Positions 1-64,000 of a DNA stretch of 64,000 bases are shown here, piece after piece. The position numbers and the translations under genes are program-made. Source of the DNA: Candidatus Onthousia faecavium (GTDB lineage: Bacteria; Bacillota_I; Bacilli_A; RF39; UBA660); assembly GCA_018711135.1 (NCBI GenBank), contig DVIS01000031.1, positions 17,840 to 81,839 on the forward strand, given 5' to 3'. The first letter of the stretch is position 1; each line of letters opens with the position of its first letter. The notes beneath the pieces were generated by a model that worked only from the letters and a program-made list of their open reading frames with translations, had not been told where the DNA came from and ran no database searches.

Positions 1-66
1 CAACAGTTTGTCAATAGCATTTTGAAATTTAAACACACTTTCCTTATAATAAAAAAGATTAGAAAT

Positions 67-759
67 CTAATCTCTATCATTTCCCATTACTACTAAGACA
101 AGTCTTAATAGTTCAAGTAATGTTGTAATAAGTCCTGCTACATAAGTAAAAGCTGCTGCTCTTAACACACTACTAGCTCCGCTTCTTTCTTCACTATTAA
201 CAATTTTTAAATCAGTTAAAAACCGTTTACCTCGTTTTGAAGCATCAAACTCTACTGGTAAGGTAATAAGTTGAAATAAAACGATTATAATCAACAACCA
301 AATTCCAACCCAAGCTAAATCAATGGCATTAAAAATTAACCCAATTAAAACAGCCATATAACCAAACTTACTACTAAAATTAACAAATGGTACTAAAAAT
401 GATCTAAATCTCAAAAAGAAATAACTTTCTTTATCCTGAACTGCATGACCACATTCATGAGCAGCGACAGATACACTAGCTATACTTGTACCATTATAAA
501 TATCCGTTGAAAGTCTAACCACTTTAGCTTTAGGATCATAATGATCACTCAGTACTCCTTTTGTCTCTACAACATAAACTTTTTCAAGTCCATTTTTCTT
601 TAATATCTCTCTTGCTGCTTCAGCACCTGTAATTCCACTTTTAACCTCTACTTTTTTATATTTACTATATTTTGTTCTAAGATATATATCTGCTCCTAAA
701 GAAATTATAAATGCTATTATTGTTAAGCTATAACCAACATAAATATAATTAAATCCCAT
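67..759 (-). CDS. YugP-like membrane zinc metallopeptidase
   Basis: 230-aa ORF with an HExxH motif (AAHECGHAVQ) between N- and C-terminal hydrophobic segments. Confidence 0.55.
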   Translation of the reverse strand: MGFNYIYVGYSLTIIAFIISLGADIYLRTKYSKYKKVEVKSGITGAEAAREILKKNGLEKVYVVETKGVLSDHYDPKAKVVRLSTDIYNGTSIASVSVAAHECGHAVQDKESYFFLRFRSFLVPFVNFSSKFGYMAVLIGLIFNAIDLAWVGIWLLIIIVLFQLITLPVEFDASKRGKRFLTDLKIVNSEERSGASSVLRAAAFTYVAGLITTLLELLRLVLVVMGNDRD

Positions 760-769
760 TTAATCCCTC

Positions 770-2152
770 CTATATTCGTTTATAAATAGTTCCTTCTCTA
801 CCGTCTATTAACTGTATACCTTGACTAAGTAACAACTCTCTAATTCTATCAGCTTCAACATAATTTTTATTTTTTTTCGCAATATTCCTCTCTTCAATAA
901 GTTTTAACACCTCATCACCTAATTCTATTATATCATCTTTTAGTAAATCTAGTCCTAAAACTTTATCAAATTCTTCTACTAAAAATCGTTTACTATAATC
1001 ATTTAAAGAGCTTTTAAGCACCTCATAAAGAACAGTTAAAGCTAAAGCCGTATTCATATCATCTCCTAAAGCCTCTTTAAATTTATCAAGGTATTGCTCT
1101 ACCTCCTTTTGAATATCTCCTTCTGTTTTCAAAGCTAAAGTTCTATTTTTTAATTTCAAATATGTCCGTTCTGCTTGATCTAAGGCCTCATAAGTAAAAA
1201 GTAAAGGTTTACGATAATGAGACTCTAGACACATATAGCGATAGCTTAAAGGATTATAACCTTTATCTTCTAAGGTTTTAACAGTCAAAACATCTCCTTT
1301 AGACTTACTCATCTTTCCTCTTTGATCATTTAAATGTTCTCCATGAACCCAATAATTACACCATTTATGTCCAAGATAAGCCTCACTTTGTGCAATTTCA
1401 TTAGTATGATGTGGAAAAATATTATCAACTCCACCACAATGAATATCTAAGTATTCACCTAAATTTTTAATAGCAATTGCAGAACACTCTATATGCCAAC
1501 CAGGATATCCTAAACCAAAAGGACTTTCCCATTTTAACTCCTGATCATCAAATTTTGATTTTGTAAACCACAAAACAAAGTCTGCCTGATTTTTCTTATT
1601 AGGATCAGCTTCTACCCCAGCTCTTACTCCTACTACCATTTCATCAATTTTATGATTTGTAAGAACATAATAATCTTTTAATTTAGATACGTCAAAATAA
1701 ACATTTCCTCCAGCTTGATAAGCATAATTATCAGCAAGTAACTTTTCAATCATTTTTATATAATAATCTATATTTTCTGTTGCAGGACTAACAATACTAG
1801 GCCAAGTAATATTGAGTTTGCTTGCATCTTTTTTAAATTCTTCTGTATAGAATTTAGCAATATCTAAAACTGTTTTATGTTCTCTCCTGGCACTTTTAAG
1901 CATTTTATCTTCCCCGCTATCAGAGTCACTTGATAAATGTCCAACATCAGTAATATTCATTGCTCTTTTAACTTTATATCCTAATAAAGTAAGTGTCTTC
2001 TCTAATATATCTTCCATTATATAAGTTCTTAAATTACCAATATGAGCATAATGATAAACAGTAGGCCCACAAGTATACATCTTAATCTCATTTTTATCTA
2101 TTGGTACAAACTCTTCAACTTTTCTTGTAAGAGTATTATATAGCTTCATCAA
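770..2152 (-). CDS. cysS: cysteinyl-tRNA synthetase
   Basis: class I aaRS HIGN (HIGNLRTY) and KMSKS motifs, CGPTVY N-terminus, 460 aa. Confidence 0.9.
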   Translation of the reverse strand: MMKLYNTLTRKVEEFVPIDKNEIKMYTCGPTVYHYAHIGNLRTYIMEDILEKTLTLLGYKVKRAMNITDVGHLSSDSDSGEDKMLKSARREHKTVLDIAKFYTEEFKKDASKLNITWPSIVSPATENIDYYIKMIEKLLADNYAYQAGGNVYFDVSKLKDYYVLTNHKIDEMVVGVRAGVEADPNKKNQADFVLWFTKSKFDDQELKWESPFGLGYPGWHIECSAIAIKNLGEYLDIHCGGVDNIFPHHTNEIAQSEAYLGHKWCNYWVHGEHLNDQRGKMSKSKGDVLTVKTLEDKGYNPLSYRYMCLESHYRKPLLFTYEALDQAERTYLKLKNRTLALKTEGDIQKEVEQYLDKFKEALGDDMNTALALTVLYEVLKSSLNDYSKRFLVEEFDKVLGLDLLKDDIIELGDEVLKLIEERNIAKKNKNYVEADRIRELLLSQGIQLIDGREGTIYKRI

Positions 2153-2160
2153 ATCACTCC

Positions 2161-2937
2161 CTATATAATTTTATTATAAAATTTATTACCATACGTCTGC
2201 ATTTCATTATTAATATTTGTAGCACATTTATCATCACAAATTTGTGTAATAAATCCATCTCTAACTAAAAATGCCTTTCCATAAACCATGATATATTCGT
2301 CAGTTTCTAATATATGTGAACCATCACATAATGCATAGATTGATCTTCTTTTTGATTCTTCCAACAAATGATTTCTTTGATATATTTGCATTTCATTAAA
2401 TCCATTTGTATCCAGAATAAAATGTGGTTCGATATTAATATTGCTTAGCCCAAGCCCCTCAAAGTAAATAGGTTCAGATTCTTCTCCATTTTCTGGACTA
2501 TTATAAACAGATTCAGCCATATTTATGGAACCAGCACTTTGACCAATAATAATACCTTCAAAATTTTTCAATAAATCTTTTAAATGTATTTGCTTGAAAA
2601 ACTCATTTTCTATATAAGTATCTCCACCACTTAAAAAAATTACATTTGCTTTTTTAATATATTCTTCAACATTATTTTTTGTCCTATTATCTAAAATTAG
2701 GTATTCAGAAAAAGTTATGCCAGATAACTTTAATCCTTCAAAAATTAAATACGAATAGCTATCAATTTTTTCACTATCATCTGGACTAGCAGCTATGTAT
2801 AATATTGCATTGTTAGCATCAATTAGTTGTTTAATCTGGTCTATAATGTCATTAGTATTATCTATCTCATTAGGTATTTTTTTACCATCAATTTTATGAT
2901 AATGTTTAGTATTACTTGTAAAAAATAATTTTTTCAT
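2161..2937 (-). CDS. peptidase S51 / dipeptidase E-like family protein
   Basis: S51-like motifs FLSGGDTY and GQSAGSINM. Start moved to the internal ATG at 2937, which has a GGAG RBS. Confidence 0.5.
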   Translation of the reverse strand: MKKLFFTSNTKHYHKIDGKKIPNEIDNTNDIIDQIKQLIDANNAILYIAASPDDSEKIDSYSYLIFEGLKLSGITFSEYLILDNRTKNNVEEYIKKANVIFLSGGDTYIENEFFKQIHLKDLLKNFEGIIIGQSAGSINMAESVYNSPENGEESEPIYFEGLGLSNINIEPHFILDTNGFNEMQIYQRNHLLEESKRRSIYALCDGSHILETDEYIMVYGKAFLVRDGFITQICDDKCATNINNEMQTYGNKFYNKII

Positions 2938-3066
2938 AATTATCAACTCCAATTTCAAAAAATATTACTTATTTCTTAATGAAATAGGTATTCAAAATAA
3001 TAGCCCTTTTCACATATTTATTTATCAATATTATATCTTATTATTGTGTCTTTTTCTATAACATAA

Positions 3067-4365
3067 TTATTTTAATACACGCCAATAACCATTTTTATAA
3101 GCCCCTTCGCGTTTTAAATAACCCTTATCCTTTAATGAACGTATAATTTTATTAATATATACCCTACTATAATTAGTTAAATTCATTAAGGTTTCAATGT
3201 TATAACTATTATTAATTTTAATTAGTAATAAGATTTTGGTTTCCGCTTCATTTAAATCAGAATAATTATCTGCAGTTTTCTCGTCATTTAATAATTCTTT
3301 ATTAAGTGGTATAGTTACAATAATAGTATGTTCACTTATATAAAAAGCCTCTTTTCCATAATTTTTAACAATTAAAGGAATACCATGACCAGTTTGATCA
3401 ATATAATCTAAATCACAAAAAATCTTTAAAAGTTTTTTATTAACAGGTTTTGATACTCCTGCAAAAAAATCTTCCCTTGTTAATGCTGACAGTAATCCTC
3501 CATTAGAAACAATTTCAATTCTATCATCATAAATATAAACAGCAGGAGGAATTTCTTCAGACCATTTAGTATGAACGCAAGCATTAAGCCACGCTTCTCT
3601 AAAAGAACTAAAATCAAAATATTTTTCCTCTATTCTTTTGATACCACCAACTTTTACTTTAGTTTCATTAATGCTTTCCATATATTCCAAAACATTATTA
3701 ACAGAAAGTAACAAACACTTACCACCATAATCAGTTCTTTTTAACATTACTGATTTATCAACACCTGCAAATGTAACAACCTTAATAGATAAATCATTAG
3801 AATCTGCTAGCAACTCCGCCATTAAATTATATTTATTATCACCCGTTTTTAACCCTAAATTATCTTCAAATTTATCATTATTTATTTTAACGTTATTTGA
3901 AATATATAAAGTTTTTAACATTTTAAATGTCAAATCTTGATTAGAGGCTACTTTTTTAATAATATAATCAGGTTCACCATCTTTGTTTATTAATGCTTTA
4001 AGCATCTCTGGGGATAACTGTTTATCTTCATCAAATGACCTACTATAATATTTACCAAAAGCAGAATACGGAACATTGTCTCCCTTAGCATAAACTTTAA
4101 TGATCTTTTTATCTTCAATTAATTCTAATGATATATGAGGAATAATTTGAGGTTTTATTCCTTCAGAAATTTTTCTTGAAACATCTCTTAATGTATTTTC
4201 ATTTAAATCCTTCTGACCAATCACATCACCATTATTTTTTACTCCAAAATATACTGTACCTTCATTATGTTTATTAAGCATAGCAGATAATGATATAACA
4301 CCATCAATAAGTTCGCTGGTACTTTTTTTAAATTCCATTTTTTCAGATTCAATTCCTAAATTCAT
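3067..4365 (-). CDS. AlbA_2/Schlafen-like DNA-binding protein with RecG-C-terminal-like ATP-binding domain
   Basis: N-terminal AlbA_2-like region (GTVYFGVKNNGDVIGQ). Start placed at ATG 4365, which is preceded by GGAGG; the upstream in-frame KVYN repeats are a non-coding 12-bp tandem repeat. Confidence 0.5.
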   Translation of the reverse strand: MNLGIESEKMEFKKSTSELIDGVISLSAMLNKHNEGTVYFGVKNNGDVIGQKDLNENTLRDVSRKISEGIKPQIIPHISLELIEDKKIIKVYAKGDNVPYSAFGKYYSRSFDEDKQLSPEMLKALINKDGEPDYIIKKVASNQDLTFKMLKTLYISNNVKINNDKFEDNLGLKTGDNKYNLMAELLADSNDLSIKVVTFAGVDKSVMLKRTDYGGKCLLLSVNNVLEYMESINETKVKVGGIKRIEEKYFDFSSFREAWLNACVHTKWSEEIPPAVYIYDDRIEIVSNGGLLSALTREDFFAGVSKPVNKKLLKIFCDLDYIDQTGHGIPLIVKNYGKEAFYISEHTIIVTIPLNKELLNDEKTADNYSDLNEAETKILLLIKINNSYNIETLMNLTNYSRVYINKIIRSLKDKGYLKREGAYKNGYWRVLK

Positions 4366-4380
4366 CTTTCTTTCCTCCAC

Positions 4381-4440
4381 TTTATTGTATACTTTATTGT
4401 ATACTTTATTATATACTTTATTGTATACTTTATCAATATT
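4381..4440. repeat. 12-bp tandem repeat TTTATTGTATAC x4.5 in the promoter region of the 3067-4365 gene
   Basis: direct reading: units at 4381, 4393, 4405 (one substitution), 4417 and a partial at 4429, immediately upstream of the RBS. Confidence 0.75.
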
Positions 4441-4505
4441 TTGATTAAAATTTACAAAAATAATTATCCACAAAAATAATACCCAACTAAATAAACCTCA
4501 AGACT

Positions 4506-5747
4506 TTAATCTTGAGGTACACTGTAATTAATAACATTGGAAATAGGAATAATATAATTACTTTCATCTAATTTCGTCAAAATATCATAAAAACAAATTA
4601 TTCCACCAGTTCCAATTTCTTTTTTAGTTTTATCTAACTTACTAAAATTCTTAATCATTTCTTTTTTAGGAATAGCAGTTTTCTTTATTTCTAAGGGATA
4701 CAACTTATTATTTTTATAAAATATTAAATCAATTTCATTTTTTTCTTTATCACGATAATAATAAAGATTAGGAGTAATTCCTCTTGCATTATAGGCTTTA
4801 ATGATTTCACTTACAATGAATGTTTCTAAATAATGTCCTGAATTAGAACTAAGTTGTAACTCTCTTGCACTAGTATATCCAGATAGATAAGCAGAAAGAC
4901 CAGTATCCATAAATACAATTTTAGGTAAATGAGTTATTCTTTTAAGTTCGCTATTCATATAAGGTTCAAGTAAATAAACTAGTCCAGAGGTAACTAATAT
5001 ACTCATCCACCTAACAGCAGTAGGAACACTAATTAAAGCATCAGTTGCAAGGGCAGTATAATTAAGTTGTTCACCCGTCCTAGAAGCAACACTTATGATA
5101 AATTTTCTGAAACTAAGTTCGTTTCCTATTTCAGTTAATTCTCTAACATCACGAGAAATATAAGTATCAACATAACTACTAAAATAAATATCTCGGGACA
5201 TTTCCTTTTCCATATAAAGCGTAGGCATACCACCTTTATATATGATTTCATATAGTTTATTAACATCAATCTTAGGCATAGTTTTCATTTCATTTAATTT
5301 AGCAGGATCAAACAATTCTTTTCTGTTATTTTCAACAATCTCTGAATACATAAGACTATTTAAATTAATAATACCAACCCTACCTGCTAAAGATTCACCA
5401 ACATTTTTCATTAAATGAAACTGTTGTGACCCTGTTAACCAATACATTCCATTTTTATTTTCTTTATCAACATTTATTTTTATATATGAAAACAAATTAG
5501 GTGCATATTGTACCTCGTCAATAAGTAAAGGGGCAGGATGTTCTTCTAAAAACAATTTAGGATCATTTTTTGCTTGTTCTCGAAAAACCTCATCGTCCAA
5601 AGTTATATATTCCATATTATCAGGCTTAATACTTAATAACAAAGTAGTTTTTCCTACTTGTCTTGGACCTGTAACTAATAACACTTTAAAAGTCTTACTT
5701 ATTCTTTCTACTATTGCTGTCGCCTCTCTAGCATACATAAATATCAC
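4506..5747 (-). CDS. AAA-family ATPase (DUF4143-type)
   Basis: Walker A GPRQVGKTT near the N-terminus, 413 aa. Confidence 0.55.
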   Translation of the reverse strand: MIFMYAREATAIVERISKTFKVLLVTGPRQVGKTTLLLSIKPDNMEYITLDDEVFREQAKNDPKLFLEEHPAPLLIDEVQYAPNLFSYIKINVDKENKNGMYWLTGSQQFHLMKNVGESLAGRVGIINLNSLMYSEIVENNRKELFDPAKLNEMKTMPKIDVNKLYEIIYKGGMPTLYMEKEMSRDIYFSSYVDTYISRDVRELTEIGNELSFRKFIISVASRTGEQLNYTALATDALISVPTAVRWMSILVTSGLVYLLEPYMNSELKRITHLPKIVFMDTGLSAYLSGYTSARELQLSSNSGHYLETFIVSEIIKAYNARGITPNLYYYRDKEKNEIDLIFYKNNKLYPLEIKKTAIPKKEMIKNFSKLDKTKKEIGTGGIICFYDILTKLDESNYIIPISNVINYSVPQD

Positions 5748-5855
5748 AGCCTTTCACTATTATAATACCTTTAAATGTTACAAAAGTCAATACGAAGATA
5801 TTAAAATAGTCAGCGAATATATATTAAAACGGTCAACAGCGTTATGTTAAATTAG

Positions 5856-8150
5856 TCATACTACAATTTCTTTTTTACCATTAAACCAAGCATCAACAAT
5901 TAACGATGTTACAACCTCATCAATAACTTTATCCACTCTTCTTGCTCCAAACTTTTCATATTGGCTATTCTCTATAACTTTATCCACAATTTCTTTGGAA
6001 AAGTTCACCGCAATATCTTTCTCTTTAAAGGCCTCTTTTAAAATGTTTAATTTGTTTTCCACAATTTTGTGGATAAAATTTTCTGTCATCTTGTTAAAGT
6101 AATATATTTTTTCAATTCTATTAAGAAATTCTACTCCTAAAAATTCCTCTAACTCACTATTTTTTTCTAGTCCATTCCCCATAAAGCCAAGTTGTTCTTT
6201 ATGCATACCTAAATTAGTAGTCATAAACAAAAATATATTATCAAATCTAACTTTCCGTCCTTTTGAATCTGTCAAGAATCCTTCATCCATAACTTGTAAA
6301 AAAAGCTTTAACACTACACTACTAGCTTTTTCTATTTCATCAAGTAATAATACTGCATGTGGATGCATTCTAATATTATCTAAAACTGTAAAATGATCAT
6401 CAAATCCTACATAACCTGGTGGAGAACCAATAATCTTACTAACAGAATGCTCTTCTTTATATTCACTCATATCAAGTCTAATAAAATTAGCCTCTCCATA
6501 AAGTAGTTTTGCAAACTCTTTAACTAATAAAGTCTTACCCACTCCTGTTTTTCCACAGAAAAGAAATGAATGCACTTTTAAACTAGTATCAAAACCTAAC
6601 TGCACTTTTTTAACCCTACTACAAAGATCTTTAATAATCTCTTCTTGACCAACTATCTCTTTATTCAAAACATTACAAAGATTATTAATCTCTTTTCTAC
6701 TCCCCTTATTTATCTCATAAACAGGTATTTTTGTCTTTAAATGTATAACCTCAGCAATCATCTCTTTTGTTATTTTCCGTGGTTTCTTATGCGCTATAAT
6801 CTTAAGTTCTAAATCATTCTTTTTACTAATTAGTTTCTTTTCGTCTTCTCGATACTTAGAAGCCATATCAAAATCCTGTTTCATTATTGCTTCTTTCTTA
6901 TTAGTATTTAACTCTTTCAATTGCATATTAATTTTTGAAAGAGTACTATCATCTTTTCCTTCAAGCAATGACACTCTTGTCGCTACCTCATCTAGTATAT
7001 CTATCGCTTTATCAGGTTGATAATATTCATAGATATATTTATTACTTAAATCAACGATTAGTTCAATCATTTCTTCACTAATACTCACAAAGTGATAAGC
7101 TTCATATAAAGGTTTAAGTTTATTTAAAATCTCAATCGTTTTCTCCCTACTTGGTTCATTAACCATAATTAATTGAAATCTTCTATTCAATGCTTTATCT
7201 TTTTCAATAAAATTATGATATTCTAAAATTGTTGTCGCTCCTATTAGTTGAATCTTCCCTCTGGCTAAAGCTGGTTTAATAATATTAGACGCATCAATTG
7301 CTCCTTCAGCTCCTCCAGCACCCACAATCGTATGTATTTCATCAATAAAGATAATTATGTCCTCATTTTCTTCTAATTCTTTAAGTATCTTTGAAATTCT
7401 CTCCTCAAACTCTCCACGATATTTTGTCCCCGCTACCAAACCAGCCATCGGTACTGATAATATTGTTTTTCCCTTTAAGGCTTTAGGTACTGTATCAAGT
7501 GTAATTCTTCTTGCTAACTCTTCAACAATCGCTGTTTTTCCAACTCCAGCTTCACCTATTAATAAAGGATTATTTTTTCCTCTCCGGCAAAGAATTTCAA
7601 TTAACTGCTCTAATTCTTCATCCCTACCAATAACAGGATCAATTTCATTGTTTAAAGCTTTTTTATTTAAGTCTACTGCAAACTCTTCAACCATTAGTTT
7701 CTTATGCAATAGTTTCTTAGAACTCTTACTATCCTTGACTAAATTTGTATATAACTCATCAACATCGATATTAAGGCCAATCAAAAGTCTAATTGCAACG
7801 CCTTCTCCTTCTTCAAGTATAGCTAGAAAAAGTTCTGTAACACTAACTTCTATTTCCCCTTTCTCTTTACTATTTAAAATCGCTGTTTCAATAACCCTTT
7901 TTAACAAAGGTGTATACAAAAACCAATTGTTACCTTTTTTACCTATCCCAACAATTCTAATTAATTCTTCTTTAAAAATTTCGTAAGTTATATTGTAACT
8001 TGCTAATCTTTTTGTAATATCTATTTTTTTCATTGAAAGTATTGCTAAAAATAAATGTTCACTTCCTACATAAGGGTGTTTTAATTGATTCATCTCCCTT
8101 TTAGCTAATACTAAGGCTTTCTGTGCTTCTTCACTAAATCTTGAAAACAT
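5856..8150 (-). CDS. clpC: ATP-dependent Clp protease ATP-binding subunit ClpC-like
   Basis: Clp_N repeats, two AAA modules (GEAGVGKTA and GKTGVGKT), 764 aa. Confidence 0.8.
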   Translation of the reverse strand: MFSRFSEEAQKALVLAKREMNQLKHPYVGSEHLFLAILSMKKIDITKRLASYNITYEIFKEELIRIVGIGKKGNNWFLYTPLLKRVIETAILNSKEKGEIEVSVTELFLAILEEGEGVAIRLLIGLNIDVDELYTNLVKDSKSSKKLLHKKLMVEEFAVDLNKKALNNEIDPVIGRDEELEQLIEILCRRGKNNPLLIGEAGVGKTAIVEELARRITLDTVPKALKGKTILSVPMAGLVAGTKYRGEFEERISKILKELEENEDIIIFIDEIHTIVGAGGAEGAIDASNIIKPALARGKIQLIGATTILEYHNFIEKDKALNRRFQLIMVNEPSREKTIEILNKLKPLYEAYHFVSISEEMIELIVDLSNKYIYEYYQPDKAIDILDEVATRVSLLEGKDDSTLSKINMQLKELNTNKKEAIMKQDFDMASKYREDEKKLISKKNDLELKIIAHKKPRKITKEMIAEVIHLKTKIPVYEINKGSRKEINNLCNVLNKEIVGQEEIIKDLCSRVKKVQLGFDTSLKVHSFLFCGKTGVGKTLLVKEFAKLLYGEANFIRLDMSEYKEEHSVSKIIGSPPGYVGFDDHFTVLDNIRMHPHAVLLLDEIEKASSVVLKLFLQVMDEGFLTDSKGRKVRFDNIFLFMTTNLGMHKEQLGFMGNGLEKNSELEEFLGVEFLNRIEKIYYFNKMTENFIHKIVENKLNILKEAFKEKDIAVNFSKEIVDKVIENSQYEKFGARRVDKVIDEVVTSLIVDAWFNGKKEIVV

Positions 8151-8223
8151 CTTTTCTCCTCCTCAATTCTATTTTAAGGTTTTAAAAGAATAATTATCAA
8201 GAAATAGTCATCCCAAAAAAATG

Positions 8224-8250
8224 ACAAAAAAAGCCCTATTTCTAAGGCTT
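8224..8250 (-). terminator. intrinsic terminator after the 8258-9658 gene
   Basis: hairpin AAGCC...GGCTT followed by a U tract on the minus strand. Confidence 0.4.
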
Positions 8251-8257
8251 CGCTTTT

Positions 8258-9658
8258 TTAAACAATTAGTAGTAGAATTGTAAAGATAATAAAAGCTACT
8301 ACTAATAATGCTACTAATAACTTCCAAATATATTTAAACCAATCTTTATAAGATGCACCTGTATAAGCAAGAGTTAACATAAGTGGAATACTAGTAGGAG
8401 CAACAAGTGTTACAATACCATATAAGGCTTGGAAAATAACTGCTATCATTTGATAATAATTAGTATCAGTTACAACGCTAACAAAATAAGGTAAAACACT
8501 ATAAAAAGCATATACTGGATCACCATTAAAGATACTAGATAATACTATTACTAAACCAGTAGTAAAAATATTAAATCCCTTAGATAATCCTAAAATAACT
8601 TTATAAATAACTAATTGATAAGGATCGTATGTTGTAAGTACTAAAACTGTATATATTAATATAACAATTGTAGCAGGTAATAAAGCTTTTTTAACACCTT
8701 TACCAAAAGCATTAATAATCTCATCCCATTTAATCTTATAAACAAATTTAATAATAATCACTGCTAATATCATTATTGTAATTAATTCTAATAATGACCA
8801 ATAACCAAATGGACTAACCGCTCCCAAAATCTTACCAAAAATAGGGAATCCAAATAGTTCAAATTCTGTTACAGCAGTATAAACATCTGTAAATAAGTCG
8901 ATACCAAAAGAATTTGACCAAGTAATAAATCCTAAAACCATTACTAAGAATATTAAGTCTAAAATAATAACTAAAGGCCATATTCTTTTCTTTGCTTTTC
9001 CTTTAACAGGTTCAGGAATAAATTCATCTTTTTCAATTTCTTTCTTAAGACTATCTTTTTTGCTAAACTTAACAACACTTAAAGCAAGTAAAATAATTCC
9101 AATAACTAATAAAATTACTTTTGCCCAAATTAAATCTGTAAGTTCAACTGATAGATATTCTTGTAAAACTTGGGTAGTGTTATAAGCAAATGTGGTTCCC
9201 ATTAAACCTACAGCTACACTACCAGCTGTAACAGCCACAGTAGCAACACGACTATATCCCATCATTAATAACAAAGAAATAACAAATGGGAAAAACATTA
9301 ATAAAGCTAACTGCAAACCTGCAAAAGATGTTAATATCGCAAATAAAGAAATAATTACAATAACGAAAATTGTCTCTTTACCTTTAAACTTTTTACAGAT
9401 AGAATCTAACATAGCTCGATAGGCTCCTGTTTTAAATAAAACACCATAGAATCCACCAACTACTAACACAAATAATGCAACATATCCAAAATAACCTAGA
9501 ACCGTTGATTGATAAGATAAAATATCAAATAAACCAACTTGATATCTACCAATTTCAGTATATTCCATTTGATAAGTAGCACAAGGTATAATCCATGTCA
9601 ATAGAGCACAAATTAGCAACGTTATGATTGCAACTTTCAACACTTTATGCTTTTTCAT
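8258..9658 (-). CDS. polytopic membrane transporter (YfcC/anaerobic C4-dicarboxylate carrier-like)
   Basis: about 12 predicted TM segments. Start placed at ATG 9658, which has a GGAGAG RBS. Confidence 0.4.
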   Translation of the reverse strand: MKKHKVLKVAIITLLICALLTWIIPCATYQMEYTEIGRYQVGLFDILSYQSTVLGYFGYVALFVLVVGGFYGVLFKTGAYRAMLDSICKKFKGKETIFVIVIISLFAILTSFAGLQLALLMFFPFVISLLLMMGYSRVATVAVTAGSVAVGLMGTTFAYNTTQVLQEYLSVELTDLIWAKVILLVIGIILLALSVVKFSKKDSLKKEIEKDEFIPEPVKGKAKKRIWPLVIILDLIFLVMVLGFITWSNSFGIDLFTDVYTAVTEFELFGFPIFGKILGAVSPFGYWSLLELITIMILAVIIIKFVYKIKWDEIINAFGKGVKKALLPATIVILIYTVLVLTTYDPYQLVIYKVILGLSKGFNIFTTGLVIVLSSIFNGDPVYAFYSVLPYFVSVVTDTNYYQMIAVIFQALYGIVTLVAPTSIPLMLTLAYTGASYKDWFKYIWKLLVALLVVAFIIFTILLLIV

Positions 9659-9714
9659 ATCATTCTCTCCTTCCATCTATAATTATACGAACAAATCCTT
9701 TGTTTTACAAGCTT

Positions 9715-10413
9715 TTAACGTTTTTTTTGATGAAATTTTTGTGAAGAATTTATCGCTCTAAAAAAAGCCGAAAAAAGATTATAAGCATTCTTATCAATTG
9801 ACAATAAAGATTCAGGATGCCATTGTACTCCAATTATAAAAGTTTTACTTTTTAACTCAACTCCTTCTATAAATCCATCCTCACTTAAAGCTGTAATATA
9901 ACAAGACGGCATATCAGGAACATGATAATTATGTCTCGAATTAACCAATATTTTTTCTTGTCCCAATATCTTAAACAATTTACTGTCTTCAGCAATATTA
10001 ACATAATGACAATATTGTTTATCTGGTTGATAATGTTTTATTTGCGACTTATTTAACACTGTATTATCAATTCTTCTATCATCATTTATTAGTACTTTAC
10101 TTAATATTTGCATACCTAAACAAATACCTAATAAAGGTTTATCTTCTTTTATCGCATATTTAATAACTAATTCATCAAGATGAGTAAATAACTCTCCACC
10201 AGGTACAATAAAACCATCACATAGTTTTAATAATCTAGTTAAATCTCTCTCTTCTAATTTACTATAAGTATATTCTAATTCTACTTTATCTTCTAACGGT
10301 AAAATTAATACTGGAATCCCTCCCATTTTAATAACCGCTTTTCTTATACTTTCAACACAACCACTATTTCCATCAGAACATACTCTACTAACTATTCCAA
10401 TAAACGGTTTCAA
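9715..10413 (-). CDS. class I glutamine amidotransferase-like (peptidase C26 / gamma-glutamyl hydrolase family)
   Basis: GICLGMQIL catalytic Cys motif and WHPE His motif. Confidence 0.65.
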   Translation of the reverse strand: MKPFIGIVSRVCSDGNSGCVESIRKAVIKMGGIPVLILPLEDKVELEYTYSKLEERDLTRLLKLCDGFIVPGGELFTHLDELVIKYAIKEDKPLLGICLGMQILSKVLINDDRRIDNTVLNKSQIKHYQPDKQYCHYVNIAEDSKLFKILGQEKILVNSRHNYHVPDMPSCYITALSEDGFIEGVELKSKTFIIGVQWHPESLLSIDKNAYNLFSAFFRAINSSQKFHQKKR

Positions 10414-10440
10414 AATATCACCTCTAAATATTTTATGTTA

Positions 10441-10471
10441 GAAAAAGAAAATAGACATAAAATATGTCTAT
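10441..10471 (-). terminator. intrinsic terminator of lysS
   Basis: hairpin ATAGACATAaaatATGTCTAT overlapping the lysS stop, followed by TTTCTTTTTC. Confidence 0.5.
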
Positions 10472-11961
10472 TTATCTAAAGGTTTCATTGTTGGAAATAA
10501 AATAACATCTCTAATAGATTCTGATTCTGTAAATAACATCACTAATCTATCTATTCCATAACCTACACCACCAGCAGGAGGCATTCCATATTCTAAAGCT
10601 TCAATGAAATCCATATCTATATCATTCGCTTCATCATTACCTAAATCTTTTTCTTTTAATTGCTCCTCAAATCTTTCTAACTGATCATCTGGATCATTAA
10701 GTTCTGTATAAGCATTAGCAAACTCTCTACCGCCTATAAATAATTCAAAACGATCAACAAACCTTGGATCATCCTTATTTTTCTTTGTAAGTGGTGAAAT
10801 TTCAACCGGATGACCATATAAGAATGTTGGTTGAATTAACGTTTCTTCTACATATTTTTCAAAGAAAAGATTAATGATATGGCCTACTGTTCTTTCATGT
10901 TCTGCTACTTCAATTTTATGTTCAGCCGCAAGTTCTAATGCTTCTTCCACTGTCATTTCCTTCTTAAAGTCAATACCCGTAACCTCTTTAATAGCATCTA
11001 CCATACTAATTCTTTTCCAAGGCCCAGCTAAATTAATATCATAACCATACCAATGATAATCTAACTTCCCAATAACATTATTAGCAATATTTAAGAAAAG
11101 TTTTTCTGTTATGTCCATCATTCCCTCTAAATCAGAATAAACCTGATATAGCTCCATCAAAGTAAATTCTGGATTGTGTTTTGGATCCATTCCTTCATTT
11201 CTAAACACTCTACCAATCTCGTATACTGCTTCCATGCCACCTACTAATAATCTTTTTAATGGCAATTCTAAAGCTATTCTTAGATACATATCTAAATCTT
11301 GACTATTGTGATGAGTAATAAAAGGTTTAGCAGAAGCCCCTGTTAATAGCGTTGATAAAACAGGAGTTTCTACCTCAACAAATCCTAAATTATCCAAAAA
11401 ACTTTGAATAGAACGAATAATCTTAGGCCTTAAAAAAGCAACTCTCTTAGATTCATCATTCATAATTAAATCAACATAACGTCTTCTATATCTTTCTTCT
11501 ATATCCGTTAAACCGTGGAATTTCTCAGGAAGAGGTCTTAACGCTTTAACAAGAGGAGTATACTCTAAACATTTAACTGTAATCTCCCCCGTTTTTGTTT
11601 TCATTACTTTACCATAAATACCAACAATATCACCTATATCTGCTGTCTTGAAAATATTATACATATCTTCACCAACATCATTAATAGATATATATACTTG
11701 AATAGGACCAGTCTTATCTTTAATAGATATAAAGGAAGCTTTTCCCATTTTTCTAATAAACATAATTCTTCCCGCTATTTTAACCGTATAAGATGCCGCT
11801 TCTAGCTCATCATGAGATGTATCTTTATATTTTCCCTTGATTTGAGCTGCATATGCATCCCTATCATAACGTTGACCAAACGGATCATATCCAAGTTCTC
11901 TTAAATTTTTAGCTTTTTCTCTTCTAACTAATTCTTGTTCACTTAGCTTTCGTTCTGACAT
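10468..11961 (-). CDS. lysS: lysyl-tRNA synthetase
   Basis: class II aaRS motifs ([30 protein letters not shown]), 497 aa. Confidence 0.9.
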
Positions 11962-12632
11962 AAAATATCCTCCTTCACCACATCAGTTCTGACAACAATT
12001 GTCTTAACTAATTTATCATGCAAACCTTGACCATTTTTTGATAATGCTATCATTAAAAGACTAATGATAAGAATAGTATATTGAATAATACTTAAAAGAC
12101 TATTAACACTTAAATACAAATCTTTACTTAAAAGCATAACTAAAGCCACTAAAATAATATTAACTAAAATACTATTATTAACCATCGCTCTAATAAGTAA
12201 ATCATTCATTGACAAATCTTTATCTGTTATTTTTGTAATTTTAATTTTCATAATTTTCTTACCAAAGGTCTGTCCACTATTATAACATGGATAGACAACA
12301 TAATAAAGTAAACTTATAACAATTGCTACTATTGATGAAATCGCTGTATATTTAGATATATCATATTCTATATCAACTATTTGATTAACATATTCTTCAA
12401 TTGTTGAGTTACCACCAACATAATCTTCTAATATTTGATTTTGTTCATCATATAATTTTCTTGTAGAATCACTAACAGGAATAAATGCTGTAACAATTGT
12501 TGTTATTAAGGTAAGAATAACCAAATCAAGCAAGAAAGCAAGTAATCTCTGACTAAATAGTGCTTTAACCTCAGTATCTTTTTCTTTAACTTTCTTTTCA
12601 TCTTTTAATTTATCATATATACTTTTCTTCAT
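11943..12632 (-). CDS. RDD-family membrane protein
   Basis: [15 protein letters not shown] and HD motifs in a 3-TM protein. Confidence 0.45.
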
Positions 12633-13602
12633 TCAAGGCCTCCTTAAATTCATCTAATATATGTAGTATATCACAAAGTTTAGTCATACCACAAATTTTC
12701 TTTTTTATCTCACTACTACCTCTAACCCCCTTTAAATACCAACCAACATGGCTTCTAATTTCTAATACTGCCCGTTTCTCATCTTTTAAAGAGGTTAACA
12801 TTTTTAAATGTTTAATACACATATTAACTTTATCTATATCACTAGGAAGACTATAAGACTTACCATCTAAATATAATACAGTATTTCTAATAAGCCAAGG
12901 ATTACCTAAAGCTCCTCTTCCTATCATAACAGCATCACAACCAGTATACTCTAACATCTCTTTAGCTTTCTCTGGACTCGTAACATCTCCATTACCAATT
13001 ACTGGAATTTTAACATTATTTTTGACATCACGAATAACATTCCAATCAGCATTACCACTATAACCTTGACTCCTAGTCCTTCCATGTACACATATAGCTT
13101 TAGCCCCTGCTTCTTCACACACTTTAGCTATTTCAACCGCATTAATATGATCATTATCCCAACCACTACGTATTTTAACTGTCACTGGACATTTAACCGC
13201 TTTAACAACGGAACTGACAATTATTTTAACTTTAAGAGGATCTTTAAGCAAGGCACTACCTGCTTGGGCCCTAACTGCCACCTTAGGAACAGGACACCCC
13301 ATATTAATATCAATTATATCAGGTTTCATGTTTTTTTCTATATACTTAGCAGCCCCAACAAAACTGTCAACATCACTACCAAATATCTGTTGAACAATAG
13401 GTCGTTCCATCTCCTCCATATAAAGCATATCTATAGTTTTTTTATTGTCATAACATATTGCTTTATCACTAACCATCTCTGCATAAATAAGCCCACAACC
13501 CATTTCTTTAATTATTTTTCGGTAAGCACTATTACAAATCCCCGCCATTGGTGCTAACACCACTTGATTAGCTATTTCTACATTTCCTATTCTCCATCTC
13601 AT
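12613..13602 (-). CDS. dusB: tRNA dihydrouridine synthase
   Basis: N-terminus VVLAPMAGICNSAYR and a TIM-barrel Dus family signature; syntenic with lysS. Confidence 0.85.
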   Translation of the reverse strand: MRWRIGNVEIANQVVLAPMAGICNSAYRKIIKEMGCGLIYAEMVSDKAICYDNKKTIDMLYMEEMERPIVQQIFGSDVDSFVGAAKYIEKNMKPDIIDINMGCPVPKVAVRAQAGSALLKDPLKVKIIVSSVVKAVKCPVTVKIRSGWDNDHINAVEIAKVCEEAGAKAICVHGRTRSQGYSGNADWNVIRDVKNNVKIPVIGNGDVTSPEKAKEMLEYTGCDAVMIGRGALGNPWLIRNTVLYLDGKSYSLPSDIDKVNMCIKHLKMLTSLKDEKRAVLEIRSHVGWYLKGVRGSSEIKKKICGMTKLCDILHILDEFKEALNEEKYI

Positions 13603-13616
13603 AAAAATCTACGTCC

Positions 13617-14282
13617 TTAATCATTATCTTGACTAGCTCGATATAAAGTTAGAACTTTTGCCCGTCCTTTTATATCACTATTTATACTATTAACTATTTC
13701 TAAATTAAGAAATGAAGCCGATATTTGTTCTATATAATCAATTTCAAACAATTGAAATGGTATCTCCCTAGCTAATCTTTCATCTTGATTAAAAACATTA
13801 AATTTACCTTGTTCTAAATAATGTAAAGCCGCTAAATCTGCAGGCAAAGATAGCATATGTCCAAGCTTATAGTAATCTTGATTGTTAACAATGAAAGAAC
13901 TACTATCTTCTGTTATAAGAAAATCATATGTAGTTTTTTCTCCTCCATCCTTAAAAGTTCTTCTAATAATATTCATATGGTTACCATTAAGATAATCTTC
14001 ACATATCTTTTGCTTTTTCTCACGTTCAAAAAGACATTCCTGATGCTCTTTATATAAATCTATATAATATTCATAATTACCTAACAGTATCTCTTTATTA
14101 GCTAATAAATTACCATTCAGTATATCAGCAATTAACTTTTTATCTGTAGTCTCTAAAGTATATAAATCTGGTTTAATTAAAGATAATTGTTCCTCTTTAT
14201 ATTCCATAACTCTATTCTTATAAGCACGCAATTCATATACAAGCAATTGTTTTTTATTAGCATTCAATTCATATAACTCCAT
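13617..14282 (-). CDS. hypothetical protein
   Basis: 221-aa ORF with no recognisable motifs. Confidence 0.35.
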   Translation of the reverse strand: MELYELNANKKQLLVYELRAYKNRVMEYKEEQLSLIKPDLYTLETTDKKLIADILNGNLLANKEILLGNYEYYIDLYKEHQECLFEREKKQKICEDYLNGNHMNIIRRTFKDGGEKTTYDFLITEDSSSFIVNNQDYYKLGHMLSLPADLAALHYLEQGKFNVFNQDERLAREIPFQLFEIDYIEQISASFLNLEIVNSINSDIKGRAKVLTLYRASQDND

Positions 14283-14698
14283 TATTTTTTTCCTACTTTC
14301 CCATTTTCTTTCAACAAATCTCTAATCTCTTCAAGTAATAATACTTGTTCATCTTTTTTCTTTTCTTCCTTTTTATGTTCTATTCCTAACCTTTTATCCG
14401 CTTTATCTCTAATTTTCGTCACTACTTTAACCATAACAAAAATGCAAATAGCAATGATCAAAAAATCAACTATACTTTGAATAAAAGCACCATACATAAT
14501 AGAAGCATCACCTATTTTAATAGATAAACCACTAAAATCAAGTCCTCCTAAAATAACACCAAGTAAAGGCATAAATATATCATCAACTAAACTACTTACT
14601 ATTTTAGAAAAAGCTCCTCCAATAATAACACCAACAGCCATATCCAAAACAGCTCCACGACTAATAAATTTTCTAAATTCACTTATTTCCTTTTTCAT
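14282..14698 (-). CDS. mscL: large-conductance mechanosensitive channel
   Basis: RGAVLDMAVGVIIGGAF TM1 signature. Start placed at ATG 14698. Confidence 0.8.
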   Translation of the reverse strand: MKKEISEFRKFISRGAVLDMAVGVIIGGAFSKIVSSLVDDIFMPLLGVILGGLDFSGLSIKIGDASIMYGAFIQSIVDFLIIAICIFVMVKVVTKIRDKADKRLGIEHKKEEKKKDEQVLLLEEIRDLLKENGKVGKK

Positions 14699-14822
14699 CA
14701 CTACTACCTCCAAAACTTTTTCCACAAATTTTGTGGAAAATCACTTTTAAAATACCACACGAACTAAATTATAGTCAATGCCAAATTAAATATTTACAAA
14801 AACTCGTATATAGAAAAAAGAA

Positions 14823-16820
14823 CTATTTTTCAAGTTCTTTTAAAAGCTCAGCTTTACTCATCTTAGTATAGCCTCTTATTCCTTTTTCTTTAGCAATTTC
14901 TCTTAACTTAGTCAAACTCATCTTTTCATAACTAGTTTCTTCATCTTCATTAGGCATTTTACCATTCTCTACTAAATAATCAATTTGCTCTTTAGTTAAT
15001 GTTTCATACTCTAACAAAGTATTAGCAAGTAAATCTAATAACTTTCTATTATCTTTAATAATCTTTGTTGCATCTTGATAACATTTATCTATAATCTTAC
15101 GCATCTCTTGATCAATTTCATGAGCTACTTCATTAGAAAAATTACGTATTTTATTATAATCACGTCCTAAGAATGAGCTACCTTCTCTTTGCTCTAATTG
15201 CATTGGTCCCAAATCACTCATACCATATTCAGTAACCATACTTCTGGCAATCTTCGTTGCTTTTTCAAAATCATTTTCTGCACCAGTTGTAACCTCACCA
15301 AAAACAATTTCTTCACTAACTCTTCCTGCTAACAAACCTGTAATTTCTTCTAATAAATCTGTTTTAGTCCTGCATATCTTTTCCTCACTAGGTATCATCA
15401 TATTATAACCTCCAGCAGAACCACGAGGAATAATTGTAACCTTCTGGACATCATTAGCACCTTTCAATTTAATACCAACAACTGCATGACCAGATTCATG
15501 ATAAGCAACTAATTTACGATCACTTTCACTTCTTTTAGCACTAGTCTTAGCAGGTCCCATTAATACTCTATCACTGGCTTCATCAATCTCACTCATCGTA
15601 ATAGCATCTTTATTTCTCCTTACTGCAAGTAAAGCCGCTTCATTTAATAAGTTTTCAAGATCAGCTCCAGAATATCCTGGTGTTCTCTTAGCAATAGCTG
15701 CTATATTAACTGAAGAAGCTAAAACTTTATTACGAGCATGAACTTTAAGTATCTCTTCACGACCTTTAACATCAGGCAAATTAACCGTGACTTGTCTATC
15801 AAAACGTCCAGGACGAAGAAGTGCAGGATCCAACACATCAGGTCTATTAGTTGCTGCAATAATAATTATTCCCTCATTCTCTCCAAAGCCATCCATTTCT
15901 GTAAGTAATTGGTTTAAAGTTTGCTCTCTTTCATCATGTCCTCCTCCTATACCAGTACCACGTTGTCTACCAACTGCATCTATTTCATCTATAAAGATAA
16001 GACATGGTGCTGTTCTTTTAGCTTGTTGAAACATATCACGTACTCTACTTGCTCCAACACCAACAAATAATTCTACAAAATCAGATCCACTAATATAGTA
16101 GAAAGGAACATTGGCTTCTCCAGCTACTGCTCTAGCAAGTAAAGTCTTACCTGTTCCTGGAGGACCATATAATAGAACTCCTTTAGGAATTCTAGCTCCT
16201 AATTTCTGAAATTTCTTTGGATTCTTTAAGAAATCAATTAACTCTTTAACCTCTTCTTTTTCTTCATTAAGTCCTGCTACATCTTTAAATGTTACTTTAT
16301 TTTTATCACTTGAAAGTTTAGCTTTACTTTTACCAAAATCAAAGGAATTTTTTCCTCCTCCCATTTGTTTACTTAAAAACCAAAAAGCCACAAAAGCAAG
16401 AAGAACAATTGGTAAAATATTAACTAAAACAAGTAATAAAGTACTTGATTCTGGATCAGTATTAGTTGTAAAAGAAAAGTCCCCAGTCTCACTAGCTTCC
16501 ACTAATTGTTTCATTACTTGATCAGATAATGGAATTCTTACAAAGAAACTCTCATTCTCATCATAACCATCTAATTTACCTGTAACTTCATATACTTTCG
16601 CTCTTTCTCTAGGTGTTACCTCAATCTCCTCAACTTTGTTATTATTTAAATTAAAAATAAACTCGTCATAAGTCAATACATTTATTTTATTATTTGCAAT
16701 ACTAACAAAGTAAATTACTCCAAGCATCACTAACAATAGAAAGACATATGGAAGTAAACCTTTTCTAACATTTTTTCTATTTACATTCATATAATTTCTC
16801 CTCTCATTACTCATATTCAA
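14823..16820 (-). CDS. ftsH: ATP-dependent zinc metalloprotease FtsH with a C-terminal Rho_N-like tail
   Basis: AAA module (GPPGTGKT), HESGHAVVG zinc site, C-terminal [28 protein letters not shown]. Confidence 0.9.
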
Positions 16821-18129
16821 GTATTATATCATAAAATTCTTCATTAGTCTTATCAAATTTAGATTTTTTTAATCCTGGAAGAAAAACAACCTTTCCCGCA
16901 CTATCAACTACTACTGGCCACAAATCTCTATCTCTAATTGGAATCTTTTTATCGATAAAGATATCTTTAATTTTTTTCTTTCCTCCGCCTTTAATTATCA
17001 TCATATCCCCAAATTTTCTCGTTCTAACAATTAAAGGCAAACTTAACTCTTTACTAGATAGTTTAATAATGTTGTTACTGTTCCCTACAACTCTATCTAC
17101 CATTTTAAGAGTATGACTATTTGGTAAAAGAACCTCATTACTAATTTCTATTTCATAACTGCTAATAACCCCAGGATTACGTTCAATTTGTAATCTATTA
17201 TAACTCTTAGTAACAACCACATCATTAGGTAAATTAACTTTACTATTACTTTTTTGACTTAATATTAATTTCATAAGTAAAGAAATATGTTTATCATTAA
17301 TTAGAATTAAATCATCTTGATAGAAATTAGAAACAAATTTTTCTAAGATTATATCCTGCAAAAACGAATCAATCTGAAGAAATTTATCAATCAACAAAGT
17401 GTTATCAACTATAACCTGTTCCAAACATTTATCAGCTTCTTTTTCTATATATAAATCTGCCCTATATAAAAGATTACTAAACTTTAAAAACTTTTGATGA
17501 ACATTCTTATCTTCATTTTTTAAAAAAGGTAACACAACTTTTCTATATCTATTTCTAGTATAAACACTACTACTATTACTACTATCAATCACATATTTAA
17601 TATTGTATTTATGACAATAGTCTTCTAATTGCTCCTTAGTTAAACCAATAAATGGTCGATAAATACTATAGTCATCTAATTTAACTAACTTTTGAAAACC
17701 ACTATATCCTTTTAGAGTAGATCCTCTAGTTAATCTCATCAAAATAGTTTCCATCAAATCATCACCATGATGTGCTGTTAACAAATACTTTGCTTGATAT
17801 TTTTTTACGATCTGTTCAAAAAACTGATATCGAATATTCCTTGCTTCATTATGAAAATTATCATCACCATATCTTTCTATTTTCATATATTCAAAGATAA
17901 CATTATTAGCTTTACAAAAAGCTTCTAATTCCTCTTTTTCTCTTTCACTAGCTTTTCTTTTTCCATGATTAACATGGGCACAAATGATATTAATACTTAT
18001 TTTTTTCCTAAGTTCTAATAAAGTCTTAAATAAAGCCATCGAATCAGGTCCATAAGAACAACCTAATACTACAAAATCCCCATCTTCAAGTTTTACATCT
18101 TTATATAATAAATCAATATCCATATACAT
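16807..18129 (-). CDS. tilS: tRNA(Ile)-lysidine synthetase
   Basis: PP-loop-like LGCSYGPDS, 440 aa, adjacent to ftsH as in Bacillus. Confidence 0.8.
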   Translation of the reverse strand: MYMDIDLLYKDVKLEDGDFVVLGCSYGPDSMALFKTLLELRKKISINIICAHVNHGKRKASEREKEELEAFCKANNVIFEYMKIERYGDDNFHNEARNIRYQFFEQIVKKYQAKYLLTAHHGDDLMETILMRLTRGSTLKGYSGFQKLVKLDDYSIYRPFIGLTKEQLEDYCHKYNIKYVIDSSNSSSVYTRNRYRKVVLPFLKNEDKNVHQKFLKFSNLLYRADLYIEKEADKCLEQVIVDNTLLIDKFLQIDSFLQDIILEKFVSNFYQDDLILINDKHISLLMKLILSQKSNSKVNLPNDVVVTKSYNRLQIERNPGVISSYEIEISNEVLLPNSHTLKMVDRVVGNSNNIIKLSSKELSLPLIVRTRKFGDMMIIKGGGKKKIKDIFIDKKIPIRDRDLWPVVVDSAGKVVFLPGLKKSKFDKTNEEFYDIILEYE

Positions 18130-18239
18130 CCCTCATCTAATTATGATAATATCTAAAATTAAAATAAGCAAGAATAACTTAGTGATTATATCTTAACACA
18201 TAATTTAAAAGTTCTAAAGCCCTCTTGAAGAAAAAATAC

Positions 18240-18539
18240 CTAATCATCATCAGGTATTTTCAAAATATATTCCCCATCTTTAGAATAAAAATACTTTTCT
18301 CTAGCATATCTAGCAATATAATCTTCATCTTGTAATTTATCAACGTCAGCAGCTAATTCCTCTTCTTTATCTTTTAAATCTGCTAATTCTTTTTTCAACT
18401 CATTTCTTTCTTGATATTTATTATATATCTCTGTCCAATATTTAAAAATCGTAAAGGTAGTAAAAATAATAACTAAAAAAGAACTACATAATAATAAAAA
18501 AGGACCTAATTTCTTCTTCGTTTTTTTCTTTTTAGTCAT
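18240..18539 (-). CDS. divIC: septum formation initiator (DivIC/FtsB-like)
   Basis: single TM followed by a coiled coil; downstream of yabP/yabQ as in Bacillus; start ATG 18539 has a GGAAGGTGGG RBS. Confidence 0.5.
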   Translation of the reverse strand: MTKKKKTKKKLGPFLLLCSSFLVIIFTTFTIFKYWTEIYNKYQERNELKKELADLKDKEEELAADVDKLQDEDYIARYAREKYFYSKDGEYILKIPDDD

Positions 18540-18651
18540 TTTTGCACCCACCTTCCTAACATATATTATAGTACGTATCAACACCTAAGTACAATAATAT
18601 CAAGGAAAAATATCACTTTTTGACACTTTTAGGCAGTGTATTATTTTTATT

Positions 18652-18987
18652 TTATTTTTCTGTATCTTTATCTTTCTTTTTCTTTTTCTTCTTTTTAATA
18701 GGTGGCACTTTAATAAGATTCCGTAACTTTTTACTATGACAAAAAGTTAAAAAGAAACCTAGCACTATTAAAATATAGAAATAAGGATGAATAATTCCCC
18801 CATTTATCTTCTTTATAAAAAGAAAATAGATTAAAACCAAATCGAAGATAAAAATAAGATTAAAGAAAATTTTCTTTATATTCGCTAACTTAAATAACAT
18901 ATTATAATTTAAATTATAGACTCCACCCAAGAAAAGACCAAAGAAAAAAGAGAAAAGCATACTAATAATTTGTTCTTTTAAACCCAT
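18652..18987 (-). CDS. yabQ: YabQ-like small membrane protein
   Basis: 3-TM 111-aa protein immediately downstream of yabP (position-based call). Confidence 0.35.
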   Translation of the reverse strand: MGLKEQIISMLFSFFFGLFLGGVYNLNYNMLFKLANIKKIFFNLIFIFDLVLIYFLFIKKINGGIIHPYFYILIVLGFFLTFCHSKKLRNLIKVPPIKKKKKKKKDKDTEK

Positions 18988-19283
18988 TATTTAAAAAGCC
19001 TATTAAAAACACTATTAGTTCCTTTTTCTTTTTTTTGATCTTCATCTATATAAGAAAAGCCTTTAATCAGTCCTTTTATAGAAATATTACCTGCTAATGT
19101 ATCAAGTTTAACTAATTCTAAATCTTCTCCTTTAACTGCTAAAAACCCCATTACTGTTTCTAATAAAAACTCTTCATTATCAAAATTCTCTATCTTTTTT
19201 ACACCAGTAATAAGTAAATTCTTTCTCTCTGTAATAGTAATACTATGATTATAATTATTAATAATTGCTTCTTTTGTTTCCAT
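18987..19283 (-). CDS. yabP: sporulation protein YabP
   Basis: LITGVKKIENFDNEEFLLETVMGFLAVKGEDLEL matches the YabP family. Confidence 0.7.
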   Translation of the reverse strand: METKEAIINNYNHSITITERKNLLITGVKKIENFDNEEFLLETVMGFLAVKGEDLELVKLDTLAGNISIKGLIKGFSYIDEDQKKEKGTNSVFNRLFK

Positions 19284-19343
19284 ATCATCTCACCTAGTAA
19301 ATGATATGCTTAAAAAAAAGAAATATGAAAAAAAAGAAACTCT

Positions 19344-19619
19344 CTAAGCTTCTTTCTCTTCATCTTTAATATTGTTATAAGCTTCAATAATTTTATCTTG
19401 AAACATTGCTCTAACCTCTGGATTAATAGGATGAGCAATATCACGGTATCCACCAGCTTGAGTTTTTCTACTAGGCATAGCAATAAATAAACCGTTGTCT
19501 CCTTCAATAATTCTAATGTCATGAACAGCAAAACTATCATCAATTAAAACTGATGCAATTCCTTTCATGCGACTTCCTTCTTTTTCAATTTTGCGTACAT
19601 TTACAGATGTAATTTTCAT
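19344..19619 (-). CDS. spoVG: septation protein SpoVG
   Basis: [15 protein letters not shown]...[20 protein letters not shown] matches SpoVG. Confidence 0.9.
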
Positions 19620-19732
19620 TTACTGACTCCTCCTTTTAAAGTACTAAGACTTTATACTTTAATAATATAATAACTAAAAGACTTTTGCAAGATTTTTTAA
19701 CAAGTTTCTAAATATAAACGTATATTTTTGTC

Positions 19733-19960
19733 TCAATTGATTATTTCCAAACTAGATGTCACTAAATCACTATAAGAAAAAGACTTAATATTATTAGAAG
19801 TATTATCAACATTGATTAATTTAACTACAAAAATAGCAGGATAAGTCTCAATAATCGTTCCATCAAACTCTAAAATTTGATTTCTACTGCCATTAAATTT
19901 AAAATGTAGTATTTCTCCCTCTTTTAACTTTACATCCTCTCTAACTTTATCTATATTCAT
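19733..19960 (-). CDS. veg: Veg family protein
   Basis: 75-aa DUF1021-like sequence; position between yabG and spoVG. Confidence 0.7.
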   Translation of the reverse strand: MNIDKVREDVKLKEGEILHFKFNGSRNQILEFDGTIIETYPAIFVVKLINVDNTSNNIKSFSYSDLVTSSLEIIN

Positions 19961-20739
19961 CTTGGATACCCCACATACATTACTCCAGGTGTAATTATTC
20001 CCCCTATTCCTTTACTACCATAATGAGTCTTCTCTATAACAGAAATTAAATCTATTTCTTTATTTTTAGGAGAAAGTGCTACTGTACTGGCAATAATTGC
20101 AGGATCAAGAGCATGGATATTAATTCTTTTGGGACTAGATGCAAAATTAGCCCCTGCCTTAATTAAATCTTCATAAAATGATTGACAGGCTCCAGCAATA
20201 ATAATAAGTTTATCTTGATTTCGTTCATATTCCCGAGCTTTAGATACTGCTTTAACAAAATTTAAAGAGTTTTGATAATTATTAATATCATTTTTATCTT
20301 TATTCTTTTTAAAAGAATCATGCCCAGTTACAACCAAAATATCAGGCTTATACTCATTTAAACAATTAAGAATTTCACTTTCAAACTTCCCCTCTTCTAA
20401 ATTTACCCCATAAGCTTCCAAATGCATTTCTTTATAAAAATCAATACAACGTCTTAAATAATCTTTATCACCATCAATATGTAATATTTTACCAGGTAAA
20501 TAAAAATATTCACTCCGATCTAGTTTCAACATATCTTTAATTTTAAGTGCATCATTACGATCATCACTATTATCTTCTTTTTCAGGAACTAAAACTAAAT
20601 CATCTAAATAACTATCAGCATATAATCTAACATCATTACCTTTTAAATAAGCGATATCATCTGTAATATCAACTATTATAAATAAAATGTCATTACCATA
20701 TGATTTTCTTGTTACATAATCACCAATTTTAAACATCAT
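19957..20739 (-). CDS. yabG: sporulation-specific protease YabG
   Basis: MMFKIGDYVTRKSYGNDILF...GACQSFYEDLIKAGANFASSP aligns closely with B. subtilis YabG. Confidence 0.85.
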   Translation of the reverse strand: MMFKIGDYVTRKSYGNDILFIIVDITDDIAYLKGNDVRLYADSYLDDLVLVPEKEDNSDDRNDALKIKDMLKLDRSEYFYLPGKILHIDGDKDYLRRCIDFYKEMHLEAYGVNLEEGKFESEILNCLNEYKPDILVVTGHDSFKKNKDKNDINNYQNSLNFVKAVSKAREYERNQDKLIIIAGACQSFYEDLIKAGANFASSPKRINIHALDPAIIASTVALSPKNKEIDLISVIEKTHYGSKGIGGIITPGVMYVGYPR

Positions 20740-20778
20740 ATCACCAATAAAGTATATGTTTAAGGATTTAAAAAAAGA

Positions 20779-21588
20779 CTAACATAGATTGTTAGCCAAA
20801 TCAACATAAATAGTATAATCAAGCTCTTCAGCTCTTACAGTTAAGTCATAATTATATTTCTTTAAAACCTCTTCTACTTTTCCTAAATCATACTTTTTAA
20901 GATTATTTCTTAGCATTTTTCTTTTAAACTGAAAACTATCATGTACAAGCTGTAAAAAGAACTCTCTATTCTTAAGTTCTAACATATCTTTTTTCCTTTT
21001 AAAGGATACCACGACACTATCTACATTTGGTCTAGGAGTAAACTGATTTCTATCAACAATAAATTCTTTTTTTATATCAAAAAAATAATTAAGTATGACA
21101 GTAAGTGCCCCATATTCTTTTGTTGATGTCTTACTTGAAAAACGTTCTCCTACCTCTTTTTGTACCATCATAACAATTTTTGTGAATAGTAAATTAGAAG
21201 AAATTAACTTAAATAGAATAGGCGTTGTAATATAGTAAGGAACATTACTGATAAAATATAAATTACGATAACTATAGTTTTCAAGATCTGTTTTAAGATT
21301 AGCTTTAAGAAAATCGTTAAATATAATATTTATATTATTATAATCACTAACTCTAGATAATAATATATCTTTCAAACTTTGATCTATTTCATATGCCAAT
21401 ATTGTACTATCTTTATATAAATCTGCAAGAGCAATAGTTAAATTACCACTCCCAGGCCCAACCTCAATAATTAAGGAATTACTTAAAACCTCTCCACACA
21501 AAGCTATTTTTTTTATTATTTCTTTATTTTGAAGAAAATTTTGACCATATTTTTTTTTAAATCTAAATTCATCCATCAAACCACTCAT
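20779..21588 (-). CDS. rsmA: 16S rRNA (adenine1518/1519-N6)-dimethyltransferase RsmA/KsgA
   Basis: KKYGQNFLQN N-terminus and a SAM-binding VGPGSGNLT motif. Confidence 0.85.
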   Translation of the reverse strand: MSGLMDEFRFKKKYGQNFLQNKEIIKKIALCGEVLSNSLIIEVGPGSGNLTIALADLYKDSTILAYEIDQSLKDILLSRVSDYNNINIIFNDFLKANLKTDLENYSYRNLYFISNVPYYITTPILFKLISSNLLFTKIVMMVQKEVGERFSSKTSTKEYGALTVILNYFFDIKKEFIVDRNQFTPRPNVDSVVVSFKRKKDMLELKNREFFLQLVHDSFQFKRKMLRNNLKKYDLGKVEEVLKKYNYDLTVRAEELDYTIYVDLANNLC

Positions 21589-21641
21589 TTCTTAATAACT
21601 AAAGTATAATATGTAATTTTTACAATTGTCAATAAAAGAGC

Positions 21642-22097
21642 CTAAGCTCTTTCAAGTTTCTTAGACTCTTTATTATTTTTTTCTTTCTCTTTAAACATAA
21701 ATAGTATATCAGCAATTGCTAAACCATAAAGCATAATCTTAATATAAGCTACAAAGTTATCAAAATAATTAAAATCAACTCCATAACCATATTTTCCATT
21801 CAAAACCATGTTAGTATCAAAAATTGCTCTATAGCAAACAAAAATAATAGTTCCTAACACTAAACAACAAGTTAAATTATAAAATAAATTTTTTGTAATT
21901 CCAGTCTGTTTAAACAACATATTAATAATAAATATAATCAAAAGTACAACAAAAGGAATCAACTCTGGTAAAACACTAACTATACTTTTCTCTAAACGCA
22001 TATTCATTCTTACAAAAATAAATAGTGTCAAACCAAAAGCTGCTATAAAAAGAAGAAATTTAAGCCCATAAAATAATATATTAAATATTTTCTTCAT
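21642..22097 (-). CDS. small polytopic membrane protein (island gene 7)
   Basis: 151 aa, about 4 TM segments; start overlaps the stop of the upstream island gene. Confidence 0.35.
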   Translation of the reverse strand: MKKIFNILFYGLKFLLFIAAFGLTLFIFVRMNMRLEKSIVSVLPELIPFVVLLIIFIINMLFKQTGITKNLFYNLTCCLVLGTIIFVCYRAIFDTNMVLNGKYGYGVDFNYFDNFVAYIKIMLYGLAIADILFMFKEKEKNNKESKKLERA

Positions 22098-22098
22098 C

Positions 22099-30126: not shown

Positions 30127-31665
30127 TTACAAGTTATGCTCTGTCAAGAACTGTTCTTTATTTATTCGTTCAAATAACATTTCAGGCTCATTTAATTGAT
30201 ATTTATTAGTTTCAAGATACTTGCCATCTTTACGAGCAGTATTTAATTGTCTAAATATCTCTTCACTAGTATTATGAATAGCAAAATCAAAACTAACCGC
30301 ACAAACTCTAATCGCTTCTAACAAGTTATAGATTACTGTTTCTAGTCTCTCTTTGTTATTTTCGTCTTTCGCTAAAATCCAAGGCGTTGTCTCATCAATA
30401 TATTTATTACTAGCTCTTAAAACCTCAAATATAGCTTCAAGACTATTAGCAATTTCTAAATTATCCATTAAGGCTTCTATTTTTTCATCTAAAGCATTTA
30501 TTTTCTCAATAAAGTCATAATCTATATCTTCATATACTCTCTTATTTTCTATTTTACCATCAAAATACTTATTACCCATACTAATCGTCCTTTGAACAAG
30601 ATTACCAAGCGTATTAGCTAAATCATTATTAATGGTCTCAATAACCAATTCATAACTAATATTACCATCATTAGCATAAGGTATTTGTCTTAATAAGTAA
30701 TAACGTATCGCATCAACACCAAATAAATTAACTAATTGATCAGCATATATTACATTACCTTTACTTTTACTCATTTTATCGTTATTAGTTAATAACCATG
30801 GATGACCAAATATCTTCTTTGGTAATGGTAAGTCAAGAGCCATTAAAATTATAGGCCAATATATTGTATGAAAACGTAAAATATCTTTACCAATCAAATG
30901 CAAATCACAAGGCCATAACTCTTTAAATTTTTGACTTGACCCATCAGGATCATAACCAATAAACGTAATATAGTTAGTTAAAGCATCAATCCAAACATAA
31001 ATAACATGTTTAGGATCAAAAGTTACCGGAATACTCCATTTAAATGAGGTTCTTGTCACACACAAATCCTGTAAACCAGTTTTAAGAAAATTATTAATCA
31101 TTTCATTTTTTCTAGATACAGGTTGAATAAAATCAGGATGTTCCTCTATATATTTTAAAAGTCTATCTTGATACTTACTCATTCTAAAGAAATAAGCTTC
31201 TTCTTTTTGCTTCTCAACTGCTCTTCCACAATCAGGACATTTTCCATCTACAAGTTGACTATCGGTAAAATAAGCTTCACATGGCATACAATACCATCCC
31301 TCATAATAGTCTTTATAGATATCTCCTTGTTCATACAATTTATTAAAGATTTTCTGAACTATTTCTTCATGATGTTTATCTGTCGTTCTTACAAATGCAT
31401 CATAACTAGTATCCATTAAATCCCAAGTGTTTTTTATTTCTTTAGCTACTTTATCTACAAACTCTTGTGGTTCAATCCCCGCTTCTTTTGCTTTAGTTTC
31501 AATTTTTAAACCATGTTCATCTGTTCCTGTTTGAAAGTAAACATCATATCCTTTATTTCTCTTATATCTAGCAATCGCATCTGCTAAAACAACCTCATAA
31601 GTATTTCCAATATGTGGTTTTGCTGATGTATATGTTATCGCCGTCGTAATATAATATTTTGTCAT
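30127..31665 (-). CDS. metG: methionyl-tRNA synthetase (short form)
   Basis: HIGN (KPHIGNTYE) and KMSKS motifs, CPDCG zinc knuckle. Start placed at ATG 31665, which has an AGGAGG RBS. Confidence 0.9.
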   Translation of the reverse strand: MTKYYITTAITYTSAKPHIGNTYEVVLADAIARYKRNKGYDVYFQTGTDEHGLKIETKAKEAGIEPQEFVDKVAKEIKNTWDLMDTSYDAFVRTTDKHHEEIVQKIFNKLYEQGDIYKDYYEGWYCMPCEAYFTDSQLVDGKCPDCGRAVEKQKEEAYFFRMSKYQDRLLKYIEEHPDFIQPVSRKNEMINNFLKTGLQDLCVTRTSFKWSIPVTFDPKHVIYVWIDALTNYITFIGYDPDGSSQKFKELWPCDLHLIGKDILRFHTIYWPIILMALDLPLPKKIFGHPWLLTNNDKMSKSKGNVIYADQLVNLFGVDAIRYYLLRQIPYANDGNISYELVIETINNDLANTLGNLVQRTISMGNKYFDGKIENKRVYEDIDYDFIEKINALDEKIEALMDNLEIANSLEAIFEVLRASNKYIDETTPWILAKDENNKERLETVIYNLLEAIRVCAVSFDFAIHNTSEEIFRQLNTARKDGKYLETNKYQLNEPEMLFERINKEQFLTEHNL

Positions 31666-31699
31666 TTCTAATTCCTCCTTAACAAAACAAAAAATTATT

Positions 31700-31925
31700 G
31701 CAAACAAAGGACGAGTATTCCCGCGGTACCACCTTTTTTCACAATAATTTTGTGCCCTTTATTAATTAACGCTTAATAACGTCCATATTTACATATCAAT
31801 ATGAAAGTTCAAGAGCCATAATTTATAATTATCATCGCTTCATTTCCACCAACTAGAAGTCTCTCCAACTAAATAACTATAAACCTCTCCATCAAAACTT
31901 TTAATAACCAAATTTTACCATGATT
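31700..31925 (-). promoter_or_regulatory. T-box leader upstream of metG
   Basis: minus-strand AAAAAAGGUGGUACCGCGGG (plus 31720-31733 is CCCGCGGTACCACC) matches the conserved T-box sequence, 35-50 nt upstream of the metG RBS. Confidence 0.55.
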
Positions 31926-31929
31926 ATAA

Positions 31930-32472
31930 TTATTCTTCAAGATATTTTCCTAAAAAACTAGCAATTATCTGTACTAAATGTTCATCTTCCTCTGTAAAAA
32001 TTCTTGCATCATCTATTATCATCAAAACTAAACCTAACGCTTCCCCATCTGCTAAAATAGGACTAACAATATAATTATAATTCAGATTATCTGTTGTGTT
32101 TGTATCTAAAAGTTCTTTAATAGTTCCACTACTTTTTAACATACTATCATTAGCAAACAAATACTCCTCAATTTCATTAGAAATATTAAATCCTAAGAAA
32201 TTCTTTTTTAGTTCTCCACTTCCAGCAATAAACTTATCTCTATCGGTCACAAAGATACTTTTTTTAATAGTCCTATAAATAGTATCTAGAAGATCTTGAG
32301 AGATATTTGAAAGATCTGCACTAGTAGAAAATTTTTTTAACGTAATAGCTTCTTTATCAACAAAAAATTCTAACGACTCTCCATCCCTAATTCTAAGAGT
32401 TTTTCTAATCTCTTTAGGAATAACTATTCTTCCTAAATCATCAATCCTTCTTACTACACCTGTTGTTTTCAT
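31930..32472 (-). CDS. spoVT: stage V sporulation protein T (AbrB-N plus GAF)
   Basis: MKTTGVVRRIDDLGRIVIPKEIRKTLRIRDGE SpoVT/AbrB swapped-hairpin N-domain, 180 aa. Confidence 0.8.
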   Translation of the reverse strand: MKTTGVVRRIDDLGRIVIPKEIRKTLRIRDGESLEFFVDKEAITLKKFSTSADLSNISQDLLDTIYRTIKKSIFVTDRDKFIAGSGELKKNFLGFNISNEIEEYLFANDSMLKSSGTIKELLDTNTTDNLNYNYIVSPILADGEALGLVLMIIDDARIFTEEDEHLVQIIASFLGKYLEE

Positions 32473-32619
32473 TATACGCTCCTTCCTTTTCAGTAGTTAT
32501 TGTTCCAATATCTGCCCATTTTATACCATCTAAATAAAACTATCTATTGATATTATAAACATAAGAAGGAACTTTTTTCTTTGGTAATTATTACCAATTG
32601 AAAAATAAAGAAAACTCAT

Positions 32620-33249
32620 CTAATCAAATAGATGAGAATTTTCTGTCGTAAATATAAATCTATCAAGATATTCTTTTAAACTATTAAGTAAAATTGTATC
32701 TTTAACTATTAGTTTCATTTCTAATAATTCTAAAAATTGTTTAACATAAGTTACTTGCAAGAACCTTATCATTTCTTTTTTATATTTAGGTTCAATTTCA
32801 CTATTTATATTATCAATCTTACTAACCAATTCTTTATTTATTAAGTCCAAAACTAACTCTTTACTTTCTTTTTTTATTTCTTTATCGAACTTAACTAACT
32901 CTTTTTTTAACTCTTTTACTAAATTAAGTGATTTATCATCTTCAATTTTTTCTATATGTTTAGAAACAAACTTTTTTCTTTTATCACCTATTTTTATAAA
33001 TTTTTCTTTAAGTTTATCTTTATAATTAGATAACAACTGATTTAAAACATCTGTCTTAAGAATTAAATTATTAGCTTTTGCCACACTTAAAAATCTACTC
33101 TTAATAATATCCATCGCTTCCAACGGAGGATCAATAATACCAGTTATTACATCATCCTCTATTAATGAATTCGTATTATTATTAACTAATTCACCACTAG
33201 CTGAAATAAAGATTCTTTTATGCTCATTTAACATATCTTGTTCTGTCAT
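32620..33249 (-). CDS. hypothetical protein
   Basis: 209 aa, Lys/Glu-rich helical, no motif recognised. Confidence 0.35.
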   Translation of the reverse strand: MTEQDMLNEHKRIFISASGELVNNNTNSLIEDDVITGIIDPPLEAMDIIKSRFLSVAKANNLILKTDVLNQLLSNYKDKLKEKFIKIGDKRKKFVSKHIEKIEDDKSLNLVKELKKELVKFDKEIKKESKELVLDLINKELVSKIDNINSEIEPKYKKEMIRFLQVTYVKQFLELLEMKLIVKDTILLNSLKEYLDRFIFTTENSHLFD

Positions 33250-33306
33250 TTTTTATCCTCCAACTCTATAGTAAGAATAACAGTAACTAAATCTTTAGTC
33301 AAGTCA

Positions 33307-36300
33307 CTATTTTTTCATACTAGATAATAATGCTACTAAATAGTAAATAGGATGTTTGTCAAGTTTAACGATATCTAATATGATAGTTAAATCATTAAGA
33401 TTACTCTTAAATCTAAACATTGGTGTGATATTATAAGCATCTACAAATAATTCTTCTGTATTTAATAGTTTTGTTATTTCTCTATCAAAGTAAAGTTCAA
33501 TAGAGTTCTTAGTCTCTCTTACTTTTGTAACTTTTACCTCTTTAACTAATTTCTCAAACCATTCTTCATACATATAAATAATAAGACTATCATCAAGCCG
33601 CCCAAACCTATCTTCTAAATCACTCTTAACCTCTTCTAATTTCTCCTTACTATCAATTTCATTAATCATACGATGAATTAATATTTTCAAATCATTATCA
33701 CTAACATAATCGTCACTAATATGAGTAGATACATTTAATAAAGTATTATTACCTGTATCTTCATCATCTTCTTGTTCCCTAACATTTCCTTTCAAATAAT
33801 TAACCTCTTCATCAAGCATCTTTAAATACATATCTATTCCTACACTATCAATAAAACCAGCTTGCTTACTACCTAAAATATCTCCAGCTCCTCTTATTGA
33901 TAAATCACGTGTTGCAATAGAAAAACCACTACCTAATTCTGTAAATTCCTTAATAACATTAAGTCTTTTAACAGCTGTTTCTGTTAAAACTTTTCGATCA
34001 TTATACATTAAATAACAATACGCTATTTTATTACTTCTTCCAACTCTTCCTCTTATTTGATATAACTGACTAAGGCCAAAATGATCAGCATCAATTATAA
34101 TCAATGTATTTACATTTGGTATATCTATACCTGTTTCAATAATTGTTGTACACACTAAGACATCCGCTTCATGATTAATAAACGATTGCATTACATCTTC
34201 TATCTGCGTTTTATCCATCTGTCCATGGGCGTAAGTTATTTTTGCAAGAGGTACCAAATCTTCCAGAAAAGCTACCTCTTTTTCTATTTCCATTACATTA
34301 TTAAAGAGAAGAAACACTTGACCATTTCTCGATATTTCTTTTAAAATTGCTTCTTTGACTAACTGCTTATTATAAGCAATAACATAAGTCTGAATTGGAT
34401 ATCTTTGAGCAGGTGGTGTTTGAATCAAAGAAAGACTTCTAAGTCCCACAATAGACATCTGTAATGTCCTAGGAATAGGCGTCGCTGTCAAAGTTAAAAC
34501 ATCAATATTATTTTTATACTGTTTTATTTTTTCCTTATGTCTAACCCCAAATCTTTGCTCTTCATCAATAATTAATAATCCCAAATCCTTAGGTTTAATA
34601 TCATCACTTAAAATTCTATGCGTCCCAATAACCAAATCAATCGTACCATTTTTTAATTCTTCTAAGATCCTTCTTTGTTCTTTAGGACTTGTAAATCGAT
34701 TTAATAACCCAATATTAACTGGAAAATTTTTAAATCGTTCTAAAGCATTTTTATAATGTTGACTAGCCAAAATAGTAGTAGGACATAAAAATAATACTTG
34801 TTTACCCGCTAAAACCGCTTTAAATACAGCTCTAAAAGCAACCTCAGTCTTACCAAAACCAACATCACCTACTAACAATCTATCCATTGGGCTTTCTTTT
34901 TCCATATCTTCTTTTATTTGTTTAGCAGCAAGCAATTGATCATTAGTCGCTTTGTATGGAAAAGCATTCTCAAACTCCCTTTGCATCTCATTATCTTTAG
35001 GAAAAGCAAACCCCTTTCTTCGTTCTCTTTCCGCCTGTACTCTAAGTAAGTCACTAGCCATATCCTGAACTTTACTCCGAACTCTACTCTTTACCTTTTC
35101 CCATTCTTTCCCCCCAAGCTTATAAATAGTAGGTCTAACCCCTTCTTTACCTGTATATTTATAAAGCAAATCAATCTTTTCTACTGGTATATATAACTTA
35201 TCATTCCCTTGATATAATACCTCTAAATAATCTTTTAAGACCCCTTGCTGACTTAAAGTCTTAAGCCCATTATATATACCAATACCATGTACTTGATGCA
35301 CAACATAATCTCCAACCTCTAATTTATTTAAGTCAGTAATCTTTGAACTATATTTAAATTTTGTCTTATATCTTTTAGATGTCTCTTGACTTTTAAATAA
35401 CTCTCTCGCCGTCAAAAAGACGATATTTTTATAAACAAAGCCTTTACTCATTTCAAATTCAACTAAATTAAGTTGTTTTTCATAAATATTATCCAAAGAA
35501 CTATCTACTAATGGTAAATTAATTTTTCTTCTAAAACTATTTAATTGATAACTTTTCAAACAGACAATAACTGTATAATTTTTATATAACATTTCTCTAA
35601 TATATTTAACAATACTATCTATATCATCATTAAATAAAGGTGGGGTTATACTATTATAATTAATAACTTTTAAATAATTATCAAGATTATCAACACTAAG
35701 ATAATTAATGATTTTACTACTATCAAGTTCTTCAAACGAAAACATATATTTACCTTTAAAATCTATATCTTTGTCTGTCTGATACTCTAGTATATCTTCA
35801 CATATATTTTTATAATTAACTAACAAAGAACTTTTATCTTTATATATAGTCACTAAATTATTTAAATAATTACCAATATTACCCACATTTGTATAAAAAG
35901 GTAAATATTTACTTTTACGTTCGTCTAAAGGAATATCTTTATCTAAAGAAAATACCTCTGTATAAGGATAAACATTAACAGAATTTATCCCCGCTAAAGA
36001 CTTTTGATTATTAGGATCAAAATATCTAATTGATTCGATAAAATCTCCAAAGAATTCTATTCTAATTGGATAATCTTCTCCCACTAAAAAAACATCAATA
36101 ACAAACCCTCTTACTCCAATTTCACCTGTCTTTGTAACTAAACTAGTTCTCTCATATCCTAAATTAATTAATTTACCAACCAACTCTTTAGGCGCAATTT
36201 CCATATCTTTTTTTAATTGTATTCTTGCCTTTAAAAACTCTTCTTTAAAAGGCAAAAAGCGTAAATACCCCATTAAATTAGTAATTACAACACTCTTATC

Positions 36301-36594
36301 TTTCCCACTAATCTCTTTTAAAGTCTCTAATCTATTAACCATTAAATCTGGACTTATTGCCATCGCTTCACTAGTCAAAAAATCATCCATAGGAAACAAA
36401 TAAACATTATCTGTATAATTACTAATACTATGATACAAATTATTAGCTTCTACTAAACTAGATGTAACAATTAAAACACTATTATTATTTTCTAACAACT
36501 TATTTACATAAATGGAAAAAAGCTCTTCTGTCATCCCGGTAAGAGCTACATTCTCTGTATAAATTTTATCAAACATATTAGCAAATAAATTCAT
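33307..36594 (-). CDS. mfd: transcription-repair coupling factor
   Basis: 1095 aa with a DEAD/DEAH helicase module (GDVGFGKTEVA, DEEQRFG) and a TRCF domain. Confidence 0.9.
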   Translation of the reverse strand: MNLFANMFDKIYTENVALTGMTEELFSIYVNKLLENNNSVLIVTSSLVEANNLYHSISNYTDNVYLFPMDDFLTSEAMAISPDLMVNRLETLKEISGKDKSVVITNLMGYLRFLPFKEEFLKARIQLKKDMEIAPKELVGKLINLGYERTSLVTKTGEIGVRGFVIDVFLVGEDYPIRIEFFGDFIESIRYFDPNNQKSLAGINSVNVYPYTEVFSLDKDIPLDERKSKYLPFYTNVGNIGNYLNNLVTIYKDKSSLLVNYKNICEDILEYQTDKDIDFKGKYMFSFEELDSSKIINYLSVDNLDNYLKVINYNSITPPLFNDDIDSIVKYIREMLYKNYTVIVCLKSYQLNSFRRKINLPLVDSSLDNIYEKQLNLVEFEMSKGFVYKNIVFLTARELFKSQETSKRYKTKFKYSSKITDLNKLEVGDYVVHQVHGIGIYNGLKTLSQQGVLKDYLEVLYQGNDKLYIPVEKIDLLYKYTGKEGVRPTIYKLGGKEWEKVKSRVRSKVQDMASDLLRVQAERERRKGFAFPKDNEMQREFENAFPYKATNDQLLAAKQIKEDMEKESPMDRLLVGDVGFGKTEVAFRAVFKAVLAGKQVLFLCPTTILASQHYKNALERFKNFPVNIGLLNRFTSPKEQRRILEELKNGTIDLVIGTHRILSDDIKPKDLGLLIIDEEQRFGVRHKEKIKQYKNNIDVLTLTATPIPRTLQMSIVGLRSLSLIQTPPAQRYPIQTYVIAYNKQLVKEAILKEISRNGQVFLLFNNVMEIEKEVAFLEDLVPLAKITYAHGQMDKTQIEDVMQSFINHEADVLVCTTIIETGIDIPNVNTLIIIDADHFGLSQLYQIRGRVGRSNKIAYCYLMYNDRKVLTETAVKRLNVIKEFTELGSGFSIATRDLSIRGAGDILGSKQAGFIDSVGIDMYLKMLDEEVNYLKGNVREQEDDEDTGNNTLLNVSTHISDDYVSDNDLKILIHRMINEIDSKEKLEEVKSDLEDRFGRLDDSLIIYMYEEWFEKLVKEVKVTKVRETKNSIELYFDREITKLLNTEELFVDAYNITPMFRFKSNLNDLTIILDIVKLDKHPIYYLVALLSSMKK

Positions 36595-36608
36595 TTAACT
36601 TACCCCTA

Positions 36609-37169
36609 TCAATGTCTATTATATTTACTCATTAAAGTCTGAAAATCCAAAACAAAATAATCATCTAGAACTTTATTGAGTATTAAAAACTCTTCTTCTA
36701 ATATCTCTTTTTCCTGTTTAGAAAATCCTGAAAGTACATAATCTATAATATTATCAGTATTATTAGAAATACCAACTCTAAGTCGTTTAAATTCATCTGT
36801 ATTTAAATAAGAAATAATACTTTTTAAGCCATTATGTCCTCCACTACTACCTTTAGGACGCAATCTAAATTTACCTAATTCTAAATCTAAATCATCACTA
36901 ACAATTAAAATATCCTTAGGAGCAATCTTGTAAAAATTGACAAACTTACTAACTGCTATCCCAGAATTATTCATATAAGTTAAAGGTTTAACAAAAATAA
37001 CTTTTTCACTATGAATATTAGTCTCTAAATATAAAGCCTCAAACTTTTCTTTATATTTCTCTTTAATACCCCTATTATCTAAATAATTATCTATAACCAT
37101 AAATCCCATATTATGCCTTGTATTTTCATACTTTTTTGTAGGATTACCAAGCCCAACAATTAATTTCAC
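36609..37169 (-). CDS. pth: peptidyl-tRNA hydrolase
   Basis: MKLIVGLGNPTKKYENTRHN... Pth family N-terminus, 186 aa. Confidence 0.9.
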   Translation of the reverse strand: MKLIVGLGNPTKKYENTRHNMGFMVIDNYLDNRGIKEKYKEKFEALYLETNIHSEKVIFVKPLTYMNNSGIAVSKFVNFYKIAPKDILIVSDDLDLELGKFRLRPKGSSGGHNGLKSIISYLNTDEFKRLRVGISNNTDNIIDYVLSGFSKQEKEILEEEFLILNKVLDDYFVLDFQTLMSKYNRH

Positions 37170-37221
37170 CCAATCACCTCTTTGAAATCAATAATCTAAA
37201 TACATTCTATTTAAGTCAAAA

Positions 37222-37241
37222 ATTATTTCCCGGGAAATAAT
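37222..37241. repeat. palindromic element ATTATTTCCCGGGAAATAAT (copy 6), overlapping the rsmI stop
   Basis: exact 20-bp palindrome; on the minus strand followed by TTTTTG; likely bidirectional terminator. Confidence 0.7.
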
Positions 37242-38074
37242 TATCTATTATTATCAAGATATTCTTTATAAACAATAGACTTAGGAATACCTCTTTCTTT
37301 AGCTACTAACTTAATCGCTTCATTTTTTGTATTACCATCTTCTATATAGAAATTAACATGATCAACGATACTCATACTATTAAAATTAAATTCTAATTTA
37401 GCACCTTCTACTACTATAACAAACTCTCCTTTTAATTCAAATTTGCTATCTAAAATTTCATTAATACTACCTCTAATCGCTTCTTCATATTTTTTAGAAA
37501 TTTCTCTAGCTAAACAAATTTTTCTATCGCCAAATATTTCTTTAATATTTAAAAGGGTAGCTAAAATACGATGTGGTGCTTCATAAAAAATAATTGTAAA
37601 AGGATAATTCTTTAAATTCGTTAACTCCTTTTTCCGTCTAGTCTCTTTTGCATTAAGAAAACCATAAAATAGAAAAGGTAAAGGTGATAATGTTGACATT
37701 GTAAGAGCAGGAACAAAAGCTGTAGGACCAGGCAAACTAATAATTTCATAACCCTTAGATACTATATAACTCGTTATTCTATATCCAGGATCACTAATTA
37801 AAGGTGTACCTTGATCAGTAACTAAACCTACATTAAAGCCCCCAACTAAATAAGATAAAACTCTATCTTTCATTTTCTCTTCGTTAAATTCATGACAACT
37901 AACTAATTTATTTTTAATATTGTATTTATCTAATAGCTTTTTCGTTTCTCTTGTATCTTCACAAAGAATTATATCAACAGTTTCTAGTACTTTTAAAGCT
38001 CTTATTGTAATATCATCTAAATTACCAAGTGGTGTTGGTATCAAATATAAACTAGGTCTATCTCTATCCATCAC
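37241..38074 (-). CDS. rsmI: 16S rRNA 2'-O-methyltransferase RsmI
   Basis: tetrapyrrole-methylase fold with LYLIPTPLGNLDDITIRALKVL N-terminus. Confidence 0.8.
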   Translation of the reverse strand: MMDRDRPSLYLIPTPLGNLDDITIRALKVLETVDIILCEDTRETKKLLDKYNIKNKLVSCHEFNEEKMKDRVLSYLVGGFNVGLVTDQGTPLISDPGYRITSYIVSKGYEIISLPGPTAFVPALTMSTLSPLPFLFYGFLNAKETRRKKELTNLKNYPFTIIFYEAPHRILATLLNIKEIFGDRKICLAREISKKYEEAIRGSINEILDSKFELKGEFVIVVEGAKLEFNFNSMSIVDHVNFYIEDGNTKNEAIKLVAKERGIPKSIVYKEYLDNNR

Positions 38075-38762
38075 AATCTTCCTTTCCTACCATTAACGGA
38101 GCCATTACTTTTAATCCCTGCTCTTTCCCATTTTTACGAGCTTCAAGTAAAAATAATTTAGCTGGCTTCTCCATATCATGATATATAAACTGTACTCTTT
38201 TAATCGCTAAACCATATTGTTTAAGCAAATCCCTTATCTCAAAAAATCTTTCAACTCTTTGAATTAAAAAAAGTCCTCCTCCATTTTTTAAAATCTTATT
38301 AGCATTACTAACTACATCTTCCATAGTTAACGATAAATCATGGCGAGCAATTTTTTTAGCATTTTTAGAACTTACCTGACTTTCATTTTCTAACGTAAAA
38401 TATGGAGGATTACAAACGACAATATCAACGCTATTTATCTCAAAGTATTCCCTTACATTTTGAACATAATCATTAATTAATGTTATTTTTTCCTCCAAGT
38501 TATTCTCTTTAATAGAATTTAATGCTAAAGAATATGCTTTTTTATCACATTCTATACCTACTATTTTAAGATTATAATCACTCATTAACAAAGGAATTAT
38601 TCCTAAACCGCACCCAAATTCTACTAAAGTTTTATCTTTAACAAGAACTCTTATAAATTTTACTAATGATAAATTATCAGTCGTAACTTTAAAATATTCA
38701 TCATCATAATAAAAAGTAATATCTTTACCATTGTAAGTATAAACTGTTTTCTTATTATTCAT
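38064..38762 (-). CDS. SAM-dependent methyltransferase (YabB/TrmN6-like)
   Basis: VEFGCGLGIIPL motif I and NPPYF motif IV. Confidence 0.6.
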   Translation of the reverse strand: MNNKKTVYTYNGKDITFYYDDEYFKVTTDNLSLVKFIRVLVKDKTLVEFGCGLGIIPLLMSDYNLKIVGIECDKKAYSLALNSIKENNLEEKITLINDYVQNVREYFEINSVDIVVCNPPYFTLENESQVSSKNAKKIARHDLSLTMEDVVSNANKILKNGGGLFLIQRVERFFEIRDLLKQYGLAIKRVQFIYHDMEKPAKLFLLEARKNGKEQGLKVMAPLMVGKEDCDG

Positions 38763-39528
38763 TAACCTTTAACTCCACTACACCCTTATTTTTTGTTTCC
38801 ACTTTATAAGTCTTATTAAATACATTTACCTCAATAACTTTACCTAACCCTTCAGAGGTTTCAACTAAATTACCAATATTAGGCAAATTCTTTTTTAATT
38901 CTGTATAAACATCATCTTCATAATTTAAACAACATAAAAGTCTACCACATAAACCATTTATCTTACTGGGATTAAGAGCTAAAAACTGATTCTTAGCCAT
39001 ATTTATTGATACACTAGCAAATTCAGTCAAAAACTGATTACAACACAAAAATAATCCACAAGGCCCAAGCCCTCCCACTTTTCTAGCTCTGTCTCTAACT
39101 CCAATTTGTCTTAATTCTATTCTCGTTTTATATTTCTGTGCCAATACTTTAGCAAGTTCTCTAAAATCAACTCTACTATCAGCCACATAAGATATAAACA
39201 ATTGCTTTCTATCTAACGTATAAAAAGAACTAATAAAACGCATTTCAAGGCCTAAATTATTAGCTTTATCTTGAGCATAAAGAAGTACATCGCCACTTTC
39301 AGTGAGATTTCTCTTATTTTGCTCCAAATCCCGTGCCGTTGCTACTCTTACAAAAGTAGTATTATATAAAGGATCATTCTCTTCTAAAACATCTATAACT
39401 GTCGCTAATTTATATAACGAATTATCAGCAACAATTACTTTTGTGCCAATCTTCATAGTTAACGAACAAGCAACTTTATCATAGTTATTAAACAATTCAC
39501 TATCATAACTTATTTTTAATATTTGCAA
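38755..39528 (-). CDS. ricT: PSP1-domain protein RicT/YaaT
   Basis: PSP1 C-terminal domain with conserved Cys (GLCGRLLCC); located next to holB as in Bacillus. Confidence 0.7.
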   Translation of the reverse strand: MQILKISYDSELFNNYDKVACSLTMKIGTKVIVADNSLYKLATVIDVLEENDPLYNTTFVRVATARDLEQNKRNLTESGDVLLYAQDKANNLGLEMRFISSFYTLDRKQLFISYVADSRVDFRELAKVLAQKYKTRIELRQIGVRDRARKVGGLGPCGLFLCCNQFLTEFASVSINMAKNQFLALNPSKINGLCGRLLCCLNYEDDVYTELKKNLPNIGNLVETSEGLGKVIEVNVFNKTYKVETKNKGVVELKVNE

Positions 39529-39531
39529 TAT

Positions 39532-40371
39532 CTACACCTCCATCAAAGAAAGCAACAATTGATCAATCCATAATTTCATATTAACATTATAATTCAACTT
39601 ATTCAAGCTTTCTTCAAAAACAGCTATAATTGAAACAAGTTCTTCCAAACTATTTTCCTTTTTCAATTTAGAATTGCTACTTATATTAAGCAAATTAGTA
39701 TAATATAATAAAGCTTTTTTTACACTCTCAACCGTCCTCTCTTTATCCTTAAAAATTTCCTTAATATAGATATTAAAGTTTAATAGCAAATCATTTTCTT
39801 TTCTTTTAGCAATATCATCAAAGAAAGCAAGCATATCTTCGCTAAAAGCAACCTGTAAGTTACTTTCAAATTGTAAACTAATAATCTGACACCTCGACCT
39901 AATTGTATCTAAAACATTATATTGGTTATTAGTAACTAAAATAGCAATTATATCCTCATTAGGCTCTTCCAAAAATTTTAAAATTGTGTTCGCGGCACTA
40001 GCATTCATTTTAGAAGTACTATAAACAACATATACTTGTTTGGTACCATAAACAGATTTATTAGCAAAAAGCTCTTTTATATTAAGCAATTGTTCTTTTT
40101 TTATTTGATTATTTACAGGTTCAATCTCCACATAGTCAGGATATTCATTTTTCTCCACCAGATATAATATTTTCTCTAAAGGCAAAGTAACCTTTTCATC
40201 ATAAGTACCTTCATATATTTTTTTAACCAAAAAAAGAATGTAATCTCTAACTACATTTTTATCATTATTATTTGTTTCAACTAAATAAGCATGTGACAAA
40301 CTATTATGCAAAAAAATATTTGTTACTTGCTTATAATAATTAGGTTGTCTATTCTTTACTGCTAAATCCAT
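39532..40371 (-). CDS. holB: DNA polymerase III delta-prime subunit
   Basis: 279 aa; N-terminal motif HAYL; synteny dnaX...holB. Confidence 0.65.
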   Translation of the reverse strand: MDLAVKNRQPNYYKQVTNIFLHNSLSHAYLVETNNNDKNVVRDYILFLVKKIYEGTYDEKVTLPLEKILYLVEKNEYPDYVEIEPVNNQIKKEQLLNIKELFANKSVYGTKQVYVVYSTSKMNASAANTILKFLEEPNEDIIAILVTNNQYNVLDTIRSRCQIISLQFESNLQVAFSEDMLAFFDDIAKRKENDLLLNFNIYIKEIFKDKERTVESVKKALLYYTNLLNISSNSKLKKENSLEELVSIIAVFEESLNKLNYNVNMKLWIDQLLLSLMEV

Positions 40372-40411
40372 TATTTTCTCCTAAAATTAATTTAATATTA
40401 TTCTATCCAGT

Positions 40412-40597
40412 CTAAAAGACGAGTACTTTAAGTAAAACTAAAACAAAAAGCATTGGAAATCCTAAAACACTAACTGCACCTATTGTAATATAGTTAATTG
40501 GTATAACCAAATTAAATCTAGTTGCAATCAAGTTATAACCATATAAAACAAATGCACTTATTATAATTCTTTTTACTATTTGCCATATTCTTTTCAT
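40412..40597 (-). CDS. bofA: BofA-like small membrane protein
   Basis: 61 aa, 2 TM; VIPINYITIGAVSVLGFPM resembles BofA HVPINLVTTAISGILGIPG; position after recR as in Bacillus. Confidence 0.45.
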   Translation of the reverse strand: MKRIWQIVKRIIISAFVLYGYNLIATRFNLVIPINYITIGAVSVLGFPMLFVLVLLKVLVF

Positions 40598-40641
40598 ATT
40601 AGTATCAACACCCAGTAAATAATATGCTTATAGTTAAAAAA

Positions 40642-41238
40642 TTAGACTATCTCTTTACGATCTTCTAAAGCCCTTTCTAAAGTTAAAGTATCTATATATT
40701 CCATATCAGCACCAATCGGAACACCACTAGCAAGTCTCGATACTATTACATCTAACCCCTCTAGAATTTTTTTAATATATAAAGCTGTTATTTCACCTTC
40801 CACACTTGGTTTAAATGCTAAAATAACCTCTTTTATTTTTTTATTTTTAATTCGATCTAACAATTTATCAAGACCAATATCTTCTGGATTAACATCATCT
40901 AACGGAGAAATTAGACCATTAATAACATGGTAAAGCCCTTTATATGTCCCTAATCTCTCAAAAAGAAAAACAATCTTTGAATCTTCAACCACACAAATTG
41001 TCTCTTTATCTCTTTGTGTTGATTCACAAATAGAACATTTATCTTTATCTGTAAGTGTGTTACAAATTTCACAAGGATGAATATTATCTTTAACTGCTTG
41101 TAAGTTTTCTTCTAACATAGCAAACTTTTCTTCATCAAAACCTAAAACAGAAAAAGCCATTCTTTCTGCTGTTTTTTCACCTATTCCAGGAAAATTTTGA
41201 AAACTTTCAATGAGATTTTTTAGACTATCTGGATACAT
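40642..41238 (-). CDS. recR: recombination protein RecR
   Basis: HhH motif, C4 zinc finger (CEICNTLTDKDKCSIC), Toprim. Confidence 0.9.
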   Translation of the reverse strand: MYPDSLKNLIESFQNFPGIGEKTAERMAFSVLGFDEEKFAMLEENLQAVKDNIHPCEICNTLTDKDKCSICESTQRDKETICVVEDSKIVFLFERLGTYKGLYHVINGLISPLDDVNPEDIGLDKLLDRIKNKKIKEVILAFKPSVEGEITALYIKKILEGLDVIVSRLASGVPIGADMEYIDTLTLERALEDRKEIV

Positions 41239-41534
41239 TAAAACAATCCAGGCATAGAACTAAAACGTCCCATTTTATCTTCAGTTATTTTATCAACTTG
41301 TTTCATTGCTTCGTTAGTTGCAATTAAAATCATATCTTGAAGCATTTCCAAATCTTCACTAGAAAAGTTTTCATCACCATCTATTTTTACATCTAGAAGT
41401 TCTTTTTTACCATTTACTTTAACTGTTACTAAGCCATTAGTACTACTGAACTCCATCTTATCAATTTCATCTTTAGCTTTCATCATATCACTTTGTAACT
41501 TTTGAGCTTGTTTCATCATTGCTTGTATATTCAT
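41238..41534 (-). CDS. ybaB: nucleoid-associated protein YbaB/EbfC
   Basis: MNIQAMMKQAQKLQ... matches YbaB. Start moved to ATG 41534 to avoid overlap with dnaX. Confidence 0.8.
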   Translation of the reverse strand: MNIQAMMKQAQKLQSDMMKAKDEIDKMEFSSTNGLVTVKVNGKKELLDVKIDGDENFSSEDLEMLQDMILIATNEAMKQVDKITEDKMGRFSSMPGLF

Positions 41535-41544
41535 ATTTTCCCTC

Positions 41545-43239
41545 CTATTCAATCTCAACAATATCTCCAAATAATTCAACTACCTCATTAAGTGAATCAT
41601 CTAACTCATCACTTAAAATTTTATCACTACTACTAAAAATATTCAAGCTTGGTTCTTCTTGATATTCAAAGTGTTTACCCTCATTTAATAATTTAATATA
41701 TTCCTTCTTTAATTGCTCCCATTTTTCGTTAGTAATAACTGCAATATGTTTATTTGCATTAGTTATTTTATTATAAAAATTCTCTAATTTATCAAGATGA
41801 TCTTTTAATTTTTCTATCAATCCTTCATAATCATAACTAATTACCAAATTATCAGAACTTGAAGCCCTTACCTTTGCATCTAAAAGTTCACATGCTAAAT
41901 ATCCATTTTCCTGATCAAAAGTATAATCATCAAGTAACTTATAATTATTTATCTCTTTAACTAATTCTTCCTTTACTGCTTCTATCATTGTGTTTTTAGT
42001 TCTAATTTCCATCAAATTAGAAAACTGTTCTAACGAAACATTTTGTTTTTTTCTACTCATAACAGATTCTATATTATCTTCTTTGTTCTTAATATTTGAT
42101 GTAGTTTCTTCTCTAGCTACTTTAATTTCGCCTAATTTTTTTTCATTTATTTTTGTCCCACTTTCGCTTTTCTGAACATTAAGTTCAACAGTCTTATTAG
42201 TATTCTTTAAATCATTCATATAACTAAGCAAGGTTATTTCAACAGATATCCTTACATCATCAGCTCTCTTTACAGAAACTAACCGATCATTCAATATATT
42301 TAAGAACTCTACCATAGTATTTGCAGAAAACTCTAAAGCTTGATCAGAAATATAATAAGCAAACAATTCATCTTTTATATTCAACATTAACTGTTTAAGA
42401 ATTTGAATCAAGTTTTTTCCCTCTAAATAATAAGTCTCTATTAATTCTAAAACTTTAGATATATTAGTAGAAAAAATATAACTTTCAAATTCCTTAATTT
42501 TTTGAGTAGTTATCTGTCCATTTATATTATAAAAATCCTCTACAGTTATTTTCTCTAAATTATAAGCATATAACTTATCTAACAAACTAATGGCATCCCT
42601 CAAACATCCATCAGATGATTCAGCAATTTTTTCAAGCACCTCATCATCAATATTAATATTCTCAGCAGCAACTATTGTTTTTAAACGCATTACAATATTA
42701 TCATTTGTAATTTTCTTAAAATTGTACCACTGACATCTAGATATAATAGTTAACGGAATTTTTTCAGGATCAGTTGTCGCCAGAATAAAAATAACATGAC
42801 TAGGTGGTTCCTCAATTGTTTTCAATAAAGCATTAAAAGCCCCAATAGATAACATATGAACCTCATCTATTATATAAACTTTATATTTAAGTTCAGTAGG
42901 CAAAATATTAACTTTATTTCTTAATTCTCGGATTTCATCAACACCATTATTAGAAGCCGCATCAATTTCAATAATATCCATACACTCATTAGAAAATGAG
43001 TAATTACAGTTTTTACATTTTCCACAAGCCAACCCATCAAAGGGTTCAAGACAATTAACCGCTCTTGCGAAAATCTTTGCAATTGTAGTTTTTCCTGTAC
43101 CACGAGGGCCAGAAAAAAGATAAGCATGACTTATATGACTATATTTAACAGCATTTTTTAATGTTTCAACAATTATATCCTGTCCTACTACATCTTTAAA
43201 ATTCAAAGGTCTATATTTTCTATATAAAGCCTGATACAT
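41545..43239 (-). CDS. dnaX: DNA polymerase III subunits tau/gamma
   Basis: GPRGTGKTT Walker A, zinc module (CGKCKNC), 564 aa. Confidence 0.9.
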   Translation of the reverse strand: MYQALYRKYRPLNFKDVVGQDIIVETLKNAVKYSHISHAYLFSGPRGTGKTTIAKIFARAVNCLEPFDGLACGKCKNCNYSFSNECMDIIEIDAASNNGVDEIRELRNKVNILPTELKYKVYIIDEVHMLSIGAFNALLKTIEEPPSHVIFILATTDPEKIPLTIISRCQWYNFKKITNDNIVMRLKTIVAAENINIDDEVLEKIAESSDGCLRDAISLLDKLYAYNLEKITVEDFYNINGQITTQKIKEFESYIFSTNISKVLELIETYYLEGKNLIQILKQLMLNIKDELFAYYISDQALEFSANTMVEFLNILNDRLVSVKRADDVRISVEITLLSYMNDLKNTNKTVELNVQKSESGTKINEKKLGEIKVAREETTSNIKNKEDNIESVMSRKKQNVSLEQFSNLMEIRTKNTMIEAVKEELVKEINNYKLLDDYTFDQENGYLACELLDAKVRASSSDNLVISYDYEGLIEKLKDHLDKLENFYNKITNANKHIAVITNEKWEQLKKEYIKLLNEGKHFEYQEEPSLNIFSSSDKILSDELDDSLNEVVELFGDIVEIE

Positions 43240-43283
43240 ACCATCACCCCAATCAATATATAGTATACATGAGCGGAAGAAAA

Positions 43284-43751
43284 TTATCTATCTAAAACAT
43301 TTGTTTCAGAGCGCTGTTTTTTGAAAAAAAATGTTATAAAATTAATATTATCAAAATCATAATTCATTTTGATGTTTTCCACAGGCTTGTTCGCATCTAT
43401 ATTAGTAAATATTTCTTTAACAATTTTCTTATTTTCACAACTAGTTGAATCAAATAAATAGTAAACATGATCTATCCTTGCTTGCTTAATAGCACTAGCA
43501 CACATTGGACAAGGTTCAAGAGTTACATACATATCACAACCATTTAAACGCCAGTTTTGTAATTTTTTACTAGCCTTTATTATAGCATTAATTTCTGCAT
43601 GTTCTATAACACAACATCTTTCTTCTTTTCGATTGTATGCCTTAGAAATAATCTTATCATTTTTAACTATAACTGCTCCTACCGGAACCTCATTATTTTT
43701 ATATGCTTTATAAGCCTCTTTTATAGCAGATTTCATATAATCATCTTTCAT
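43284..43751 (-). CDS. tadA: tRNA-specific adenosine deaminase
   Basis: HAEINAI and PCPMCA CDA zinc motifs. Start placed at ATG 43751 (AGGAGG RBS); the longer ORF would overlap the SRP RNA. Confidence 0.8.
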   Translation of the reverse strand: MKDDYMKSAIKEAYKAYKNNEVPVGAVIVKNDKIISKAYNRKEERCCVIEHAEINAIIKASKKLQNWRLNGCDMYVTLEPCPMCASAIKQARIDHVYYLFDSTSCENKKIVKEIFTNIDANKPVENIKMNYDFDNINFITFFFKKQRSETNVLDR

Positions 43752-43771
43752 AAAACTATTCCTCCTAAAAC

Positions 43772-43850
43772 AAAAAAAGTGCACATAAATTAAATTTGTT
43801 AAGGCTGCTATGTTTCCATTCTGACCTGGTTCCAAACTAATTTATTGCAC
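43772..43850 (-). ncRNA. ffs: small (4.5S-type) signal recognition particle RNA
   Basis: minus-strand hairpin GUGCAAUAAAUUAG...ACCAGGUCAGAAUGGAAACAUAGCAGCC...UUAAUUUAUGUGCAC followed by a U7 tract. The apical region matches the SRP domain IV consensus (CCAGGUCAGG..GGAA..AGCAGCC). Located tadA-proximal as in Bacillus scr. Confidence 0.6.
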
Positions 43851-43856
43851 AAAAAA

Positions 43857-43885
43857 ATTATAGTACTTTTTCATTGTTTTTACAA
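43857..43885 (-). promoter_or_regulatory. sigma-A-like promoter of ffs
   Basis: minus-strand TTGTAA -35, 17-nt spacer, TATAAT -10, then 6 nt and the G at 43850. Confidence 0.45.
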
Positions 43886-43920
43886 GTACATATTAATAAA
43901 TTTAATCAAAAAACGCAAAA

Positions 43921-43940
43921 ATTATTTCCCGGGAAATAAT
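43921..43940. repeat. palindromic element ATTATTTCCCGGGAAATAAT (copy 1; extended AAAA...TTTT)
   Basis: exact match; flanked by A4/T4 so the palindrome extends to 28 bp; followed by a T-run on both strands. Confidence 0.75.
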
Positions 43941-44008
43941 TTTCTAGAAATTTTGCCAATAAAACTGGAATTTTATCGATACTTTTTGACATTGGATGAT
44001 GAATAAAA

Positions 44009-44024
44009 TGTTTCACGTGAAACA
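44009..44024. promoter_or_regulatory. palindrome TGTTTCACGTGAAACA (copy 1), candidate operator
   Basis: perfect 16-bp palindrome; reproduced at 44337 and, core only, at 44814. Confidence 0.3.
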
Positions 44025-44248
44025 TAACAATAATATATTTTCATACATTGCATTTTTCACAACGCCAACATCTTTCTTTACTAATTTTATAGTAATTCCT
44101 TTATATTGTACTTTGATTTTTTCTCCTAATACCTTTAAGATAAAGCGTTAGAAAGTTTTTATATACTCAATGTGTTTAAAGCTAAATTATAGTACTTTTT
44201 CATTTTTTTACAAGAACATATTAATAAATTCAATCAAAAAACGCAAAA

Positions 44249-44268
44249 ATTATTTCCCGGGAAATAAT
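44249..44268. repeat. palindromic element ATTATTTCCCGGGAAATAAT (copy 2)
   Basis: exact match with AAAA/TTTT flanks. Confidence 0.75.
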
Positions 44269-44336
44269 TTTCTGGAAATTTTGCCAGCAAAAGTGGGATT
44301 TTATCGATACTTCTTGACATTGGATGATGAATAAAG

Positions 44337-44352
44337 TGTTTCACGTGAAACA
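44337..44352. promoter_or_regulatory. palindrome TGTTTCACGTGAAACA (copy 2)
   Basis: exact match. Confidence 0.3.
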
Positions 44353-44505
44353 TAACAATAATAATATTATATTTTCGTAGTATTGTATTTTTCACAAGGC
44401 CACATTTTTCTCTACATTCCATACATAGTTTTTTTAAAATAAATAGTATATTTAATTAAAATTTAATAAAAAAATAAATGTGTTAAAAGTAATCTTAATT
44501 AATAA

Positions 44506-44525
44506 ATTATTTCCCGGGAAATAAT
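44506..44525. repeat. palindromic element ATTATTTCCCGGGAAATAAT (copy 3; extended AATAA...TTATT)
   Basis: exact core; flanks differ from copies 1 and 2 but stay palindromic. Confidence 0.75.
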
Positions 44526-44813
44526 TTATTAACAAAAAAAACATTTTTTAATTGATTCATATAAAATTAAAATAACTAAATCTCTTTTGTATTTTTACCA
44601 ATTAATAATTTAATTTATATTATATTCAGTAAAAAAAAGTATCTTTAAATAAATAAACTTATTTTTAAATATTATAGATTTTATAGAAAAATACGCACAT
44701 CCCTTACTTAACCACCATATGCTGTATTTACTTAATATACATAAAAATATCACTTGTATATTATTTGTAAAAGAAATTATACAACATCTATTTTTTATAT
44801 TACAGGAATTATA

Positions 44814-44827
44814 GTTTCACGTGAAAC
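44814..44827. promoter_or_regulatory. palindrome GTTTCACGTGAAAC (copy 3), next to a minus-strand promoter-like CTGTAA-18-TATAAT
   Basis: exact 14-bp core. Confidence 0.25.
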
Positions 44828-44963
44828 ATTTTCTACAATTTACATCATATTAGTAAACAAATTCACTATAAAATACCGCCAAAATAATTAATATTTTAAT
44901 ACAAACTCAACATAAGCTATTCAATTTGATTTAAGAAAAACAATAAACAATATAAAAAGGAGA

Positions 44964-44983
44964 ATTATTTCCCGGGAAATAAT
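44964..44983. repeat. palindromic element ATTATTTCCCGGGAAATAAT (copy 4; extended GAGA...TCTC)
   Basis: exact core with compensatory palindromic flanks. Confidence 0.75.
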
Positions 44984-45230
44984 TCTCTCTATTACAAAAC
45001 TAACTTAAATATTATCAACTGGCTTAAAACTCATATTTGTGTAATTTGTTTTTATATAAGACATAAATCACAAATATAATAATAAAATGACTAATAAAAA
45101 TAATATTATATTAAGCAATATGATACTATATATAGTTTTTTTCTTAAATAATTTATTTTTAAAAAAAACTATATAATCCACAGCATAGCTGGCGTCAAGA
45201 ATATTGATATTTTTCCAATTATTATGAAAT

Positions 45231-45274
45231 TTTTGCTCTCAAATTATTTCCCGGGAAATAATTTGAGAGCAAAA
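45231..45274. repeat. palindromic element copy 5: 44-bp perfect palindrome TTTTGCTCTCAAATTATTTCCCGGGAAATAATTTGAGAGCAAAA; likely gyrA terminator
   Basis: exact core 45243-45262 with 12-bp palindromic flanks, 16 bp downstream of the gyrA stop. Confidence 0.75.
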
Positions 45275-45289
45275 TATAAAAAGAAGAAC

Positions 45290-47740
45290 CTATTCAGTAG
45301 GCTCTTCCTCATTAATATTACCTTCTTTATCCACAATAGTAACAGTTGATACTTTCTGGTCGTCTTTTAAATGAATTAGTCTTACACCTTGTGTAGCACG
45401 TTTTAAAGTGGAAATTTGCTCTAAAGGCATTCTCATAATTATACCACTATCAGTAATTATCATAACATCCTTCAATTCTTCAGCATCTCTATCTATACAA
45501 TTTAAAGATATCATATTACCATTCTTTTCAGTTAAATTCAAAGCTTTTACACCCTTACTACCACGATGTGTTAAACGATATTCATTAATATCCGTCTTCT
45601 TACCATAACCATTTTCAGTAACAATAAGAATATTCTGATCATCATTAACAACATTAGCACCGACTACCATACTGCCATCTAATTCCATGCCTTTAACACC
45701 AGAACTGCCTCTACCCATAGCTCTTATCTCAGATTCAACAAAGCGTACCATTCTACCATTACTAGCACCGATTGTAATCTCATTCTCACCAGTGGTTTTA
45801 TCCACAGCAATTAACTCGTCGTTATCTTTAAGTATAATCGCTATTTTCCCACTCTTCCTAATATTATCAAATTCCTTAATTTCTGTACGTTTTACTAAAC
45901 CATTTTTAGTAACAAATAATAGATATTTATAGTTTTCCACAGCTGATTCAAGGCAAACTATCGAACTAATGTTTTCTCCGTTTTCTAAAGACAATAAATT
46001 AACCACTGGCAACCCTTTAGATTGACGATTATATTCAGGTATCTCATACCCTTTCAACCTATAAACCTTACCTTTATTTGAGAAAAATAAGATATAATCA
46101 TGTGATTTCATTGAAATTAAATGTTTTACAAAATCTTCCTCATTTGTACTCATTCCCTTAATTCCTACTCCACCACGATTCTGAACTTTATAAGTATCTG
46201 CTTTCATTCGTTTTATATAACCGTTATTAGTTAAAGTAACAATGATATCCTCTACCGGTATTAATGACTCATCTTCAATATACTCTATCGCTGTCATATC
46301 GATATTAGTACGTCTCTCATCACCATATTTAGCTTTAATTTCTAGCAATTCATCTTTAATAACACCTAATATCTTCTCATCACTACCTAAAATAGATTTT
46401 AACTCAGCAATTAATTTAAGTAATTCATCCAATTCATTTTCTATTTTTTCTCTTTCTAAGCCCGTTAAACGTCTTAATCTCATTTCCAAAATAGCATTTG
46501 CTTGAATTTCACTTAGACCAAATTTACTCATTAAACCACTTCTAGCCTCATCATCAGATTTAGAACCTCTGATTAACTTAATTACTTCATCAATATGATC
46601 TAAAGCTATCTTCAAACCTTCTAAAATATGAACTCTTTTCTCTGCATTATCCAAATCAAATTTTGTTCTTCTAATTATTATCTCTCTTTGAAAATCTATA
46701 TACTTTGCAATTATATCTTTAAGTCCCAATGTTTTAGGAACACCTTGATCTAGCATCAAGAAAATAATTCCATATGTTGTTTGAAACTGTGTATGCTTAT
46801 ACAATTTATTTAAAACAACCTGCGCATTAGCATCTTTCTTTAAGGTAATAGTAATTTTAATACCATCCTTTAAATCAGAATGATAATCAGAAATACCTTC
46901 AATTGTCTTATTATGAACTAACTCTGCAACCTTATTTTTTAATTCCAATGTATTAACACCATAAGGCACCTCATCAATTACAATACATTGTCTACCATGA
47001 CTTTCCTCAATTTGGGCCTTACTCCTAATAGTAACAGTACCTCGACCTGTCTCATAAGCTTTTCTAATTCCACTATTACCTAAAATAGAAGCTCCTGTTG
47101 GAAAATCTGGTCCTTTAATATATTTCATCAACCCAGCAACATCAATATCAGGATTATCTATATAAGCAACACATCCATCTATGACCTCACCTAAATTATG
47201 CGGAGGAATATTTGTTGCCATTCCAACTGCAATACCAGTTGTCCCATTAACTAAAATATTAGGAAATCTAGATGGTAAAACCTCAGGTTCTTTCGTTGTT
47301 TCATCAAAATTTGGAACAAAATTTACTGTATTTTTATTTATATTGCGCAATAATTCCAAAGATATCTTTGAAAGTCTAGACTCAGTATAACGCATGGCTG
47401 CTGCTCCATAACCTTCAATATTACCAAAATTACCATGGCCATCAATTAACATATAACGATATGAAAAATCTTGTGCCATTCTAACCATCGCTTCATAAAT
47501 AGAAGAATCTCCATGAGGATGGTAATTACCCATAACCTCACCTACTGTTTTTGCACTTTTCTTATGAGGTTTATCAGGAGTATAACCAGATTCATACATC
47601 GAATAAAGTATTCTTCTATGAACTGGTTTTAAACCATCTCGTAAATCAGGTAAAGCTCGAGCAACAATAACACTCATCGAATACTCTAAAAAAGAATCTT
47701 TTACCTCTTTTACTATATTATTCTGTTCTAATCTATCCAT
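45290..47740 (-). CDS. gyrA: DNA gyrase subunit A
   Basis: 816 aa; active-site region AAMRYTE; follows gyrB. Confidence 0.95.
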
Positions 47741-47749
47741 GTCTACCTC

Positions 47750-49678
<1,929 letters not shown>

Positions 49679-50791
49679 CTAACTCCTTTCAATAATACCA
49701 TTTTCCACTTTAAAAACAACTGCATCTTTTATAATAGTTTTAGAAATATTCTTTAAATCTGTAGTTGTAATAATACTTTGAATATCTTTATTTATATACC
49801 TTAATACTTTATTTCTTTTAGTAATATCTAACTCACTAAAAATATCATCTAAAAGCAAAACTGGCTGCGTCCCACTATACTCTTCAAATATAGGAATAGA
49901 TGCTAATTTATAAGCTAAAACTACACATTTCTGTTGTCCCAAAGAAGCAAAATTTTTCATATCAACTTTATTTAGATAAAAAGAAAAATCATCTCTATGA
50001 GGCCCATATAAAGTCATTCCAGCCTGCAATTCTCGTCGATAATTACTTTTATAGATATTTATAAGGTTACTACGCAAATCATCGTCAGAATAGCTTTCTA
50101 TAGGCAAATTAGGCCTATATTCAATATCAACCATACTGGTATCATCTGCAATATAATTATATATATCTCCTATATACTTGTTAATTTTATTTATATAGTC
50201 ATATCTAATTTTATATATAATTATCGCTTTATCGATTAATTTATCTGTTAAAATATCTAAATAAGTCTTATCAGCAATACTATTAGTATATAATATCTTC
50301 AGATATTCATTGCGCGTTTTTAAAATTTTATTATATTCATTATAAGTAACTAAATATGTAAAAGATAACTGGGAAAGAGAAATATTAAGCAAGTTTCTTC
50401 TTATACTAGGTGATCCTTTAATAATTTCTAAATCAAAAGGCGAAAAAATAACTAAATTTAAATTAGATAAATAATCTGCATATTTTCTAATTCTTTTATT
50501 ATTAACATAAATATCTTTCTCTTTAGGTAAAAATTCAATCTTTAAATCTTTAACTTGTCCATTATTACTTATTCTAGCTTCAATTTTGGCTTTTTGTTTA
50601 TTAAACTTAATTAAATCACTTTCTAAAACATTACGAAATGATTTAGTAAGTCCTAATATTGAAATTGCTTCCAAAATATTAGTTTTACCACTACCATTGT
50701 CACCGATAAAAATATTCATTTTCGCCCCTAAGGTAACCATAAATTTATTATAATTACGAAAATTATTAAATTTTAAAGACCTAATTATCAT
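49679..50791 (-). CDS. recF: DNA replication and repair protein RecF
   Basis: Walker A GDNGSGKTN and SMC-like signature; between dnaN and gyrB. Confidence 0.9.
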   Translation of the reverse strand: MIIRSLKFNNFRNYNKFMVTLGAKMNIFIGDNGSGKTNILEAISILGLTKSFRNVLESDLIKFNKQKAKIEARISNNGQVKDLKIEFLPKEKDIYVNNKRIRKYADYLSNLNLVIFSPFDLEIIKGSPSIRRNLLNISLSQLSFTYLVTYNEYNKILKTRNEYLKILYTNSIADKTYLDILTDKLIDKAIIIYKIRYDYINKINKYIGDIYNYIADDTSMVDIEYRPNLPIESYSDDDLRSNLINIYKSNYRRELQAGMTLYGPHRDDFSFYLNKVDMKNFASLGQQKCVVLAYKLASIPIFEEYSGTQPVLLLDDIFSELDITKRNKVLRYINKDIQSIITTTDLKNISKTIIKDAVVFKVENGIIERS

Positions 50792-50910
50792 AATTAATTA
50801 AAAAAACACCCATATAATCACCTACACCCTATTTTAGTACTCCTATACACGCAAGAATATTATACCATAAATACGCCTTAAAAAACAGAAAAAAAGCAAG
50901 TTTTTTGCTT

Positions 50911-51360
50911 TTATTCGCCGCGACGATTTCGAATAATAGATTCTAGTCTACTAGCTCTCATAACTTGATTATTAAAAGAGTTATAAGATACACCTACAAT
51001 AATACTTTTTTCATTTTTAAATTCAATTCTTGTCTTATCATGTCCTACTTTATAGTAATCTTTAATATTTTTTAAAGATATCCAAACACAATTATCATCT
51101 TCTGGTGAATTTGTAGGAAAAAATATTATATACCTACTATCTTCTATTACAACTGGTAACTTATATTTACTATTTAAAATATTCCTGGATCCTTCTTTTC
51201 TTCCTGGATAAGAGCTTCCAAAATACTTACAACTATAATCTACGATTTCTAAAGGCTTTTGCGTCACATCGAATTGATAATCATCTTCAATAACAATAGA
51301 ATTCCACATATCATTTGGTATAATAGCCAAAGTTTCATCATTAATTTCATATTCTTTCAT
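50911..51360 (-). CDS. comK: ComK-family competence transcription factor-like protein
   Basis: LEIVDYSCKYFGSSYPGRKEGS and VSYNSFNNQVMRASRL align with B. subtilis ComK (LQIVDRSCRFFGSSYAGRKAGT; ISYNSFENQVYRTAWL). Confidence 0.65.
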   Translation of the reverse strand: MKEYEINDETLAIIPNDMWNSIVIEDDYQFDVTQKPLEIVDYSCKYFGSSYPGRKEGSRNILNSKYKLPVVIEDSRYIIFFPTNSPEDDNCVWISLKNIKDYYKVGHDKTRIEFKNEKSIIVGVSYNSFNNQVMRASRLESIIRNRRGE

Positions 51361-51480
51361 AAATTTCCCCCTAAAAGCTTTACTGCTTTGCTACCAGTCT
51401 ACTATATAATATTGTCGAATAAGGGAGTTTTTTGTCAGAAAAATTAAAAAAAAGAGGATTTTTTTCCCAAAATTCTCTTT

Positions 51481-52608
51481 TTAGTAAGTTCTAATAGGTA
51501 AAACTAATTGTGTTAAACTGTCATCTTCATCACTTTTCAACAGAATAGGTTTAATCTCTCCTACAAAATATAATTCAACTGTTTCTTTATTAAATGATCT
51601 CAAAGCATCCATCATATATTTAGAACTAAATGAAACTTTAACATCAATATCTTGATCCTTAGTAATAACCATTTTCTCTTCTACTCTACCAATTTCTGCA
51701 CTAGATGATTTCATAATCAAATTATTACCGTCAGTTTCTAAAGTAACAATATTTTTATCTTTATCACTTGTTAAAATACTAACTCTATCAACAACATCAT
51801 AGAACTCATTAATATTAAAATGAATTTTTACTAAATGTTCCTTAGGTAACAAATTAGATGTATTTGGATATGTACCATTAATTAATCTAGATTGAAATAA
51901 AATATTCTGATATTTAAATAAAATTTTATTATTGAAAATATGGATTTCCACAATATCTGTGGAATCATCAATAATTTTCGTAAATTCCACTAAATTTCTA
52001 CTTGGAATAACAATATTTTGATTTTCTTTACTTATTTTATCTAACTTTATTACTTTTCTAGACAAACGATAAGAATCTGTTGCATTACATTCTAAAATAT
52101 CTCCTATTAAGTTAAAGTTTATACCATTTAAAATTGCTTTATTTTCATCAATACTAGTAGCAAAAGCTGTTTGATTAACTATTTCTTTTAATAATGATGC
52201 AGAAAGTTCAATATGATTTTTACTTTCTCCTAAATCAATATTAGGATATTCACTTTCACTTATACCATTTAAATTAAATTCACTTTTTTCTGTATAAACT
52301 AATATTTTTAATTCATCTACTACCTCAATATTAATATATTTATCAGGTAATTTTCTTACAATATCTAAAATATATTTTCCTTGAATAATAATACTACCCT
52401 CTTCTTTAACAGTAATAATATCCTCGTTATCACAATCTATAAAAGTTTGAATTGTAATATCATTATCACTAGCTGTAAGAGTTAATCTTTTTTTTGTAAG
52501 ATTAAATTTTATTCCTGCTAGAACAGGTATAACATTTTTACTAGATATAGCTTTTGAAACTTTATTTAAAGCTTCCATTAATATTTCTTTTTTGATTGTA
52601 AATTTCAT
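51481..52608 (-). CDS. dnaN: DNA polymerase III beta sliding clamp
   Basis: 375 aa with three-domain clamp architecture; follows dnaA. Confidence 0.9.
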   Translation of the reverse strand: MKFTIKKEILMEALNKVSKAISSKNVIPVLAGIKFNLTKKRLTLTASDNDITIQTFIDCDNEDIITVKEEGSIIIQGKYILDIVRKLPDKYINIEVVDELKILVYTEKSEFNLNGISESEYPNIDLGESKNHIELSASLLKEIVNQTAFATSIDENKAILNGINFNLIGDILECNATDSYRLSRKVIKLDKISKENQNIVIPSRNLVEFTKIIDDSTDIVEIHIFNNKILFKYQNILFQSRLINGTYPNTSNLLPKEHLVKIHFNINEFYDVVDRVSILTSDKDKNIVTLETDGNNLIMKSSSAEIGRVEEKMVITKDQDIDVKVSFSSKYMMDALRSFNKETVELYFVGEIKPILLKSDEDDSLTQLVLPIRTY

Positions 52609-52654
52609 TATATATTCCTTCTTTCTTATTATATATTTATATTAACAACGTGAA

Positions 52655-52748
52655 TTATGTGGAAAACTAAAAAATTCCTTTATATTATACCATATTTTTT
52701 TAATTTTAGCTGTGGAAAAAAAGTGAAAAACTAATTTTTATCCACAAC
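52655..52748. promoter_or_regulatory. DnaA-box cluster in the dnaA-dnaN spacer (oriC part 2) with an AT-rich tract
   Basis: TGTGGAAAA at 52658 and 52711; perfect TTATCCACA at 52738; AT-rich stretch 52621-52650. Confidence 0.6.
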
Positions 52749-54119
52749 CTAAGGTTTTAAGTCATTTTCAAGTTTTTTAATAATTCCCGCTAAATCACTA
52801 TTGTTTTTTATTTCTTGTTCTATTTTCTCAACAGAATGCATCACTGTTGAATGATCTTTACCTCCAAACTCTGTCCCTATCTTTGGAAATGATTCACTTG
52901 TAAGTTTTCTACACAAATACATTGCTATTTGTCTAGGAAAAGCAATATTACTACTTCTTTTTTTAGATCTAATATCTTCTACAGATATTTGAAAGTATTC
53001 TGCTACAATTTTCTGAATTCTTGTAATATCATTTTTCTCACTTAAGCCTTTACTAATAAAGTCTTTTAAAGCCTCAATCGCGAGATTTACATCAATCCTA
53101 GCCCCTCCCATTATTGTGGAATAAGCTACTAACCTTGTTATTGATCCTTCTAGTTGTCTAACATCACTCCCAATATTTGAAGCAATATACTCTATTACCT
53201 CCTCAGGAATATCCGTTTCAAAATTACCAGCAATAATTTTTTTCCTTAATATCTCTTTTCTTAGTTCAAAATCAGGTGGATAAATATTAACCGTTAATCC
53301 CCAACAAAATCTTGTTCTAAGACGTTCCTCTAATAACTTTAAATCGTTAGGAGATCTATCTGAGGAAATAATAATTTGCTTAGAGTCATTATATAAATTA
53401 GTAAAAGTATGGAAAAACTCTTGTTGCGTTTGGGTAGCCCCCCCTAAGAATTGAATATCATCAATGATAAGTACATCTATATTTCGATATTTATTCTTAA
53501 AAAAGTCTATATAACTAAAATTAGTACCCTTCTCGTCTTTCTTATTTATACCTACAAAATCATCTCTAAACTGATCACTTGTAACATATAATACTCGCCG
53601 ATTAGAGTTATCAACAATATAATTGCCTATCGCATGCATTAAATGTGTCTTTCCTAATCCACTATTACCATATATAAATAAGGGATTGTACATCTTCCCA
53701 GGATTTTCCGCTACTGACAAAGCCGCCGCCTGTGCAAATTTATTTGAATCTCCTACAATAAAATTTTCAAAATTATATTTTGGGTTTAAATTTGATTTTG
53801 TCTTAAAATTCTTAGGTATTCCCTCCTCTACTGCTTTTTCTTCCTCTTTTTTTTGCTCTATTTTTATTTGCACCTCATCTGGCAATAAAAAAGCAAGTTC
53901 AAAGTTTGTTCCTGTAACTTTATTCAGTGCCTCTCTTATTAGTTCAAAATAATTATCTGATAAATGTTTTTTATGAATAGACATAGGTACTTCAATATAT
54001 GCTGTACCATCTTTAAGTTCAAGTAAATTAACATCACTAAACCAAGTATCAAAGGCTAAGGATGAAAGCTCATCTTTTATTTCTTTCAAGCAATTTTGCC
54101 ACAAAATTTCGACATTCAT
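52749..54119 (-). CDS. dnaA: chromosomal replication initiator protein DnaA
   Basis: AAA+ module (GNSGLGKTHL), C-terminal DnaA signature. Start placed at ATG 54119, which has a GGAGGTG RBS. Confidence 0.95.
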   Translation of the reverse strand: MNVEILWQNCLKEIKDELSSLAFDTWFSDVNLLELKDGTAYIEVPMSIHKKHLSDNYFELIREALNKVTGTNFELAFLLPDEVQIKIEQKKEEEKAVEEGIPKNFKTKSNLNPKYNFENFIVGDSNKFAQAAALSVAENPGKMYNPLFIYGNSGLGKTHLMHAIGNYIVDNSNRRVLYVTSDQFRDDFVGINKKDEKGTNFSYIDFFKNKYRNIDVLIIDDIQFLGGATQTQQEFFHTFTNLYNDSKQIIISSDRSPNDLKLLEERLRTRFCWGLTVNIYPPDFELRKEILRKKIIAGNFETDIPEEVIEYIASNIGSDVRQLEGSITRLVAYSTIMGGARIDVNLAIEALKDFISKGLSEKNDITRIQKIVAEYFQISVEDIRSKKRSSNIAFPRQIAMYLCRKLTSESFPKIGTEFGGKDHSTVMHSVEKIEQEIKNNSDLAGIIKKLENDLKP

Positions 54120-54167
54120 CCTAACACCTCCCACCTGATTTCATAAATTCAACAATATAATACTCTA

Positions 54168-54350
54168 AATTTGTGGAAAAGGAAATAGTAAAAATGAAAT
54201 TTTAAAGTTTCCACAATTTATCCACAATTTTGTCCACAACAAAAAACGACATATATCAACAAAAAGTCAAGTTTTCCACATTTTCCACAATTTTAAAATT
54301 CACAAGTTAATAAAACTTATCCACACCATGTGAAAACTGTGGATAATAAA
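54168..54350. promoter_or_regulatory. oriC part 1: DnaA-box cluster upstream of dnaA
   Basis: at least 8 boxes. Perfect TTATCCACA at 54218 and 54318; perfect inverse TGTGGATAA at 54338; variants TTTCCACA, TTGTCCACA, TTTTCCACA x2, TGTGGAAAA. Confidence 0.7.
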
Positions 54351-54504
54351 AAAAAATGAACATGACATCTTATACCAAAGCATAGTTTTTTATCATAATA
54401 ATCAAAAAGATAATAATAAAGGAAAAGGCCGCCATCGTTAAAATGGTGCACATCTTAATTAAAACGGGAACTTCGAATTTTATTTAATGAGGTGTAAAAA
54501 CACC

Positions 54505-54534
54505 TTGACAAACCATTAATCTTCTTATTATAAT
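54505..54534 (+). promoter_or_regulatory. rpmH promoter
   Basis: TTGACA, 18-nt spacer, TATAAT, about 30 nt upstream of rpmH. Confidence 0.4.
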
Positions 54535-54564
54535 AATGTAGATTTTAAGTCTGGAGGTGTTAAA

Positions 54565-54690
54565 ATGAAAAGAACATATCAACCTAATAAAAGAAAAAGA
54601 GCTAAAAAGCATGGTTTCTTTGCTCGTAAAAATGGAGAAGGTAAAATTTTAAATAGTCGTCGTAAGAAAGGACGTAAAGAATTAGTATAA
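54565..54690 (+). CDS. rpmH: 50S ribosomal protein L34
   Basis: [51 protein letters not shown]. Not in the ORF track because it is short. Confidence 0.85.
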
Positions 54691-54696
54691 TAAATT

Positions 54697-54721
54697 CCAC
54701 TGTTTTTGCAGTGGTTTTTTG
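54697..54721 (+). terminator. intrinsic terminator after rpmH
   Basis: CCACTGtttttgCAGTGG followed by T6. Confidence 0.6.
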
Positions 54722-54779
54722 TACATCGCAAATCAATTATCAACATGAATAGGGGAGTTATTATAGGAAGTGATCCATC

Positions 54780-55106
54780 TTGAATAAAAAATATATAATA
54801 AAAGAAGCGAAAGAATTTGATCGTTTAATAAAAAAAGGATATTGTATTAAAAACTACAATTTTTTAATTTTCTATGAAGAAAACAAGTTTCCTTATAATA
54901 AATATGGTATTTCCGTTCCAAAAAAAATAGGTAAAGCTCATATAAGAAATAAACTAAAAAGAAAAATACGTGCCATCCTAAGGAATTATAAAAAGTCATT
55001 TTCAAAAAACTATAACTGTATTATAATTATAAGAAATAGCTGTTTAACATTAACTTATCAAGAGTTATCTAACAGTTTAGAAAAATTATTAACTAAAATT
55101 AAGTAA
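54780..55106 (+). CDS. rnpA: ribonuclease P protein component
   Basis: TTG start; KIGKAHIRNKLKRKIRAI matches the RnpA RNR-like motif region. Confidence 0.8.
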   Translation: MNKKYIIKEAKEFDRLIKKGYCIKNYNFLIFYEENKFPYNKYGISVPKKIGKAHIRNKLKRKIRAILRNYKKSFSKNYNCIIIIRNSCLTLTYQELSNSLEKLLTKIK

Positions 55107-55116
55107 GGAGAAGACG

Positions 55117-56055
55117 ATGAAAAAAATAAAATCAAAATTTAAAATATTTATTATAATAATGTTGCTATTTGGAGTAACTGGTTGCCAAACAACATTAGTA
55201 GATGAAGAAAATAAGGCTGTCAAAAATCCTGAGACAGGACAAGCTTTAACCGAAAACATCTTATGTCAACCAACTGAAGAAAAAACTAGAAAACTATATG
55301 AAGAAAATGGAGTAGACTTAGACAAATTACCGAAATGTACGGAATTTACTCCAACCTCAACTGAATATGATGGTCTTTGGACAGGAATCTTTGTTAAACC
55401 ATTAGCTTTTCTTATTTTAACACTAGGAAAATATATTGGTAGTTTTGCTCTAAGTATCATCATAATTACTATTATAATAAGGTTAATCCTTTATCCATTC
55501 ACTAGAAAAATGGCTCTTCAAAGTGAAATGATGCAAAAAGCTACTCCTGAATTAGAACGAATCAGAAAGAAATATGAAGGAAAGACAGATCAAGAATCAA
55601 TGCTAAGACAAAATCAAGAAATGATGATGATTTATAAAAAATATAATTTTAATCCTCTAACCAGCTGCCTTGTTTCCTTTATTCAATTTCCATTATTATT
55701 AGCATTCTTAGAAGCCATAAATAGAGTACCAGCCATTTTTGAGGAAAATTTCCTAGGTATTCAACTAGGTACAACCCCAATGATAGGATTTTCTACCTCA
55801 ACTTTCTATGTTTATATCATTTTAATTATAATTATTGGCCTTTCTACCATTTTCACTTTTAAAACAACTAGTATGGGTTCAGGAAGTGATCCATCTATGA
55901 AAATGATGCCTATTGTTATGAGTGTTATCATTATTATTACAGCCTTCTTTATGCCATCAGCTTTAGGTATCTATTGGTCAGTAGGAAATATTTTCGCAAT
56001 TGTTCAAAATATAATTGTTAAGAAAGGATTTACAAAGCATGATAGAAAAGCATAA
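55117..56055 (+). CDS. yidC: membrane protein insertase YidC (lipoprotein-type, SpoIIIJ/OxaA-like)
   Basis: lipobox LLFGVTGC; 5-TM YidC core with conserved region. Confidence 0.85.
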   Translation: MKKIKSKFKIFIIIMLLFGVTGCQTTLVDEENKAVKNPETGQALTENILCQPTEEKTRKLYEENGVDLDKLPKCTEFTPTSTEYDGLWTGIFVKPLAFLILTLGKYIGSFALSIIIITIIIRLILYPFTRKMALQSEMMQKATPELERIRKKYEGKTDQESMLRQNQEMMMIYKKYNFNPLTSCLVSFIQFPLLLAFLEAINRVPAIFEENFLGIQLGTTPMIGFSTSTFYVYIILIIIIGLSTIFTFKTTSMGSGSDPSMKMMPIVMSVIIIITAFFMPSALGIYWSVGNIFAIVQNIIVKKGFTKHDRKA

Positions 56056-56650
56056 TTATACAGGGAAAACTTATGATGAAGCATTAAATAAAGCTAAAAT
56101 AGCTCTCCAAGAATTAGAAAATAACTTGATCATTAATGTTAAAGAAGAAAAGAAAAGTCTTCTAAGTAAAAAAGTAGAAATTGAGGTTATAGAAAAAAGA
56201 GCCATTAAAGATTTAATTAAAAGACTAATAAAAGATTTACTAAAAAATATTGGCTTTGATGTTGAAATAGAAATTACTGTAAATAACAACGTTCCTACCT
56301 ATCGTCTTTATTCTGATAATGATGCTTTACTAATTGGCAAAGATGGCAGAAATCTTAAAGCATTAACGACTATTATTAATCAAATCATAATTAAAGAAAT
56401 AGGGACAAATTATAAATTTATAATTGATGTAAGTGATTATAAAAAAAGAAATGATCAACATATCGAAACTTTAGCTAAGAAATTAGCTAAAGAGGTAAAG
56501 AATACTGGTATTGAAGTTAAAATGGATAGAATGAACTCATATCAGAGAAGACTAGTTCATAATATCCTTTCTAACAATAAATATGTCTATACAGAAAGTA
56601 TAGGAGAGGAACCTAATCGTTATGTCGTTATTAAACCAAGGGATAAATAA
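56015..56650 (+). CDS. jag: RNA-binding protein Jag/KhpB (KH plus R3H)
   Basis: C-terminal R3H (MNSYQRRLVHN) after a KH-like region; downstream of yidC. Confidence 0.75.
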   Translation: MLRKDLQSMIEKHNYTGKTYDEALNKAKIALQELENNLIINVKEEKKSLLSKKVEIEVIEKRAIKDLIKRLIKDLLKNIGFDVEIEITVNNNVPTYRLYSDNDALLIGKDGRNLKALTTIINQIIIKEIGTNYKFIIDVSDYKKRNDQHIETLAKKLAKEVKNTGIEVKMDRMNSYQRRLVHNILSNNKYVYTESIGEEPNRYVVIKPRDK

Positions 56651-56765
56651 TATTCCTTTTTTTGTCAATTTCTGCCAAGTTACTTTAAATAAAAGCATAT
56701 AAACTTTACAATAACATGAAAATAAAATATAATAAACAAACTGTAGAGAAAGGAAGGGTGAATTA

Positions 56766-57554
56766 ATGTTAGGAAAAGAAGACATAATAAAAGAAAGAGA
56801 TGAGTTATCATTTTTAAAAGATATACTAGCTTACGAGGAGACTAAATTAAAATGTAGCCTTGATGAGCTTTCTAAATATAGCGAGGTTCAAAACTATATT
56901 TCATTATTAAAAAATATTAGAAGTTATCAAAAACAGGGAGTATATAAAGATCCCATTAAAGCTACTTATGAAGACAATTTAGATTTCTTAGTAGACTTTT
57001 ATAAAGAGGTTAAACTTTATAAAGAAACGGCTAAAACTTTAACAGATTATCAAAATTATAGTAAAAAACTAGAGACTTTTACCTCAACTGAAGAAGGTAT
57101 AATTTATAATGGTAAATCTGAAAAACCATGTAAAACTTATTCTATCTATGATTTATTAAATCACTTAATGACTTTAAAACAATCAAATTTTCAAACAACT
57201 CCGGAAGAATTGTCTAAATATAGAGATATTGTAGCAAGAAATATTACATCTAAAAAACATTATCAAGATGATGAAATAACAGAGACATTTCTAGGTACAA
57301 AAATATATCAAAACCCTGAAAATTATGCTGTTGAAGATATAGAAACCGGATTAGCTAAATTTCAAACAGGTAGTTCGACTTATAAATTTGAAAATGGTAT
57401 AATAAGTTTAGTATCTTTCAATGATTCTTTTATAAAGTCCAAGAGTTTAAGTCAAAGAGAAGAACATGCTTTTTATAGTGAAGAAGCATATGTTCTTTTA
57501 AAAATAGATAAGGATACGAAAATTAAGAAAATAGGAGTAAAGAAACATGAATGA
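56766..57554 (+). CDS. hypothetical protein inserted between jag and mnmE
   Basis: 262-aa ORF with no recognised motif; overlaps the mnmE start by 8 nt. Confidence 0.4.
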   Translation: MLGKEDIIKERDELSFLKDILAYEETKLKCSLDELSKYSEVQNYISLLKNIRSYQKQGVYKDPIKATYEDNLDFLVDFYKEVKLYKETAKTLTDYQNYSKKLETFTSTEEGIIYNGKSEKPCKTYSIYDLLNHLMTLKQSNFQTTPEELSKYRDIVARNITSKKHYQDDEITETFLGTKIYQNPENYAVEDIETGLAKFQTGSSTYKFENGIISLVSFNDSFIKSKSLSQREEHAFYSEEAYVLLKIDKDTKIKKIGVKKHE

Positions 57555-58902
57555 TACCATTGTTGCTATATCAACCAAATTAGGAGAAGGGGCTATTTCT
57601 ATTATTAGAGTTAGTGGACCTGAATCTATCAATATTGTAAATAAACTATTTAAAGGAAAAGACTTAACTAAAGTAACTAGTCATACCATAAACTATGGTT
57701 TTATTAATGATGGTATTAAAGATATTGATGAGGTTCTAGTATCTATTATGAGGGCTCCTAAAACTTTTACTAGAGAAGATATTGTTGAGGTAAATTGTCA
57801 TGGTGGTATTGCTCCAACTCTAAAAATATTAGAACTCATAAATCAAGCTGGCGCCCGTCTTGCTGAGCCTGGAGAATTTACTAAACGTGCATTTTTAAAT
57901 GGCCGAATTGATTTAACTCAGGCCGAAGCAGTTATGGATATAATTCAAAGTAAAACAGATGCCAATCGTTCTTTAGCTCTATCTTCTTTAGAAGGAAACT
58001 TAAAAAACTACATCACAACTTTTCGTGATAAATTAAAATACTTATTAGCAAATATTGAAGTTAATATTGACTATCCAGAGTATTATGATATTGAAGAAAT
58101 AACTCTAGAAGACATAAAAAAGACAATTACTGACTTAAAAGTGGATCTTCAAGACTTAATAACGAGATCAGTTGAACGATTAATTGTAAAAAATGGTATT
58201 AAAACAATTATTATTGGACGTCCTAATGTAGGTAAAAGTAGTATTCTAAATACTTTCTTAAAAGAAGATAAAGCTATCGTAACCAATATTGAAGGGACTA
58301 CTAGAGATCTTGTTGAAGGAGAAATAATCTTTGATGGAATAGAACTATCCCTAATTGATACTGCGGGAATTAGAGAAACTGATAATATTGTTGAAAAAAT
58401 AGGGGTAGAGAAAAGTCTTTCTCTAATAGATAATGCTGATTTAATCATTGTCGTATTAAATAGTAGTGAAGAGTTAACAGATAATGATAAATTTATCTTA
58501 GATAAAGTAAAAGATAGAAATCCAATCATTGTTCTAAATAAAAATGACTTAAAAGCTAAACTCCACAAAGAAGATTTTACTTTTGATCATATTGTCAGCA
58601 CTAATACTAATTCTTTTACAGGGATAGATAGTTTAAAACAAGAAATAAAAAAAATGTTTAATTTAGATGAAATTAAAGAGCAAGACTATACTTATCTAGC
58701 TAATAATCGACAACTTCTTTTAGCTAAACAAGCCAAAAAAAATCTAGAAGAAGCTGAGAAAAGTTTATTAGCAGATACCCCTGTTGATATAATTGAAATT
58801 GACTTAAGAGCAGTCTTTGATACTTTAGGAGAAATAACAGGTGAAAACTATAGTGATGAATTATTAGATGAACTATTTAAAGACTTTTGTGTAGGAAAAT
58901 AA
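57547..58902 (+). CDS. mnmE: tRNA modification GTPase MnmE
   Basis: G-domain GRPNVGKSS and DTAGIRE; C-terminal CVGK. Confidence 0.9.
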
Positions 58903-58919
58903 AGGAAAGAGGTGTTAAA

Positions 58920-60776
58920 ATGGAACCAGAAATTATTGTCGTAGGTGGTGGCCATGCTGGTGTAGAAGCCGCTTTAGCAAGTGCACGAATTGGTCACATA
59001 ACTCTTCTTGTTACAGGAAATATCTCTAATATTGCCGACATGCCTTGTAATCCATCAATTGGCGGACCTGCTAAAGGTATTGTTGTAAGAGAAATAGATG
59101 CCCTAGGTGGTGAAATGGCCAAAAATACTGATAAAAGCTCTTTACAAATGAAAATGCTTAATACCAAAAAAGGACCAGCTGTCTGGGCTTTAAGAGCTCA
59201 AGCTGATAAAGAATTATACAAAAAAGAAATGCTTGTTACGCTAATGCAAGAAGAAAATCTTACTATAAAAGAAGCCTTAGTAAAAGAACTATTAATAGAA
59301 GATAAAAAAGCGGTAGGAGTTTTATTAGAAGATGGTACTAAAATTAAAAGTAAAGCTGTAATTTTAACAACAGGAACCTATCTAAAAGGAACTATCCTAG
59401 TAGGAAGTAATAAAGAAGAGGGTGGACCTCATGGTGAAAAAGCCAGTAACTATTTAAGTCCTTTCTTAAAAAGTATTGGCTTTAAGATTTTACGTTTAAA
59501 AACAGGAACTCCTCCTCGTCTTGCCAAAGATAGTATTAACTTTTCCAAAGCAGAGTTAGAAAAGGGGAGTGATGAAGATTTAGCTTTCTCCTACGATAAC
59601 GAAGGAGCCTTAGCTTATAAATATCAAATTCCTTGCCATCTAATCTATACAAATGAAAAAACTCATCAAATAATTAAAGAGCATCTAACAGAATCAAGTA
59701 TGTATGGTGGTTATGTTGAAGGAGTAGGTCCTCGTTATTGTCCTTCTATCGAAGATAAAGTCGTTCGTTTTGCTGATAAACCACGTCATCAACTATTCTT
59801 AGAACCAGAAAGCCTATCCTATGATGATATCTATCTTCAAGGTTTTTCAACTAGTATGCCTCATTATGTTCAAGAGCAAATGGTTCACTCTTTAGAAGGA
59901 TTAGAACATGCAAAAATATTAAAATATGCCTATGCAATTGAGTATGATGCGATTGATCCTAAACAAATTAAACCGTCTTTAGAAACAAAAATTATTGAAA
60001 ATCTTTATACTGCTGGACAAATAAATGGTACTAGTGGTTATGAAGAAGCAGCCGGTCAAGGCCTTATGGCTGGAATTAATGCTTCTTTAAAATTAGAAAA
60101 CAAAGAACCCTTAATCTTAAAGAGAAACGAATCATATATTGGTGTTTTAATTGATGACTTAGTAACGAAAGGTGTAACAGATCCTTACCGTCTTTTAACC
60201 TCTCGTGCTGAATATCGTCTTCTTCTTCGTGATGACAACGCTGATTTAAGACTCCGTGAATATGGTCATCAAGTAGGCCTTATCAAAGAAGACACCTATC
60301 AAAAGTTCTTACAGAAAAAAGAAGATATTAATGAACTTACAAAATTGTTAAGAGAAACAAAAATAACTCCTAAAGAACAAATCAACCAAGCTTTAATGTC
60401 TATCCCTACCTCACCAATAAAAGATAGTATCACTTTATACGATTTATTAAAAAGACCAGAAATAAAAATAGATGATCTTAATAAATTTATAACTTTAGAT
60501 TATGATAAAAATGTTAAAAAAGAGGTAGAAATAAATATTTCTTATGAAGGTTATATAGTTAAGGCCGAAAAAGAAGCTTTAAAAATGTTAGATTTAGAAA
60601 ATAAAAAGATAGCTATAGATATAGATTATGATGACATACCTAATATTGCTAGTGAAGCGAAAGAAAAATTAAAAGAAATTAGACCATTAACCTTAGGTCA
60701 GGCCAGTCGTATTAGTGGAGTAAATCCTGCCGATATTGCGATACTATCAGTCTATTTAAAGAAACGAGGTATCTAA
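58920..60776 (+). CDS. mnmG: tRNA uridine 5-carboxymethylaminomethyl modification enzyme MnmG
   Basis: FAD-binding IVVGGGHAG; 619 aa; start ATG 58920 has RBS AGGAAAGAGGTG. Confidence 0.9.
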
Positions 60777-60777
60777 A

Positions 60778-61422
60778 ATGAATGAACAAGAATTTATAAA
60801 AGCTATTGAAGATTTAGGATTAACAATAACTTTGGATCAACAGAAAAAATTAGAACTAGTTTATAATACATTAATAGAAACTAATACAAAAATGAATTTA
60901 ACGCGCATTACAGCCAAAGAAGATGTTTACTTAAAACATTTTTATGACAGCTTAACTATTGTCAAAATCGCTGATCTTTCAAAAGTAAATACTCTATGTG
61001 ATATTGGTAGTGGTGCTGGTTTTCCTGGTATAATTCTAAAAATATTTTATGATAACCTTGATATTACTTTAATTGATGCCTTAAATAAAAGAGTAGTTTA
61101 CTTAAATAATCTAATTGAAAAATTAAACCTTAAAAATATTAGAGCTTATCACATGAGAGCTGAAGATTTAATTAGAAAGCATAAAACATTTGACCTTGTA
61201 ACTGCACGAGCTGTCGCTGCTTTACCTAAATTATTACCTTGGGCTATGCCTCTAGTAAATACTCATGGTAGTTTTATCGCTATGAAAGGAAATGTCCTTG
61301 ATGAACTAAATGATGCTAAAAAATTAATGATCAAAAAAAAATGGTACCTAAATAGTCAAGTTACCTTTTCTCTTCCTCATGACGCTGGTATAAGGACCTT
61401 ATTAGAACTAAAGAAAAAATAA
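60778..61422 (+). CDS. rsmG: 16S rRNA (guanine527-N7)-methyltransferase RsmG
   Basis: DIGSGAGFPGI SAM motif. Confidence 0.85.
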   Translation: MNEQEFIKAIEDLGLTITLDQQKKLELVYNTLIETNTKMNLTRITAKEDVYLKHFYDSLTIVKIADLSKVNTLCDIGSGAGFPGIILKIFYDNLDITLIDALNKRVVYLNNLIEKLNLKNIRAYHMRAEDLIRKHKTFDLVTARAVAALPKLLPWAMPLVNTHGSFIAMKGNVLDELNDAKKLMIKKKWYLNSQVTFSLPHDAGIRTLLELKKK

Positions 61423-61491
61423 TACTAGTAAACCTGAAAAAATATGCTATAATGATACTAGAGATAAAATAAAAGAATAAGAGGGGATAAT

Positions 61492-62880
61492 ATGGATAAT
61501 CGTGAAAACGAAGTTGTATATTTACATTTAGATGATATAATTCCAAATAGATTTCAACCACGACAAGTCTTTGATGAAAAAGCCTTAAAAGAGCTAGCAG
61601 TCTCAATCAAAGAACATGGTGTCATTCAACCAATTATTGTTAGAAATATTGGTAATAAATATGAAATAATTGCTGGAGAACGCCGTTATAAAGCCTCTGC
61701 TATGGCTGGACTTACTACTATTCCTGCTATTATTAGAAACCTAGATGATAAAGAAAGCAGTAAAGTTGCTTTATTAGAAAACTTACAACGAAAGAATTTA
61801 AATCCTATAGAAGAGGCTAAAACCTATCAAAAAATACTAGAGTTAGATCAAATGACTCAAGAAGAACTAGCTAAAACTATGGGAAAAAGTCAAAGTGCTG
61901 TTGCTAACAAACTAAGACTTTTAGCTTTAACTCCAGAAGTTCAAGATGCCCTTTTAAAAGAACAAATTTCTGAGCGCCATGCTAGGGCTCTATTGAACGC
62001 TCCTGATCCTGATACTCAGAAAGCCCTTTTAAAAGAGGTTATAGCTAATAAAATGACAGTAAGAGAACTAGAAGAAAAGATTTCTCCTAAGAAAAGCTCT
62101 GAAATAACAAGTGAAGATTTAAATAACATTTTAAACCCAGCACCTATTAATATTAATTCTAATAGTACACCTAATCTTATCAAAAACAGTAGTCCTAATA
62201 ATGATTTTAATCAAAATGTGGGTATAGATTATTCAACGCCACCAAAGTTTATTGATTATGGTATTCCAAATGTTGGTGGCTCTTTACAAAGTACTGCTGA
62301 TAAACCAATAGACATTAATGAATTAAAACAAGAAGCAAAAGATATAAATATTGAACAACCAAAACCAAATATGGATACCTTCTTGCAAGTTGGTCCTAAA
62401 GATAACACTCCAAAAGAAAAAGAAAATTCTAACTTTAAATTTTTTTCTCCATTTGAAGATAATCATGAAGAAAAAAAAGAAGAAACTGATTCTAAATCTT
62501 TAGAGAATGCTTTTGATAATTTAAGTCCTTTTAGCCTAGGAGGAGAAACAAAACCTTTAGAAGATACTACCAGTACCTCTATGGATAATCTTTTAGCAGG
62601 AGTTGAAAATAAACAAGATCAACCTTCTCCTAATCCTCCATCTTTTGATGCTTTCAATAATCCTTTCGCTAAAAATCCTATTTTTCAAGATAATGTTCAA
62701 TCTTTAACAACAAGTCAAGTAAACAAACCTAAATATACCTTAAACGAATCCATTAATATTGTAAGAGATAGTGTTAAAAAAATAGAAGAAAGTGGTTTCA
62801 AAGTAGATGTAGAAGAGATGGATTTTGCTAGTAACTATCAAATTGTAATTAAAATCTCTAAAGAAAATAACCCTAACTAA
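61492..62880 (+). CDS. noc: Noc/ParB-like nucleoid occlusion protein with a long low-complexity insertion
   Basis: ParB N-domain (IIPNRFQPR, IIAGERRY), HTH (KSQSAVANKLRLL), Noc-like C-terminal dimerisation segment. About 200-aa N/P/S/D-rich linker. Positioned rsmG-noc-parA-parB as in Bacillus. Confidence 0.65.
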   Translation: MDNRENEVVYLHLDDIIPNRFQPRQVFDEKALKELAVSIKEHGVIQPIIVRNIGNKYEIIAGERRYKASAMAGLTTIPAIIRNLDDKESSKVALLENLQRKNLNPIEEAKTYQKILELDQMTQEELAKTMGKSQSAVANKLRLLALTPEVQDALLKEQISERHARALLNAPDPDTQKALLKEVIANKMTVRELEEKISPKKSSEITSEDLNNILNPAPININSNSTPNLIKNSSPNNDFNQNVGIDYSTPPKFIDYGIPNVGGSLQSTADKPIDINELKQEAKDINIEQPKPNMDTFLQVGPKDNTPKEKENSNFKFFSPFEDNHEEKKEETDSKSLENAFDNLSPFSLGGETKPLEDTTSTSMDNLLAGVENKQDQPSPNPPSFDAFNNPFAKNPIFQDNVQSLTTSQVNKPKYTLNESINIVRDSVKKIEESGFKVDVEEMDFASNYQIVIKISKENNPN

Positions 62881-62977
62881 AAGTAGATTGAATCTACTTT
62901 TTTTTCCTAAAATAGTTTTCATAATCCCTAATTTTTGATACAATAATTAAGACTAATAAAAGAAGAGAGTGATAAAA

Positions 62978-63766
62978 ATGGCAAAGGTAATTTCTTTAGT
63001 AAATCAAAAAGGTGGAGTAGGAAAGACCACAACAAGTATTAACCTTTCTGCCTCTTTAGCATTCCTTGGCAAAAAAGTATTATTAATTGACCTAGATCCA
63101 CAAGGTAATACTACAACAGGAGTAGGTATTAATAAAGCAGATATAAATTTAAGTATCTATGATGTTTTAACCAATAAATGTAGTACTAAAGAAGCAATGA
63201 TAAAAACTAAGTATAAGAAATTGTATGTTTTACCAGCAACTATTAATTTAGCTGGTTTAGATATTGAACTATTAGAAAAAAGTCAAAGTGAAAAAGGCTT
63301 CGCTAAAGGAGCTCAATTGAAATATCATCTTGAAGAACTAAGTGATGAAAACTTTGATTTTATAATTATAGACTGTCCACCTTCCTTAGGACTAATTACC
63401 ACAAATGCTTTAACAGCAAGTGATTCTGTTATTATACCTGTTCAATGTGAATTTTTCGCCTTAGAAGGAATAATGCAATTACTTAATACGATAAGACTAG
63501 CTCAAAAACAATTAAATCCTAATCTAGATATTGAAGGAGTACTTCTAACTATGCTTGATTCAAGAACAAATCTTGGTTTTGAAGTTGTAGATGACATTAG
63601 AAAATTCTTTAAAGAAAAAGTATATAATACCATCATTCCAAGACTAATTAGATTAACAGAAGCTCCTTCTCATGGAGAGCCTATAATAGTTTATGATCCT
63701 AAAAGTAAAGGTTCAGAAGCCTATTTAAATTTAGCAAAGGAAGTGATTGATCGTAATGGAAAATAA
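62978..63766 (+). CDS. parA: chromosome partitioning ATPase ParA/Soj
   Basis: deviant Walker A KGGVGKTT; start ATG 62978 has a GAGAG RBS. Confidence 0.85.
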   Translation: MAKVISLVNQKGGVGKTTTSINLSASLAFLGKKVLLIDLDPQGNTTTGVGINKADINLSIYDVLTNKCSTKEAMIKTKYKKLYVLPATINLAGLDIELLEKSQSEKGFAKGAQLKYHLEELSDENFDFIIIDCPPSLGLITTNALTASDSVIIPVQCEFFALEGIMQLLNTIRLAQKQLNPNLDIEGVLLTMLDSRTNLGFEVVDDIRKFFKEKVYNTIIPRLIRLTEAPSHGEPIIVYDPKSKGSEAYLNLAKEVIDRNGK

Positions 63767-64000
63767 AAGAAAAGCCCTAGGTAGAGGGTTAGAAGAACTA
63801 TTTAGTAGTGAACCATTAGATATAGCTAAAGTGGAAGAAGAAATAATCAATAATACTCCTAAAGAACAAATTACAGAGATTAATCTTGATGAATTGAGAA
63901 GTAATCCCTATCAACCTAGAAAAAACTTTGATGAAGAAAGTTTACAAGAACTAGCTTCATCTATTAAGACTTATGGTGTTTTTCAACCCATTATTGCTAA
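63756..64000 (+). CDS. parB: chromosome partitioning protein ParB/Spo0J (5' partial; continues beyond the window)
   Basis: MENKRKALGRGLEELF...LRSNPYQPRKNFDEESLQELASSIKTYGVFQPIIA ParB N-terminus; overlaps the parA stop. Confidence 0.75.
   Translation, partial: MENKRKALGRGLEELFSSEPLDIAKVEEEIINNTPKEQITEINLDELRSNPYQPRKNFDEESLQELASSIKTYGVFQPIIA

Follow-up and report, generated by a model that had tools for sequence, protein, structure and literature searches.

Noc and its binding sites (NBS), described in B. subtilis and S. aureus (Wu et al. 2009, Pang et al. 2017, Jalal et al. 2020, 2021), form the system closest to the locus reported here. The published NBS consensus is TATTTCCCGGGAAATA and the published parS consensus is TGTTTCACGTGAAACA (PMC7383237); the two palindromes differ at two positions per half-site. 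In B. subtilis ~70 NBS are scattered over most of the chromosome (Adams 2015, Pang 2017), and the S. aureus system comprises 41 sites. In this protein family adenine 1 is recognised by Q173 and cytosine 6 by R201, a single lysine at position 179 or 184 being enough (Jalal et al. 2020). The N-terminal amphipathic helix is highly conserved, and NocNdelta10 is non-functional in B. subtilis. Noc biology has been built on these two model species, with scattered NBS and a requirement for N-terminal membrane binding. A functional analogue, the SlmA-SBS system of E. coli, also uses palindromic nucleoid-occlusion sites away from the terminus; unlike the protein considered here, SlmA belongs to the TetR family, and its site sequence is unrelated to ours.

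The palindrome that we analysed is a known motif in an unreported architecture. It contains the identical 16-bp NBS palindrome, and as in the Noc-NBS system the sites are origin-proximal and the gene of a ParB paralogue lies between rsmG (gidB) and parA-parB. This paralogue shares Q173, K179, R201, the GERR and ENLQR motifs, and a Noc-like C-terminal domain with Noc. Unlike in the described system, the exact sites crowd into a single spacer and its ~20-kb neighbourhood beside oriC, they often form tandem arrays in alternation with parS, and the conserved motif reaches 24 bp (AAATTATTTCCCGGGAAATAATTT) in the loci compared. The protein of this clade also differs from B. subtilis Noc, as it has no amphipathic helix, carries A, S or T at position 184, and contains a ~215-aa linker. 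Because the NBS are concentrated at oriC, as opposed to the ~70 scattered sites of B. subtilis, the inference of classical nucleoid occlusion is weakened. The locus resembles ParB-parS centromeres in having exact parS within ~10 kb of oriC, a parA-parB operon, and a ParB with LG[KR]GL and R173/G201. In contrast to such centromeres, parS is found here in the spacer downstream of gyrA, interleaved with the sites of the paralogue, and in one relative no parS was present in 21 kb around parB.

Palindromes of the gyrA-ffs spacer

The window, i.e. the whole stretch of DNA analysed, is 64 kb long. An exact search of the window for the 20-mer ATTATTTCCCGGGAAATAAT returned six matches, at 37222, 43921, 44249, 44506, 44964, and 45243, where shuffled sequences gave an expected count of 0.01. 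No extra copies appeared in the window even at 3 mismatches. As the preliminary description had reported, five copies fall within the 1.43-kb spacer between gyrA and ffs, and the sixth abuts the stop codon of rsmI (assigned by TIGR00096, 242 bits). All the flank complementarities that it listed were confirmed, namely AAAA/TTTT, AATAA/TTATT, GAGA/TCTC, and the perfect 44-bp palindrome of 45231-45274; the second of these is really 7 bp long (TTAATAA/TTATTAA). A second palindrome, GTTTCACGTGAAAC, had been missed; it has three copies in the spacer, at 44010, 44338, and 44814. The features of the spacer and of the rsmI stop are:

37222..37241, no strand: NBS copy 1, exact match, 16-bp consensus at 37224-37239; abuts the rsmI stop, upstream of pth
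43773..43856, minus strand: ffs (small SRP RNA), lower spacer boundary; Rfam RF00169, 52.5 bits
43868..44363, no strand: direct repeat D1, 168 nt x2 (43868-44035 and 44196-44363), 92% identical
43921..43940, no strand: NBS copy 2, within D1, 65 bp upstream of the ffs 5' end
44009..44024, no strand: parS site 1, exact consensus TGTTTCACGTGAAACA
44249..44268, no strand: NBS copy 3, inside the second D1 copy
44337..44352, no strand: parS site 2, exact consensus TGTTTCACGTGAAACA
44506..44525, no strand: NBS copy 4, palindrome longer by 7 bp on either side
44813..44828, no strand: parS site 3, AGTTTCACGTGAAACA, 1 mismatch to the consensus
44964..44983, no strand: NBS copy 5, GAGA/TCTC flanks; minus strand terminator-like
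45231..45274, no strand: NBS copy 6, core 45243-45262 in the perfect 44-bp palindrome, 15 nt past the gyrA stop
45290..47740, minus strand: gyrA, upper spacer boundary; Pfam DNA_topoisoIV and gyrase C-terminal domain

Each D1 copy contains one TTGTAA-N16/17-TATAAT promoter-like site, one NBS, and one parS; the duplicated promoter-like site lies at 44213-44186. Since the NBS copies at 43921 and 44249 both lie in this 168-nt direct repeat with 92% identity, which had likewise been missed, they are not independent. Rfam was searched with gathering cut-offs over the whole window and by E-value over the spacer, and ffs was the one RNA family that came up in the spacer. Sub-threshold Rfam matches at 45205-45324 were generic hairpin matches to the 44-bp palindrome.

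The central 16 bp of all six copies read TATTTCCCGGGAAATA, a 16/16 match to the published NBS consensus, and every copy fits the 14-16 bp palindrome pattern tATTTCCCGGGAAATa. The palindromes are therefore very probably Noc-binding sites, the predicted targets of the Noc-like ParB paralogue encoded at 61492-62880, and the earlier suggestion of a binding site for a dimeric protein was the correct reading. For parS, two sites agree exactly with the 16-bp palindrome TGTTTCACGTGAAACA and one carries a single mismatch; they are origin-proximal and accompanied by a canonical ParB. Across the window and the 120 related loci compared, sites of the TNTTTCNCGNGAAANA type divided into 238 NBS, 152 parS, and 1 other, with zero hybrids. 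Two site classes without hybrids indicate base-specific read-out.

The NBS would act as nucleation or loading sites for a dimer of the Noc-like paralogue, with one half-site TATTTCCC for each helix-turn-helix (HTH). If it behaves like B. subtilis Noc, this dimer would next form a closed clamp in a CTP-dependent manner and spread to adjacent DNA, and the three interleaved parS sites would load canonical ParB. Together, NBS and parS in a single non-coding spacer ~9 kb from oriC would make up a compound platform near the origin on which two paralogous clamps are loaded. That the proteins bind and spread with CTP, and what they do downstream, is what we infer from the sequences.

The Noc-like paralogue and its neighbourhood

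DnaA-box clusters and a GC-skew switch at 52-56 kb place oriC close to the spacer. The window continues with rsmG, the gene of the Noc-like paralogue, parA, and parB, an order that is kept in two relatives (L121 and L122) and is that of B. subtilis, gidB-noc-soj-spo0J. The features concerned are:

54172..54346, no strand: DnaA-box cluster (oriC), upstream of dnaA; GC skew changes sign here
61492..62880, plus strand: Noc-like ParB paralogue, 462 aa; predicted NBS binder
62969..63766, plus strand: parA/soj; Pfam AAA_31/CbiA/ParA
63756..64000, plus strand: parB/spo0J, 5' part, cut by the window end; N-terminus MENKRKALGRGLEELF with ParA-binding motif LGRGL

The best solved-structure matches of the 462-aa protein were Noc (7NG0, 7NFU, 7OL9; E down to 4e-61), followed by ParB/Spo0J (4e-51). 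Its best NCBIfam model was TIGR04285 (nucleoid_noc) with 293.8 bits, a score below the curated cut-off of 315 bits but 57 bits above that of the true ParB of a relative (237.1). The shortfall is explained by the linker, which separates the C-terminal domain from the rest of the protein. Pfam ParB_N and HTH_ParB domains were found, and the GERR and ENLQR CTP-binding motifs align with the Noc structures. The specificity residues are Q173, K179, A184, and R201, in a segment that begins GKSQS; the protein thus has the Noc-type combination of Q173, a lysine at 179 or 184, and R201. The QKAR variant is not named in the deep-mutational-scan supplement, the single-lysine statement being part of the main text. 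The full-length ParB orthologue of a relative (L121) reads GKSRS...MGHAR and is of the parS type (R173/G201). The LG[KR]GL ParA-binding motif is absent from the Noc-like protein, as it is from Noc, and is present in the neighbouring ParB.

The C-terminal domain aligns with the C-terminus of B. subtilis Noc and is modelled as a helix and two strands (pLDDT 72-83, AlphaFold2). The complete AlphaFold2 model had a mean pLDDT of 56.5 and was used solely for the disordered linker and the folded DNA-binding and C-terminal domains. The linker carries conserved short motifs, among them FKFFSP and FNNPFAxNPIF, and lies ahead of the C-terminal domain. At the other end of the protein, the N-terminal amphipathic membrane-targeting helix is absent: 10/10 aligned homologues start 22 residues downstream of the B. 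subtilis N-terminus, and the start codon of the gene is preceded by a ribosome-binding site (RBS) and in-frame stops. Judged by its sequence the protein is not a textbook Noc, because it scores below the curated cut-off, has A, S or T at 184 within its clade in place of K, and is without the N-terminal helix. Classical membrane-tethered nucleoid occlusion is uncertain because the helix needed by B. subtilis Noc is missing. A role in the organisation or segregation of the origin region, or in division timing, is equally possible.

Distribution of the sites among relatives

The preliminary description had proposed a search of related genomes for the same core. Genomes of other species contain the exact 20-mer in at least 120 stretches, ~0.5 being expected in the 596 Gb searched. 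These loci were chosen by presence of the 20-mer, and frequencies among them are therefore not genome-wide estimates. The nearest relatives are ~80% identical at gyrA/gyrB and have a Noc-like protein of 95% identity (P0001), and the 20-mer also occurs in species whose GyrA C-terminal region is only ~50-60% identical (the probe being the last 259 residues). Listeria and Planococcus, in which canonical Noc is to be expected, have it as well.

The 3' end of gyrA is present in 56 of the at least 120 loci. Within 1.5 kb downstream of gyrA, among 57 related species, parS occurred in 52/57, NBS in 43/57, and both in 39/57. These gyrA-downstream clusters of parS and NBS, often alternating tandem arrays, are new, as is a Noc-like protein that has a ~215-aa disordered linker and no N-terminal membrane-targeting helix. 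Alternating arrays were seen in three loci, L004 (6 NBS, 126-bp units), L063, and L114. Outside the NBS and parS motifs, array units differ throughout from one species to the next; the copies of a single array have duplicated recently and are not independent. NBS occupy orthologous positions in different species, and the position at the rsmI stop is kept in L028, L083, and L040. Of 232 exact-consensus NBS in the relatives' loci, 215 adjoin origin-region genes and 17 have none inside 2.5 kb. Distances from NBS to parS vary with the species and fill the histogram bins 20-39, 50-69, and 180-199 bp; since no fixed spacing holds across species, a rigid composite NBS/parS operator is unlikely.

We tentatively propose, at somewhat less than an even chance of being right, that the gyrA-downstream spacer is a compound centromere in a large clade of gut Bacilli that are low in GC and uncultured. 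Its alternating parS/NBS module, amplified in tandem, would be the main platform, and perhaps the sole strong one, on which two paralogous CTP clamps are loaded, ParB and a derivative of Noc. Having lost the membrane helix and gained a long disordered linker, this derivative would have been repurposed from chromosome-wide membrane-tethered occlusion to a task centred on the origin, for example its positioning, the formation of condensates, or the coupling of division or replication to segregation. Dozens of uncultured species have consensus NBS beside oriC, interleaved with parS and sometimes in 126-bp tandem units. If the proposal holds, they offer a natural case of ParB and Noc clamps being loaded next to each other, with a bearing on how paralogues avoid or exploit each other, on the role of Noc before or after it gained membrane binding, and on origin organisation in reduced-genome Bacilli. 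In such metagenome-assembled genomes, parS together with NBS downstream of gyrA would also be a simple signature for the centromere.

Alternative readings of the palindrome

The alternative that survives best retains the NBS role and adds a second use, by which the extended stems at 45231-45274, 44960-44987, 43917-43944, and 44245-44272 also terminate transcription or insulate against gyrA read-through. We regard such dual use as possible, if on the whole unlikely. A terminator scan picks 44987-44960 on the minus strand, and long extensions are over-represented in the family, palindromes extended by at least 6 bp accounting for 6% of copies where 0.8% were expected. Folding of flanked copies, a check proposed in the preliminary description, came out in favour of hairpins for single window copies (-11 to -25 kcal/mol) but not for the core, which reaches only -3.5 kcal/mol with a stem that is nearly all A-U and a single closing G-C pair. 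The 45243 copy with its flanks folds at -25.4 kcal/mol, the 44964 copy folds at ~-15 kcal/mol and is followed by CTTTTTAT, and on the minus strand TTTTTGCGTTTTTTG follows the copies at 43921 and 44249. On the minus strand a few window copies (44964 and 43921/44249) look terminator-like and may terminate transcription by virtue of their flanks, which is not a property of the family. However, the extensions are not kept at the orthologous first site after gyrA, where most relatives have the 24-bp motif only, and the 44-bp palindrome has no T-tract after it on either strand.

The palindrome might instead be the operator of a different dimeric protein, for example a transcription factor for ffs and its neighbours, its likeness to NBS being coincidence or convergence. 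Such an origin would fit the atypical character of the Noc-like protein and the position of two copies, each a short way upstream of a TTGTAA-N16/17-TATAAT promoter-like site, the ffs promoter being one of these two sites. We nevertheless consider it very unlikely: a 16/16 NBS match and a ParB paralogue with Q173, K179, and R201 occur in the same window, the sites co-cluster with parS in ~40 species, many copies are intragenic or in arrays without promoter context, and the 20-mer is shared by Listeria and Planococcus, where canonical Noc is expected.

The preliminary description itself had favoured a dispersed REP/BOX-like family, selected for hairpin structure through compensatory flanks and serving as bidirectional intrinsic terminators. 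Beyond the strongly folding copies and long extensions given above, this reading has in its favour that 71% of copies are intergenic while only 12% of the sequence is non-coding. Like REP/BOX elements, the palindrome is short, multicopy, and mostly intergenic; like rho-independent terminators, some flanked copies form a hairpin and a T-run. Tests on 184 unique copies from ~120 related loci nonetheless made it highly improbable. At positions +-1 and +-2 next to the 20-mer there is simply a conserved AA...TT, and from position 4 outward mirrored complementarity was 0.26-0.35 against 0.28-0.34 expected, so that flank complementarity beyond the conserved AA/TT is that of chance. Of the 8 nt that follow the palindrome, 5 or more were T in 13-21% of copies, with a background of 16-17%, and this held on both sides in 1.6%. 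Intragenic copies made up 29%, and those within dnaX and a methyltransferase gene recurred at the same positions. Convergent gene ends held 5/111 classifiable intergenic copies, as in the background. The terminator reading fails because copies are not enriched at convergent or 3' gene ends, the outcome set beforehand as refuting it. Tandem arrays of 4-6 copies would also be senseless as terminators, and a separate terminator-like hairpin (45310-45280) already belongs to gyrA. Intrinsic termination is accordingly a trait of single copies by virtue of their idiosyncratic flanks and not of the family, whose core stem of nearly all A-U pairs and T-tracts at background differ from those of rho-independent terminators. 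As to REP/BOX elements, which are strictly extragenic and species-specific with stem covariation, the palindrome has an invariant core across distant genera, flanks without covariation, and no species-specific family structure, and no RAYT-type transposase was seen in association with it. Once recognised as an NBS the palindrome itself is ordinary, and it would be wrong to annotate it as a terminator or REP element.

To a structural DNA element (a cruciform, recombination site, or mobile element) spread by duplication without a protein partner we give almost no credence: the copies are perfect palindromes, array units are highly similar within a species, and the window contains a 168-nt duplication, but between species the units are alike only at the NBS and parS motifs, site positions are conserved, the two classes without hybrids point to base-specific read-out, no transposase lies nearby in the window, and only 4 single matches were found in 2.9 million viral contigs. 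A mobile or phage origin of the NBS was likewise rejected, as all four of these IMG/VR contigs carry the match in unrelated GC contexts.

Identity of the palindromic sites

Six exact copies of the 20-bp palindrome ATTATTTCCCGGGAAATAAT were found in the window (at 37222, 43921, 44249, 44506, 44964, and 45243), compared to 0.01 expected from dinucleotide-preserving shuffles, and no further copies at up to three mismatches were present in the window. As the preliminary description had reported, five copies lie inside the 1,433-bp spacer from ffs to the gyrA stop codon and the sixth (37222) adjoins the stop codon of rsmI (identified by TIGR00096). The flank complementarities it listed were also all present, among them the perfect palindrome of 44 bp at 45231-45274. 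The copies at 43921 and 44249 are not independent, since each lies in one unit of the same 168-nt direct repeat (43868-44035 and 44196-44363, 92% identical). A second palindrome that had been overlooked, GTTTCACGTGAAAC, has three copies in the spacer; widened to 16 bp, two of them are exactly TGTTTCACGTGAAACA and one carries a single mismatch.

In Jalal et al. 2020 (PMC7383237), TGTTTCAC-GTGAAACA is the consensus for parS (ParB site) and TATTTCCC-GGGAAATA that for the Noc-binding site (NBS), with two differences per half-site. All six ATTATTTCCCGGGAAATAAT copies matched the NBS consensus at 16 of 16 positions. By this match the palindrome is a known motif, and the finding as first stated is thereby explained. 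The spacer and its bordering genes are laid out as follows:

43773-43856, minus strand: ffs (Rfam RF00169)
44009-44024, 44337-44352, and 44813-44828: the three parS sites, interleaved with NBS; the first two are identical to the consensus and the third has one mismatch
45290-47740, minus strand: gyrA open reading frame

Read on the minus strand, the order is gyrA stop, NBS, NBS, parS, NBS, parS, NBS, parS, NBS, ffs. No other parS-like site at up to three mismatches occurred in the entire 64-kb window, and the spacer therefore looks like the local centromere. Each copy of the 168-nt repeat holds one NBS, one parS, and an ffs promoter-like site (TTGTAA-N16/17-TATAAT). Transcription from the second promoter-like copy (44213-44186, minus strand) would run for approximately 270 nt, up to the 43921 palindrome; this stretch contains neither an Rfam match nor a long ORF. 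Between NBS copies 5 and 6 there is an inverted repeat of A and T only (45129-45175; 23-nt arms, 87% complementary, 1-nt loop).

Conservation of sequence versus structure

The comparative set was obtained by scanning a genome collection of 596 Gb and was ascertained with the 20-mer itself. This search of related genomes, suggested in the preliminary description, recovered the exact 20-mer in at least 120 stretches, where about 0.5 were expected by chance. Among the stretches listed, nearly all are gut MAGs of uncultured low-GC Bacilli, “Tenericutes” or “Mycoplasmatota”, together with Listeria and Planococcus. The location of 29% of the copies inside ORFs speaks against the earlier proposal of a REP/BOX-like repeat family.

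The mutually complementary flanks had been taken as evidence of selection on a hairpin. Across 184 unique copies of the 20-mer among the loci listed, two bases on each side are conserved as AA...TT, yielding a 24-bp motif, and beyond the third flanking position mirrored bases are complementary just as often as base composition predicts, which is at odds with such selection. Palindromic extensions of at least 6 bp occurred in 6% of copies versus 0.8% expected, and are a tail only. At 16-mer sites outside the ascertainment the full 20-mer was present in 59% and the full 24-mer in 46%. Nor is a family role as bidirectional intrinsic terminators supported: the core RNA hairpin has a folding energy of only -3.5 kcal/mol, a T-tract follows the palindrome in 13-21% of copies versus a background of 16-17%, and T-tracts are found on both sides in 1.6%. 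Enrichment at convergent gene ends was absent, with 5 of 111 classifiable intergenic copies representing the background proportion. At the rsmI stop, the position of the site is kept in three other species and the pth-side sequence has diverged. A terminator-like hairpin belonging to gyrA itself directly precedes the 44-bp palindrome:

45310-45280, minus strand: 13 pairs, 4 of them G-C, with TTATATTTTG after them; overlap with the gyrA stop codon

The palindrome is therefore not needed for gyrA termination. Judged by the flank, hairpin, T-tract, gene-end, and position results, the family property is conserved sequence, not conserved structure. A few window copies (44964, 43921/44249, and 45243) may be terminators owing to their particular flanks.

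A Noc-like protein and ParB as predicted readers

Sites of the form TNTTTCNCGNGAAANA in the 120 loci listed and the window comprised 238 NBS, 152 parS, and one exception, and hybrid half-site combinations were absent among them. Two site classes without hybrids are the pattern that would be expected of two proteins with discrete specificities. The top solved-structure matches of the 462-aa ParB paralogue (61492-62880, plus strand) are Noc (7NG0, 7NFU, and 7OL9; E = 4e-61 to 3e-53), with ParB/Spo0J structures ranking behind (E about 4e-51). Among NCBIfam models TIGR04285 nucleoid_noc fits it best, with 293.8 bits, under the curated cut-off of 315 bits and 57 bits above the score of the true ParB of a relative. 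The specificity positions are Q, K, A, and R, compared to QKKR in Noc and RTAG in Caulobacter ParB; Q173 reads adenine 1, R201 reads cytosine 6, and a single lysine at 179 or 184 is enough (Jalal et al. 2020, PMC7383237). The adjoining ParB has the N-terminus MENKRKALGRGLEELF with the ParA-binding motif LG[KR]GL, which Noc lacks, and the full-length ParB orthologue of relative L121 has R at 173 and G at 201, the parS type. Based on these residues, the window is predicted to encode one reader protein for each of the two palindromes.

One architecture is common to ten aligned homologues and the best 120 database matches (452-519 aa). Relative to B. subtilis Noc, the homologues begin about 22 residues later, and consequently the amphipathic membrane-targeting helix is absent; in the 462-aa protein this start codon is backed by an AGAGGGG ribosome-binding site and upstream in-frame stops. 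Unlike textbook Noc of B. subtilis with its N-terminal helix, these proteins carry about 215 aa of low-complexity linker, in which several short motifs are conserved (GIDYSTPPKFIDY, FKFFSP, TSTSMDNLL, and FNNPFAxNPIF), followed by a Noc-like C-terminal domain. In B. subtilis Noc the N-terminal motif is highly conserved, NocNdelta10 is non-functional, and the helix is the route of CTP control over membrane binding. AlphaFold2 placed the DNA-binding domain (pLDDT 75-81) and the C-terminal domain (72-83) with confidence and left the linker mostly disordered; taken as a whole, the model was poor. Public annotation describes the homologues generically as ParB/RepB/Spo0J family partition proteins. 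As an impression only, FKFF in the linker faintly recalls FSRFFGL of the B. subtilis Noc membrane helix.

Origin-proximal arrays in the window and in related genomes

Long ORFs are all on the minus strand left of approximately 54 kb and on the plus strand right of it, and the window spans a replication origin. The following clusters (TTATCCACA, exact or with one mismatch), together with a GC-skew sign change between 52 and 56 kb, mark oriC, approximately 9 kb from the spacer:

54172-54346: DnaA-box cluster upstream of dnaA
52658-52746: DnaA-box cluster downstream of dnaA

The plus-strand order is yidC, jag, an ORF of unknown function, mnmE, mnmG, rsmG, the 462-aa ParB-family protein, parA, and the start of parB; from rsmG through parB it matches the gidB-noc-soj-spo0J arrangement of B. 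subtilis. The ORF between jag and mnmE (262 aa, 56766-57554, plus strand) has no Pfam or NCBIfam match, and a 243-aa ORF without Pfam match occupies the equivalent place in L121 (4940-5671), a likeness of size and position alone. A 526-aa ORF (30127-31707) is preceded by a T-box leader (31704-31904, minus strand; Rfam RF00230, 99.2 bits).

In the 120 loci listed, 107 of which match origin-region genes of the window, 232 parS were found at up to one mismatch versus none in shuffles, although the search itself had not included parS; for 38% of NBS, the nearest parS is no more than 150 bp away. Fifty-six of these loci include the gyrA 3' end (identity to the 259-residue GyrA C-terminal probe from 84% down to about 43-55%). 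Of these loci and the window, 57 in all, 52 have parS within 1.5 kb downstream of gyrA, 43 have NBS, and 39 have both. When 11-mers of the gyrA-downstream spacers were counted without bias, parS and NBS words led the list, with ffs words next, lower down. Five related species have regular tandem NBS/parS arrays here, with units near-identical within species and little in common between species beyond the two motifs.

Alternating NBS/parS arrays downstream of gyrA in related loci
L004, 2263-3018: six NBS in 126-bp units, most units also with parS
L063, 1117-1640: four NBS, 126-bp units
L114, 6741-7097: three NBS, 126-bp units
L068, 88-380: units of about 136 bp
L012, 1146-1815: units of about 160 bp

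Of the 232 NBS of the loci listed, the tadA/ffs-gyrA spacer holds 112, the dnaX coding region 26, a methyltransferase gene 15, and the rsmI/pth junction 7; all but 17 have an origin-region gene within 2.5 kb. Unlike their homologues in relatives, dnaX and the methyltransferase gene (38064-38762) of the window have no NBS-like site, and neither NBS nor parS occurred in 21 kb of one relative, from dnaN through noc-parAB to rpsR. Judged by these gene neighbourhoods in loci found with the 20-mer, the consensus NBS of the clade is concentrated beside oriC and not scattered, in contrast to B. subtilis (about 70 NBS, scattered) and S. aureus (41 over the origin-proximal half).

NBS- and parS-consensus sites thus lie approximately 17 kb from the genes of two paralogues whose specificity residues match them, and the cluster is conserved. 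The NBS copies would serve as nucleation sites for dimers of the Noc-like protein, and the parS copies for ParB. Judging from homology (GERR and ENLQR motifs), each protein would then close into a CTP-dependent clamp and spread, so that two nucleoprotein domains would overlap across the origin-proximal region. Nucleoid occlusion is an uncertain outcome: the Noc-like protein lacks the membrane helix, and its sites are focused on the origin. Our literature search returned no paper linking the clade, under the label RF39, with Noc, ParB or parS. The interleaved arrays at a conserved place downstream of gyrA, the NBS concentration beside oriC, and the helix-less, long-linker Noc derivative together appear to make up an undescribed variant of the ParB/Noc system.

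Some loci carry Bacteroidota labels. L017 and L036 (labelled Muribaculaceae) have no gyrA match and share only the taxonomic label with the others. L015 and L035 (Muribaculaceae) and L039 (Bacteroides helcogenes) have gyrA/gyrB 72-78% identical to the window in nucleotides plus the NBS/parS spacer, and in L018 and L020 (Muribaculaceae) the 3' end of gyrA is recognisable from its translation (about 56% protein identity). The contigs with a gyrA match are probably mis-binned or mislabelled.
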